From assembly GCF_009914755.1 (NCBI RefSeq), contig NC_060944.1: 64,000 nucleotides of DNA. One strand, written 5' to 3'. Under the pieces are notes generated by a model that made no database searches, had not been told where the DNA came from, and was given only the letters and a program-made list of their open reading frames with translations. The DNA is from the human T2T-CHM13v2.0 reference genome, Homo sapiens. Below are positions 1 to 64,000 of this stretch, in pieces. The position numbers were made by a program, and so were the translations under genes. Within the stretch, counting starts at the first letter, position 1, and every line of letters starts with the position of its first letter.

Positions 1-405
1 GTGGCATGTGTAGTCAGATGCACATCAGATGTGCTCATCTTGACTGGGTTCTTACACAAGTCCGGAGCCTTAGGTGGAACAGCTGAGCTGACTTGTCTCT
101 GCCCCTGTAGGCTAGTGCAAGCATGCTCACATGGCAGCTAAACAGGATTCCAAGAGAGGAAGCTGAGGTATGCAAGTCCTCTTGGGCTGTAGGTTAGAAC
201 TGGCACCGCATCACAATTCTGCCCCTTTCTTTTGCCCACAGCATGTCACAGGCTAGCCCAGATTCAAAAGATAGAAAAATAGATTCCTCCTCTTGATAGA
301 AAGAACTGCAAAATTACATTGCAAAGAATGAGAATATAGGGAGGTGTGGAGAATTGAGGCTATTTGGGTTTTTTTTTTTTTTTTTTTTTTTGGCCATCCA
401 TCTAC
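1..405 (-). mobile_element. MaLR LTR (MLT1F/G/H-like), cut by window start
   Basis: Reverse complement matches MLT1 LTR 5' part (gtcacaggctagcccagattcaa...gattcctcctcttgat...ctgcaaaattacattgcaaag). Confidence 0.7.
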
Positions 406-1329
406 CTGGTTATATAATCGGTCAATTGTAGAGCCAACATTCAGGGGATCCCTTGACTGCACAGCCAGCACCCCGACCACTTTGCCATACTGCCTTCATA
501 ACGATGGTTTATCTTCTTTCTGTAACTGGGCCTTGGTTTTACTATTTGAATAAACTCTCTACTTTAGTTAACCTGCTGCTATTCCAATTTTTCCAGGTCT
601 TTAGATCTGCCTGCTTTTGACCTTTGCCCCAATGCCATTCTGCATTAGAGCGCTGCTGGACTCTGCTAAAAGACCTACCCAAAGATGACGGTCTTCCTGC
701 CAAGGGCTATGCCCTGTGATTGGCCCAGACAACCTACTTTGCCATGTGTCACCAAATTCCTTGCATATACTGCTCTGTCACCTCCCAGCACCTCCACAAT
801 TTGGCCTAGCACTTCAATGCACTTGTTCACTTATCCATGGATTCGACCCTGTCTACCACTGAGCAGCTCCTATAGTCTTTCACTTCGAAAAGTGATCCAT
901 TGTAACAATCTTCTAAATGACTAGTGCCACCCCCTGTTTAAAACAGGATTGTATTTCCTAAAACTCAATATGCAAAGTTTCTGAAACATAGCTACTGCAT
1001 TGAGTAAGACCCACTGTTAACTGCGAATTCAACTCGAAATTTTTCTCTCCTCTTTGGAGTCAGGCATTGTAGCCAGCCATAGCTCCCTATCCCTGACCTT
1101 ACCCTAGTTGCTCCTTTTATACCTTTTATACCACACCAGGACTGCCTCTACATTCTTCCCTGAACCCTGCTGTGGCTAAGAATCACGCGGCTGTAACCAC
1201 TGGACAAGGGATCTCATTATCCTCAAGATAGTGTATTAAAACCAGATATTTATCTGTAGTTGGTGTATTTGCTTTTTTGCAGACACTGTTAGTTTTGGAA
1301 ACTTTAAAAAGTAAATTGTTAGACACATT

Positions 1330-1445
1330 GAGACAGAGCAGAGCCATGGTAGGTCAACAACTTCACTGAGTATGTCACCTTTGACAAATTGTTTCTCTGT
1401 TCAGCACTTCAGTTTTCTCATCTACACACGGAAATTATTAGATTA
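1330..1445 (+). mobile_element. MIR fragment
   Basis: Degenerate MIR core (tgtcacctttgacaaattg...cttcagttttctcatct). Confidence 0.5.
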
Positions 1446-1483
1446 GATGATTGCTCAAGTCTCACCAAGTTTTAACATTTTCT

Positions 1484-1662
1484 TTCTTTTTCCCTCCCTT
1501 CCTCCCTTTCTCTCCCTCTCCCTCTCTTTCTTTCTCTCTCTCTCTTTCTCCCCTTCTTTCTTTCTCTCTCTCTCTTTTTCTTTCTTTCTCTCTCTCCCTT
1601 TCTTTCTCTCTCTCCCTCTCTTTCTCTCTTTCTCTTTCTCTCTTTCTCTCTTTCTTTCTTTT

Positions 1663-1738
<76 letters not shown>

Positions 1739-1758
1739 TCACTTCTTTCTTTCTTTCT
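1484..1758. repeat. Compound (CT)n/(CTTT)n microsatellite grown from Alu tail
   Basis: Near-pure pyrimidine tract of about 275 bp inside the TSD pair of the adjacent Alu. Confidence 0.95.
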
Positions 1759-2038
1759 GTCACCCAGGCAACTCCAGTGCACACCACTGGAGTATAGCCA
1801 TATGAACTCACTGCAACCTCTGCCTCCCAGGTTCAAGCCTTCCTCCCACCTCAGCCTACCCAGTAACAGGGACTATAGGCATGAACCACCACACCCAGCT
1901 AATTTTTGTTTGTTTGTTTGGTAGAGACAGGGTTTCACCCTGCTGCCCAGGCTGGTCTTGAACTCCTGGGCTCAAGTGATCCACCTGCTTCAGCTTCCCA
2001 AAGTGCTGGGATTGCAGGAGTGAGCCACGATGCCCAGC
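1759..2038 (-). mobile_element. Alu (AluJ-like)
   Basis: Antisense Alu dimer; 16-bp TSD agttttaacattttct at 1468-1483 and 2039-2054. Confidence 0.93.
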
Positions 2039-2805
2039 AGTTTTAACATTTTCTGATTTGAAATATTTGTTCAGCACCTACTATATACATGGAAGGATCA
2101 GAGTCAGCAGCAGAGGAGCTACTTGAGTACAACACAGGACATCAGGTCACCCTAGCAGGAATGTTCATAAAGCCATTAGCCTGCAGCATGTCTGAGGCCA
2201 TACTATGCACCCTTGCTCATATCCTGATTAATCATCCACATCCTGTGATAATGCCCCACAACATCTGCAGTATTGCAGGTAATATTTCTGAATTCTTCCC
2301 ATTGCAGATTCCAGTTGCAAATAACAGAATCCTCTCTGTCTCAGCATTTTTAAGCCAGGGTATGTCTACCACTCTTCCCAAGACATGAATAGTTTTAAGG
2401 GAATCAATTGGTATAATCTCATTTTCCATATGTACTTTCATAAAACTGTTCTACTTGGAGTTGGGGTGTTTTGTTGGTTTTCTATTTCTACCTTCTCATT
2501 GAAAACTGTTAATTACTTTTCAAAAGAAAATCATAACATTTTATTAATTTTATTTGAGCATAAAAATACATAACATTAATTAATTAATTAAATGTTATAC
2601 ACCAATCCTATGGTGCATTGATCTAGGATTTAGAAATTTCCAGGGTATCAATCAAAGTACACTTTCCAATATTTGTGTCAAGGAATCTCCTTGATCCAAG
2701 GAATATCAAGGCTGGTACTTCTTATATTGCATGTACATCTATTAAGGAATGACTATGGCATTAGAAACAGGCTTTTGGCCTGTGTTGAGGTGCCCTCTTA
2801 CATCG

Positions 2806-2982
2806 TAGACTGGGGAGAAATGTTATAATGACCTCACCACCTGTAACTCTTCACTCTTGGTAAAGAATGTATCAATCCTTATGGAAAGTGCATATATTAT
2901 AGACTAGGGAGAAGTGTTATAATGATCTCACCACGTGTATTTCCTGACTCTTGGTAAAGGATGTATCAATTTTTATGGAAAG
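2806..2982. repeat. Diverged two-copy tandem duplication, period 94 bp
   Basis: tagactggggagaaatgttataatg... at 2806 recurs as tagactagggagaagtgttataatg... at 2900. Confidence 0.9.
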
Positions 2983-3129
2983 CAACCTAAGGACAAAACA
3001 AAAAGCCTATACATAAGAGCTGGGGAAGCTGGAGGCATCTGATTTCACCCAGGTGGCAAGCTCTCAGCGAGGATGCATGCTTTATCCTATCTGCCCTTCT
3101 ATCTTGGACATAGAATTCAGAAGTTAAAT

Positions 3130-4445
3130 GGCTGTCGTAGGAATGCATAATAACATGCTTATTTGAATTGAAAAATGGAGTCAGAGTATTTCTGACAGAA
3201 ATTAGGTCTGACTTGGCTCATTAATTTGACCGTGAACACTGGCTTTGTCAATTAGGATATATGGCAGGCATTTTTCATAAATTGAATGAGCTTAATCTGC
3301 AGCTCTAAGATTTTGAATAAAAACGTTATGTAAATTACATCATAAAAGTATTTTACCACAAAAAATGCATTGGTAAAAGTGTATTGAAATTAAGAATATT
3401 TTTTATTCCTCCAAACCCTTCTGAATTATGAGGTTAAATACAGTTTCTTTAAGTGAAAGAGAAACAGCTATAATTAATAGTCATTTGTAAGTCTGGAAAT
3501 GATTGCCCAGCAATTGAGAAAGTGGATGAATCTGATGACTCGGCAACAATTTTCTTTTTTACCCCCCTTTACAGATTAGGAGATTCTTACTTTTTTGTTT
3601 AAAAAACTGAAGGAAAACCAGTAGAATTTTTCAATAGTCATTAAAATAATTTTAAGAGCCATTTTATTTTAGGAAGGCATTCAGAGAATTGAATGACACT
3701 GCTATGACAAAATTCCTTTCATTCCCATCTACTTATTTATGTAAATAAAGTTTTTTAGTGGTTACATATATAAAAATTAAAAATGAAATAGAATTGATGA
3801 TGAAACTCTCTCATTCTAGTAGCAGTAACATTCATTCATGTGAACATAACCTAAATGGAAAAAACTAGCTTCATTCATCTCATTGAGAGAAATGTTTCCA
3901 ATAGCATCAATTTTTATGTTTAATAATTACTTATTTAATGTGTAACGTATTTATACTCTTTTGATTAATTATATATACTAATAATTGTAATAATAACAAT
4001 ATATAGGTAAATTCTAGAACTTGAGGATTTTTATGATCACAGAAAATATCAAACAATTAAAATTTCATTTTATAAACTTTTTTTGGCAATGAAATATATT
4101 AGGGCTAACAATACAAATATTTGAGCATAAAATACATACTTATGAGGACATAATTTATGGTAGATATGAAATGGAAATATAAATTCAAGGAGGAAATATA
4201 AACATTATACCATTTCTAACTGTTAAGGAGGACTTTGTGTACTTTTAAAAGTGAACAATTAAGGATAATAAATCACCATGGTAGCTAGATTCCATTGGAT
4301 ACATTTAAAAGAATGATGGGGCTATTATATTTTGAAATCTCAATGCAACATTTACAATATGCTAGAAATTACATCCTTTTTATTTTATTTATTCTATTAA
4401 AATTTATAATAAAAAATGTAGTTGTCCACTTAAAAATATGCAACT
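3130..4445 (+). mobile_element. hAT/Charlie DNA transposon relic (Charlie2-like), degenerate transposase C-terminus
   Basis: Decayed coding motifs WLCQLGYMA.IF.KLNELNLQL (~3240-3305) and PFPSTYLC-like dimerisation-domain motif (~3715-3745), with stops/frameshifts; AT-rich 3' arm. Confidence 0.75.
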
Positions 4446-4599
4446 GGGTCCATGTTCTCTTCAAATCCAACCAGGTCAGATTGCCAAATCCAGATTCTCA
4501 TTGCCTTGGAAATCTGTTGTCTGCAGCCATTTCTGGTGCCCAAACCAGAACTGATCCGGGTTTGGGTGCATGCAAGAGATCCACATTAGGTAGTGTCAC

Positions 4600-5030
4600 C
4601 AGCAAGGGACTTGAAGCAGGGGATTTGGTGCTCCCAAAATTGTTTGAAAGGTCAAGAGAAAATACTCTAGACTGAGCATCCAGTTGTTTCTGCAGAGCCA
4701 CTTTATCCTGTTGCAGCAACTGATAGATCAGAAAACTCCTAACACTGTCACTTATTGAATGAGCATCTAACCTGACATGACCAGGAAAGCTATACTACTG
4801 CTCTAAAATTATGCCACTTCTACCACAATCCCCACCAGCAAAAGAGACTCCCCACACCCTTCCTTTTCTTTCCATGTCTCTGGGTTGCACAAATTCACCT
4901 AATTGGTGGAGCCTAAACATAGCTGGAACTCTAACTCTAAGGTGGTGCAGAAATTATTGTTTCTAGCTTTTCAGCATTTATGTAATGGGAGGGGTTGTAA
5001 TGGAGGCAAGTGAACCACCATACTATCTTC
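4600..5030 (-). mobile_element. Old MaLR LTR (MLT1M/N/O-like)
   Basis: aattggtggagcctaa...gaactctaactctaagg...gtttctagcttttcagc resembles old MLT1 ends. Confidence 0.4.
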
Positions 5031-5797
5031 CATAAGTAAGGACTTTCTTATGCATAGAAGAAAAGGGGACTCCTGATATGTTATTCAGGGGATTCCAGAT
5101 GGGATCAGGGAATTCCCAAATCTGTCTGCTGCTTGTCACACTGCCTGTCAGCCCATAATGGAGCACTATTATTGATGCTTTCCATAAGCCCCTTATTAAC
5201 ATGTAAACATTCCTATAAGATTGAACAGATAAAGGTCTAATCCATTATTAACACCTACACAAATGTCAGTTACCAGTTGATTGAGAGAGAGGTATGTGGT
5301 GGGGAGTGGGGAAGAACCCTAGAAGATGGTAGGATGTCTAAGTAGGAGGCAAAAGACTATCAAAGGCAAATTGCTCACCTACACAAATGAGCTCCTGGAC
5401 ATTTCTGACTTCTTTTCGAACAGAAAGGCCAGTTGTGCTGTGACAAGGATGTACATAACAGAGAGGCAAGATAGCAAGCACAACGAAAGTTTCTCCTGTC
5501 TCCCAGCAAGCCCTGGCTCTCCAGCTCTCTCCCAGCAAACAAATGCAAGGCAGAATTCAGAATACAAATGTCTTCTGATGTATCCTTCTCCAAGGGCAGG
5601 AGGACTGTAGAGATTCACATATCGATTGGGAGCATAATAATGCAATAAAAAATTCAAAGACAAGCCAATTTCTCAGTGTTTGCAAGGACTGGCAAGTCCA
5701 GCAAGGTTATTGATGAAGAAATTAAGCAGAATGCAACGCAGCCTGCTCCAGCCTCAACTCTCTCATAAAAAAATCTACACCAGAAGCATTTCTCACA

Positions 5798-5805
5798 TGA
5801 CGTCA
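5798..5805. promoter_or_regulatory. Full palindromic CRE (TGACGTCA)
   Basis: Exact motif in unique sequence; function untested. Confidence 0.35.
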
Positions 5806-5884
5806 GCATGCTCCAGTAAAGGTGTACACTCCTGGTGGTTTTTGCTAGACGGATACTGATTGCATTCCAAGGGATGCTGTGGTG

Positions 5885-6030
5885 ACAAGGAACACGAAAT
5901 CTAGGTTCTGGTCTAAAATCTGACACTACATTGCTGTGTTACCTAAAACAAGTCACTTGACAACTCTGGGTTTCCGTTTCTTCATTGGTAAGGCAGAAAT
6001 AATAATATTAATCTTGCTTGCCTCCTAAAG
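5885..6030 (+). mobile_element. MIR
   Basis: gctgtgttacctaaaacaagtcacttgacaactctgggtttccgtttcttcat MIR core. Confidence 0.75.
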
Positions 6031-7739
6031 AAAATGGCCTTAACTCGAGGTCCAAGGATAAGTTTCAGGCATTGTTGGAGCCCCCTGAAATTATAGACAA
6101 ACTTTTACATTTAGATGGATATACTGAAGATAATTTCCCACATAATTCTAAACTGGATAATCATATGCAGGAGGAAAAGGGGTCCGTGGCTCTTTTAAAA
6201 AAGTTAACAACTAATGGCCAAGAGAATCAATGGAAATAAGTTAATCGGTGAGAACTGCTCCACAAACTCTTGAAGAAAATAAGAATATTTCATTCAAGTT
6301 TACAAATAATAGCCAAGACCCACTTGCCTTATTAGTACAGTATGTACCATCTCCCTTCTGGGTTTTTCTGTCCTATTTGTGTCCCAAATTTGCAGTTTTT
6401 ACTTGCTAAGATTTTTCAGTTCATATATACAACCACCTCTCAGATCACCAAATGATTTTAAGAATCCAGACTGGGTTATCCCACTTTATGGGCCCCTCAC
6501 AGTTCCAAGGATCCACACCACTGGTCAGGCAAGTTTCCTTTTAGACCTTAAAGTCCGTTTTCACTCCCTTTTCTTGGTTATTCTAACTAATCACCTGCAA
6601 CTCTAAGGGAGGCTACTCTTATGACACTAGAGAACTCTAAACTGGTCTTTGGAGGAAGCTTACGCTTGATGTAATTTCTCTTTGCTGTTAGATCTGACAT
6701 AATTACATAATTGAAGCTGCCTCTCCCTTCTAAACCAGACCAATTATGATTTCTTTATTTGCAATAAGATGCAATTTAGGGCATCAAGAAAGGGAATTAT
6801 CCAAGAATCTCATCTTCCCTTTACCCTCAGTTAGACGCAGAGTTCATGCAGTCTCTGGATGCTGCTCATGATTCTTTCGGCCCTGTCTAGGCGTGGATGG
6901 ATTCACTCGGTCACCGAGGTCGCCTTTCTACTCTGGTGATTATAAACAGGAAATGATAGCAGAATTACTCATAAGCTTTAGCCAAAGCTTTGTTGGGCTT
7001 AGGCTGCTGTTCCAGCAAATTCAATGTATGTCTTGACCCTTTGGTAAGACTATTTCTGGGATAAAACTTTTTGGCTCATGGCAAAATTTGCTCAACATTT
7101 ACTCCTTGACCAAGTCAATGTACGCCTCTATCCAGGATAATTGCCATTAAAATAGACATTTCATTTATTTGGAACACAGAGACAAGTCTCTACCTAAATG
7201 AATTTTGGATATATACCTCTCAACAAGAGACCTAGAAAGGTTCTTAAGCAAAGACTATATTATTAAGTATATTGAAATTTATACAGCAGTGTAAACATAC
7301 TGATATCAGTGAGCTTGGTTAGCTTCTAAAGAGCCAAAGCCACAATTAGCCAATAACAGCAGAGAAAATAAATATATGTCAACTTCCAGGAAGTTTAGTA
7401 CTCATGTGAAGATTCTTTCTATGACCCCTCTTTTAATCCCCTTTCTGGTTTGTAGCCTGCTTTAGTGATTTTAAGGTGAGTTCATGTCACACCTCTTATC
7501 AGTTATTTTACGTATATATACAACACACACATACTATATATACATGTAAAATAGATAAAAACTTTATGTGTGTGTATGTTTGTGTGTGATCCTTGGAAAT
7601 AAACTTTTTATCTTTTTAGGTACCCATAGAATATTTATAAAATAACTCTATATTAGAACAGTTGATTCAAATAAGACACAATTAGAGCTGTAATCAAATA
7701 CCATTCTCTGATACTAATGCAATACATCTGGAAATGTAC

Positions 7740-8840
7740 AATAAAATAAAAAATTTAATTTTTTTCATTTAAATAATTCTGAACTAAAAAAGAAAATTTC
7801 AGAACTGACAATTGTGTAGAATATGAAGATATATGATAACATATGAGACATAGCTAAAGCAGTGTTCAGAGGAAACTTTTAGCCTTCAATATATTAATAA
7901 TTGAGATCAAATGAAAATAAATAAAGGTCCCAGTCACAAGTATTGAAAAATATCAAAATAAACCTAAACATTACATATTGAAAGAAAAATTTAATATAAA
8001 ACAGAAACATAAATTTAAAATAGAAAAACAAAAAATAATAAAATTAATAAATTACTTTATTAACTAATTGTTTGAAAAAATGCAAAATTAAATAAACTGT
8101 CAGCTATCTTAGTCCAAAAAAGTGGGGGTAGGCACAAATATGGAAACAAATCACAGTATGAAACGGTCACTGTAAAGAGGCAGCCCAATGCACTATATTT
8201 CCAAGCAGTACCATCTTTGTATCTAGGGGTAACCACATGACTAATTCTAGCCAATGGCACATGAGCAGAAGCGATATGTGTGTGTAAAAGGATTTGCACC
8301 AGCAATTCACAAAAAAGAAGTGCAAATGGTTTTAAAACAATTGAAACAACGCCTAATCTCACTTAATATAAATGTTAATTTAAACTACTACAACAAAATG
8401 TACTACTTTTCACCACCCACATTGTCAGATATCAAAACATTTGACAATTGTAAGAATAATTACTAGTAATTATAGAACATGTACTATGTGCCCGGCACTG
8501 ATGCAAATACTTAACACATCTTTAGTGCTCACAGTAACTCCATGAGGTGAATCTCATTATTACCCCCTTTTACAGATGAAGGAACTAAAGTACAGATAAT
8601 TTAGTAACTTGCCTATGGGCTCATATGATATTGGCAAGTGTGTGGAAAATGGTCATTTTCATGCACTGCAGTGGAAATGCACATTGCAAAAGGCAACTTG
8701 GCTATATCTACTGAAATTACAAATGTGTATATTTTCGACCCAGCAATTCTGTTATGAGGACCATACCTTACAGATCTACTTACTGATTGGGCAATGTTCA
8801 GTGTACAAGACATTAACTGCAATGTTGTTTTTAGAAGAAA
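7740..8840 (+). mobile_element. Old L1M/L1ME fragments interleaved with an MLT1 piece (~8170-8290) and a - strand MIR (~8460-8620)
   Basis: gacatagctaaagcagtgttcagaggaaac (ORF2 DTAKAV.RGKF); gacccagcaattct L1 3' motif; MIR cccccttttacagatgaaggaactaaagtacag. Confidence 0.65.
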
Positions 8841-8969
8841 AGCCTTCAAATAAGAAGATTGAGAAGAGTTGGGATGGCTGCTCAGGGCTGCAGCTGGTAT
8901 AAAGCTGTCTCTGTTCTATGGCTGGAGGACACAGAGGAGAGCACACAGCAACACCTGCACTGCAGTATC

Positions 8970-11478
8970 TCCTGCTAATATCATACTTCATAATGAGAAA
9001 CCACATACTTTCTCCTTAAGATGGAAAACAAAGAAAGGATGTCTTCTCTCATCAGTCCTATTCAGCATGTACTAAAAGTCCTACTTTGTGCAAAAAAAAA
9101 AAAAAAAGTAACAAAATGTATACAGATTGGGAAAGAAGAAATAAAATGGTCTTTGAAAAAAACACCTATAATCAGGAGCTTTTTGTTGATTCCCAAAAAA
9201 CCAACAAAAAAAATTATTGATTACAGCAAAGTCACAGCATACAAAGTTAATATATAAAAATCAATTACCTTCCTGTACACCAGCAATGAACCAATTGAAA
9301 TTTAATATTAAAAATGCAATATCACAATACCACCCTAAAAATGAAATACTTAGGTAAATATGTGTATAATCTATTTGCAGAAAACTATAAAACTCTGATG
9401 AAAGAAATACATGATCTAACTAAATGGAGAGATATTCCATGTTCATGGATTGGAAGATTCAATATAGTTAAGATGTCAATTCTTGATAACACCTGACTTG
9501 ATCTATAGATCCAATACAGTCCCAATCAAAATTCCAGCAACTTATTTGGTATATATTGTCAGACTAATTCTACAGTTTATAGAGAAAGACAAAAGACCCA
9601 GAATAGACACCATGATACTAAAGAAGAACAAAGTTGGAAGACTGACACTACCAGAATTCAAAACTTACTATAAATCCACAGTAATCAAGACAGCGTGGTA
9701 TTGGTTAAAGAACAGACCCATAGATCAATGGAACAAAATAGAGACCCCTAAAATAGATTCACACAAATTTAGTCAACTAATCTTTGAAAAAGGAGCAAAG
9801 GCAATTCAATGGAAAAAGGATAATTTTTTCAACAAATTGTTTTGCAACAATTGAACTTCTAAATGGAAAAAACAAAAAAAGTCTAAGCACTGATTATACC
9901 TTTTACAACAATTAACCCAAAATGAATGATAGAACTAAATATGAAATGTAATACTTTAAAACATCTAGAAGAAAACATAGGACAAAAATCTATGTGGCCT
10001 TGAGTTTGCTAATGAGTTTTTAGACTCACTAAAAGCATAATTCATTGAAAGAAAGAGTTTAAATTAGACTTTATTAAAATTAAAGGCTTTTACTCTAAAA
10101 ACGACACTGTGAAGAGATCAAAGATAAGCCATAGACTGGAAGGACTTATTTTTAAGCCATATACCTAATATGGGATTTGTATCCAAAATACATTAAAAAC
10201 TCTTAAAATTCAACAGTAAGAAAACAATCCCATATTTAAAATGGGCAAAAGATCTGAACAGACATCTCACCAAAAAAGATGGCAAATAAACATATGAAAA
10301 GGTGTTTAATATTATTTGTCATTAGAGAATTGCAAAGTAAACCAACATGAAATGACACTGCGTGCCTATTAGAGTGGCTAAAATAGAAAATATTGACAAT
10401 ATTAAGTGCTAGTAAGGTTGTAGAGCAACATGAACTCTCATTCATTGTTGGTGGAAATACAAAATAGTACCACCCCTTTAGAAGAGAGTTTTGCAGGTTT
10501 TTCTGTAGAGCTAAACATAGTCTTATTATACAATACAACAGTCACACTCCTAGGCATTCATCCAACTGATTTGAAAACTTATGTCCACATAAAAGCCTGT
10601 ATGTGAATGTTTACAGCAGCTTTACTCATAATCACTGAAAACTGAAAGCAACCCAAATGTCCTTCAATAGGTAAATAGATAAACTGTGGTACATCAATAC
10701 AATAGCAATAAACAGGAATAAACAAGCCAAGCAAAACATGTATGGATTAAAAGCACATTGTTAAGCTTATAAAGCCAATTTTAAAAGCCTACATAATATA
10801 TGATTCCATTTATATGACATTCTGGAAAAGGCAAAACTATAGAGATGGTAAACAGGTCTGTGGTTACCAGGGTTCAGATGAGAGGAAGGATTTGAATAGG
10901 TGGAGCTCAGGGAATTATTTTGGGAGTGACTATTATGTATGATGCTGTAATGACAGATAAATAGAACTTGATACAAAGAGTGAACATTAATATACACAAA
11001 TTAAAAGAAAATTACTTAAGAGGTTGGGAGATCCCATGATGAAATGCAGACTATGAGGAAAAAAAGTCTAATTGTATTACAAATGTGTGAAATACCCTTA
11101 TTGAAGGGTGCGTTTGGGCAGGGGGAGATGCTGACCTAAGTAACCTTGGAAATGAGTGGAGACTGTAAGACTAAAGGCAAAAGGGATTCTATATAAGCAT
11201 GGTACTGTAGTCGATAAAGTTGTTTCCCAAGGGGTTATGGGTTCACAATTCTGATACTGGTTGACATGTATACTGGTACTGAACCATTAAGTAATTAGAG
11301 GGTGGATATTGGGAGTCAGATTTCTTCCTGTTAGTGTAGGAGATTGCTGACATATAAAGGAGGAAGAATAGAATGATTCATGTGGTGTTAAAGTTGGCAA
11401 AATGAGCAAAAAGCCACATTAAGTCAAAGGGACACAGGAGCCAACTGAAGGGCTCCCAATGGCTGGAATATTTTTAGC
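8970..11478 (+). mobile_element. L1MC/L1MD-like LINE-1, 3' ORF2 plus 3' UTR (resumes ~12200-12225)
   Basis: ORFs 9314-9854 give L1 ORF2 motifs ([21 protein letters not shown]; YYKSTVIKTAWYW; IDQWNKIE) with frameshifts; L1MC3/L1MD-type 3' UTR. Confidence 0.9.
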
Positions 11479-12199
11479 TTCTTTTTTAAAATTAAACTCT
11501 TTGTTTTGAGAAAACGGTAGGTTCAGATGCAGTTCTAAGAAATAAGGCAGAGTGATCCCATGGGTCCTTTGTCTGTTTCCCCCAGTGTAACATCTTACAA
11601 AACTATAGTACAACAGTACAATCAGCATATTGACATTGACACAGTCAAGATACGGAACATTTTTATCACAAGTGTCTTTCATGTTGCCCTTTTATAGCCA
11701 CGTCTATTTCCCTCCTACTCCCATTCTCTCCTTAATTCCCAGCTACCTACTAATTTGTTCTCCACTTCTATAATTTTGTCATTTCAAGAATGCTGTATAA
11801 ATGGAGTAATATAGTATGTAAACTTCTGAGGTTGGCTTTTTATCGCTCAGCATAACTGTCTGGATATTAATCCAGGTTGCTGGATGTATCAGTTGCCATC
11901 CCTTTTTATCACTGAGTAGTATTACATGGTATGGATGCACTACAGCTTGTTTAATCCTCATCATTGAAGGACATCTGAGTTGTTTTCAGTTTGGAGTTGC
12001 TATAACCATTTATGTACAGGTTTTCATGTAAACCAAAGTCTTCATTTCTCCGGGATAAATGCCCAGAATTGAAATTGCTGGGTTATATGACAGCTGCATG
12101 TTTAGTTTTTAAATAAATTGTCAAGTTATTTCCCACAGCAGCTGTATTATTTTATATTCCCACCAGCAAAATATGAGTCATCCAGTTCTCTGCATCCTC
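11479..12199 (-). mobile_element. L1MC1/L1MC2-like 3' end nested in the preceding L1
   Basis: acatcttacaaaactatagtacaa...atattgacattgacacagtcaagatac L1MC1-type 3' UTR in antisense; host L1 resumes at agctagaacaatttgagcaacaaa. Confidence 0.8.
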
Positions 12200-12749
12200 A
12201 AGCTAGAACAATTTGAGCAACAAATTCACCCCAAACTGTAACCAGAGAGTCCAAGAGCTGATTGTGGTAGTCGATACTGGTGGGCCTCCCAGAGCAAAGA
12301 GCAAGGTGGAAAAGGATAGTAGGTATCCAAGTAGCACACAAAAAATATCCAGCACAGAGAAGTTGTGTCAATCACCTGAAATGTTCATCACAATCCACTG
12401 CATCCCTGGACATCAGACATGGCTTTTAACTTCAAGAAGTTTACAGTTTCAGGTTAGGGATAAGATATATGCGTGAATATAACCATCATCAAGGCAGGAG
12501 GTAATCAGAGTCACAAGAGAACCCCATGAATCAAAAAGTGGCAGATTAGAGGAGGAGACATCATGATGAACATATCAGATGAATCAAACCTTGAAGAATC
12601 ACTAGACTCTGCCTTGCCTATCAGGAAGGGAACACATTCACATACTTATGGTTAGCTTACAAGAATAATTCCCTAAATCTGCTTTGCATGTATGGTTTAT
12701 AAATATTTTCACACTCATATCTTATTTGATCACCATTTTATGTAGATAG

Positions 12750-13875
12750 TGTGTATCAGTCAGATATTGATATATAACAAACCACCTGAATGCAATTCTT
12801 ATGCTAACGACCCAGAGTTACATCAAATTTCACAGATAAAGAGCATAGTCTTCCAAAAGACTACTTCACTTCAGACACCATCAGCAAACTCCAGGGTTCC
12901 CAGACCATTCACACTTCTGATCAACTGGCTACAAATTCAGGGATTCCCCCTACCCTCTCAAGTGCAAGAATTTGCTAGAATAACTCATAAAACTCAGGAA
13001 AACACTATACTTATAACTATAATTTTATTATAAACAATACAATTTTGGGACCAGCCAAAGGAAGAGACTGATAGGGTAAGGTCTGGAAGGGTTCCAACCA
13101 TGTAACTTCTGTGTCCTCAAGATGTTACTCTCCTGTCACATTGATGTGTATCACCAGCCAGGGAAGCTCACCAGACCTTTGCTGTCCAGAGTTTTCCTCG
13201 GAATTTCATTACATAGGCATAATTGATTGACTCATTGGCCACATGATTAAACTTGATTTCCAGACCCTCTCTTTTATCAGAAGATCAGGCAGATATCACC
13301 AAAGCTCCAACCCTTTGATTACATGCTTGGTCTTTCTGGTATGACCAGACCCCATCCTGAGTCATCTCATTAGCATAAATTTACCTGTGATCCAAGGGAC
13401 CCACCATGAATAACAAAGACACTCCTATCACTCAGGAAATTCCAAAAATTTAGAGATTCTCTCCCAGAAATGGGAAATAAACTAGCTAAATTTTCAGTTA
13501 TAAAACGTCACTTCAATACTCAGTAGTTTAAAACAGGAGTTATTTATTCTCACACACCTATAGCTTAGCTGATCTAGGATAAGCATGACTGGGCCCAGCT
13601 TCAAGCTATGGTAGGGTCCAGGTCAACTCTATATGTCTCTTACCTTTGAACCAGGAGATGAGATAGGACCTATTCATAGAAGAATCAAAAGAGGACAAGC
13701 CCAAAGCTTCAAGCACAGTACAAGCCTCTGCTTGCATCATGTTCACTAACATCCCACTGGCCCATAAAGTTATCTAGCTTAACTCAACATCAAAGGAGGT
13801 GGGGAAGTATGTTCCACTTATAATTGGAGGTGCAAAGGGGCAAATATTTCCTGAAAAATAATCTGAACTATCATA
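12750..13875 (-). mobile_element. MLT1 LTR (MLT1I/J-like), split by MER21
   Basis: tgtatcagtcag...taacaaaccacc start; resumes ctcagtagtttaaaac...; ends ataatctgaactatcata. Confidence 0.65.
12790..13506 (-). mobile_element. MER21-family LTR
   Basis: atgaataacaaagacactcctatcactcaggaaattccaa and cacttctgatcaactggctacaaattcaggg motifs. Confidence 0.8.
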
Positions 13876-14914
13876 TAAGAGAAATATTATGTACTCTTTT
13901 AGCCCCTTTGTGGCAGAAGCTGTGTGCTAAAGATGATTTCTAAATATCCAGGACCACCATACTATGCCCCTAACCACTGGCTGTTTATATCTTAAGTGTC
14001 CTCCATAGACTAGTATCCCTTGGGCTTGAGGCTTTGATGAAACCAAAATGGGTCATATATTAGTCTGTTACCAAGTCTTCACAAATAAATGTTTACCAAA
14101 GTAATTAAACTCTCAGCTTATCAGCAAATAAAAAACAGCCATCATTGGAAAAAAGAGCCCACTGATCTTCAACTTGTGGTCTCTCTTTGACTTTCTCCCT
14201 TCCTTTTTTCACTCTCCTTTTCACAGTTTGCCCTTAAAATCCTTCTGCTCTCTTGATCTCCAGACATGAATCATGCTATGTAATATGAATGATAATGAGT
14301 GATGGTAATAATTGAAAAGATGAAAAATCTGCATTTGTTTCTTATCTAGAAAGATACTAAAACAGCTGCCAGGGAGTGTTCAGAGACTCTACAGCCCATT
14401 CCATAATTTATGAATGTGAGAATGCTCCCCATGAACAGCCTGGATGAGTCAGATGTTTTAATTGGGCTGCCTTAAATTTAGAACCAAAGGAGCTTGATTC
14501 CTACTCCACTGGGTAGTCTCATGAAGGGTGTTCCAGCCAGAGAGGAGCCAGAGTTGACACTTACATACACAAGTGGGTAGAATAAAGTACAAATGTTGTT
14601 AATGTTTGTAAGACACTACATTCTGGTTTTGTTCTTTGATTTTAAGGTTGAAGAATTTTCAGAGAAGCCTTATTAGGGAACACTTCTCTTTTATATGAAA
14701 GTTACCTCATTGTGTCCTCTCCTAGGCAACAATAACTTGAGTGTGAAAATCAGCTGGGATCCCACATTGCTAAGCATTTCTGAAAAGGGATCTTTAATGT
14801 GGCACTCCATAAAAGAGTTAAAAGATTTGTTGAAAAATGACCACATCCATGCTCTGTGAAAAAGAAATATAGGCAATTTATGAATTTTATATTCATGACA
14901 TAATGTATAACAGG

Positions 14915-15060
14915 TTTATTCACATTGATTCATTAAGTAAGTGTGGAGTGAGGCATGTGTCTGGTACTGTCCTTGGTGCTGATGCCAGCGACACGAGCAA
15001 GAAGAGTTTGTGTCTCACGGAACTACAGCCTAGTGGAGGAGACAGACATTACTCAAGTGT
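14915..15060 (-). mobile_element. L2 3' end
   Basis: ttcacattgattcatt...ggtactgtccttggtgctga...ctcacggaactacagcctagtggaggagacagac. Confidence 0.65.
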
Positions 15061-17127
15061 AACTGGATATTAAAATTGAAGTTTCAAATAAGGTATCATA
15101 ATACATTCCAAAATGAGTTGTCAGATCAACATTTGAGTTTTAAAAGTTTCTGACAAGCCCCTTCCCTAAAGGAGACCAAAAAATGGGCATTGAATAGTTG
15201 GAGAAAAGGAGAGGATTTGAAAGGAGGATTTCTTACAAGCGAGCATTGTCATAAGCTTCCCCACAATAAGGAAGGATGAAGGTGCTTTTCTCTTCATCCA
15301 AGCCCCAAAAATGAGACCTTTAATGTGACCACTTGGAGATCTGATGTGTATTCCTGCAATTATAGGGAACAGTAATGTATTTCACAGGTCTGAGAACTCT
15401 AAAGGTAGCCTAAGCTAGAAGAGGGAGGGAAAAGAGAGAATTGTGCTATTTTTGAAACTAATTGCTCTCCCTTTCAAAAATATGTCAAATGTACAAGAAT
15501 TCAAGGCATACAAATTTCATGTGTATCAATTATCTATTGCACAAAAATGCTGCATAAAAAACAGCCACAAAACTTCTGTGGTGTAGAACATAAAGGATTT
15601 ATTTTGATCAAAAGTTTATTGGCCACCTAGGATGTTCTTCTTGTCTTTGCTGGGATTGGCTGATCTTGGCTGATCTTGGCTGGGTTTGCTCCCGCATCTA
15701 CAGTCAGCTGGCGGGTTTGCTGTAGGCTGGATAGTCCAGAATGGCCCCAGTTAAACAACTCATCTTTCTTCCGTATGGTCTTATTCTTTAGCAGGTTAGC
15801 ATGGGCTTCTTTATGGGAGTCAGATCCAGTTTCCAAGAGAAACTGTGAAGAAATTGCAAGCACCATGAACAGACTATTGGTGGAAATCTTGACTTTAAGA
15901 ATGTTGATGGTGAGTGCTGAATAGAAAGTGAGAAACATGTTACTGAAAATGGGAGAAAGGGAGATCCCTGTTATGTACTGGCAAATGCTTATCAAAATTG
16001 TATTCTGTAGTCATGTAGAAAACATAACATGTAAGTGATAAATTTGGACGTGTAGCTAAGGAAATTCCCAAGCAAAGTGTTGAAGGTGTTACCTGGCTTC
16101 TTTGTATTCCTTATAGCAAAATACAAGATCAGATAGATAAATTGAGGGAAGAACTATTAAACAAAAAGGAATTGGAAAGACTTTGGAAATTCTCAGCCTC
16201 TCCAGATGTCAAAAGATGCTAAAAGTCCAAAATGGTTGCTGAAAGTGTGAAGTAGAGAAAAGTCTGAGTTTGTGACTGTATGACCCTTTGCTGAAACCTC
16301 AGATCTCATCTAAATATTTCTAGTTGAGAAGGACAATATCAAAAGGTCAAAGTACTCGACTACACAGTAACTTTCCAAGCGATAAAGAGTGTTCTTCACA
16401 GATATTCTCAATCAAACCAAAGGGCCTCAAGAAGTTTAAAATCATTGTCCTTCATCCATCTCAGCAGAAGCCAAAATTACATTATCTTGAAAATATTTGT
16501 GATGTGGCTCAAGCATAATGGAATAAACCCTTAAGACATCCACAAGAGATTCACAAAGTTCTTGAGAACATTATATCAGCAGAAACACTACCAACTTGAT
16601 TGAAGTGGACAGAGACAATGCAACACAAAGGAAGGCTTTCAAACCTCCAAATTTCCACTGGTTCAAAGCAGGCTGATAAAACTACTATGCTTCAACCACT
16701 TGCTATCTTTTATGAAAAATGAATCACTTATAGGGCAGAACCAAGAACCAGAATGCAGAGCCAAGGGCCCACAGAGCAAAGCCAAGAGCCATGGAGGATT
16801 ATTCCCAGGGCTTGAAACCTAAACAAGGAATTTTGGCTAAGGTTTTCCTGGCTAAATTTCAAAGCTGCTTTGTACCAGTGACTTCATTTTTGCCTTCCAT
16901 TCCCCATCTACCAACCCTTTTGAACCAGAATGTCCATAACTATTAATCTACGCATGGTCTTGCCATCATATGTTGAGACAGTTGGGAGCAGATGACTTGT
17001 CCCTTTAGTTTCACAGGTCCACAGATGGAGGAGAGTTGTGACCCATGAATTTGCATACTCCATGAAATTTCATAAATCATCATCATTTGATTTAAATTTT
17101 GAGAATTTAGACTTTGACCAAATGAGA

Positions 17128-18212
<1,085 letters not shown>

Positions 18213-18340
18213 AGCTAATTTAGATGTAATTTTTAATTTGAGTTGATGCCGCAGTGGATTGAGACTCCTGAAGACCTTGGGAAAGAGTAAGTGAATTTAG
18301 CACATGGAAGAGATGTGAATTTGGGGGACCAGAGGTGGAC

Positions 18341-18961
18341 TGTGGTAGATAGAATCCTGAAATAACCCCCTAAGATATTTCATCCTATTATCCTTGGTAT
18401 TGTGACTATGATGAGATAGCATACCCATAATTATGTAATAATACATAGCCAAAGGGATTTTTTGATGTAATTCGGTTACTGATTAGTTGACTTTGAGTAA
18501 TAACAAAAGAGATTATATGGGTGAGCCTAATATAATCATATGAACACTAAAAGCAGAGAGTTTTCTTCAGCTGGTAGCAAAAGAGGAAGTCAGTTTCAAA
18601 GCATGAGAACTTGACACACAACTGCTGATGTGAAGATGGAGGTCACATGACAAGGAATACAGCGGTCTCTGGAAGCAGAGAACAGCTCCTGGCTGATAAC
18701 CATTAAGGAAACAAGGACCTCAGTCCTACAACTGTAAGGAATTAAATTTGTCTAAAAAAACAAATAAGCTTGGAATAAGCTTCTTCCCCAGATAACAGCC
18801 CAGCCTGGCTGACACCTTAACTCTAGCTTTGTGAGTCCCAAAGCAGATGAACCAGCCAAGCCCACACTTCTGACCTAAAGAAGTGTGAGATAATAAATGG
18901 CTCCTGTTTTAAGCCACTATGTGTGTGGCAACTTGTTACACAGCAATAAGAAACCAGGACA
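18341..18961 (+). mobile_element. MLT1E-like 3' LTR
   Basis: TG...CA termini; aataaa at ~18892; gttttaagccactatgtgtgtggcaacttgttacacagcaata end motif. Confidence 0.8.
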
Positions 18962-20312
18962 GCCTCTGAAGGCCTAGGCTCAGAACTGACACACTGTCAT
19001 TTCTGGAGTATTTTACTGGTCAAACAAGTCACAAGGCCAGGCCAGATTCAAAAGGTGGGAAGATAGAACTCACCCCAGGAACATTGCAAAGGGCTTAGAT
19101 TCATGTAGGTAAAAACAGCTGGGGACAGCCTGCCACACAAAATAGGAATGTTGACTTGGGGTTATTTTGAAAGGAAACCTGCTTAATAAGAGAGTTTCTG
19201 CCAGAGAGTAAGGAGACCCTACCAGTGGGGTGAAAAGCTGGGAAACCAGAAGCCAAGGGAGTGGTGGGAGAAAACAGTTAAAGGAGGGTCATGAGATGGG
19301 TCCACCTGCTGCAAATATCCACCAGGCCCAGAGAGGCCAAAGCCATTTGACAGTAGTGCCAGTACCAGTAGAACTTTTTGGTCTTCCCCCGCTACATGGT
19401 CATATCCAAAAGGGTGGGCTAATCCCTGGACAGGCCCACTGAGCTTAGGCTCTCCTAGGTCTTTAATTCATTTGCTTGTTTATGGATTGGTCATTTTTAT
19501 ATAAGAGCAATTGAACTGGGCTTGTTTGATTTTTGCCAATATTGTGTAACCCAGATGGCACCAGTGACATAGTAAAACATTGTGCCCAGAACTTGGAAAT
19601 TACAGCTAGGTGGTTTAGGTTGCTAGATGCAGTTTTTCAACCATATCAGATAAAGTGGAAGTTCTGCTGGAGTTTGAGGGTGGCATGATTGAAGCATGAG
19701 GGGCTTGCTAAACCCCACCCCCTTGACTTCTGCTTCTCCCACAGTCTGGCAGTACTCTGAACTGGAGGAGAAGAGCACCGTACCAACAAAGTGCATTTCT
19801 CAAGAATTCACAAGCCCAAATAAACACATCAGGGACTATCCTTCAGTCTAATGTTTCCTGTTGATAACATAGGCCTAGAGAAAACTGTTACTTCGATAAT
19901 ATTCGTGTGTCAGAGCTCTGTATTTGCCAAGTCTTTATCACCTTCCTCTGTAGGACAACATCAAAGGATCAGAAACAGCTTCTACCTACTAGAGAAGGTG
20001 AGCTGTTCCCTGAAAATACGTCACAAATCATGCTTATTCAGCCCAACAGTTACATGTTTGATAGGTATGAACTCCTCTGCACACTCAAGGTAGAAGTTTT
20101 TTATTTCTTAAACTGGTTGGAACCAGCTCCCCTAAACTGGTAGAGAGACTAGTACCACATTTTGGAGGCTTCACTGACATCACTCATTAAAGAACCCTTG
20201 AGCTTACACAGTGCAAAATGGCAGAACCATCGAATTCCACTTCAGGCTGGAAGAGCTCTGTCTGGTGTCTGTTGAACTGATGTTATCTTTACTGCCATTG
20301 GTTTGTGCTGCC

Positions 20313-20706
20313 TGTATTAGGCTGCTCTTGCGTTACTATAAAGAAATACCTGAGGCTGGGTAATTTATAAAGAAAAGAGATTTAATTGGCTCACAGTTCT
20401 GCAGGCTGAACAAGCATTGTGCCAGCATCTGGTTGGCTTCTAGGGAAGCCTCAGTGAGCTTTTACTTATGGCAGAAGGTGGAGCCGGAGAAGTACCTCAC
20501 ATGGCCAGAGGAGGAGCAAGAGAGAGAGTGGAGGGGGTAGGGTATATATTTTTACACAACCAGATCTCACAAGAACTCACTCACTCACTCACCAAGCCAT
20601 AAGGGATCTGCTTCCATGACCCATATACTTACTACCAGGCCCCATCTTCAACAATGGGGATTACATCAACATGGGATTTGGGAGGTGGGACATCCAAACT
20701 ATGTCA
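20313..20706 (-). mobile_element. MSTB-like solo LTR
   Basis: tgtattagg...aaagaaatacctgaggctgggtaatttataaagaaaagag; 5-bp TSD ctgcc at 20308-20312 and 20707-20711. Confidence 0.9.
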
Positions 20707-21544
20707 CTGCCACGTGCTGGTCCTCCACCACATATTCAGTGCACTGCTCAGCTATAGAAGCAACTGCAGCCATCAGTGGTAAGCTCAGCAACAGATGCAC
20801 TTTACTGAGACTTCCAGGCCACTGCTACCATTTTCCATCCCTCACAGACACCCACAGAGCATTCTCCAGAACTTTGCCATCTCAGAGGTGATGGCTATGC
20901 TAGAGTGCATTAGGCATCTGCCTTTCAAAGAATCTACTTCCAAGTCTTGATTTCAGCCCCATGCACATACACTTGTAGGTTGGGCTATTTTATTTTCTAA
21001 CTCTCCAAATTCAAAGGTTAATTCCCCCTCTCAGTCAACTCAATAAGATTCATTGCCCTGATAAGCCAAGAACGGGATCTTAAACTTGAAAATAAAAATG
21101 TTTGAACCTCCTTTTAAAGAAAAAAAATTTCCCAGACTTCCAGGATTCAATTATGGAATCTACACAAAAGACATGCTATAAACTGTCAGCCATTCGGCTG
21201 AAATGAAATTATTGCTCCCACTACGATTGTAATGAAGACTGCCACAAGATCTTTTTAAATTTAGCATAACCTTGCTTTGCAATCAAATTCTTCTACCACT
21301 TTGCTCCATTGTTGAGCAAACTGCCACCACGCAGTGCACCAGAATACTCACCAGCTTACCCCTGCTGTGAAGGATCACTTATAAATTAAATCCACCTCAT
21401 TCTTTAGTTGGCCTGATACCAGCAGGATCATAAACACAATGAATAAGGACATTGAAAAATCACAAGGCAGGACTCAGTTATCTTAAAAATCCATAAAATG
21501 TTTGCATTAATATATTTAGCTACTGTCTAAATGAAAACCTCTAA

Positions 21545-21798
<254 letters not shown>

Positions 21799-21844
21799 TT
21801 GATCATTTTCTAATAATATCAAGAAAGGGAAGTACAGGATGTGC

Positions 21845-22720
21845 TATGATGTGTTCTTACTGTGCAGCAGCCACCCAACTTCAGTGGTATATAATGATAA
21901 GCAGTCATTTTGCTCACACATCTGCAGGTTGGCTGGGTTTTACCTGATCTAGGTTGGACTCAATTGGGTGTCTCTAAGCAGCAGGTTGGATCCAGTTCTG
22001 CTCCATGTCTATTTTATCCTCTTTGGACCAGTGGACCAGCCATGGCATGTTCTCATGAAAATGGCAGAAGCAAAAAGGAACAAGAAGAGGCATATTAGGC
22101 TTCTTAAATCCTTTTGGGAACCAGCATCCTGCCACTTCCACTGGCCAAAAGCAAGCCGCATAGTCAAATCCAAAGCTAATGGGCTGGGATGCACATTTCA
22201 CCTTAAAGGCAAGAGTTGTGAAGTCACATGGTGTGTTAGTCCATTTGGATTACTATAAAGTAATACCTAAGACTGGGTAATTTATAATGGAAAATGGTTT
22301 ATTTGGCTCATAGTTCTGTAGGCTGTACAGAAAGTGTACCACCTGCATCTGCTCAGCTTCTGGTGAGGGCCTCAGGAAGTTTACAATCATGGTGGAAGGC
22401 AAAAGGAGAGCCTGTGTATCATATGGCCAGAGGGAGCAAGAGAGAGGGGAGAAGCCAGTCTCCTTTAAACAAGCAGCTCTTGCGTGAACTCACCAAGCAA
22501 GAACTCACTCATTAACATGAGGAAGGCATCAAGCCATTCATGAAGGATCCATCTCCATGACCCAAACACCTCCCACCAGGCCCCACCTCCAACACTGGGA
22601 ATGACATTTCAGTGTAAGATGTGGAGGGAACGAACATCCAAACCACGTCACATGGCAATGGGTCAGGATACAGGGAAGGGTGAAGAGCTGAGACGGACAA
22701 TTCCATCTGCCACCTATGAC
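21845..22720 (-). mobile_element. MLT1 LTR (MLT1H/I-like), split by MST
   Basis: cacatctgcaggttggctggg...ctggccaaaagcaagccgcatag...gagttgtgaagtcacatgg|caatggg. Confidence 0.65.
22232..22650 (-). mobile_element. MSTB/MSTB1-like solo LTR
   Basis: TG...CA ends; TSD catgg at 22227-22231 and 22651-22655. Confidence 0.9.
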
Positions 22721-22734
22721 CAGGGAACTTCATC

Positions 22735-23075
22735 TATTCTGGGGTGGCAAGAAAGCCTTTCCTGAGGAAATGAAATTTTGGCTGAAAAGTGGGAGGCGGG
22801 CAGGGAGCAAGGGTTACCATGTAAAGTAGAAGGAATAGCATTCTTCCATAGGGAATAGCATCTGCCACAGTCTTGAGGCAAGAGGACCATGGCACATTAA
22901 AAAAGGGTGGCAAGGATGATGAGAAACAAGGCACAGGAGAGGAAGCAGGAAGGCAGTCAGGAGCCCGAGGGGGTGGGGCCTTACAGGCCATGCCAGTGGC
23001 TTTTGACCTTTATGGGCATAGGGAAATCCTTGAGAAGTTTTAACCAGAGAAGTGAAATTTTGCATTTGAAAACTA
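22735..23075 (-). mobile_element. L2 fragment
   Basis: aagcctttcctgaggaaatga...gggaatagcatctgccacagtcttgaggc...gttttaaccagagaagtga. Confidence 0.7.
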
Positions 23076-23079
23076 TTTT

Positions 23080-23735
23080 CAGCTTTATACAGCAGAAACA
23101 TCAACTCAGAATGGCTTAGACAATAAGAAAATGTATTACATGACTAACACAAAAGTGGAGCCCCTCCAAGTCGGTAATTCAGTAACTCTGAAACAACGCA
23201 AGGGACAAAGCATTCCCCAGTTGCATGTCATCATTTACAATAGATCAGCTCTGTCCTCTCCTTGATTCTTTTAAGTCCCAAGATGAATACATAGGTTCCA
23301 GACGTCACATGCAGAAATGACAGTGTCCAGGTGAAGAAATGATCCTCTTCTCCCTCCTTTTCAGGATTAACAAAAAACTTTCCCAGAAACCTCCAGGGGA
23401 AGTGACATCTCATTGGTCAAAACTAGGTTACAAGCCCACCCTTGAACCAATCCCAAGTAAGAAGAATGAGACTGCCATGACTGACTTGGACCAATCAAGA
23501 CCTATCAGCTAGAGTCGTTATGTAACAAAGACAAAACTGTGAGGGGGAACGGCTTCTTTCAGCAAAACTGTGATGTCCACTAGGAAAGAGGGACTTGGCA
23601 CATGGCCAAGCCCAGAATTAAGGGTAGAAAAATACACCCCAACTTCAGTGGGAAGGAATGCAGAGCTACATAGCAAAGAGTGAATACAGGGAGGGGTAAA
23701 CATTTGGACCCATTAATTCAATATGCCACCATACT
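23080..23735 (-). mobile_element. Old MLT1 LTR pieces (MLT1K/L-like)
   Basis: aactcagaatggcttagacaataag; ctcattggtcaaaactaggttacaagcccacccttgaaccaatc. Confidence 0.6.
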
Positions 23736-23881
23736 TCTAAACATTCCCATCGACTGGACACACATACACACACACCCCCACACACACGGCAAAATTATCC
23801 CATTCTGTGGCATTGAACACATAGCAAATTGTGTATATTTCTCACATGAAACATGATTGCATACCACCTTGTCTTTATTAT

Positions 23882-24174
23882 TGCATTAGTCTCTACTGCT
23901 ACTATAAAAAGTTATCACAAACCAAGCGTCTTAAAAAACATATATTTATTATCCAACAATTCTGCATGTCAGAAGTCTGACATGGGTCTCACTAAGGTAA
24001 AATCAACGCGCCAGCAGGACTGTGTTCCTTTTTGGATCCTCTAGAGCAAAATCCATTTCCTTGCTTATTCTGATTGTTCAAAGCCAGGTTGAGCTCCTCT
24101 CACATTTTGTATTTTTCCTTCCTTTTTTCTGGTTCTCACATCTCTCCAATCTTGTGTGCCTTCCTCTTCTTTTT

Positions 24175-24205
<31 letters not shown>

Positions 24206-24357
24206 GTTTTGAGACGGAGCCTGTAGCCCAGGCTGGATGCAGTGGCGTAATCTCGGCTCACCGCAACCTCTGCCTCTCGGGTTCAAGCAATTCTGCCTGC
24301 CTCAGCCTCCCAAGTACAAGTAGCTGGGATTACAGGCGCATGCCACCACACCCGGCT

Positions 24358-24399
<42 letters not shown>

Positions 24400-24680
24400 T
24401 AGAGACGGGGTTTTGTCATGTTGGCCAGGCCAGTCTTGAACTCCTGACCTCAGGTGATCTGCCCACCTCAGCCTCCCAAAGTGCTGGGATTATAGCCACC
24501 TCGCCCGGCCCCTCTTCCACTTTTAAGAACCCATATAATGACATCAGGCTCACCTCGGTTATTGAAAATAATCTCCCTGTTTCAGAGTCTCTTGCCTTAA
24601 TTCCTTTTGTTTTGTAACCCAGCATTTCACAGCTTTCACGGATTAGGATGTGCACATCTTTGGGGGCCATTATTGTACTT
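23882..24680 (-). mobile_element. MLT1C/D/E-like LTR, split by Alu
   Basis: tcagaagtctgacatgggtctcact...; ggattaggatgtgcacatctttgggggccattatt end. Confidence 0.75.
24170..24509 (-). mobile_element. Alu (AluS) with expanded central poly(T)
   Basis: Antisense dimer, (GTTTT)n tail, ~38-nt T run at 24360-24397. Confidence 0.95.
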
Positions 24681-25689
24681 ACTTCAAATTTATTAAGCAA
24701 CTATTAAATGATTATTCAGCTTCGAGTGTGTCTCTCCGAGTCTTTTGAGAGCACTGTGAGTTTAGAGACTGAGTGTAAATGTTCCTGTGCTCTCCACCTA
24801 ACCACTCAGTAACAATGTGGAAAAAAATGAACCTGGTATACAGGAAAGCTCTAATATCATTTAAAAGGGAGAGTTTTATCTAAGTGGTCTATTCCTAACA
24901 CAAGAGATAAATCCTACTGTTTAACACGTGACATGGTTCTGTCTTTTACCTGGATAACTGTACCAGCAATAGCCCAAAAGGTATCTGTGGTAGAAGATAC
25001 TACACTAAGGAGGAACACAAAAACATGAACATTTTATTTGCTGTCCCCTGTAAGTACTTACAAAACATTTTGGCAGAGACCAAGGGGAAAATATAACATC
25101 TTAATGAAAAAGGCTCAGTGGGAACCCCTGAAATCTATCAATGCCACCTAGGGGGATTTATAACAGAGGGTGAAAAAGGCTCTAGGCCAGTTTCTGGGAT
25201 GCTAGCATATATTTGCTTTGTGGTGAATGAGCTAATGCAGGGTTTCCAAGTGCGCCAAACAGATGACGCACACACTGTGAGCTTACTTACCATGTCCTCA
25301 GGGGACTTTGTCCAAGAATTCTCCAAGTCTCCTTCACCTAGACGTCTAAATCTGCTGGGAAAGAGGGGAGAACCAAGTGACAGATGGAGAGAAACTCCAG
25401 GATAGCACAAAGCAAAGGATGCAGAGTCAGAAATACACCCACGGAGAGAGGGAGCAGAGGAAGAAAACGACAGGGAGGCACTGAGACCTCGAGAGGTGGG
25501 GAGGGGAAGGGAAAACCTCATCAACACAGGAAACAGAAATAAGTAACCCCTAATCTGCTCAGTCATCGGTTCTGGTAAAGCCCCTTTAAATGCTGAGAAT
25601 CATTTTAAAGGAAGGTAAAAGCTGCTACGGTTCATGGAGTACTTAGTCATTCCATTTGAAACATTTTAAGGAGAGTAATCAAAAGCCAC

Positions 25690-25810
25690 TGCAGTGGGAG
25701 ATACAAGAATTGGGTTCCTGCTCCAGGTCAGCCATAGAGTATGTGTGCAGTCCTGACAGTTTGCATCCCAAGGCTCGGTCTCCTCATCTTTATATGATAG
25801 AGGGATTGGC
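25690..25810 (+). mobile_element. MIR
   Basis: ttgggttcctgctccagg...ctcggtctcctcatctttatatga. Confidence 0.55.
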
Positions 25811-25816
25811 CCGGGT

Positions 25817-26822
<1,006 letters not shown>

Positions 26823-26824
26823 TC

Positions 26825-26940
26825 AAGCCCTGAAGAGGTTAATAATTTGCCCAGCATCTTACAGGTAGCACAGAGCAGAGACAGAACTGGAACTCAGGTC
26901 TCCCCCACAGAATGTGGGCACTTAATTACATGCTACACTG
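26825..26940 (-). mobile_element. MIR
   Basis: gaggttaataatttgcccagcatcttacag...agacagaactggaactcaggtct. Confidence 0.7.
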
Positions 26941-27204
26941 AGAGGTAAGTCCTCTCAACCACTTTTTTCTCCCACCACCACGTCTAGCCATCTACCTGCA
27001 TCTTACCACCTGCTACTATAGAAAAATTGCCTAAAATCAGGTCAACTTCTTCACTGGTAAATCAAGTTGCATCTTCTCTTACCTACAGAAGAACATCCCT
27101 CTGGAAATTCTCCTCTCTCTCTCCTACATCAACTTTTCCCTCATTACTAAATTCTACCCATCAACCCACAAATATACTATTCTTTGTCCCATCTCAAAAA
27201 AAAT

Positions 27205-28087
27205 CAATATTAGTTATATTGCTGCATAACAAATTATCCCCCAAAGTAGCAGCTTAAAACCAGCAAATGTTTATTCTCTCACAGAATTTATAAAGCTCAG
27301 GATGCTGGGAGTGGCTTATCCTGGTGGTTCTGATGCAGGGCCCTCCATGTAGTCATCTCAAGACTCAGCTGGGGCTGGAGAATCTGCACTAGGCTCCCTC
27401 ACCTGGTTACTGGCAGGCCTCGGCTCCTCATGGGTTGTTGGCTAGAGGCTTCAGTTTCTCATCATGTGGACCTACCCATAGGGCTACTCAAAATATGACA
27501 TATTTTCTCACAGAATGAAAGATCCAAGAGAGCAGAAAAGCAAAAGAGCATCTAAAATGGAAGCTGCCATCTTTTATAACCTAACTTTTGAAGTGATATA
27601 CCACGACTTCTGTCATATGCTATTGGCCACATGCACCAACCCAGGTACAACACGAGAGGGGACTACACAAGGGTGTTGATAGGGTTTGGCTGTGTCCCCA
27701 CTCAAATTCCATCTTGAATTCCCATGTGTTGTAGGAAGGACCTGGTGGGAGGTAATTGAATCATGGGGGCAGGTCTTTCCCATGCTGTTCTTGTGATAGT
27801 GAATAATTCTCATGAGACCCGATGGTATTATAAGGGGGAGTTTCCCTGCCCAATCTCTCTCTTTGCCTGCTGCCATCCACGTAAGACATGACTTGCTCCT
27901 CCTTGCCTTCTGCCATGATTGTGAGGCCTCCTCAGCCATATGGAACTGTAAGTCATTAAACCTCTTTCTTTGGTAAATTGCTCAGTCTTGTGTACGTCTT
28001 TATCAGCAGCATGAAAATGGACTAATACAGGTGTGAAAACAAGGAGGTGGGGATCACTGGGAGCCGTCTTGGAGGCTGATTGCCACA
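27205..28087 (-). mobile_element. MLT1E/F-like LTR, split by THE1
   Basis: attgctgcataacaaattatccccaaagtagcagcttaaaac...ggatcactgggagccgtcttggaggctgattgccaca. Confidence 0.8.
27677..28029 (+). mobile_element. THE1B-like solo LTR
   Basis: tgatagggtttggctgtgtcccc...ggactaataca; TSD ggtgt at 27672-27676 and 28030-28034. Confidence 0.92.
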
Positions 28088-28089
28088 AA

Positions 28090-28430
28090 TCCTTTCCTTG
28101 CACCTACATTCTTCTCCATATTTCTCTACTCCCTTTAGAGCAAAACTCCTTAAAAAGTTGTCTATGTCACTGTCTGTAATTTTCCTTCCTCCATTCTCAC
28201 TTGAATCCCTTCTATTCAGACATTTGTCTCTCATGTTCTACTCTTGTCAAGGTCACTCAGGACTTCCACATGGCCAAATCCATTGGTCAGTTCTCAGTCC
28301 TCATTTCATTTGACCCATTACTAGCACGTAACACAACTGATCACTCCCTTTTCCTTGAAATACCTTCTGCATTAGACCTCCGGGATATGACATTCTTCTG
28401 ATTCTACTCCTGCCTCACCGGCTGCTTACC
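28090..28430 (+). mobile_element. L2 RT-region fragment (upstream part ~26960-27200)
   Basis: cttgtcaaggtcact...ggtcagttctcagtcctcatttcatttgacc...acacaactgatcactccc, degenerate SVLILLDLSAAFDTVDH motif. Confidence 0.75.
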
Positions 28431-28779
28431 AGGCATTTCACAGATACGTCAAGGCGTGGAGGGGGAAATACTTAGCAGTCGCAGCAAAAACTAAATAAAC
28501 CTTAAAATGAGCTCAACAACGATCAATTTCAGAAAAACATTAAAATTTGTAAAAGAGAGAAAACATTATTAAAGTTTATTATTTGGTCAAACAATGAATA
28601 ATGTCTGAACAGGCAGAATACTCTCTGAACAGTTTGATCGATTTTTTGCATAACTATATTGAGAAGATTGAATAAGGAAATTTGGAAGGGAAGGTTGTGC
28701 AAGAAAGATGGGATATAATTTTGTAAAATCTTAAAAGTGATATACACATATTATTTAGAAACATGGAAGTTCTTGCCAG

Positions 28780-30225
28780 AAGCAACAGTTAAAAAGTTGA
28801 AAGTGGTTACCTCACCCGTATGCTAGGTAAATTGGACAAACCATCACACTGAAAGTTACTAGAAAATCTGGAGAAGAATTAACTGATGAAAGGCATTGGC
28901 GAGCTAACAAACTAGTGAAGAATTGTGGAGTCAAAATACAGGAGAAAAAAAAACTGAGTTTTTTCTCTGGAGAGGAGTGCCAATTCTGGAAAAGGTGACT
29001 GAGAGACATTTAAACTGTGTTTTCAGCTCCAAGGAATTGAAAAGACAACAATTGAAGTTCAAATCCCAATAAGCGGTGAAACTCCAACTTTGGTTAGAAC
29101 CTTAAAAGGCTATACCTTAAGAGAAAAGGCCAGCTAGAAGTAAACCCACCCTCCCTCTTACAGACTAAACTTAGCTGTAAATCATCTCAATCCCTAAAAT
29201 TAAACTAACGTGATCTCAGATTACTGGGGACCTCATTCCTTTGCCAGAAAATATTATAAATCCCTCAGAATGAAGGTAACATTATCCTAGTCCTCAAATT
29301 ATTTCTGTAATTTTTCATGAACAAGGACAGGCTGTCAATAAAAAAATAACCATCTAAATGAGGGAACATAACAACGTGAATGAAAAACCACAGACAGTAG
29401 AAACATACCCAAAGAAGTTCTAGATAACAAAGATTTCAGATACACATTTCTAAATAACTACACTTGGGATATACAAGGAGAGAAAATGTCATAAATTTTG
29501 GCAGAGAGTTAAAAACTATGAAGAAATGGAAATTTTAGAAATGAGAAGCAAAGTAACTGGTATTCAGAACTCAATGCACATAGATTTAACTGCAGATTAG
29601 ACTCAAACAATAAAAAATGAGGGAACTGCATAGAAGTCATAAAGAAAAAAATTCAGAATAAATCATAGAGAGACAAAGGAATGAAATAGAGGAGTGGGTG
29701 TAAAAGATGTAAGATATACAATGAGAAGGTTTAACCTACGTGTATTGGAAGAGAAGAGAGAGGACACAGAAATAGCTGAAGAGATGATAGCTGACAATTT
29801 TCAAAACTGATGAAAGACATTAAGTCTCAGATTCAAGAGTATCTACAAACCCCAAGCAGAATAAACAAAAATGAGCCCACACATATTAAAGCACATTGTA
29901 GTAAAATTGATACAAACCAAAGAGAAAATAACAGATTACCTTGAAAGGAGCAACAATTAGACTGATATCTCACTGTTGAACAGAAATAATGGAAAGCAAA
30001 ACAAAGTGGCATCTTTAAGTACTAAAAGAAAATAACTTCCAATATAGAATACTATATCTAGTGAAAATATTCAAGGATGAAGCTGAAGCGAAGATATTTA
30101 CAGACACAAAAAAAATTGACAGAATTTGTCATCAACTGAAATGATGAAAGAAAATGCTACAAATTACTATATCCTAAAATAGAAGGAAATGATCCCAGAT
30201 TAAAAGCCAGAAAGTAACGAATGGG
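28780..30225 (+). mobile_element. Ancient L1M 5' region/ORF1 relic
   Basis: gagatgatagctgacaattttcaaaactgatgaaagacattaag...cagattcaagag...aaacccaagcagaataaa ORF1 motifs. Confidence 0.7.
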
Positions 30226-31420
30226 GAAAAATTAATTTTAAACTCTTCTCTTTTCACTTAATGCCTTTATTACTAGTTCTTATTTTTTTGTATTAATGTT
30301 GTTACCTCTACCTTCTTTTTTTTCATTTGTTTGGCATATTTTTCTCATTCTCTTATATTTAAATTTTTGGGGTTTTTGTGGCTTTTTTCTGATAAGCAAT
30401 ATTATTGGATTTCTAATGCAATCTGAGAGTTTATATGTTTAACTATGGGATTTTATCTTAATTTAATTTATTTAACACTGATATTTATGATTTGTCTTCT
30501 TTCATTTTTTTCTGTACTTTCTCATTAAAACCACACACTAGGCAGTCTCCTCATCTCTGTGAACCATGAAATTTGATACCTTCGGTGGTCTGACACAATT
30601 GCCACAATCTTAACTCAATGTGCAATAGGTTGAACTACCCAAGTCCCAATCTAAGATCCAACCTGAGGTGACACTGATGAACAAGGGAATAGAGACGGTA
30701 AAGCAGAGTTAATCTACTAACAGATTATCCCAAATGTGTGCAAATTAGTGTATGGTTTAGGCTAAGCATTTAAAAATGCTTCTGTGAACCAAATCATGCA
30801 AAATGCCAAATGTTTACTCTCCTTTAATCTCTTAAAGTTGCCAATTTTTATTTCTACTTTGAATTCTGTTTTATGGTGCAAGCATAGTCTCTTTTTTTGT
30901 ACAAATATTTATGATCAATTTTACCCTTCATGATTTTGTTTCTCAATATTTTTATTCCTCTATTAGTCATCTAAAGTTTTTCAAAGGCACTCTTTAACTT
31001 CTATGCCTCTAATTGCCAAAGTCAAAAAGGAAATTTTATTATTTGAGTGTTGCTTTTTGAAACCACCAATTTAGCCACACTTTTGCTTGTCTTCCTCCCA
31101 TCTTTGTTAATATAATCTGGGTTTTAAAAGCAAATGACTGTTATGACATGGTTATTTTCATGTTATATACCTTACTTTTAGAGAATGGTTTTTTATATTT
31201 GCATTTAGCTTTATAATCAAACATACCATAATTGCTTGACATCTCTATTTTAACTGTTTTTTAACAGTTTCAGTCTTTTTCTTTGCTATGATTACCCCAA
31301 TTTTAGCTCTTTATTTTGTGCTTTTCTGCCAATAAGAACACATCTTTAGATAGACACATTGATTCTGCATCTTTGAATCCCTGAAATTTAGGAAGTATTT
31401 TGTGTTATTTTCATTCATAA

Positions 31421-31825
<405 letters not shown>

Positions 31826-31979
31826 AAATTACATCATTTATTTCTGACATTTAGAGTTGACAGTGAAAATTTAGATCAGCTTGATGTTTTTCTTCCCTTA
31901 AAGACAACTTTTTAAATTTGGGAGTGAGTGGCCTATTGGGGTATTTATTTTTCCTTTATCCTAAAAATTCAAAATTGTT

Positions 31980-32272
31980 GGCCGGATGCGGTGGCTCATG
32001 CCTGTAATCCCAGCACTTTGGGAGGCTGAGACAGGTGGATCATGAGGTCAAAAGCTCGAGACCATCCTGGCTAACATGGTGAAACCCCATCTTTACCAAA
32101 AATACAAAAAATTAGCTGGGCGTGGTGGTGGGCGCCTGTAGTCCTAGCTACTCAGGAGGCTGAGGCAGGAGAGTAGCATAAACCCAGGAGGTAGAGCTTG
32201 CAGTGAGCCGAGATCGTGCCACTGCACTCTAGCCTGGGTGACAGAGCGAGACTCCGTCTCAAAAAAAAAAAA
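31980..32272 (+). mobile_element. Alu (AluY/AluSc-like)
   Basis: gaccatcctggctaac and gagcttgcagtgagccgagatc diagnostics; TSD aaaaattcaaaattgtt. Confidence 0.95.
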
Positions 32273-32919
32273 AAAATTCAAAATTGTTTACAATCTACAT
32301 TTAGTTATAGGTCCCTTATTGAATGATTCCAATCTGCATGAAATATATCTTTCTTCACATCAGGAAAAATGAATCCATTATCTCCTTAATAGAACAGAAA
32401 TATTAGTGCATAGGAATGCTCTTCCCACTGTCACGTCTCCATTTCTGTATGTATCTTACTCTTTCACAGCTGCCCCCTTTGCTTGTCATTTTCCTCCACA
32501 TTTTCAAGCTTGTGGTCCATATCACTAATTTGGCTTTAAGCTGTATTATTTAGGCGTCATGCTGCCTCTGAAGTGGGGTTTAAATCTGCAGTTGTGTGTT
32601 TAGTTTCCTAATAATTCTTCCTTATCTCACTTCAAAGTTTATCTTTTTATCTTGTAATCACAGTCTATTTCTTCGATGTGGTTCTCATTGCATAGAACCA
32701 GGCACTTTTCCTGGAAGAGTCCACAGTCCTTGCTCCTCCGTGGAACTTTAAGACATTTGTACTAACTGCTCAGCAAGGCCACCAGCTGCTGTAACAATTC
32801 CTGACGCCCTAGACACAGACTCTACATGAAAACAGGAGCCTGATTTAAATGGAACTTGGAAGTCTTTAGCACTACTTATTTCCTAGTTTGCTTTGAATGT
32901 ACCAAGACCTAATCAATAG

Positions 32920-33015
32920 ATCATTCATTAACAAATGTTTATTGAACACCTGCTATGTGCTTGGTATTGAAGATAGTGAGCAAAAAAGCCTGATCTCTCC
33001 CTCAAGAAGCTTTCA
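32920..33015 (-). mobile_element. L2 3' end
   Basis: tcattcattaacaaatgtttattgaacacctgctatgtgc. Confidence 0.75.
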
Positions 33016-33054
33016 TCTTTATTCATTATTCAATACTCACAAAAACAAATACAC

Positions 33055-33548
33055 CTCCCAAGACCTACTCTCTCACATCCTCTCTGCCAATTCATTTCAT
33101 CAGCTATTGCTGCAGCAACCAACTGCACACAGGTGGGATGACAGCACCTTGCCTCAGCTATTAATATATCAAGCACCGCTTGTCTTCTGCTCCAGCGTTT
33201 CTCTGGAGCAGTTACAGTGAAAGAACAGGAATCCATTCACCCATTCTGATGCATATGTCAACCTGAAGAATGTGGAAGTTAGTACCCTACTTCACCGATA
33301 GGGTACAGGAGCCAATGTAAATGCTCCTTTCTTTTGTCCCGCAGGTGGACATTTTTGAGGTTCATTCTACATGGCTCTTTGGAGAGTCCTTAGCAGGACA
33401 AGCCTACTGCAGTGACCAACTCATTAACACACTTTCGATTGACTTTCCCTCCTGTCATGTCTCAGTCTTTCCAGTCTCCACCTCCTGTTCCCTGGGATCA
33501 CTCCCCCAAACTATCTAAGCTCTGCTTCTGGGGAACCACAGTCTAAAA
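33055..33548 (+). mobile_element. LTR16-family (ERVL) LTR
   Basis: ctcctgttccctgggatcactcccccaaac...ctctgcttctggggaacc end motif. Confidence 0.7.
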
Positions 33549-33574
33549 TTTAGTTACAAATAGCAAGTGTTTTT

Positions 33575-34500
<926 letters not shown>

Positions 34501-34929
34501 ATGGTAATTAATTGAACATCTCAACCAAAAATGATGAAGTTCCCTTAAAGCTTCCATCCTTAGGCTAGGCAGGGTGGAAAAACAAGAAGTAATAGACACA
34601 GTCTGACATTCAGAGAGGTAATGATTCAGTCATAAAGGTAGAATGCATGAAATATCTGAAAACCTGCTGCTGGCTTCACGAAAGTGTGTTCTGGGTGGAT
34701 AGAACATGAAATAGGAGATCCTCCCAGTCAGAGATACGAGTATTCCACCTAATGCTCTGTGATGATGATGACGGTGATGATGCCGATGATGACAATAACA
34801 ATGACAATAATGATACAAAAGTTAATGTTCACCAAATGGTTTCGATATGACAGGTGTGGTGCTAGTGGTGTTAAAGAATGTGGACTCCATCCTTAGGGAA
34901 CAGGGAAATGTGTCGTGTGTTAAGAAATA

Positions 34930-35567
<638 letters not shown>

Positions 35568-35687
35568 TGATCAGATTTGCACTCTGGGTTTCTATGTAGA
35601 CAAGAGATCAGAGGGTCCAAGTTAAAAAACAAAGAGGAGTAGACCAGTTGAGAGGCTGCTGCAATCATTCAGATATAGGATGGAGCT

Positions 35688-36112
35688 CTGTAGCAGATGT
35701 GGTCAGTAACCTGCTCATGCCCACCGGCTCTCACTGTTGCTGTATATACCCAGGGCATCTCACTGTCTGAGGGCTTTCTCTGACTGTTGAACCATGCTAG
35801 GGCTATGTGCGGGGCAGACCAGAAGTCTTAAGGAGTTAATAGCCCCAGGCATGACCCTCAACAAGAGAGGGGCAGAGATGATAAATACTCCAGGTTCCTC
35901 ATCTCTCAGGTGGGCACCACCAAGTTCCCAGCATGACTGAGCCTCAGCTGCCCACTAATCTGCTCCTTAGTCATCCTGTAGGGCTGCCTTCCCTTCCCTG
36001 TCTCACTTCCCCACTCCCCCACCAGAAACTTCTAAGATCATCTCCCAAATAAACTACTTATACTCAGATTCTTATCTCAGGGTTTGCTTATAGGAGATCC
36101 CAACCTAAGATA
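35688..36112 (+). mobile_element. LTR16A-like LTR
   Basis: tgtagcagatg start; cccaaataaactacttatactcagattcttatctcagggtttgctt...cccaacctaagata end. Confidence 0.75.
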
Positions 36113-36441
36113 AGTCCTTGACCAGGTGGCAGTGGGGCTACAGAGAAGCCTCCAATGTAAGACATATCAGAGGTTGGTGATGTTTCTTATGGGAAGCCAT
36201 GAGACAGCTGGGACTATGGTTTCTTGTACTTTCAACCAGCGAAGGGGCCACCCAAGATCCACAAGAGATCTAGGTTGATGGACACTCAAGGAAAATGAGC
36301 CTGGTTTGTTACCAAGACACCCTAGTCCCAAATTCCATTGTGGAGTCCCCAGCCCTTGTAAATTAGGCTAGATCATGGCAGCCACAGGAACTCATCTTGT
36401 TTCTTTACTCAAACACACACACTAAAGGCATAGTGGTTGTT

Positions 36442-36978
36442 GTAGTAGTTATTTAGTTCTGAGTAACATATTACTGCAAACTTAGTGGCTTAAAACAACA
36501 GTAAGCTTTATTATTTTCACAGTTTCTGTGACTCAGAATTCTGAAGCAACTTAGATGGGTGGTTCTGGCTCAGGGTATTTTATGAGGTTACATCAGATTT
36601 CAGCTGGGGCTGCACTCATCTGAAGGCTCAACTGGAGGGTCCATTTCCAAGGTGGCTCACTCACTGGATGGCAAGTTGGTGCTGACTCTTGCTGGAGAGC
36701 CTCAGCCCCTCTCTATGTGGACTCCTCCCAGGGATACTTGAGTGCCCTTACGACATGGCAGCTGGCTTACCTCCGAATGAGTGATGAGAGAGAGCTAGGT
36801 TGAAACTATCCTTTTGATGACCTAGCCACAGGAGTCACATAGCAGCATTTCCATCACATTCCATAGTTAGAGGCCAGTCACTAAAACAAGCTCACTTTCA
36901 AGGGAAAGATAATTAGTTTACGCCTTTTGAAGGGAAGATTGTCAAAGAATTTGGGGGCATACTTTAAGATCACCACAG
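36442..36978 (-). mobile_element. MLT1E/F-like LTR
   Basis: cttagtggcttaaaacaaca...gtcaaagaatttgggggcatactttaagatcaccaca. Confidence 0.8.
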
Positions 36979-37056
36979 TTGCCTAATTGATCCATTTCCC
37001 TAGATTCTCACCCTAATCTTGAACGTGATGATCTTTCCAATCCTATGACAAGAAAG

Positions 37057-37272
37057 AAGCTGGAAGCCGAGGCAGGGGGATTGCTCGAGCCTGGGAGCTC
37101 GAGGCTGCAGTGAACTATGATGGCATGACTGCACTCCAGCCTGGGTGACAGAACAAGATCCCATGTTAAAAGAAGAAGTGGAGAAGGAAGGAAGGAAGGA
37201 AGGAAGGAAGGAAGGAAGGAAGGAAGGAAGGAGAGAGAGAAAAGAAAAGAGAGAAAAGAAGAGAAGAGAAGG
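37057..37272 (+). mobile_element. Partial Alu/FRAM monomer with (GGAA)n tail
   Basis: ggaagccgaggcagggggattgctcgagcc...ctccagcctgggtgacaga then purine microsatellite. Confidence 0.85.
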
Positions 37273-37619
37273 AAGCTGGCTGGAAAAGATGAACACAAGG
37301 AAATGAGTGTCGAAGTGAAGACAGAAGTTCCTCTTTGAACCAAGAACAGATCTGGTCCAAACTGCCCCTCCCTGGCTTTCTGAGGCACTTCTTACCACAC
37401 CTTAGAGCCCAAGAGATCATGTTTGTGAGGCCCTCCATGGCAAGCAGCAAGAATGGAATCTTCATAATTCAGAAAGAAAATGAGTGTATTGGAAAGTTGC
37501 AGGGATGTTAACAAAATCAAAGAGAAAGATTCTTTTTTCTTCTTCTCTCTGCTTATCTGTTTTCTCAATAGTGAACTTACATTCCTGTTACAAGAAAAAA
37601 ACAATAAAAATGTTTTTAA

Positions 37620-37880
37620 AGAAGGACTCTGAAATTATTAGGTTAAAATAGAAACTCGAATTATATGGTGCTGTCAAGAGACAAACTAAAACAAAACCCA
37701 TTTTTAACTTTGAAAAGTTAAAAATAAATATTTAAAAAAAGTCAAGATTTATCAGGCAAACGCAAAATGGCAAGAATAACAAAATTAGTTTCAGACTACA
37801 TAGAATTCAAGGCATTAAAAGGGAACAAAGAGATTCATTTTATATTGAAGAAAAGTAGAGTCCTTAATGAAGATAGAAGA
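37620..37880 (+). mobile_element. Old L1M ORF2 endonuclease-region fragment
   Basis: tgctgtcaagagac; atcaggcaaacgcaaa; tcagactacatagaattcaaggc. Confidence 0.6.
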
Positions 37881-37965
37881 GATATAGCAGCTGGTCCCAT
37901 GGCCATTAAACATGTTTTATCTCTACTCTAGTGACAGGTGTCAGAGAATCCCTGGGGTTCCTTTA

Positions 37966-38250
37966 AAAGGATAATTCCTATTGAGTTATAAAAAGTGATG
38001 GGATAAAATAAAATTATAAGTGGACTTCATAGTCTCTTAGTAAAATTCAGACTTGAGTTAAAAATGTATGTAAGAAATATAGGCCTCTGAAAAGAGGGAA
38101 CAAAATAGGATTATTCCTATTGAATCATAAAAAGTGATGGGGTAAAATAAAATTATAAGTAGGTTTCATAGTCTTTTAGTAAAATGCAGACTTGAGTTAA
38201 AAAGCTACATAAGAAAAACAGGCCTCTGAAAACTGGGGACAAAACAGGAC
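37966..38250. repeat. Diverged two-copy tandem duplication, period 139 bp
   Basis: ttcctattga...ataaaaagtgatggg...aggcctctgaaaa at 37975 and 38114. Confidence 0.92.
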
Positions 38251-38734
38251 AGTGAAGAAAAAACATGGAATCGGCAGTTGGCTATCTGCAAAGGGCACCT
38301 CCCACTCCCATGTCATGATGGCCTGGGAATGGAAGGAACCAGAAGCACCAACTGAACAGGCCTGGAGTGGGCTGCAGCTACAACCGCCCTGAGGGAGGAT
38401 CTGACTGTGTACTGGGGTGGTAAGGAGGAATTCAGGTTTTGGACAAATGTGTCCATCCAGGTCCGTGTCTCAGACCTTCCAGCATTCTACAGCGTCCTGA
38501 TGCTTCTCCCATTCTTGTCAGGCCAGAGAAGGCCAAGGAAGGCATGGACCGCAGCACAGCAAATCCACATTATGCGGCTGTTTCTTTCTCCAGGAGTCAG
38601 GGACACAACTTGCTGCATGGCTTCCTGCAGGCAGGAAAACAAAAGCAGAAAAAGGCTCAGTCTCCTAGTGCCCTGGAGGAGCCAGAATAGGACACCGGAA
38701 TTCAGGGGTCACAACAGTTAGAGATGCTTCATCT

Positions 38735-39509
38735 GGGACCCAGGGATAGAATTTGGGTAAAATTATACCCTTTTGGAAAAACTATACCCTTTTGTTTTCA
38801 CTTTTCTGTAACTGAAATTGGGCATTTCCTTCATTTGACGATGGAAGCAACAAGCCACAGGAGTGATGGCAGAATTCATGGCTATAACTAAAAGAAATCC
38901 CGGAGTTTCAAGTCACATGACAGCTGGCGCAGATACCTCAGAATGCCACCTCCATTCAGATGGGACTTAAAAATCACAGCCACCTGGCTGCTAGATCTGG
39001 TTATTTAGTACTTAAATAAACATGAACATTTATTATTATGTCATCAATTTTTTTTGAGACAGGGTCTTGCTCCGTTGCCCAGGCTGGAGTGCAATGGCAC
39101 AAGTTTGGCTCACTGCAACCTCCACCTCCCGGGTTCAAGCGATTCTCCCACTCACCTCAGCCTCCCGAGTAGCTAGGATTACAGGTGTGAGCCACCACTC
39201 CCGGCTCATTTTTGTATTTTTAGTAGAGGTAGGGTTTCATTATGTTGGCCAGGTTGGTCTTGAACTCCTAGCCTCAAGTGATCTGCCCGCCTTGGCCTCC
39301 CAAAGTGCTAAGATTACAGGCGTGAGCCACCACGCCCTGCCCATCAATTTGGTTTTTGTAAAAGTATTTTGAGAACTGTTTTTCAGTGTAATTGATTTCC
39401 TTTGCAGTTCTAAATGTTTTATTTTTTAAAGGTAAAATTCTGAAAAGGTTTCATAAGCTTCACCAGATTGTCAAAGGGGTCTGTGGTCCAAAGGAGGCTG
39501 AGACCCCTG
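38735..39509 (+). mobile_element. hAT/Charlie element (Charlie4a-like), split by Alu
   Basis: 3' terminus gcttcaccagattgtcaaaggggtctgtgg...gagacccctg; homologous to 25817-26415. Confidence 0.7.
39048..39341 (-). mobile_element. Alu (AluS)
   Basis: TSD catcaattt on both sides. Confidence 0.95.
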
Positions 39510-40069
39510 ATGATTAGATGCCTTGCCCTCTCCCCACTGCCCCTCAAGCCCCTTAAAGAGGGGAGTAGAGCCAGAGGGCACCAGAACATCTCACCCCACC
39601 CCTCTGCACCCCCAGGAGGAGTGAAGGAACTACAGAATACGGAGTTTTGTGGAATTTGTTAATTCAGTCTTTTTTTCTTTTCTTCTCCCTCTCCTTTCCT
39701 GCTCCCACTTCCCTCATATCACAGCCCTCCAAAGTGACCCATGCTGAGACTACCTAATATGTAATCATCCACATTTGGATCCGTGCTCTTATTTTAATAT
39801 TCAAACATGAATTTGCATATATGCATATACTTATGTATTGACATATATGCATATACATAGCGATTTTCCAGCCTTTTCCCATGCATAAGAGAAGCATCAT
39901 AAATAAATGGAGAAGAGATGGATTTTCTGAGATAATATATACTCAATAATTTTATATGTAATATATTGCCAAAAACTGGAATCACAAGACATATGCCATT
40001 CAAAATGCTGTTTTCTTCTCATTAATGTCCTATTTTTTCTGTAGTGTTGAATTCTATTTAAAAACTGTA

Positions 40070-40783
<714 letters not shown>

Positions 40784-41651
40784 CTACGTGAAATAATCCT
40801 TGCATTATATATTAGGTTGAACTCCATCAAATTGATGTCTTCATGGCTCAAAACTATATTATCAATTTCATATGAGTCAATTAATTAACATTAACATTAT
40901 TCCTGGAGTTATGTTTTCTCTACCACTTTTCCATCAGCCCCTAGTCCAGATTCATATTGTTCTATTTAGTACAGCTCTGTGATATGTTTTAATCTGGTAT
41001 AAGTTTGCCCTCATTTTAAATAAAATGTTCTTACTTATTTTTTTCTTCCAGGGTAACACAAGAGAAATTTAGAATTATTTCACTGATTTCCCATGAAAGT
41101 CCCATTAAGACTTTTCATTAAAACTATTTTAAAATTACAAATGATATATAAAAGAATTTGTATTGTTATTTTTTGCGGTTTCCTAACCAGGACCATAATT
41201 TGATGTTGTACTTATTAAAGTTTTTTTTTTCAAGCTAGTTTCTCAGTGAAACTTTTCATTAAAAAAGAATTGGAGTTCCTACTCATTTTTGGTTACATTT
41301 TTGCTTAGGCTTTTCATACTTTGTTATTGTTACAAATGAAGATTTTCCTTTCTACTTTCCAGGTTATAATTGTTGGCACATAGAAAAACATTTTTCTAAG
41401 ATATTGCTTTTGTATCCAACCACCTAATTTACAATCTCATTTTTAACACGGCATTTGCAATTGATTTTTTTCGTTTCTTGTGTTAAATTATAACATCTTC
41501 AAATAATGACAGTGTTTTTTAAAAAATCCTCTTCTTTTCCAAGTGTTAAAAAATATTATTCCTAACATTTCTTATTAAAATGACCAGAACTCCCAAATTT
41601 TCAAATTAAAAAAGTATTCTGCCTTCTGGTTTTTGTTTTAGTGAGAATGCC

Positions 41652-41988
41652 TGCTGTGATCTAAATGTTGAAATCCTAACCCCCAAGGTGATAGTATTAG
41701 GAGATGGGGCCTTTGGGAGATACTTAGGTCATGAGGAGCCCTCATGATTGGGATAAGTGCTCTTATAAAAGAGACCCCAGAGAGCCGGCTATCCCCTGCC
41801 ACATGTGAGGACACAGCAAGAAGGTACCATCCATGGGGAAGGAGGAGACTTCTTTGTCAGACACCGAATCTGCCAGTGCCTTGATCTTGGACTTTGCAGG
41901 CTTCAGAACTGAAAGAAATAAATTTCTGTTGTTTACAAGCTACCCAGTTGATGGTATTTCATTATCGCAGCCCGAAGGGACTAAAGCA
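41652..41988 (+). mobile_element. MLT1A/MLT1A0 solo LTR
   Basis: TG...CA; gacaccgaatctgccagtgccttgatcttggactt; TSD atgcc at 41647-41651 and 41989-41993. Confidence 0.9.
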
Positions 41989-42187
41989 ATGCCTTTATTG
42001 TTTAAATGTCAGGAATGGCATTCACTGTGATTATAGTAGAATGCTGTTATAATAGTCAGTATAAGTACATTGATGGTCCTAGGCAGTGGTACTCTGCTCC
42101 TGGTTTACAATGAGTTTCCTCTCAGTAATGATGACTGAGTTGTAATTGATTATGCTCAGGATTTATTGAGATGACCATATATTTTCT

Positions 42188-42671
42188 TTTTTTAAGGAAA
42201 ATTTCTATTATTTTAATTATTTTTATGTACAGAAAACTCAACAGCGTACATTTAACCCAGTTTAGTCGCAAGTTCTTTAGCCTTCGCCTTTTTTAGCTTG
42301 GTGATGCAAGCCACAGACTTGGGACCCAGGACATTACCTCCCCAGTGACAGCAGATCTCATCGTATCTGTCGCTGTAATTGGTCCTGATAGTTTCCACCA
42401 GCTTAGCCAAAGCTCCTTTGTCTTCCAAGTTAACCTGTGCGAAGGCAGCAGTGGTGCCTCTCTTCTTGTGGACTAGAAGTCCCAGTCTTGACTTCCCCTT
42501 GATAAAGCAGTAAGGGCCCCCCATTTTTATGCCACAGGGCAGGCAGGAAGACAACCAGCTAGAAGAAAGCACTAGCTGAAGAGCATATTTTGACCAAAAG
42601 CAGTAAATTTCAAAGCTAGCTGGGTAGCAACTGCTCTGGGTTAAAAAGTTCACGTATCTGCCCTTCAAGGC
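42188..42671 (-). pseudogene. RPL7A: Semi-processed RPL7A (eL8) retrocopy: snoRNA remnant + retained intron end + spliced 3' exons + 3' UTR + poly(A)
   Basis: ORF 42252-42668 ends ...[57 protein letters not shown] (RPL7A C-terminus); frameshift near 42526; RPL7A-type 3' UTR; 19-bp TSD agatgac(c/t)atatattttct at 42169-42187 and 42672-42690. Confidence 0.95.
42631..42671 (-). pseudogene. SNORD36A: 3' half of a box C/D snoRNA (U36a-like), non-functional remnant
   Basis: Minus strand ccttgaagggcagatacgtgaactttttaacccagagca matches my recollection of the SNORD36A 3' half; guide complementary to 18S GTTAAAAAGCTC with 1 mismatch; box D CTGA mutated to CAGA. Confidence 0.8.
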
Positions 42672-42864
42672 AGATGACTATATATTTTCTAATGTTTCCT
42701 ATGGGTTTGATGTGTGATATTTAGATTTCTCCATAGCAAGCAATTCTCCCATTCTTGGGTTAGATGCTGTTAGGGGAAGGGTCACTCTGGCAGAGGCAGG
42801 TCTGCACACCTGGGTTGTTGCTTTTGCACACACACACCCGCCCCATTTTACACTGCACACCGCA

Positions 42865-42960
42865 GAACTTCACCGTTTCACACATTCAGAAATGAAGGCC
42901 TCCGTGGTGTAAACAAGTTGCCCAAAGCAACACAGCTTCCAGGACGGAAACCTTTGGATT
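42865..42960 (-). mobile_element. MIR
   Basis: cagaaatgaaggcc...aagttgcccaaagcaacacagct. Confidence 0.55.
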
Positions 42961-43769
42961 GTTGGTCCAGTCGATTTAACTGTATCTGAATGGTGTTTGA
43001 TTGCTTGTGTGATCCTGGCTGGGAATATTCTCCTTTCTGGACTTCAGTTTCCCCATAAGACCATATACTCTTCTGTAGACATTCATTCTACAGTCCAGGA
43101 GAGTACCTGGAAGGGACATTAATTTCTCTCTCCCTTTTCCCCACGGCCTATGCATTATTGTTTCAAGCCCATCTCCCCCATGGCCCATCTACCCGCAGCC
43201 AGCTCTGACCTGAAGGCCGGGTCAAAGGGGTGCTAGGAATTCCAGGTCGGTGATTGGCCTTCTTCTCTTACTCTATGTAGACTCCAGCCAACAATTCCTA
43301 GTAGGGAAAGAATAACCATCTCTAATTTGCAAGAGCTCAGGGTCTCGGGTACAGACAGGAACTGGCCCCTGCCAGGGGCATTCCCAGGGCGTTGCTCCTG
43401 GGATGGGCAGAGGGACCAGTGGGCAGGCCAGTAATGCCAACATTCAGAGGGTCCTCCTGCGGGCGGGGGCTTCCTGGAGGAGGTGGCCCTCAAGAGGGGC
43501 TTGCTTTCGATAGTGGGGGTGTTGTATTCCGTGCGGAAGGACCCTCCCGTTGTGTGGAGGAACCGCACAGTCCCTTTAATGTGGTATGCTGGTACAATCA
43601 CTCCATCTTGACGCCTAGCCCCACCCCCAAACGTTTTCAAGCCAAAGCAAACAGAAGCAAGGCCCAGGTTTAAACTTAAGAGGCTGCCTTCAGATTTTGT
43701 TTACTTATCCAGATTTGCAATCTTTCAGGACCCACCAAGGCCAGTTTCTTTTTCAGACTTTGCACTAGG

Positions 43770-44250
43770 CTATGAGGGCAGGGGGTGGCGGGGAGGGCAA
43801 CGTCCCATACCGTCTAAATCGCGCCCATACGCTGCCACCTGGGAAAGGGGGCAGAAAGGGGCGGCGGTGCTCTAAAGTGAGGCGGAGCTGGAGGGCTCTG
43901 AGGAAATGCCCCGGGGCACCCCCTCCCCAAGGCAGCCTGGAGTGGACGCGCGGCTGCCAGGCTTCCCGCGGAGGACGCGACCCCGGCGGTGCCCGAGGCT
44001 GGCGCGCCCTCTCGCGGCCACGCCGGGAACGCCGCCGGCTGAGACCCTCGCGTCCTCGGAGAAGCCTGTGGTTGGTTCCAGCCTAGGCCCGGCGGGCAGC
44101 AGCCCACGCTGGGTGTTTGAGGGCAGTGAGGAAAACGACCTGTCTGCAGAGATCGTCTCTGCTGCAGTCCTTCTGCAGTCCACGCTGGGGAATGCCCTGG
44201 TCAGCGCGACAGAGTCCTCCGCTCTCCCCGGCATCCCCTGTCCAAGCATT
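43770..44250. promoter_or_regulatory. CpG island / candidate promoter or enhancer
   Basis: Only non-repeat CpG-dense, GC-rich stretch in the window; GC boxes (gggggtggcggggaggg, ggggcgg). Confidence 0.75.
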
Positions 44251-44409
44251 TCTCCTCTGCCCCCAGCTGTCAGCTACCCCTCCCCTTGCCTCTTTTGCTC
44301 GACTCCTTGAATTAACTCAGCCTCGTAGGGGTGTTGATGACTGCTTATTCCTCCCTTTACCTCTAGCCCAGCAGGATATTTCACAACTTTCCTCCAAAGC
44401 AGCGGTCAA

Positions 44410-44530
44410 GATCTGAGTTAGCTCCACGGCTTGCTGACTCTCCTCATGCTCGGGTTCCTCATCTATGAAACGGGGATAACTGTAGTATCTGTGTCCTGAT
44501 TTGGTGTAAGGTTAGTGAGTTACTACGTGT
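44410..44530 (+). mobile_element. MIR
   Basis: ctcgggttcctcatctatgaaacggggataac...ggtgtaaggttagtgag. Confidence 0.7.
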
Positions 44531-44727
44531 GTAGCAGACCCGTGCCTCCACACATTCCCTCGGTGCCCCTCCTTCTTCCTGTGCCCCTGTCCTCTGCGTG
44601 CCTTCTCTGTGGGGAGACAGCCAGCATCTTCTTGCTTCTCTGTTGCAGGGCTGTCCCAGGCTGCTGGAGCCTCCCTGGACCACATGCAGCAGCCTGGAAG
44701 TGCCAGGGATCAGGGGACGTATTTACC

Positions 44728-45287
44728 TATATTAGAGTTCCCCAGAGAAACAGAACTTATGGGATTACATATATACATGTATACATATGTGTGTGTGTAT
44801 ATATACGTATATGTATGTATGCATGTGTGTGTATACATATATATGTGTGTGTACATATATATATATGAGAGAGAGAAATCGATTTATTATAAGGGATTGC
44901 CTCATGATCATGAAGGCTGACAAGTCCCAAGATCTGCATTGGCAAGCCAGGAGATCCCATGGTTGGTTCCAGTCCTAAAGCTGCCAGGCTCAAGAGCCAA
45001 TGTTTCAGTCCAAGTCCAAAGGCAAGAAGCAAGTTGATGTCCCAACTTGAAGGTAGTCGGGAAGGAGAAATTCCCTCTTAATTGGAGGACGTTCCACATT
45101 ATTGTTCTATTCAGGCCTTGAGCGGATTGGACAAGGCCCACCCACATTGCAGAGGTCAATCAGCCTTACTGATTTAAATGTTAATCTCATCTAAAAACAC
45201 CCTATCACAGAAACACTCAGAATGTTTGACTAAACATCCAGACAACCTGCGACCCAGCCAAGTTGGCACATAAAAGTAACCATCACA
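44728..45287 (-). mobile_element. MLT2B-like (ERVL) LTR with internal (TA/TG)n microsatellite
   Basis: cccagagaaacagaac...ggctgacaagtcccaagatctgca...cagccaagttggcacataaaagtaaccatcaca. Confidence 0.88.
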
Positions 45288-45289
45288 GC

Positions 45290-45480
45290 CCCCGAGGGCA
45301 GATCTTCATCATGACAGGTGGTTGGGGAAGCAGGAGCCACACTGCAGCTCCACTCTGCACTCTCGCCTGGCCTCCTTCCCTTCCCAGTCCCAATTCCTCA
45401 CTCCCTGGGTTTTCCTGAGGCCTACCCCTTAGTAAATTACTTTCAAGTGAATCTTCCTTCAAGGGTAGGAATCTGCTCCT
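45290..45480 (+). mobile_element. LTR16-like 3' part (5' part probably ~44590-44727)
   Basis: ctccttcccttcccagtcccaattcctcactccct...ccccttagtaaattactt. Confidence 0.45.
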
Positions 45481-46649
45481 TGACATTCCTTATTCACCAT
45501 CCTTCTGCCCGGGTTGGACGGATCCCCTCCTGGTGCTGGAACAGTCTGTTCCTTCCACAGGATGCTCAGAATGTAAACCATCATTGCAAAGACTGAGGCT
45601 TCACAAGGAAGATTCCTTCAAACTCATGGTAAAACATAAACTGAAAACATGAGAAATTGCATATTTTTCTGCCCATCTCCTGGGCACACAGAAGGACACA
45701 AAGAGCTTGGCTCCTCACATCACCTTCATGGGCACTTTATCAACGATAACATGAGAACAAGTCTGGCTGATAACAGGATTACGTGATTGTAATTAGATGG
45801 ATAATTATTCACACGTGGAAGGGTTTGATGACTGGGTCTTGAGAATAGGAGCTATAAATACACATATTAGAAAAGGATTCCATTAAAAGTGAACCTAAAG
45901 CAATTGAAAAGCTTCTGATGGATCATTAGCCATTTAAAGAGATTTTTGTTGCTAATGTGTCGCTCTTTTCACCTTTTACTAAAAAGCTTCAAAAAGGAAA
46001 TCAAAGCATCTGACATTGTAATGTAAATCAATGGGGAGAAGGCATTAAATTTATAAAAGTTCAGTTTTTATGCAGCTTCTCCTAAACCCAGCTGTGATAC
46101 AAATTGAAGTCTACTTTGTGTACATTGGCATAAAATGAGGTCCATTATAAACATATATTTTAGTAAATTCAATGTGATGTAGATGCAGGTTGAATACAGC
46201 AGCCAGTTACTTAAATTGAATGGGCTGAATTTCCCAGAAGAAAATCTGAAATGAACATGAAATGCTGTTACTCTGCTTCAACTAACCAGACACTCTTTAG
46301 ACGAAAGTGTGCCAGGTGGAATATCATTTCATATAGTGTTTTCAGATATCCAACTGATCTTCCACATTTGCCCAGCCCTGCCCTGGTAAGCAATTACACA
46401 AAAATGAAACACCCAATGTTTGCTTATTAATTTATGCCACGGACAGCTATCAGTTGCATTTAATAGGCTTCTAGTCCAGGAATCAGCCAAGAACAAGACT
46501 CTTGAGCATAAAAGGATAAATTTAAAACACAGACTTCTTTTAAGAAGGCAGATTTGTTATGGCACACATATATATGTGATGTCTGTGTATTTTACACTGT
46601 AAAGACATACATCAAATGTAGTAGTGATTATCTGTGGTATAATTGTTAA

Positions 46650-48010
<1,361 letters not shown>

Positions 48011-48016
48011 GCTTTC

Positions 48017-49096
48017 AATAATTGACAAATGGAATCTAATTAAACTTAAGAGCTTCTGCACAGCAAAAGAAACTATCAACAGAGTAAACAGACAACCTAA
48101 AGAATGGGAGAAAATATTTGCAAACTATGCATCTGACAAAGGTCTAATATCCAGCATCTATAAGGAACTTAAACAAATTTACAAGGGAAAAACAACCCCC
48201 ATTAAAAATTGGGCAAAGGACATGAACAGACCATTTTCAAAAGAAGACATACACACAGCCAACAAGCATATGAAAAAAAGGTCAATATCACTGATCATTA
48301 GAGAAATCCAAATCGAAACCACAGTGAGATACCATCTCACACTAGTCAGAATGGCTATTATTAAAAGTCAAAAAATAACAGATGCCGGTGAGGTTGCAGA
48401 GAGAAGGGAATGCTTATACACTGGGAGTATGTGTTGGTGGAAGTGTAAATTAGTTCAACCATTGTGGAAAGCAGTGTGGTGACTCCACAAAGAGCTAAAA
48501 ACAGAGCTACCATTCAACCCAGCAATCTCATTACTGGGTATATACCCTCCAAAACATAAATCACTCTATCATAAAGACACATGCACGCATATGTTCACTG
48601 AAGCACTATTCACAATAGCAAAGACATAGAATCAGCCTAAATGCCCAATAATGACAGATTGGATAACGAAAATGTGGTACACATACACTGCGGAATACTA
48701 TACAGCCATAAAAAAGAATAAGATAATGTCTTTTGTGGGAACGTGGATGGAGCTGGAGGCAGTTATCCTTAGCAAACTAAGGCATGTGGCCCCAAATCTC
48801 TAATTCTGATTCTGTGTCTATTTCTTTTGTGACTGTATAATTTATTTATCGTTCTCACTTATAAGTGGAAGCTAAATGATGAGAACTCAAGGACACAAAC
48901 AGGAGAACAAAACACACTGGGGCCTACTTGAGGTGGGAGGATGGGAGGAGGAAGAGGAGCAGAAAATATAACTATTGGGTACTAGGCTTAGTACCTGAGT
49001 TCGATGAAATAATATGTACAGCAAACCACCATGACATGGGTTTACCTGTAAAACAAACCTGCACATGTACCCCTGAACCTAAAAGTTTAAAAAACA
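48017..49096 (+). mobile_element. 5'-truncated L1PA15/16- or L1PB-like LINE-1
   Basis: ORF 48009-48482 is L1 ORF2 C-terminus ([17 protein letters not shown]...WEKIFANY); TSD tgtatgctttc at 48006-48016 and 49097-49107. Confidence 0.93.
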
Positions 49097-49282
49097 TGTA
49101 TGCTTTCTATGGGGTCAAAGATTTCTGTTCTCTCTCTCCATTTCTCTTCCCCTCCTCCCTCCCTCTCTCTCCTCTCTTCCCCCTTTCAGCCCCTCCCTTT
49201 ATGCTCAGGTGTATTAATCCTGATTTTCTTATTCATTCATTCATTGGCCATCCTGATTCTATTTCTTTTCCTTTCAATCTAC

Positions 49283-49296
49283 TTTTTTTCTTTCCT

Positions 49297-49327
<31 letters not shown>

Positions 49328-49607
49328 GTCTGAGACAGAGTCTCGCTCTGTTGCCCAGGCTACAGTGCAGTGGCACAATCTCAGCTCACAACCTCCACCT
49401 GCTCGGTTCAAGTAATTCTCTGCCTTAACTTCCTGAGTAGCTGGGATTACAGGCATGCACCACCGCACCAGCTAATTTTTATATTTTTAGTAGAGATGGG
49501 GTTTCACCATGTTGGCCAGGCTGGTCTCTAACTCCTGACCTCAGGTGATCCACCAGCCCCAGCCTCCCAAAGTGCTGGGATTACAGGAATGAGCCACCAT
49601 GCCTGGC
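49283..49607 (-). mobile_element. Alu (AluSx-like)
   Basis: Antisense dimer with long poly(T). Confidence 0.95.
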
Positions 49608-50176
49608 CATATTCTTTTTCTCAATGCTTTAATCTATTCTAAGAGATGTGGCCCCAAACCTCTAATTCTGATTCTGTGTCTATTTCTTTTGTGACTGTAT
49701 AATTTATTTATTGTTCTGAGACTATCCTTCTAGGAGCATACAAGTTCCTGTGTTGTATTTTCTTGGTGGACTGTTCCAGTATGAGACATCTCTCTTTGTC
49801 TTTTTTACTGCCTTTTTTCCTAAAATTTTATCTTGTCTGATATTAGCATTGCTGCATTGTCTTTTTTAGTGTCATTAACATTGGCCTGGTGGTTGCCCCT
49901 TTCATTTTAATGTTGTAGTGTCTTTTGATTTATGTTTCTCATAAACAGCATAGAACTACACTTCATGTAATTGTGGCTTTTGCTCTAATCCAAAAATATC
50001 TGGATATCTAGATTAGGTGACTATGAGGGGTCTATCACCTATTTATTTTTTATTGTGATTACCATTACATTGGACTTATTTCTGTCACTTAGTGCTGTGT
50101 TTACTACTTAACCTGCTTCCCCTTTGCTGACTTTTTTTCCTTCTCTGACTTCTGGTAGATTGCACATGCTTTCTTT

Positions 50177-50900
50177 TTTTATCTTATTTTTATTTTTTAT
50201 TTTACTTTAAGTTCTGGGATACGCGTGCAGAATGTGCAGGTTTGTTACATAAGTATACATGTGCCATGGTGGTTTGCTGCACCCATCAGCCTGTCATCTA
50301 GGTTTTAAGCCCCACATGCATTAGGTGTTTGTCCTAATGCTCTCCCTCTCCTTGCCCTTCACCCGCCGACAGGCCCTGGTATGTGATGTTCCCCTGCCTG
50401 TGTCCACATGTTCTCACTGTTCAACTCCCGCTTATGAGTGAGAACATGTGGTGTTTGGTTTTCTGTTCCTGTGTTAGTTTGCTGAGACTGATGGCTTCCA
50501 GCTTCATCCATGTCCCTGCAAAGGACATGAACTCATTCTTTTTTATGGCAGCATAGTATTCCATGGTGTATATGTGCCATGTTTTCTTTATCCAGTCTGT
50601 CATTGATGGGCACTTGGGTTGATTCCAAGTCTTTGCTATTGTGAACAGTGCTGCAATAAACATACGTGTGCATGTGTCTTTACAGTAGAATGATTTATAA
50701 TTCCTTGGGTATATACTCAGTAATGGGACTGCTGGGTCAAATTTCTGGTTCCAGATCCTTGAGGAATCGCCACACTGTCTTCCACAATGGTTGAACTAAT
50801 TTATACTCCCACCAACAGTGTAAAAGTGTTTCTATTTCTGCACAGCCTCGCCAGCATCTGTTGTTTCCTGACTTTTGAATGATCACCATTCTAACTGGCG
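50177..50900 (-). mobile_element. L1PA7/8-like 3' end
   Basis: ORF 50421-50663 MFIAALFTIAKTWNQPKCP...; TSD ttgcacat(gct/ccg)ttcttt. Confidence 0.93.
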
Positions 50901-51299
50901 TTGCACATCCGTTCTTTATTCCCTTTTGTTCTCCCTGCCTGCTTGGAATTTAAATATTTTTGTTTTATTCATTTAGTAGTTACTTTCATATTTGTCATAG
51001 GCATCTTAATTTCATATATTTCTCACAAATCAAGACAGTGTACCCCCTTTTTAAACAAGGTTTGGAATTTTCAGTTCTTTCCCTTTTCTCATAACTTAGC
51101 TCCCACCAGCAACTATGTCATTCTTATCTACAGTTTTAGTTCTGACTTCTTTTAAAACATAAATTGTTCTTTTGTTCACATAAATTATTATAATTATGGC
51201 TAAGTCTTTTATTATATCATAATTGTTATATCATAATAAAAGGCATAGCAATAATGATAATAATTTATATTGTTATTATTTTGAGTGAATACTTACCAT

Positions 51300-51479
51300 A
51301 TTTATCAATTATATATGAGATATACATTGTTTCACTATTTAACTTCCCTGTGATCGTGAGGTTAAATTCTGTCTTTAATTATAATTGATTTTTTTTCTTA
51401 GAAGTTAATAAAGTAGCAGTATATCTTACATAACAGTGTATCTTATAATTGGTAACATCTTAGATGGGATGAAATAAAG

Positions 51480-51480
<1 letters not shown>
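51300..51480 (+). mobile_element. TcMar-Tigger relic (Tigger12/13-like end)
   Basis: gtatcttataattggtaacatcttagatgggatgaaataaagt resembles a Tigger terminal inverted repeat. Confidence 0.45.
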
Positions 51481-53330
<1,850 letters not shown>

Positions 53331-54015
53331 TCCTGTGGACCTGGCACTCTGGTTGAAGTTCAGTGTTCTAAGGCATCCTGAGATCCGCAGAGGCACTGCC
53401 AGCTGACGGTAGGGACAGTGACATGTGATATGATGGTGGGGACAGTGGGGTGCTCTGGACACACCTCCAGCTGCTACCAGGGAGCTCTACTTGCAGGGGT
53501 TTGTATACAAGTTTATATACAAAATCTCTATTACTAATAAGCCAAATATTTGGAACCCATACTCTAGCCCAAGCATCTCATTTTCCAGATGGAGATGAGG
53601 CTGTTAGTTCCAAAGCCAGGCGGGAAACTAGGTCTGCTCATGTCCTGTCTGACACTCTCAGAACTGCACCAGGCATAGGTCTGCTAGGCGCCCTGTAATG
53701 CCCATCTCATCCCACATGATGGGGTCACCTCCCTCACTTCATCCCCAAGACGAAGCAGTTGGGAACTCAGCCCAAGAGGAAACTTACTTCCAAACCCATC
53801 TGGAACACTGATTCATGTAACCAAAACCACCTAGCTGCCCGCCTGGAGAAGGTTCTGGGTTGTGGCACTGCAGGATCCAGTAAGGCCCGGGCCTCTATTT
53901 ACACACATTTCAAAGAGAGTGGACCCCTCTCAAAGCTGCAGCAGCAGCGCCTCAGGGACCAGTGTCCAGGAATTCCCCCAGCTCACCTGGCAGTGCTGCC
54001 TAAAGGTTTAGGTCT

Positions 54016-54319
54016 GGCCGGATGCAGTGGATCATGCTCCCCCTTTGGCCTCCCAAAGTGCTGGGATTACAGGCATGAGACCAGGAGCTCAAGAACAACT
54101 TGGGCAATATAGCAAGACCCCCGTCTCCAAAACAACAACAACAAAATTGTTTTTAATGAGCCAGTTGTATTTGTGTGTGCCTGTTATCCCAGCTTACTCG
54201 GGAGGCTAGGGCTAGAGGATTGCTGAGCTCAGTTCAAGGCTGCAGTGAGCTATGATCTATCCACTGCACTCCAGCCTGGGTGACAGAGCGAGACCCTATC
54301 CCTAAGGAAAAAAAAAAAA
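54016..54319 (+). mobile_element. AluJ with internal micro-inversion
   Basis: Sense Alu containing an antisense block at 54032-54078. Confidence 0.9.
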
Positions 54320-55487
54320 TGTAGCTGAAACATTGACCCATTCGTAAGGTAGGTGACTCAGAGTGTACTTCCAGCTGATTCTCTGGCACAGCTAGGAGCA
54401 TCCAGTCAATTACTCAAAGGATTCTTGATGATGGCCAAAATATATGTGGTTTTGATGATGTCTGGAGAGGATGAGGATGGTGCCAACATGTTTTCATTTG
54501 AGCAACTATTACCACTCCACAAAGGGAAATCTGCAGATCCTGCTCCTTCTGGTGCATGCGTTTTCTAAAGGTGGACCCTGCTGGATTCTGGGGTTCCTTG
54601 CAGGTGCCTCAGGAGCCATCTCAGCAACACACGTGTCTCCTTCCTTAGAAGCAACCAACTGTGCTGTGCCATGGTGAAAAGGAGCTGAACTGAGACAGGA
54701 GTCGTGTCTTCCTGGGTGACCTCAAGCCTCAAGCCTACATCAAACATGGTACCACATCGTGGACAAGTTACTAGTCAGGATTTTTCAGCCTCAAGGGACA
54801 GGTGCCCAATTAGACAATGCTTAGGTGGAGAAAGGAGAATTGTTTGCTGGTTTGTAACAAATTTCAAGAAGGGCAGGAGTCCAAACACCATCACCTTTGC
54901 TCTCTCCAATGCCACGACTGTCCATGTCATCATCCTCATCATTTCTCAAGCTGCTTTTCTTAAAAGACAGGACCCATAACCATGGCCCAGATCCCATCTC
55001 TGCAGATCAGCCCCAGCAATCACGGCTTTGTTGTCTCCCTCCAGTTTAGAAAGGCCCGGAGAAGGAGTGTGATTAAAGCCCAGCTCTGGGGTTCGCTTCT
55101 GGTTTCGAACATTCTCCTGGCTGTTTACGTTTACAGTTTATATTACTCATAACTCAGAGAGTTCTCAGTACTCTAATCTGTTTTATTGCCGTTCTTAATG
55201 CAAGTGTGTTGATGTAAGCGCTCTGCCAGATCTTTCTGTTCTTTGTAATCTCCCGTTCTGTATAAACGCTCTGCCCTTCATACTCATCGTGTGCTCTGGA
55301 CAATGGCTCTTCATCATGTCGGGTTTTCAGTAACAATTTAGTTCATTTCTCTCTGTTGGCTGTTTTCCTTTATTGTAAGAGAGGGAATACAAGGCGTTGC
55401 TTACTGAACACCTACTGACATGTTCCAATTAGAAGGAGGCTCTTCTTGGTACAAAGCATATCTCCCTAAACCAAAAATACTTACTTA

Positions 55488-55827
55488 TTTTTAGAGAAGG
55501 GGTCTCTCTCTGTCACCCAGGCTGGATGAGGTTGTTAATTCCAGAGCCAGGCTGGGGTGCAGTTGCACGATTATATCTCACAGGAGCCTCAAACTACTGG
55601 GCTCAAGCAACCCTCTGTCCTTAGCCCCTTGAGTAGCTGGAATTGCAGGCACATGGCCCCATGCCCAGTTAATTTTCTGTTTTTTTGTTTTTTTTTTTTT
55701 AGAGATGGGGTCTCACTATGTTGCCCAGGCTGGTCTCAAACACCTGGCCTCAAGTGATTCTCCTTACTTGAGGAAGGCCTCAGCCTTCTGAGTAGCTGAG
55801 ATTACAGACACAAGCCACTGAGCCTGG
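55488..55827 (-). mobile_element. AluJ with two small insertions
   Basis: Antisense dimer; extra sequence at 55526-55555 and ~55764-55776. Confidence 0.9.
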
Positions 55828-55849
55828 AAAACCAAAAATATTTAGATAA

Positions 55850-57320
55850 ACCCTATGTCAGTTTCCTTCTACCAATTTCTACCCACATTTCAGGGTCCTC
55901 ACGTGCTCCCAGCCGGGCATGATATGAAATTGACTTTGTTACTGAAAATCATGTTAACGGGGCCATCCTCTTATTTTGCACACATCTTTATTTGTCCTTT
56001 TTGCTTCTCACTTATCTCTGGTGCTTGGAACCAATCCATCATTTTTTATGGCTTCTGGGCTTTGTATCATACTTTGAAAGGCCTTTGTGCCTCTGAGGTT
56101 ATAAAAGAATTCTCTCTTGCTTCTATCACTTTTATGAGTTCCCTTTTTAGACTCCTTTTTAGATTAAGTCTGACCCATCCAGGATTAATTTTAGTGTAAT
56201 ATAAAAGGTATAGCTCTAATTCCACATTTTTCCAAGTGGCCTCTCAATTCTCCAAATCCCCGGATTTCAATGATCCTTATTTTTCCCCTATTGATTTAAA
56301 ACTCCACCTCTATTATGTAGTAAAATTCCATGTGCATTGGGTCTGATTCCTTAACTTTCTTTTGCAAATACCTTCCATCGATCTGTCTAATCTGTTTAAA
56401 TCATTATAATTTTGTAACATATTCTAATATTTGGTAGCATTGTTCTGTCCTTCATTATTCTCCCTAGAGGTTTCCTAGTTATTCTTTTTTTAAATAACAA
56501 ATAATAATTGTACATATTCATGAGGTACAATGTGATGCTTTGATGTACGTATACACTGAAACGATTAAATCAAGCTAATCAACATATCCATCACTTCACA
56601 TATTTCTCATTTTTGTGGTGATAACATTTGAAGCTTACTCTCTTAGCAGTTTTTAAATATACAAGACGTTAATTGTAGTCACCACGAAGCTATTCCTGAA
56701 TGTTTATTTTTTCCATGGAAACTTTAAAAGCAATGAATCTAGCTCCTCCAAATCAAGTTTCTATTGATTTTTTTGTTAGTCACCCTAAATTTTTAAATTA
56801 ACTTGGGGAGATTTTGATGGTATTGAGTTTTCCCATCCAAGAACAGGGTCTGCCTTTCCCTTTGTCCAAGTCTCTGACTTCTCAGAAGCATTTTTGAAGT
56901 CTTAGGCAAATCGCTTTTCACATTAAATGTAAGCCTATATCTTCCATCTTTTTTACCGGTATGGTAAATGGGGCCTCTTCTTCCACTGTATCTTCTAACT
57001 AGTTGCTATTTGAAAGCTATTTTGTTCCATATGTTAATTTTGTACTTGCCACTTTACTGATTACCTTGCTATGTGTAATATTTTTTCATTTTATTTTCTT
57101 GGATTTTCTGGGTACACAATTGTAACACCATCTCAGATGTTGATGATTTTCCTCCTCTTTTCTAATTTTTAAACTCCTAAAATCATTCTTTTTTGGTTAA
57201 TTGCATCGACCTTTAGAATATTAAACAGTACAGTGGTAGTGGATGGCTTTTCTCATCCCAAACTTATATGAAGATGCTTCTAATGTTTTCCCATTAAACG
57301 CGATGCTCATGTCTGGGTGG
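55850..57320 (-). mobile_element. Old L1ME ORF2 relic with nested L1MA 3' end (~56485-56687)
   Basis: attgagttttcccatccaagaacaggg; aataattgtacatattcatgaggtacaatgtgatg...attaaatcaagctaatcaacatatccatcac. Confidence 0.7.
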
Positions 57321-57439
57321 AGATGGATGTATTTTATACCACTAAGGATGTGTCCAGCTCCACATTGGGTAGCAGGTTGGTTCTTGGTTTAAAAGACATA
57401 CTTTCTATCTGGTTAAGGAAGAATCCATCACACCTATTT

Positions 57440-57625
57440 GTTTTTCTTGTTTTTTCAGACAGGTTCTTGCTCTGTTGCACAGGCTGGAGTGCAGTGGTGC
57501 ATGGCCTCATGTGATCCTCCCCCTTCAGTCTCCTGAATAGCTGGGACTACAGGAACACGCCACCTTGCCTGGCTAATGTTTCTAAATTTTTGTAAATATG
57601 GGGTCTTGCTGTGTTGTGCAGGCTC
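57440..57625 (-). mobile_element. Partial Alu (FRAM/AluJ)
   Basis: Antisense right arm with internal deletion. Confidence 0.8.
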
Positions 57626-57734
57626 ATCACACCTGTTTTACGAGAACTTTAGGTTTGGGACTAGATAACATTTAGTTAATTAGAGCTTCAGTACCCATCT
57701 ACCAACCATAAGATATTCATAATCTCTTTGAGCT

Positions 57735-57860
57735 TCAGGTAAAATGTGATAATACGTCCCTTCTAGAACACTGTAAAGTTTAATTGAGAAGGAATGAATG
57801 GAAGGCACCAACACAGTACTTGACACACAGCAAATGTGCAGTAAGTGATAATTCCTTCCA
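57735..57860 (+). mobile_element. MIR
   Basis: gtaaaatgtgataatac...caacacagtacttgacacacagcaaatg. Confidence 0.65.
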
Positions 57861-57870
57861 TTCTCATTAA

Positions 57871-58317
<447 letters not shown>

Positions 58318-58656
58318 CTTTCTGGGTTTTCTTAATGTGACCATGATGATAATTTTCCTTGCATCCAAACTATAAACTCTATTTGGTTAAAATATATAAA
58401 TATCACTAATCCACATAAAATATTAATCTGATTAATAAAATACAATTTTATATTTTTGCCAATTGTGAGATTCTCAGATTGGTCCCGTACCTTTTACTTT
58501 TGGCCTTGGCCGATTTTTTAACTTAAAACATGTTTGTGTCATGATTTTTTTTTTCCGTGTTTTGGAACATTTACTGTGCTACTGTCTGGGAGTGGGTGGG
58601 TAATTCTCACCCACGGTGGGATCTTGAATTCCTGACCACTTTGGAATGTGTTGACC

Positions 58657-58690
58657 CTGCACTGCTTTTACTCAACACTAGGGGGCAGCA
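58657..58690 (+). promoter_or_regulatory. CTCF-binding motif with upstream module
   Basis: Core acactagggggcagca preceded by ctgcactgc at a typical upstream-motif spacing. Confidence 0.7.
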
Positions 58691-58835
58691 TTGTAAAAGA
58701 AACCTGGCGATGCTTCTCAGTAGCACCATGAAATGTTAACCGGATTAGAGCCTGAGTTAAAACGCTCTTGAAGGAGTTTAGTCTTTGCCATTTCAGTCTA
58801 TTTCAGAGGCCTCTTCATAAAACTGTGGGTGTATC

Positions 58836-59095
58836 GCCGGGTGAGGTGGCTCGCGCCTGTAATCCCAGCACTGTGGGAGGCAGAGGCGGGCGGATTACTT
58901 GAGGTCAGGAGTTAAGAGGCGCCTGGCCAACACGGAGAAACCCCATCTCTACTAAAATACTAAAAATACAAAAATTAGCCGGATATGGTGCGAGCTTGTA
59001 ATCCCAGCCACTCGGGAGGCTGAGGCACAAGAATCGCTTGAATCTGGGAGGTGGAGGTTGCAGCCTGTGGGACTGAGAGGGAAAAAAAAAAAAAA
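58836..59095 (+). mobile_element. Alu (AluS), 3' part of right arm missing
   Basis: TSD aaaactgtg(g/a)gtgt. Confidence 0.92.
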
Positions 59096-59149
59096 CTGTG
59101 AGTGTGCAAAAAGCACTCAGTAAATGGTGTGGACTAGCACAGCCACCTC

Positions 59150-59445
59150 TCTCACCTCCTTCACGTTTTGATTCAAATGTCCCTGACCAACCTGTATGAA
59201 ACTGCAGCCTGCCCACTGGCCTCACCTCCCCATCCTTCTTACCATTCTCTACTTCTTTCCATAGCATTTAACAAGTTCTAACATTTTAATTTCCTTATTT
59301 ATTATGGCTTATTGTGTCTCCCCACTTTCCCCCTAAAATCTAAGCTCTACAGGGGCATCGTCTATTTTGTTCAGTGGAGTACCCCAAGTGCTTAGAACAG
59401 TGTCTGGCACAAAGTAGATGCCCAAATAGTTCTTTGTTAATGATG
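59150..59445 (+). mobile_element. L2a 3' end
   Basis: taagctctacaggggca...ccccaagtgcttagaacagtgtctggcacaaagtagatgcccaaata. Confidence 0.85.
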
Positions 59446-59704
59446 TGGAATTTGTCATGACAGTGGTGAGGGTGGTGGCAATGTCTGAGGTAGGGGCAGT
59501 GGAGGTGGGGAGGCTGGTGACAGGGTGGAGATAGGGGTGATGTGGCAATTGTCATGATGCTTACTGTACTGTGGTTTGGTCAGGGTCCTCCGGCAAGTTG
59601 GAATCTAAGCCTGAGGCTGGATGAGGATTTCTAGAGATTTCACAAGGGCTTATCACCATGTGAGCACACACAATGGGTTCCTAGGCGAAAGTGGGGGAAA
59701 CTGT

Positions 59705-59785
59705 TCACACTCATACATGCATGCATACACACACACATGCATGTGCACACACACATGCACACACACACGTACACACACACACACA
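59705..59785. repeat. Imperfect (CA)n microsatellite
   Basis: Direct reading. Confidence 0.9.
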
Positions 59786-61151
59786 AGTCTGTATTCCTGG
59801 CCCTCCAACAAAGGTGCTGTACAAGGGAGTGATGGAGGAGCTAGGAAGGTTGACCAAACTATCACTTACCGAGCTCATCATGCAGGTTTGTTCTTCTAAG
59901 AAAGGATTCCCTATCACCATATTGCAGGCTCTAAGGTGAAGAAACACATTCAAAATCATGCCTGGAACCATCACAGTCTAGCCTGGTGAGGAGGTTGCAG
60001 GCAGGGCCCCTCCTGACATGGACAGGGCACAGGGCGAGATGATCAGTGAGCAGTTACCACATATCTAGATAATTACAATGATAAACACACCTAACAGACT
60101 ATTAAATAAAACATGTCTATCCTCCTCCATTAACAAATACACCCTCATGAAGCCCTGCAAGGCTGCTGGACTCTCAGAATTCCACACCAGGACACGGCAG
60201 CCCGGGGAGAAGCCCCCAGCTGCCCACTTCCCTCATCCAACCTCTGAGGGGCACCGCACAAAAGATACCCCAATTTGCACATCCCAGCTCTATCCACACC
60301 CTCCACAAGAACGCTGACCCTTGGGCCCCCTCGGGCCGAGGGCTGTGCACAAGGATAGTGCTGGCCCCTTGGGAGGACAGGCCCTGGGAGGCAGCCATGG
60401 CAGGTCCTGGAAAGCATGCTTAAGGCTTTGGGGCTGGGAATTCTAGCATCCCAGGCACCCAGAGCAGGGGCAGAAGGAAGAGGGCAAGCTCTGGCCAGAT
60501 GTGCTCTGGGCTGATGGGCCCCTCGCACCCTGGGGGAAACGCCAGTTAGGAACCTCAAAGTCCGACACCTGGGGCAGGTGCAGGTCTCCTGACTGCAAGA
60601 ACTACCGGGACTACTGTTGTTCTGCAGGGCTTACAAAGCGCATCCCTGTTCAAAGAAAGTTTGAAGAATGAAGTCAGTGGTGGGGTCCCCTATAGCTGGG
60701 GAAATAGAGAAGAAGAAAGGACCTTGGCAGGAAGTAGCCCAGCCATCCCTAGCAGCTGAGAAATTCCCTCCACCAGTTGGCACCCTCCTCCCCCAACACT
60801 TCTCAGGCCACAACAGAGGGAAGAAAGGCTGGTCTCAAAGCACACCTCCCTGGGCCTGTGTGGAAGGCTGGCAGCCTCTGGCCCTGGCCCATTTCCTCCT
60901 CCCATTAACATAAGGGGCTCTTGGCTTCCGCTGGAGGTCTTCTTACTTGCCTTGGTTGCTCTCCCTCAGCAACCTCTCCGCACTCAAGGCTGTGACTCTT
61001 ACCCACCCCACATCTGGATTCCTCTTCCAAGCCATGTCTACTAGATCCTCCGAGGCCTGCCTCTCACTCCCCGTGCAGACAACCTCGCTCCCTTCCCTCA
61101 GCAGCAGCTCCTGCACCTGCCCTGGCCCTGCTAGGGAGCCTCAAAACCTTT

Positions 61152-61966
<815 letters not shown>

Positions 61967-62824
61967 TTATGGATACCCAAAGACAGCAAGCTCTTCTGAC
62001 AGCAGGCATTCATGCCAGAGAAGGTGGGTCCTTTGCAAAACGCACCCTGAGATTTCCCCCAGAAATCTCCCCAGCACTAAGGGTCCTAGCTGGACACTCA
62101 TCCCTCCTTCAGGGACCACAGATCTGCCTCTAAACCTTCATGCGTGGACTCTGCACCGCTCACTCTAAAAGAATAGGGCTTGTGTAGTCTGGAGCCTTCT
62201 ATCTTATCCTGGGTAACCTCCCTCTGACTTTCTCAACATCCTCAGCCCCTGAAGATACAGCAGCTAGGACAGAGTCAGTCTCGAGGCCTGGAGGCGAGAA
62301 CCCAATGTCTTTGTTATCGGGCCCTCTCGTTCTTCCAGGTAAACATCCCTGAGCGAGGGAGGTCTGAGGACAGGGCGCTCCTTGGGCACCCCTTTAAAAA
62401 GCAACATACATTATGATTACTTCACCCTGCAAGGCCAAATTCCCCAGGGCCACCACCAGTGTTCATTGTTGCCCTGTTGCTCTTTCTGTCCACACCAGTG
62501 GTACGAGGAGACCCTATCTCAACTCTCACTCCCTGAGATAAATGTGAAATGGACAACTTATCTGTGTCTCCCTCCCTCGCTTGCTGCCCCTTCTGGGAAC
62601 AGGACCCCACTGAGGACAATCGATTCACTTGGCTGGTTGGCAAATTGCAAGAACCCCTCTGCCTATGCCACTGATGCACAATGTCTAGGGCTGGCACAAT
62701 GCAAACTCCTCCAAGAGCCAGTTCTGTCCCTCCAGGCACACAGATACTATCCATCACAGAGCTGGCGGCCTCAAGAATGGCCATGGGGAGCCACTGAATG
62801 TTTTGAGCAGGGGTGTGACATGAG

Positions 62825-63075
62825 CCAGTTGGGAGTAGTGGTTATGTGCAGGCATTTTGGTGTTGGGCTGCCTGGATTCAGATACCAGAACTGCCACCTA
62901 TTAGCTGTGGAATCTAGGACAAGTGACCATGCCTCTCTGAGCCTCAGTTTCCCACCTGCAAAATGGGGATAACAACAGTACCTACCTCCTAGGGTTGTTG
63001 TGAGGACTGAGTGGGTAAGGCCCTTGCAATAGGGCCTGCCATTTCATGTTAGGTAAGAGTTAGCTTTTATGAATT
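62825..63075 (+). mobile_element. MIR
   Basis: ctctctgagcctcagtttcccacctgcaaaatggggataacaacagtacctacctcctagggttgttgtgagga. Confidence 0.9.
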
Positions 63076-63299
63076 CAATCTGAGCTCCAGCTCATGGAAA
63101 GTTACTTGACATCGCTATGTGAGTTAGGAAAACAGGCTCTAAAACCAAAGGCCCTTGCAGTGATGGAAATAAGCGGTACCCACGCCTGACATAGCCAAAT
63201 GGAGGTGGGATGGAGAGGAAGAAAGACATTTGAGCCACTGAGAGGCGGAAGGGGAGGACCAGTGAGGTGTGTGAACTGGGTGGGGGTGGGGAGGGAAAG

Positions 63300-63580
63300 G
63301 TGACCCAAGGGAAAGAGAGGCCTTGAGTCTAGGTGAGCAGGAGGAGAGTGATGCTGGCTAGGAAAGCAGGGTCTTGGGGCAAGGCAGGAGAGAGGAGGTG
63401 AGGGGCTATCTTCGGACCTACAAGGCTCACGAAGGAAGAGGTGATCATCAGAAAGCTGTAAATATGGGGATGCGTTTGGAGCTCAAGCAATAAATGGAGG
63501 CTGAAGGTTGAGCTTTGAGGGGAGGTCATTCAGGCAGCAGTGCAAAGCTCCAAGATCCATGAGATTTCCAAAGGGAAGAG
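63300..63580 (-). mobile_element. L2 fragment
   Basis: aaatatgggga tgcgtttggagctcaag...gctttgaggggaggtcattc. Confidence 0.5.
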
Positions 63581-63699
63581 GACTGCAAGTGGAGAGAAGA
63601 GGGGAGGGGAGTAGAGGGAGGAAAAGAGGAGAAGAAACTGGACAGGAGGAGTGGGGAGAGGAAAGGAGGCCAAACAGCCTCCAGGGTGGTAATGAACAC

Positions 63700-63915
63700 C
63701 ACAGCTATGGTGTCATACCTGAGTTTGAGCCCCGCTCTGTCACTAACTAGCTGTGTGACCTTGGGTAGATTGCTGAATCTCTCTGAGCCTTAATTTCTTA
63801 ATCTGTAAATTGGGCATAATGATAGAAACTCCCATACAGGGCAATGATGAGAATTAAATAAGATTGTGTGTGTAAAGCCCTGATTTCAATGCCTGGCACC
63901 AGGGCAGAGCCCAGG
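63700..63915 (+). mobile_element. MIR
   Basis: ctctgtcactaactagctgtgtgaccttggg...ctctgagccttaatttcttaatctgtaaattgggc. Confidence 0.9.
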
Positions 63916-64000
63916 GAATGGCAGCTAGGGTCATTAGGATTCTTATGAAATCCAAGTTAAATGAACAGAAGAAGGAAGAGGGGTTAGAGAAAAGGCAACA

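What the first reader, a model, noticed from the sequence alone, without database searches (positions are those of the whole stretch)
42169..42690. Retro-fossil of a snoRNA-led, partly spliced RPL7A transcript (SNORD36A 3' half + intron end + spliced exons + polyA)
Seen, - strand, between 19-bp TSDs at an L1-endonuclease-like TT/AGAAAA site: (i) about 41 nt (42671-42631) with an element complementary to 18S rRNA GTTAAAAAGCTC followed by a box-D-like CAGA; (ii) about 72 nt ending in a pyrimidine tract and AG (gctttcttctag, AG at 42560-42559); (iii) uninterrupted RPL7A sequence from CTGGTTGTC (LVVFLP) to the stop, 3' UTR and a short poly(A). Established, from memory: RPL7A introns host U24 and U36a/b/c, the LVVFLP codons open an exon, further introns lie downstream, and intronic C/D snoRNAs sit about 70-80 nt upstream of the 3' splice site. 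Box D to AG here is about 76 nt. Inference: the template RNA kept the snoRNA-bearing intron but had later introns removed, including one I recall hosting U36c. It was either a 5'-snoRNA-capped polyadenylated RNA or an intron-retaining mRNA. Reverse transcription ended inside the snoRNA, possibly at the bound snoRNP. Retroposed snoRNA-host chimeras are a known class. What may be new is an RPL7A/SNORD36A snoRNA-ended isoform and a retrocopy family with clustered 5' ends.
Basis: partly seen in the sequence, partly recalled or inferred. Interest (0 to 1): 0.82.

Follow-up and report, generated by a model that had tools for sequence, protein, structure and literature searches.

The report
Retrocopy of snoRNA-led RPL7A transcript
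This is an old, dead retrocopy of an RPL7A RNA that began inside the intronic snoRNA SNORD36A, a kind of element described in 2006, so it is a tidy new example and not a new phenomenon.

Summary
On the minus strand, between 19-bp target-site duplications (42690-42672 and 42187-42169), lie five parts in order. They are the last 41 nt of the SNORD36 copy in RPL7A intron 5, the whole downstream intron, exons 6-8 with introns 6 and 7 precisely removed, the normal 3' end, and a short A run. Identity to the chr9 parent is 421 of 475 aligned bases.

This is the anatomy of a 5'-truncated "Type-3 snoRNA retroposon" (Weber 2006, PMC1687206). That paper notes that such ribosomal-protein copies were annotated as processed pseudogenes with their intron part overlooked. 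RefSeq's RPL7AP12 (42194-42565) does exactly that.

New here: the human genome holds four such RPL7A intron-5 copies (chr20, chr13, chr1, chr7). None extends upstream of snoRNA nucleotide 33, whereas 24 of 28 ordinary RPL7A retrocopies reach exon 1 or 2. The two copies with intact duplications are independent insertions of different age, yet they start within 2 nt of each other, just 5' of box C'. Seven other C/D-snoRNA introns tested gave no such copies.

The template most likely already lacked its upstream part. Whether the shared start was an RNA end or a reverse-transcriptase stop is open. Verdict: new member of a known kind, inert, modest interest.

The parts
42672..42690 (-). 5' target-site duplication, AGAAAATATATAGTCATCT, preceded by TT (an L1-endonuclease-like TT/AGAAAA site)
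   Evidence: The pattern has 2 matches in the window and none in 100 shuffles.
42671..42671 (-). One extra G between the duplication and the insert. It is either untemplated or parent A3928 mutated.
   Evidence: Weber 2006 reports a few untemplated nucleotides at snoRT 5' ends.
42630..42670 (-). The last 41 nt of the SNORD36 copy of RPL7A intron 5 (snoRNA nucleotides 33-73). It holds the box C' region, the 18S-Am668 guide with 1 mismatch, box D mutated to CAGA, and the 3' stem.
   Evidence: There is no Rfam hit in the window.
42559..42629 (-). The whole of RPL7A intron 5 downstream of the snoRNA, ending in a pyrimidine tract and AG (42560-42559)
   Evidence: parent 3970-4037.
42427..42558 (-). 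RPL7A exon 6, with a 1-nt insertion that shifts the frame
42357..42426 (-). RPL7A exon 7, joined precisely to exon 6. Intron 6 with its SNORD36 copy is absent.
42192..42356 (-). RPL7A exon 8: the end of the coding sequence, stop TAA (42254-42252) and the 3' UTR up to the normal cleavage site. Intron 7 is absent.
42188..42191 (-). Short remnant of the poly(A) tail. It runs into the A that opens the 3' duplication.
42169..42187 (-). 3' target-site duplication, AGAAAATATATGGTCATCT

Best explanation
The element is an inert, 5'-truncated Type-3 snoRNA retroposon derived from RPL7A.

Inferred origin: in the germline of an early primate or an earlier ancestor, an RPL7A transcript lost everything upstream of the intron-5 snoRNA. 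The likely route is cleavage or decapping, followed by 5'-to-3' exonuclease trimming that stops at snoRNA-bound proteins.

Shown: the downstream part of that RNA was spliced at introns 6 and 7 and polyadenylated at the normal site. L1 endonuclease and reverse transcriptase then copied this poly(A) RNA into a TT/AGAAAA site on chr20. The copy ended at snoRNA nucleotide 33, in the linker between boxes D' and C', and gained a 19-bp target-site duplication.

Inferred: the template already lacked its upstream part.

Open: the exact 5' end may have been an RNA end, or it may have been the point where reverse transcription or integration stopped.

The copy has since decayed. It is 11% diverged, has a frameshift and a mutated box D, and lacks boxes C and D'. 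It has no present function.
For: Structure:
- Collinear alignment to parent 3929-4037 (snoRNA half plus intron tail), then exons 6, 7 and 8 with exact junctions.
- SNORD36 models sit at parent 3897-3969 and 4287-4354.
- A 19-bp duplication with 1 mismatch, and none of 100 shuffles matching.
- The normal 3' end plus an A run.

Template lacking its upstream part:
- The 174-nt query of intron-5 5' part plus snoRNA 5' half hits only the parent.
- The 140 nt upstream of each of the four copies show no likeness to it beyond shuffles.
- 24 of 28 ordinary RPL7A retrocopies (L003-L030) reach exon 1 or 2. With 4 of 28 truncated, two such copies by chance give about 0.02 and four give about 0.0004 (my arithmetic).

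Independence and recurrence:
- The chr13 copy has its own 9-bp duplication, its own flanks and its own poly(A).
- It is about half as diverged (K2P 0.058 against 0.109).
- It starts at parent 3931 against 3929 for the window copy.

Class precedent: Weber 2006 defines Type-3 snoRTs with this anatomy, mentions truncated versions, and proposes the cleavage-plus-trimming origin.
Against: - No copy carries the mature snoRNA 5' end, which is the hallmark of a snoRNP-capped template. In the published U70/RPL10 case, 18 of 30 copies have the entire snoRNA. Here it is 0 of 4.
- Only two copies have intact ends. The chr1 copy has no duplication of 8 bp or more, a CT repeat at its junction and an internal deletion. 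The chr7 copy abuts a broken Alu and has lost its 3' end.
- Three other snoRNA introns of the same gene, and four in RPL13A, RPS11 and RPS8, gave no such copies. A general snoRNP-capping route does not explain why intron 5 alone yields them.
- No RNA data could be consulted.
- The folds of the region are no more stable than shuffles, so nothing in the RNA alone explains a stop at nucleotide 33.
Confidence: 0.72

Rival explanations
1. Plain intron retention. A full-length, capped RPL7A mRNA that kept only intron 5 was the template. L1 reverse transcription or integration broke off at random, and by chance it broke inside or just after the snoRNA in every copy.
For: 5' truncation of L1-mediated inserts is common. 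4 of 28 ordinary RPL7A retrocopies are truncated (L008, L018, L026, L028). No copy shows the mature snoRNA 5' end. Only two copies have verifiable ends.
Against: 0 of 4 copies reach upstream, although 24 of 28 ordinary copies are near full length. Two independent insertions end within 2 nt of each other. That is about 5 in 276 if ends fell evenly over the intron (my arithmetic).
Confidence: 0.2
2. An internal start. A cryptic promoter in intron 5 gave capped transcripts starting at about snoRNA nucleotide 33, and these were spliced, polyadenylated and retroposed at full length.
For: Two independent copies share the start. The window copy has one extra G at its 5' end. By recalled knowledge, such a G is often read as a copied cap.
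Against: The chr13 copy has no extra G. By eye, no TATA-like or other promoter motif lies upstream in the parent. No transcript data were available. A start inside a snoRNA is not a known feature of this gene in anything I read.
Confidence: 0.05
3. A DNA-level partial duplication of the RPL7A gene, or a template-switch chimera between mature SNORD36A and spliced RPL7A mRNA.
For: None beyond the presence of snoRNA and exon sequence side by side.
Against: Introns 6 and 7 are missing exactly. A poly(A) remnant and target-site duplications are present. The 68-nt intron stretch between snoRNA and exon 6 is collinear with the gene, which a chimera of mature RNAs would lack. The four loci share nothing but the copy and Alus.
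Confidence: 0.01

Closest known systems
Type-3 snoRNA retroposons (snoRTs) of Weber 2006, PLoS Genet 2:e205 (PMC1687206). The model case is U70 (SNORA70) in RPL10.
   Same: snoRNA sequence at the 5' end, the entire downstream intron, the processed downstream exons, poly(A), a target-site duplication and an L1-type insertion site. Truncated snoRNA versions are mentioned. Ribosomal-protein cases were annotated as processed pseudogenes with the intron part overlooked. RPL7AP12 is annotated in just that way.
   Different: The published main text deals with H/ACA and scaRNA cases; I saw no C/D Type-3 example and no RPL7A or U36. The family here is small: 4 copies among at least 87 RPL7A candidates. 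For RPL10 it is 30 of 42. No copy here has the whole snoRNA, against 18 of 30 for U70. SNORA70 gives 41 matches in this genome against 4 for SNORD36.
SPA and cytoplasmic SPA (cSPA) RNAs: capped by a snoRNA at the 5' end and polyadenylated at the 3' end. Known to me from a review (PMC10894041, passages read).
   Same: The inferred template is an RNA with snoRNA sequence at its 5' end, spliced downstream exons and a poly(A) tail. Such an RNA arises when a 5'-to-3' exonuclease stops at snoRNA-bound proteins.
   Different: SPAs start at the mature snoRNA 5' end. These copies start at nucleotides 33-35. No RNA was observed here; only its DNA fossil was.
Ordinary RPL7A processed pseudogenes (L003-L030)
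   Same: The same exons 6-8, 3' end, poly(A) and L1-type insertion.
   Different: Those copies are fully spliced, and 24 of 28 reach exon 1 or 2. This one keeps 109 nt of intron 5 and has nothing upstream of it.
Type-1 snoRTs (the snoRNA alone plus an A tail)
   Same: snoRNA sequence mobilised by L1. One SNORD24 example from the same host gene lies on chr20 at 47.50 Mb.
   Different: Type-1 copies start at the mature 5' end and carry no intron tail or exons.

Membership tests
Type-3 snoRT (Weber 2006) | The insert begins with the snoRNA sequence (the mature 5' end, or a truncated version) and holds nothing of the host gene upstream of it | tested here: met
   The insert starts at snoRNA nucleotide 33 of 73. 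The upstream flank has no likeness to the parent (22 of 500 shuffles reach the score). It is met as the truncated form.
Type-3 snoRT (Weber 2006) | The entire intron sequence downstream of the snoRNA is present | tested here: met
   Parent 3970-4037 aligns end to end, up to the AG.
Type-3 snoRT (Weber 2006) | Fully processed downstream exons and a poly(A) tail at the gene's own site | tested here: met
   The exon 6/7 and 7/8 junctions are exact, the 3' UTR runs to the normal end, and an A run follows.
Type-3 snoRT (Weber 2006) | A target-site duplication and an L1-endonuclease-like insertion site | tested here: met
   A 19-bp duplication with 1 mismatch, none of 100 shuffles matching. The site reads TT/AGAAAA.
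Copy of a SPA/cSPA-type RNA (snoRNP-capped, polyadenylated) | The 5' end coincides with the mature snoRNA 5' end | tested here: not met
   0 of 4 copies reach parent 3897. The starts are at 3929, 3931, about 3967 and about 3982.
Copy of a SPA/cSPA-type RNA (snoRNP-capped, polyadenylated) | Such an RNA exists in cells and is bound by C/D core proteins | not testable with these tools
   No RNA or CLIP data were on hand.
Functional SNORD36 gene | Boxes C and D, a terminal stem, and a score above the Rfam cut-off | tested here: not met
   No SNORD36 match in the window even at E up to 10. Boxes C and D' are absent and box D reads CAGA.
Ordinary processed pseudogene | No intron sequence | tested here: not met
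   109 nt of intron 5, including the snoRNA half, are retained.

The most novel reading that the evidence does not exclude
The shared start, 1-3 nt upstream of box C' in two independent insertions of clearly different age, may mark a real and long-lived RNA species. This would be an RPL7A 3' fragment whose 5' end is shielded by a half snoRNP assembled on boxes C' and D of SNORD36A. If so, the C'/D half of a C/D snoRNA could by itself cap and stabilise a spliced, polyadenylated RNA well enough for it to reach the L1 machinery. RPL7A intron 5 would be peculiarly prone to this: 4 copies against 0 in seven other C/D-snoRNA introns tested.
Probability: 0.15. Interest if true: 0.55.

Novelty: new member of a known kind. 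Interest (0 to 1): 0.3.

Why it matters
As a single locus it matters little. It is a dead fossil in an intergenic stretch, and its class has been in print since 2006.

Its use is threefold.
- It corrects an annotation. RPL7AP12 is 106 nt longer at its 5' end than annotated and contains half a snoRNA.
- It extends Type-3 snoRNA retroposons to a C/D snoRNA of RPL7A. I found no such case in the papers I could search.
- The small family records that, over tens of millions of years, the germline repeatedly held an RPL7A RNA that lacked everything upstream of the middle of SNORD36A but was otherwise spliced and polyadenylated.

If the shared end is an RNA end, it points to partial snoRNPs protecting mRNA fragments. 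That can be tested with existing long-read and 5'-end RNA data.

Tried and rejected
- Rfam scan of the window. There was no snoRNA match, only six weak chance hits below their cut-offs. The half snoRNA is too short and too mutated for the model.
- Hidden snoRNA or intron sequence upstream of the four copies. Nothing was found beyond shuffles. By eye the chr1 flank seemed to hold scraps of the snoRNA, but its best local score was reached by 29 of 500 shuffles. The Rfam model stretched over the chr13 flank (38 bits), but that flank matches the snoRNA 5' half no better than shuffles (629 of 1000 reach it).
- An RNA structure that could stop a polymerase or a nuclease. The snoRNA, the retained part and the chr13 copy all fold no better than shuffles (z = 0.14 to 1.64).
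- Generalising the box-C' start to other C/D hosts. No intron-tail copies turned up at all, so the idea could not be tested. A 51-nt chr2 hit to the SNORD38B tail has no exons and no A tail and was set aside as chance. Extra SNORD38 and SNORD42 copies match the snoRNA only, or not even that in BLAST.
- Comparing 5' ends of the published U70 family.
- Weber's supplementary figures and Table 3 and the scan's earlier findings were closed.
The duplication was checked with the DNA search instead.

Full report
**What is in the window**

Read on the minus strand, the stretch 42690-42169 is bounded by two copies of AGAAAATATAT[A/G]GTCATCT. These are the only two matches in the 64-kb window, and none of 100 shuffles gave a match. 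The upstream copy follows TT, which gives an L1-endonuclease-like TT/AGAAAA site.

Between the two copies lie one extra G (42671) and then 479 bases that match the RPL7A gene on chromosome 9. I found the parent by searching the window's own genome and fetched it as L036.

BLAST and a global alignment give this layout:

| Window (minus strand) | Parent L036 | Part |
|---|---|---|
| 42670-42630 | 3929-3969 | snoRNA 3' half |
| 42629-42559 | 3970-4037 | intron 5 tail |
| 42558-42427 | 4038-4168 | exon 6 |
| 42426-42357 | 4443-4512 | exon 7 |
| 42356-42192 | 4703-4867 | exon 8 |

A 4-6-nt A run follows exon 8. Overall, 421 of 475 aligned bases are identical.

Rfam finds four snoRNAs in the parent at its curated cut-offs:
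- SNORD24 at 2837-2911, in intron 2.
- SNORD36 at 3536-3609, in intron 4.
- SNORD36 at 3897-3969, in intron 5.
- SNORD36 at 4287-4354, in intron 6.

The copy therefore begins at nucleotide 33 of the 73-nt intron-5 SNORD36, in the linker between box D' (CTGA, parent 3919-3922) and the box C' region. It keeps the whole downstream intron. It lacks introns 6 and 7 exactly, and intron 6 is the one carrying the third SNORD36.

The retained snoRNA half has the 18S guide with one mismatch, and box D is mutated to CAGA. Rfam finds no snoRNA in the window. Exon 6 has a 1-nt insertion that shifts the frame.

Calling the intron-5 snoRNA SNORD36A rests on my recall of the gene order. The guide fits SNORD36A or B, both of which direct 18S-Am668 (PMC6316387, passage read).

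The 132-nt query of the intron part plus 19 nt of exon 6 gave 5 candidates, all scored: the window itself, the parent, and copies on chr13, chr1 and chr7. Using the less diverged chr13 copy as query gave the same five places.

Against the parent, the sister copies start at 3931 (chr13), about 3967-3975 (chr1) and about 3982-3984 (chr7).

- The chr13 copy has its own 9-bp duplication (AAGAGCTTT), its own TT/AAGA site and a long A-rich tail.
- The chr1 copy has no duplication of 8 bp or more, a CT repeat at the junction and an internal deletion.
- The chr7 copy abuts the 5' part of an Alu that breaks off mid-element, and it has lost its 3' end at parent 4732.

Only the chr20 and chr13 copies therefore have trustworthy ends.

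The four loci share nothing but the copy itself and unrelated Alus. They are four insertions and not duplications of one.

Their divergence from the parent's exons differs: K2P is 0.109 (chr20), 0.058 (chr13), 0.091 (chr1) and 0.096 (chr7). With recalled mammalian neutral rates of about 1.2-2.2e-9 per site per year, this puts the window copy at very roughly 50-90 million years and the chr13 copy at about half that. This dating is inference.

All four copies share five states that differ from today's parent intron. This fits changes in the parent after the youngest insertion.

**Does anything extend upstream?**

The 174-nt query made of the 5' part of intron 5 plus the snoRNA 5' half hit only the parent. 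The sequence upstream of each copy shows no likeness to that region beyond shuffles. The observed scores were reached by 22, 6, 29 and 93 of 500 shuffles for chr20, chr13, chr1 and chr7. The chr13 score came from an unrelated purine 11-mer.

For comparison, 24 of 28 ordinary RPL7A retrocopies (L003-L030, the best hits to the 3' 484 nt) reach exon 1 or 2. The four truncated ones start at parent 3085, 3400, about 3735 and about 3756 and are spliced.

Suppose intron-5-bearing templates had been otherwise full length and were truncated as often as the rest of the family (4 of 28). Two truncated copies would then be expected with probability about 0.02, and four with about 0.0004 (my arithmetic). 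Two independent ends within 2 nt of each other add a further factor of roughly 5 in 276, if ends fell evenly over the intron.

This favours a template that already lacked its upstream part. The sample is small.

**Known class**

Weber 2006 (PMC1687206; I read the abstract, the Type-3 section, the first part of the Discussion and passages found by term search) defines Type-3 snoRNA retroposons. They consist of:
- the entire downstream intron;
- the processed 3' exons;
- a poly(A) tail;
- a target-site duplication at an L1-type site.

Weber explains them by endonucleolytic cleavage of the host pre-mRNA and exonucleolytic trimming up to the snoRNA, while the 3' part is spliced and polyadenylated. 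The paper states that several such copies from ribosomal-protein genes had been annotated as processed pseudogenes with their intron parts overlooked.

RefSeq's RPL7AP12 (42194-42565) is such a case. It misses the 106 nt from 42566 to 42671.

The element meets every structural criterion of the class, in its truncated form (see the membership table).

The related RNA classes, SPA and cytoplasmic SPA RNAs, are known to me here from a review (PMC10894041, passages read).

**What is not in the papers I could search**

Weber's main text treats H/ACA and scaRNA cases. It contains no mention of RPL7A, and its only match to "U36" is the rRNA position U3616.

- Searches for snoRNA, retroposon and snoRT gave no RPL7A or SNORD36 retrocopy report among the listed papers, judged by title and abstract start.
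- The search for RPL7A + SNORD36 + retro gave 4 papers, none on this subject by title.
- The search for Type-3 snoRT and related phrases gave 9 papers.
- The search for partially processed pseudogenes is.
- The rhesus snoRNA paper describes one more H/ACA Type-3-like case, SNORA24b from SNHG8 (passages).
- A 2025 paper on snoRNA-retaining transcripts does not mention RPL7A, SNORD36 or SNORD24 in its main text.

Weber's Table 3 and supplementary figures could not be opened and may hold C/D cases.

**How special is intron 5?**

Using the same search, I tested seven other C/D-snoRNA introns.
- RPL7A intron 6, intron 4 and intron 7 (this one has no snoRNA) hit only the parent.
- RPL7A intron 2 hit the parent plus a Type-1 SNORD24 retroposon.
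- SNORD35A plus its intron tail in RPL13A and SNORD35B plus its tail in RPS11 hit only the parents.
- The SNORD38A tail in RPS8 hit only the parent.
- The SNORD38B tail hit the parent plus a 51-nt chr2 match with no exons or A tail, set aside as chance.

So 0 of 7 other C/D-snoRNA introns gave intron-tail copies, against 4 for RPL7A intron 5. I have no explanation for this.

The search method does find 84-91% identical copies of about 100 nt, so the blanks are not simply a matter of sensitivity. Older or shorter copies could still be missed.

The H/ACA family SNORA70 gave 41 matches genome-wide against 4 for SNORD36. This is in line with the published abundance of U70 copies.

**Mechanism and what stays open**

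The chain from poly(A) RNA to L1-type insertion is shown by the anatomy. The loss of the upstream part before reverse transcription is inferred from the family.

What set the end at nucleotides 33-35 is open. Three possibilities remain:
- It was an RNA 5' end. For example, an exonuclease may have halted by proteins on boxes C' and D after the box C side was lost, or the exposed D'-C' linker may have been cut.
- It was a protein-dependent stop of the L1 enzyme.
- It is coincidence in a sample of two.

RNA folding gives no sign of an unusually stable structure. The single extra G at the window copy's 5' end fits the untemplated nucleotides Weber reports. It could also be a copied cap, which keeps a small place for an internal transcription start. 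The chr13 copy has no such G.

**Verdict**

The finding is real and was correctly read. It is a new, C/D-type member of a class known since 2006, and it is functionally dead. The modest interest lies in the small family, its restriction to one of four snoRNA introns of the gene, and the recurrent start next to box C'.

Noticed in passing
L046 about 1500-1830 (G000 chr20:47.50 Mb; outside the window): A Type-1 retroposon of SNORD24, the snoRNA of RPL7A intron 2. It starts at the snoRNA 5' end and ends 4 nt past its 3' end with an A tail of about 20 nt. It is flanked by the duplication TTCAAAGAAG and split by an unrelated insertion of about 230 nt.
   Followed up: partly
L035 1354-1500 (G000 chr7:33.09 Mb): The chr7 RPL7A intron-tail copy is joined at parent position about 3982 to the first 145 nt or so of an Alu. 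That Alu starts at its own 5' end and breaks off mid-element. The copy also lacks its 3' end beyond parent 4732. It is either a later deletion or a template-switch chimera; this was not resolved.
   Followed up: partly
L036 3970-4020 against the four copies: All four retrocopies agree with each other and differ from today's RPL7A intron 5 at five positions: two substitutions near the snoRNA end, a 1-nt and a 2-nt length difference, and two further substitutions. The parent intron seems to have changed after the youngest insertion.
   Followed up: no
window 42566-42671: The RefSeq pseudogene RPL7AP12 (42194-42565) ends 7 nt into the intron part. It leaves out 106 nt that belong to the same insertion.
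   Followed up: yes
L058, L059, L060, L061 (SNORD38) and L066, L068 (SNORD42): Dispersed extra copies of SNORD38 (chr8, chr3, chr13; weak on chr19) and SNORD42 (chr4, chr22). In BLAST they match their RPS8 or RPL23A parents over the snoRNA only, or not at all, so they are Type-1-like and not Type-3.
   Followed up: partly
window 41898-41973, minus strand: A weak match to the plant family snoR116 (19.8 bits against a cut-off of 47, E = 1.4). I take it as chance.
   Followed up: no
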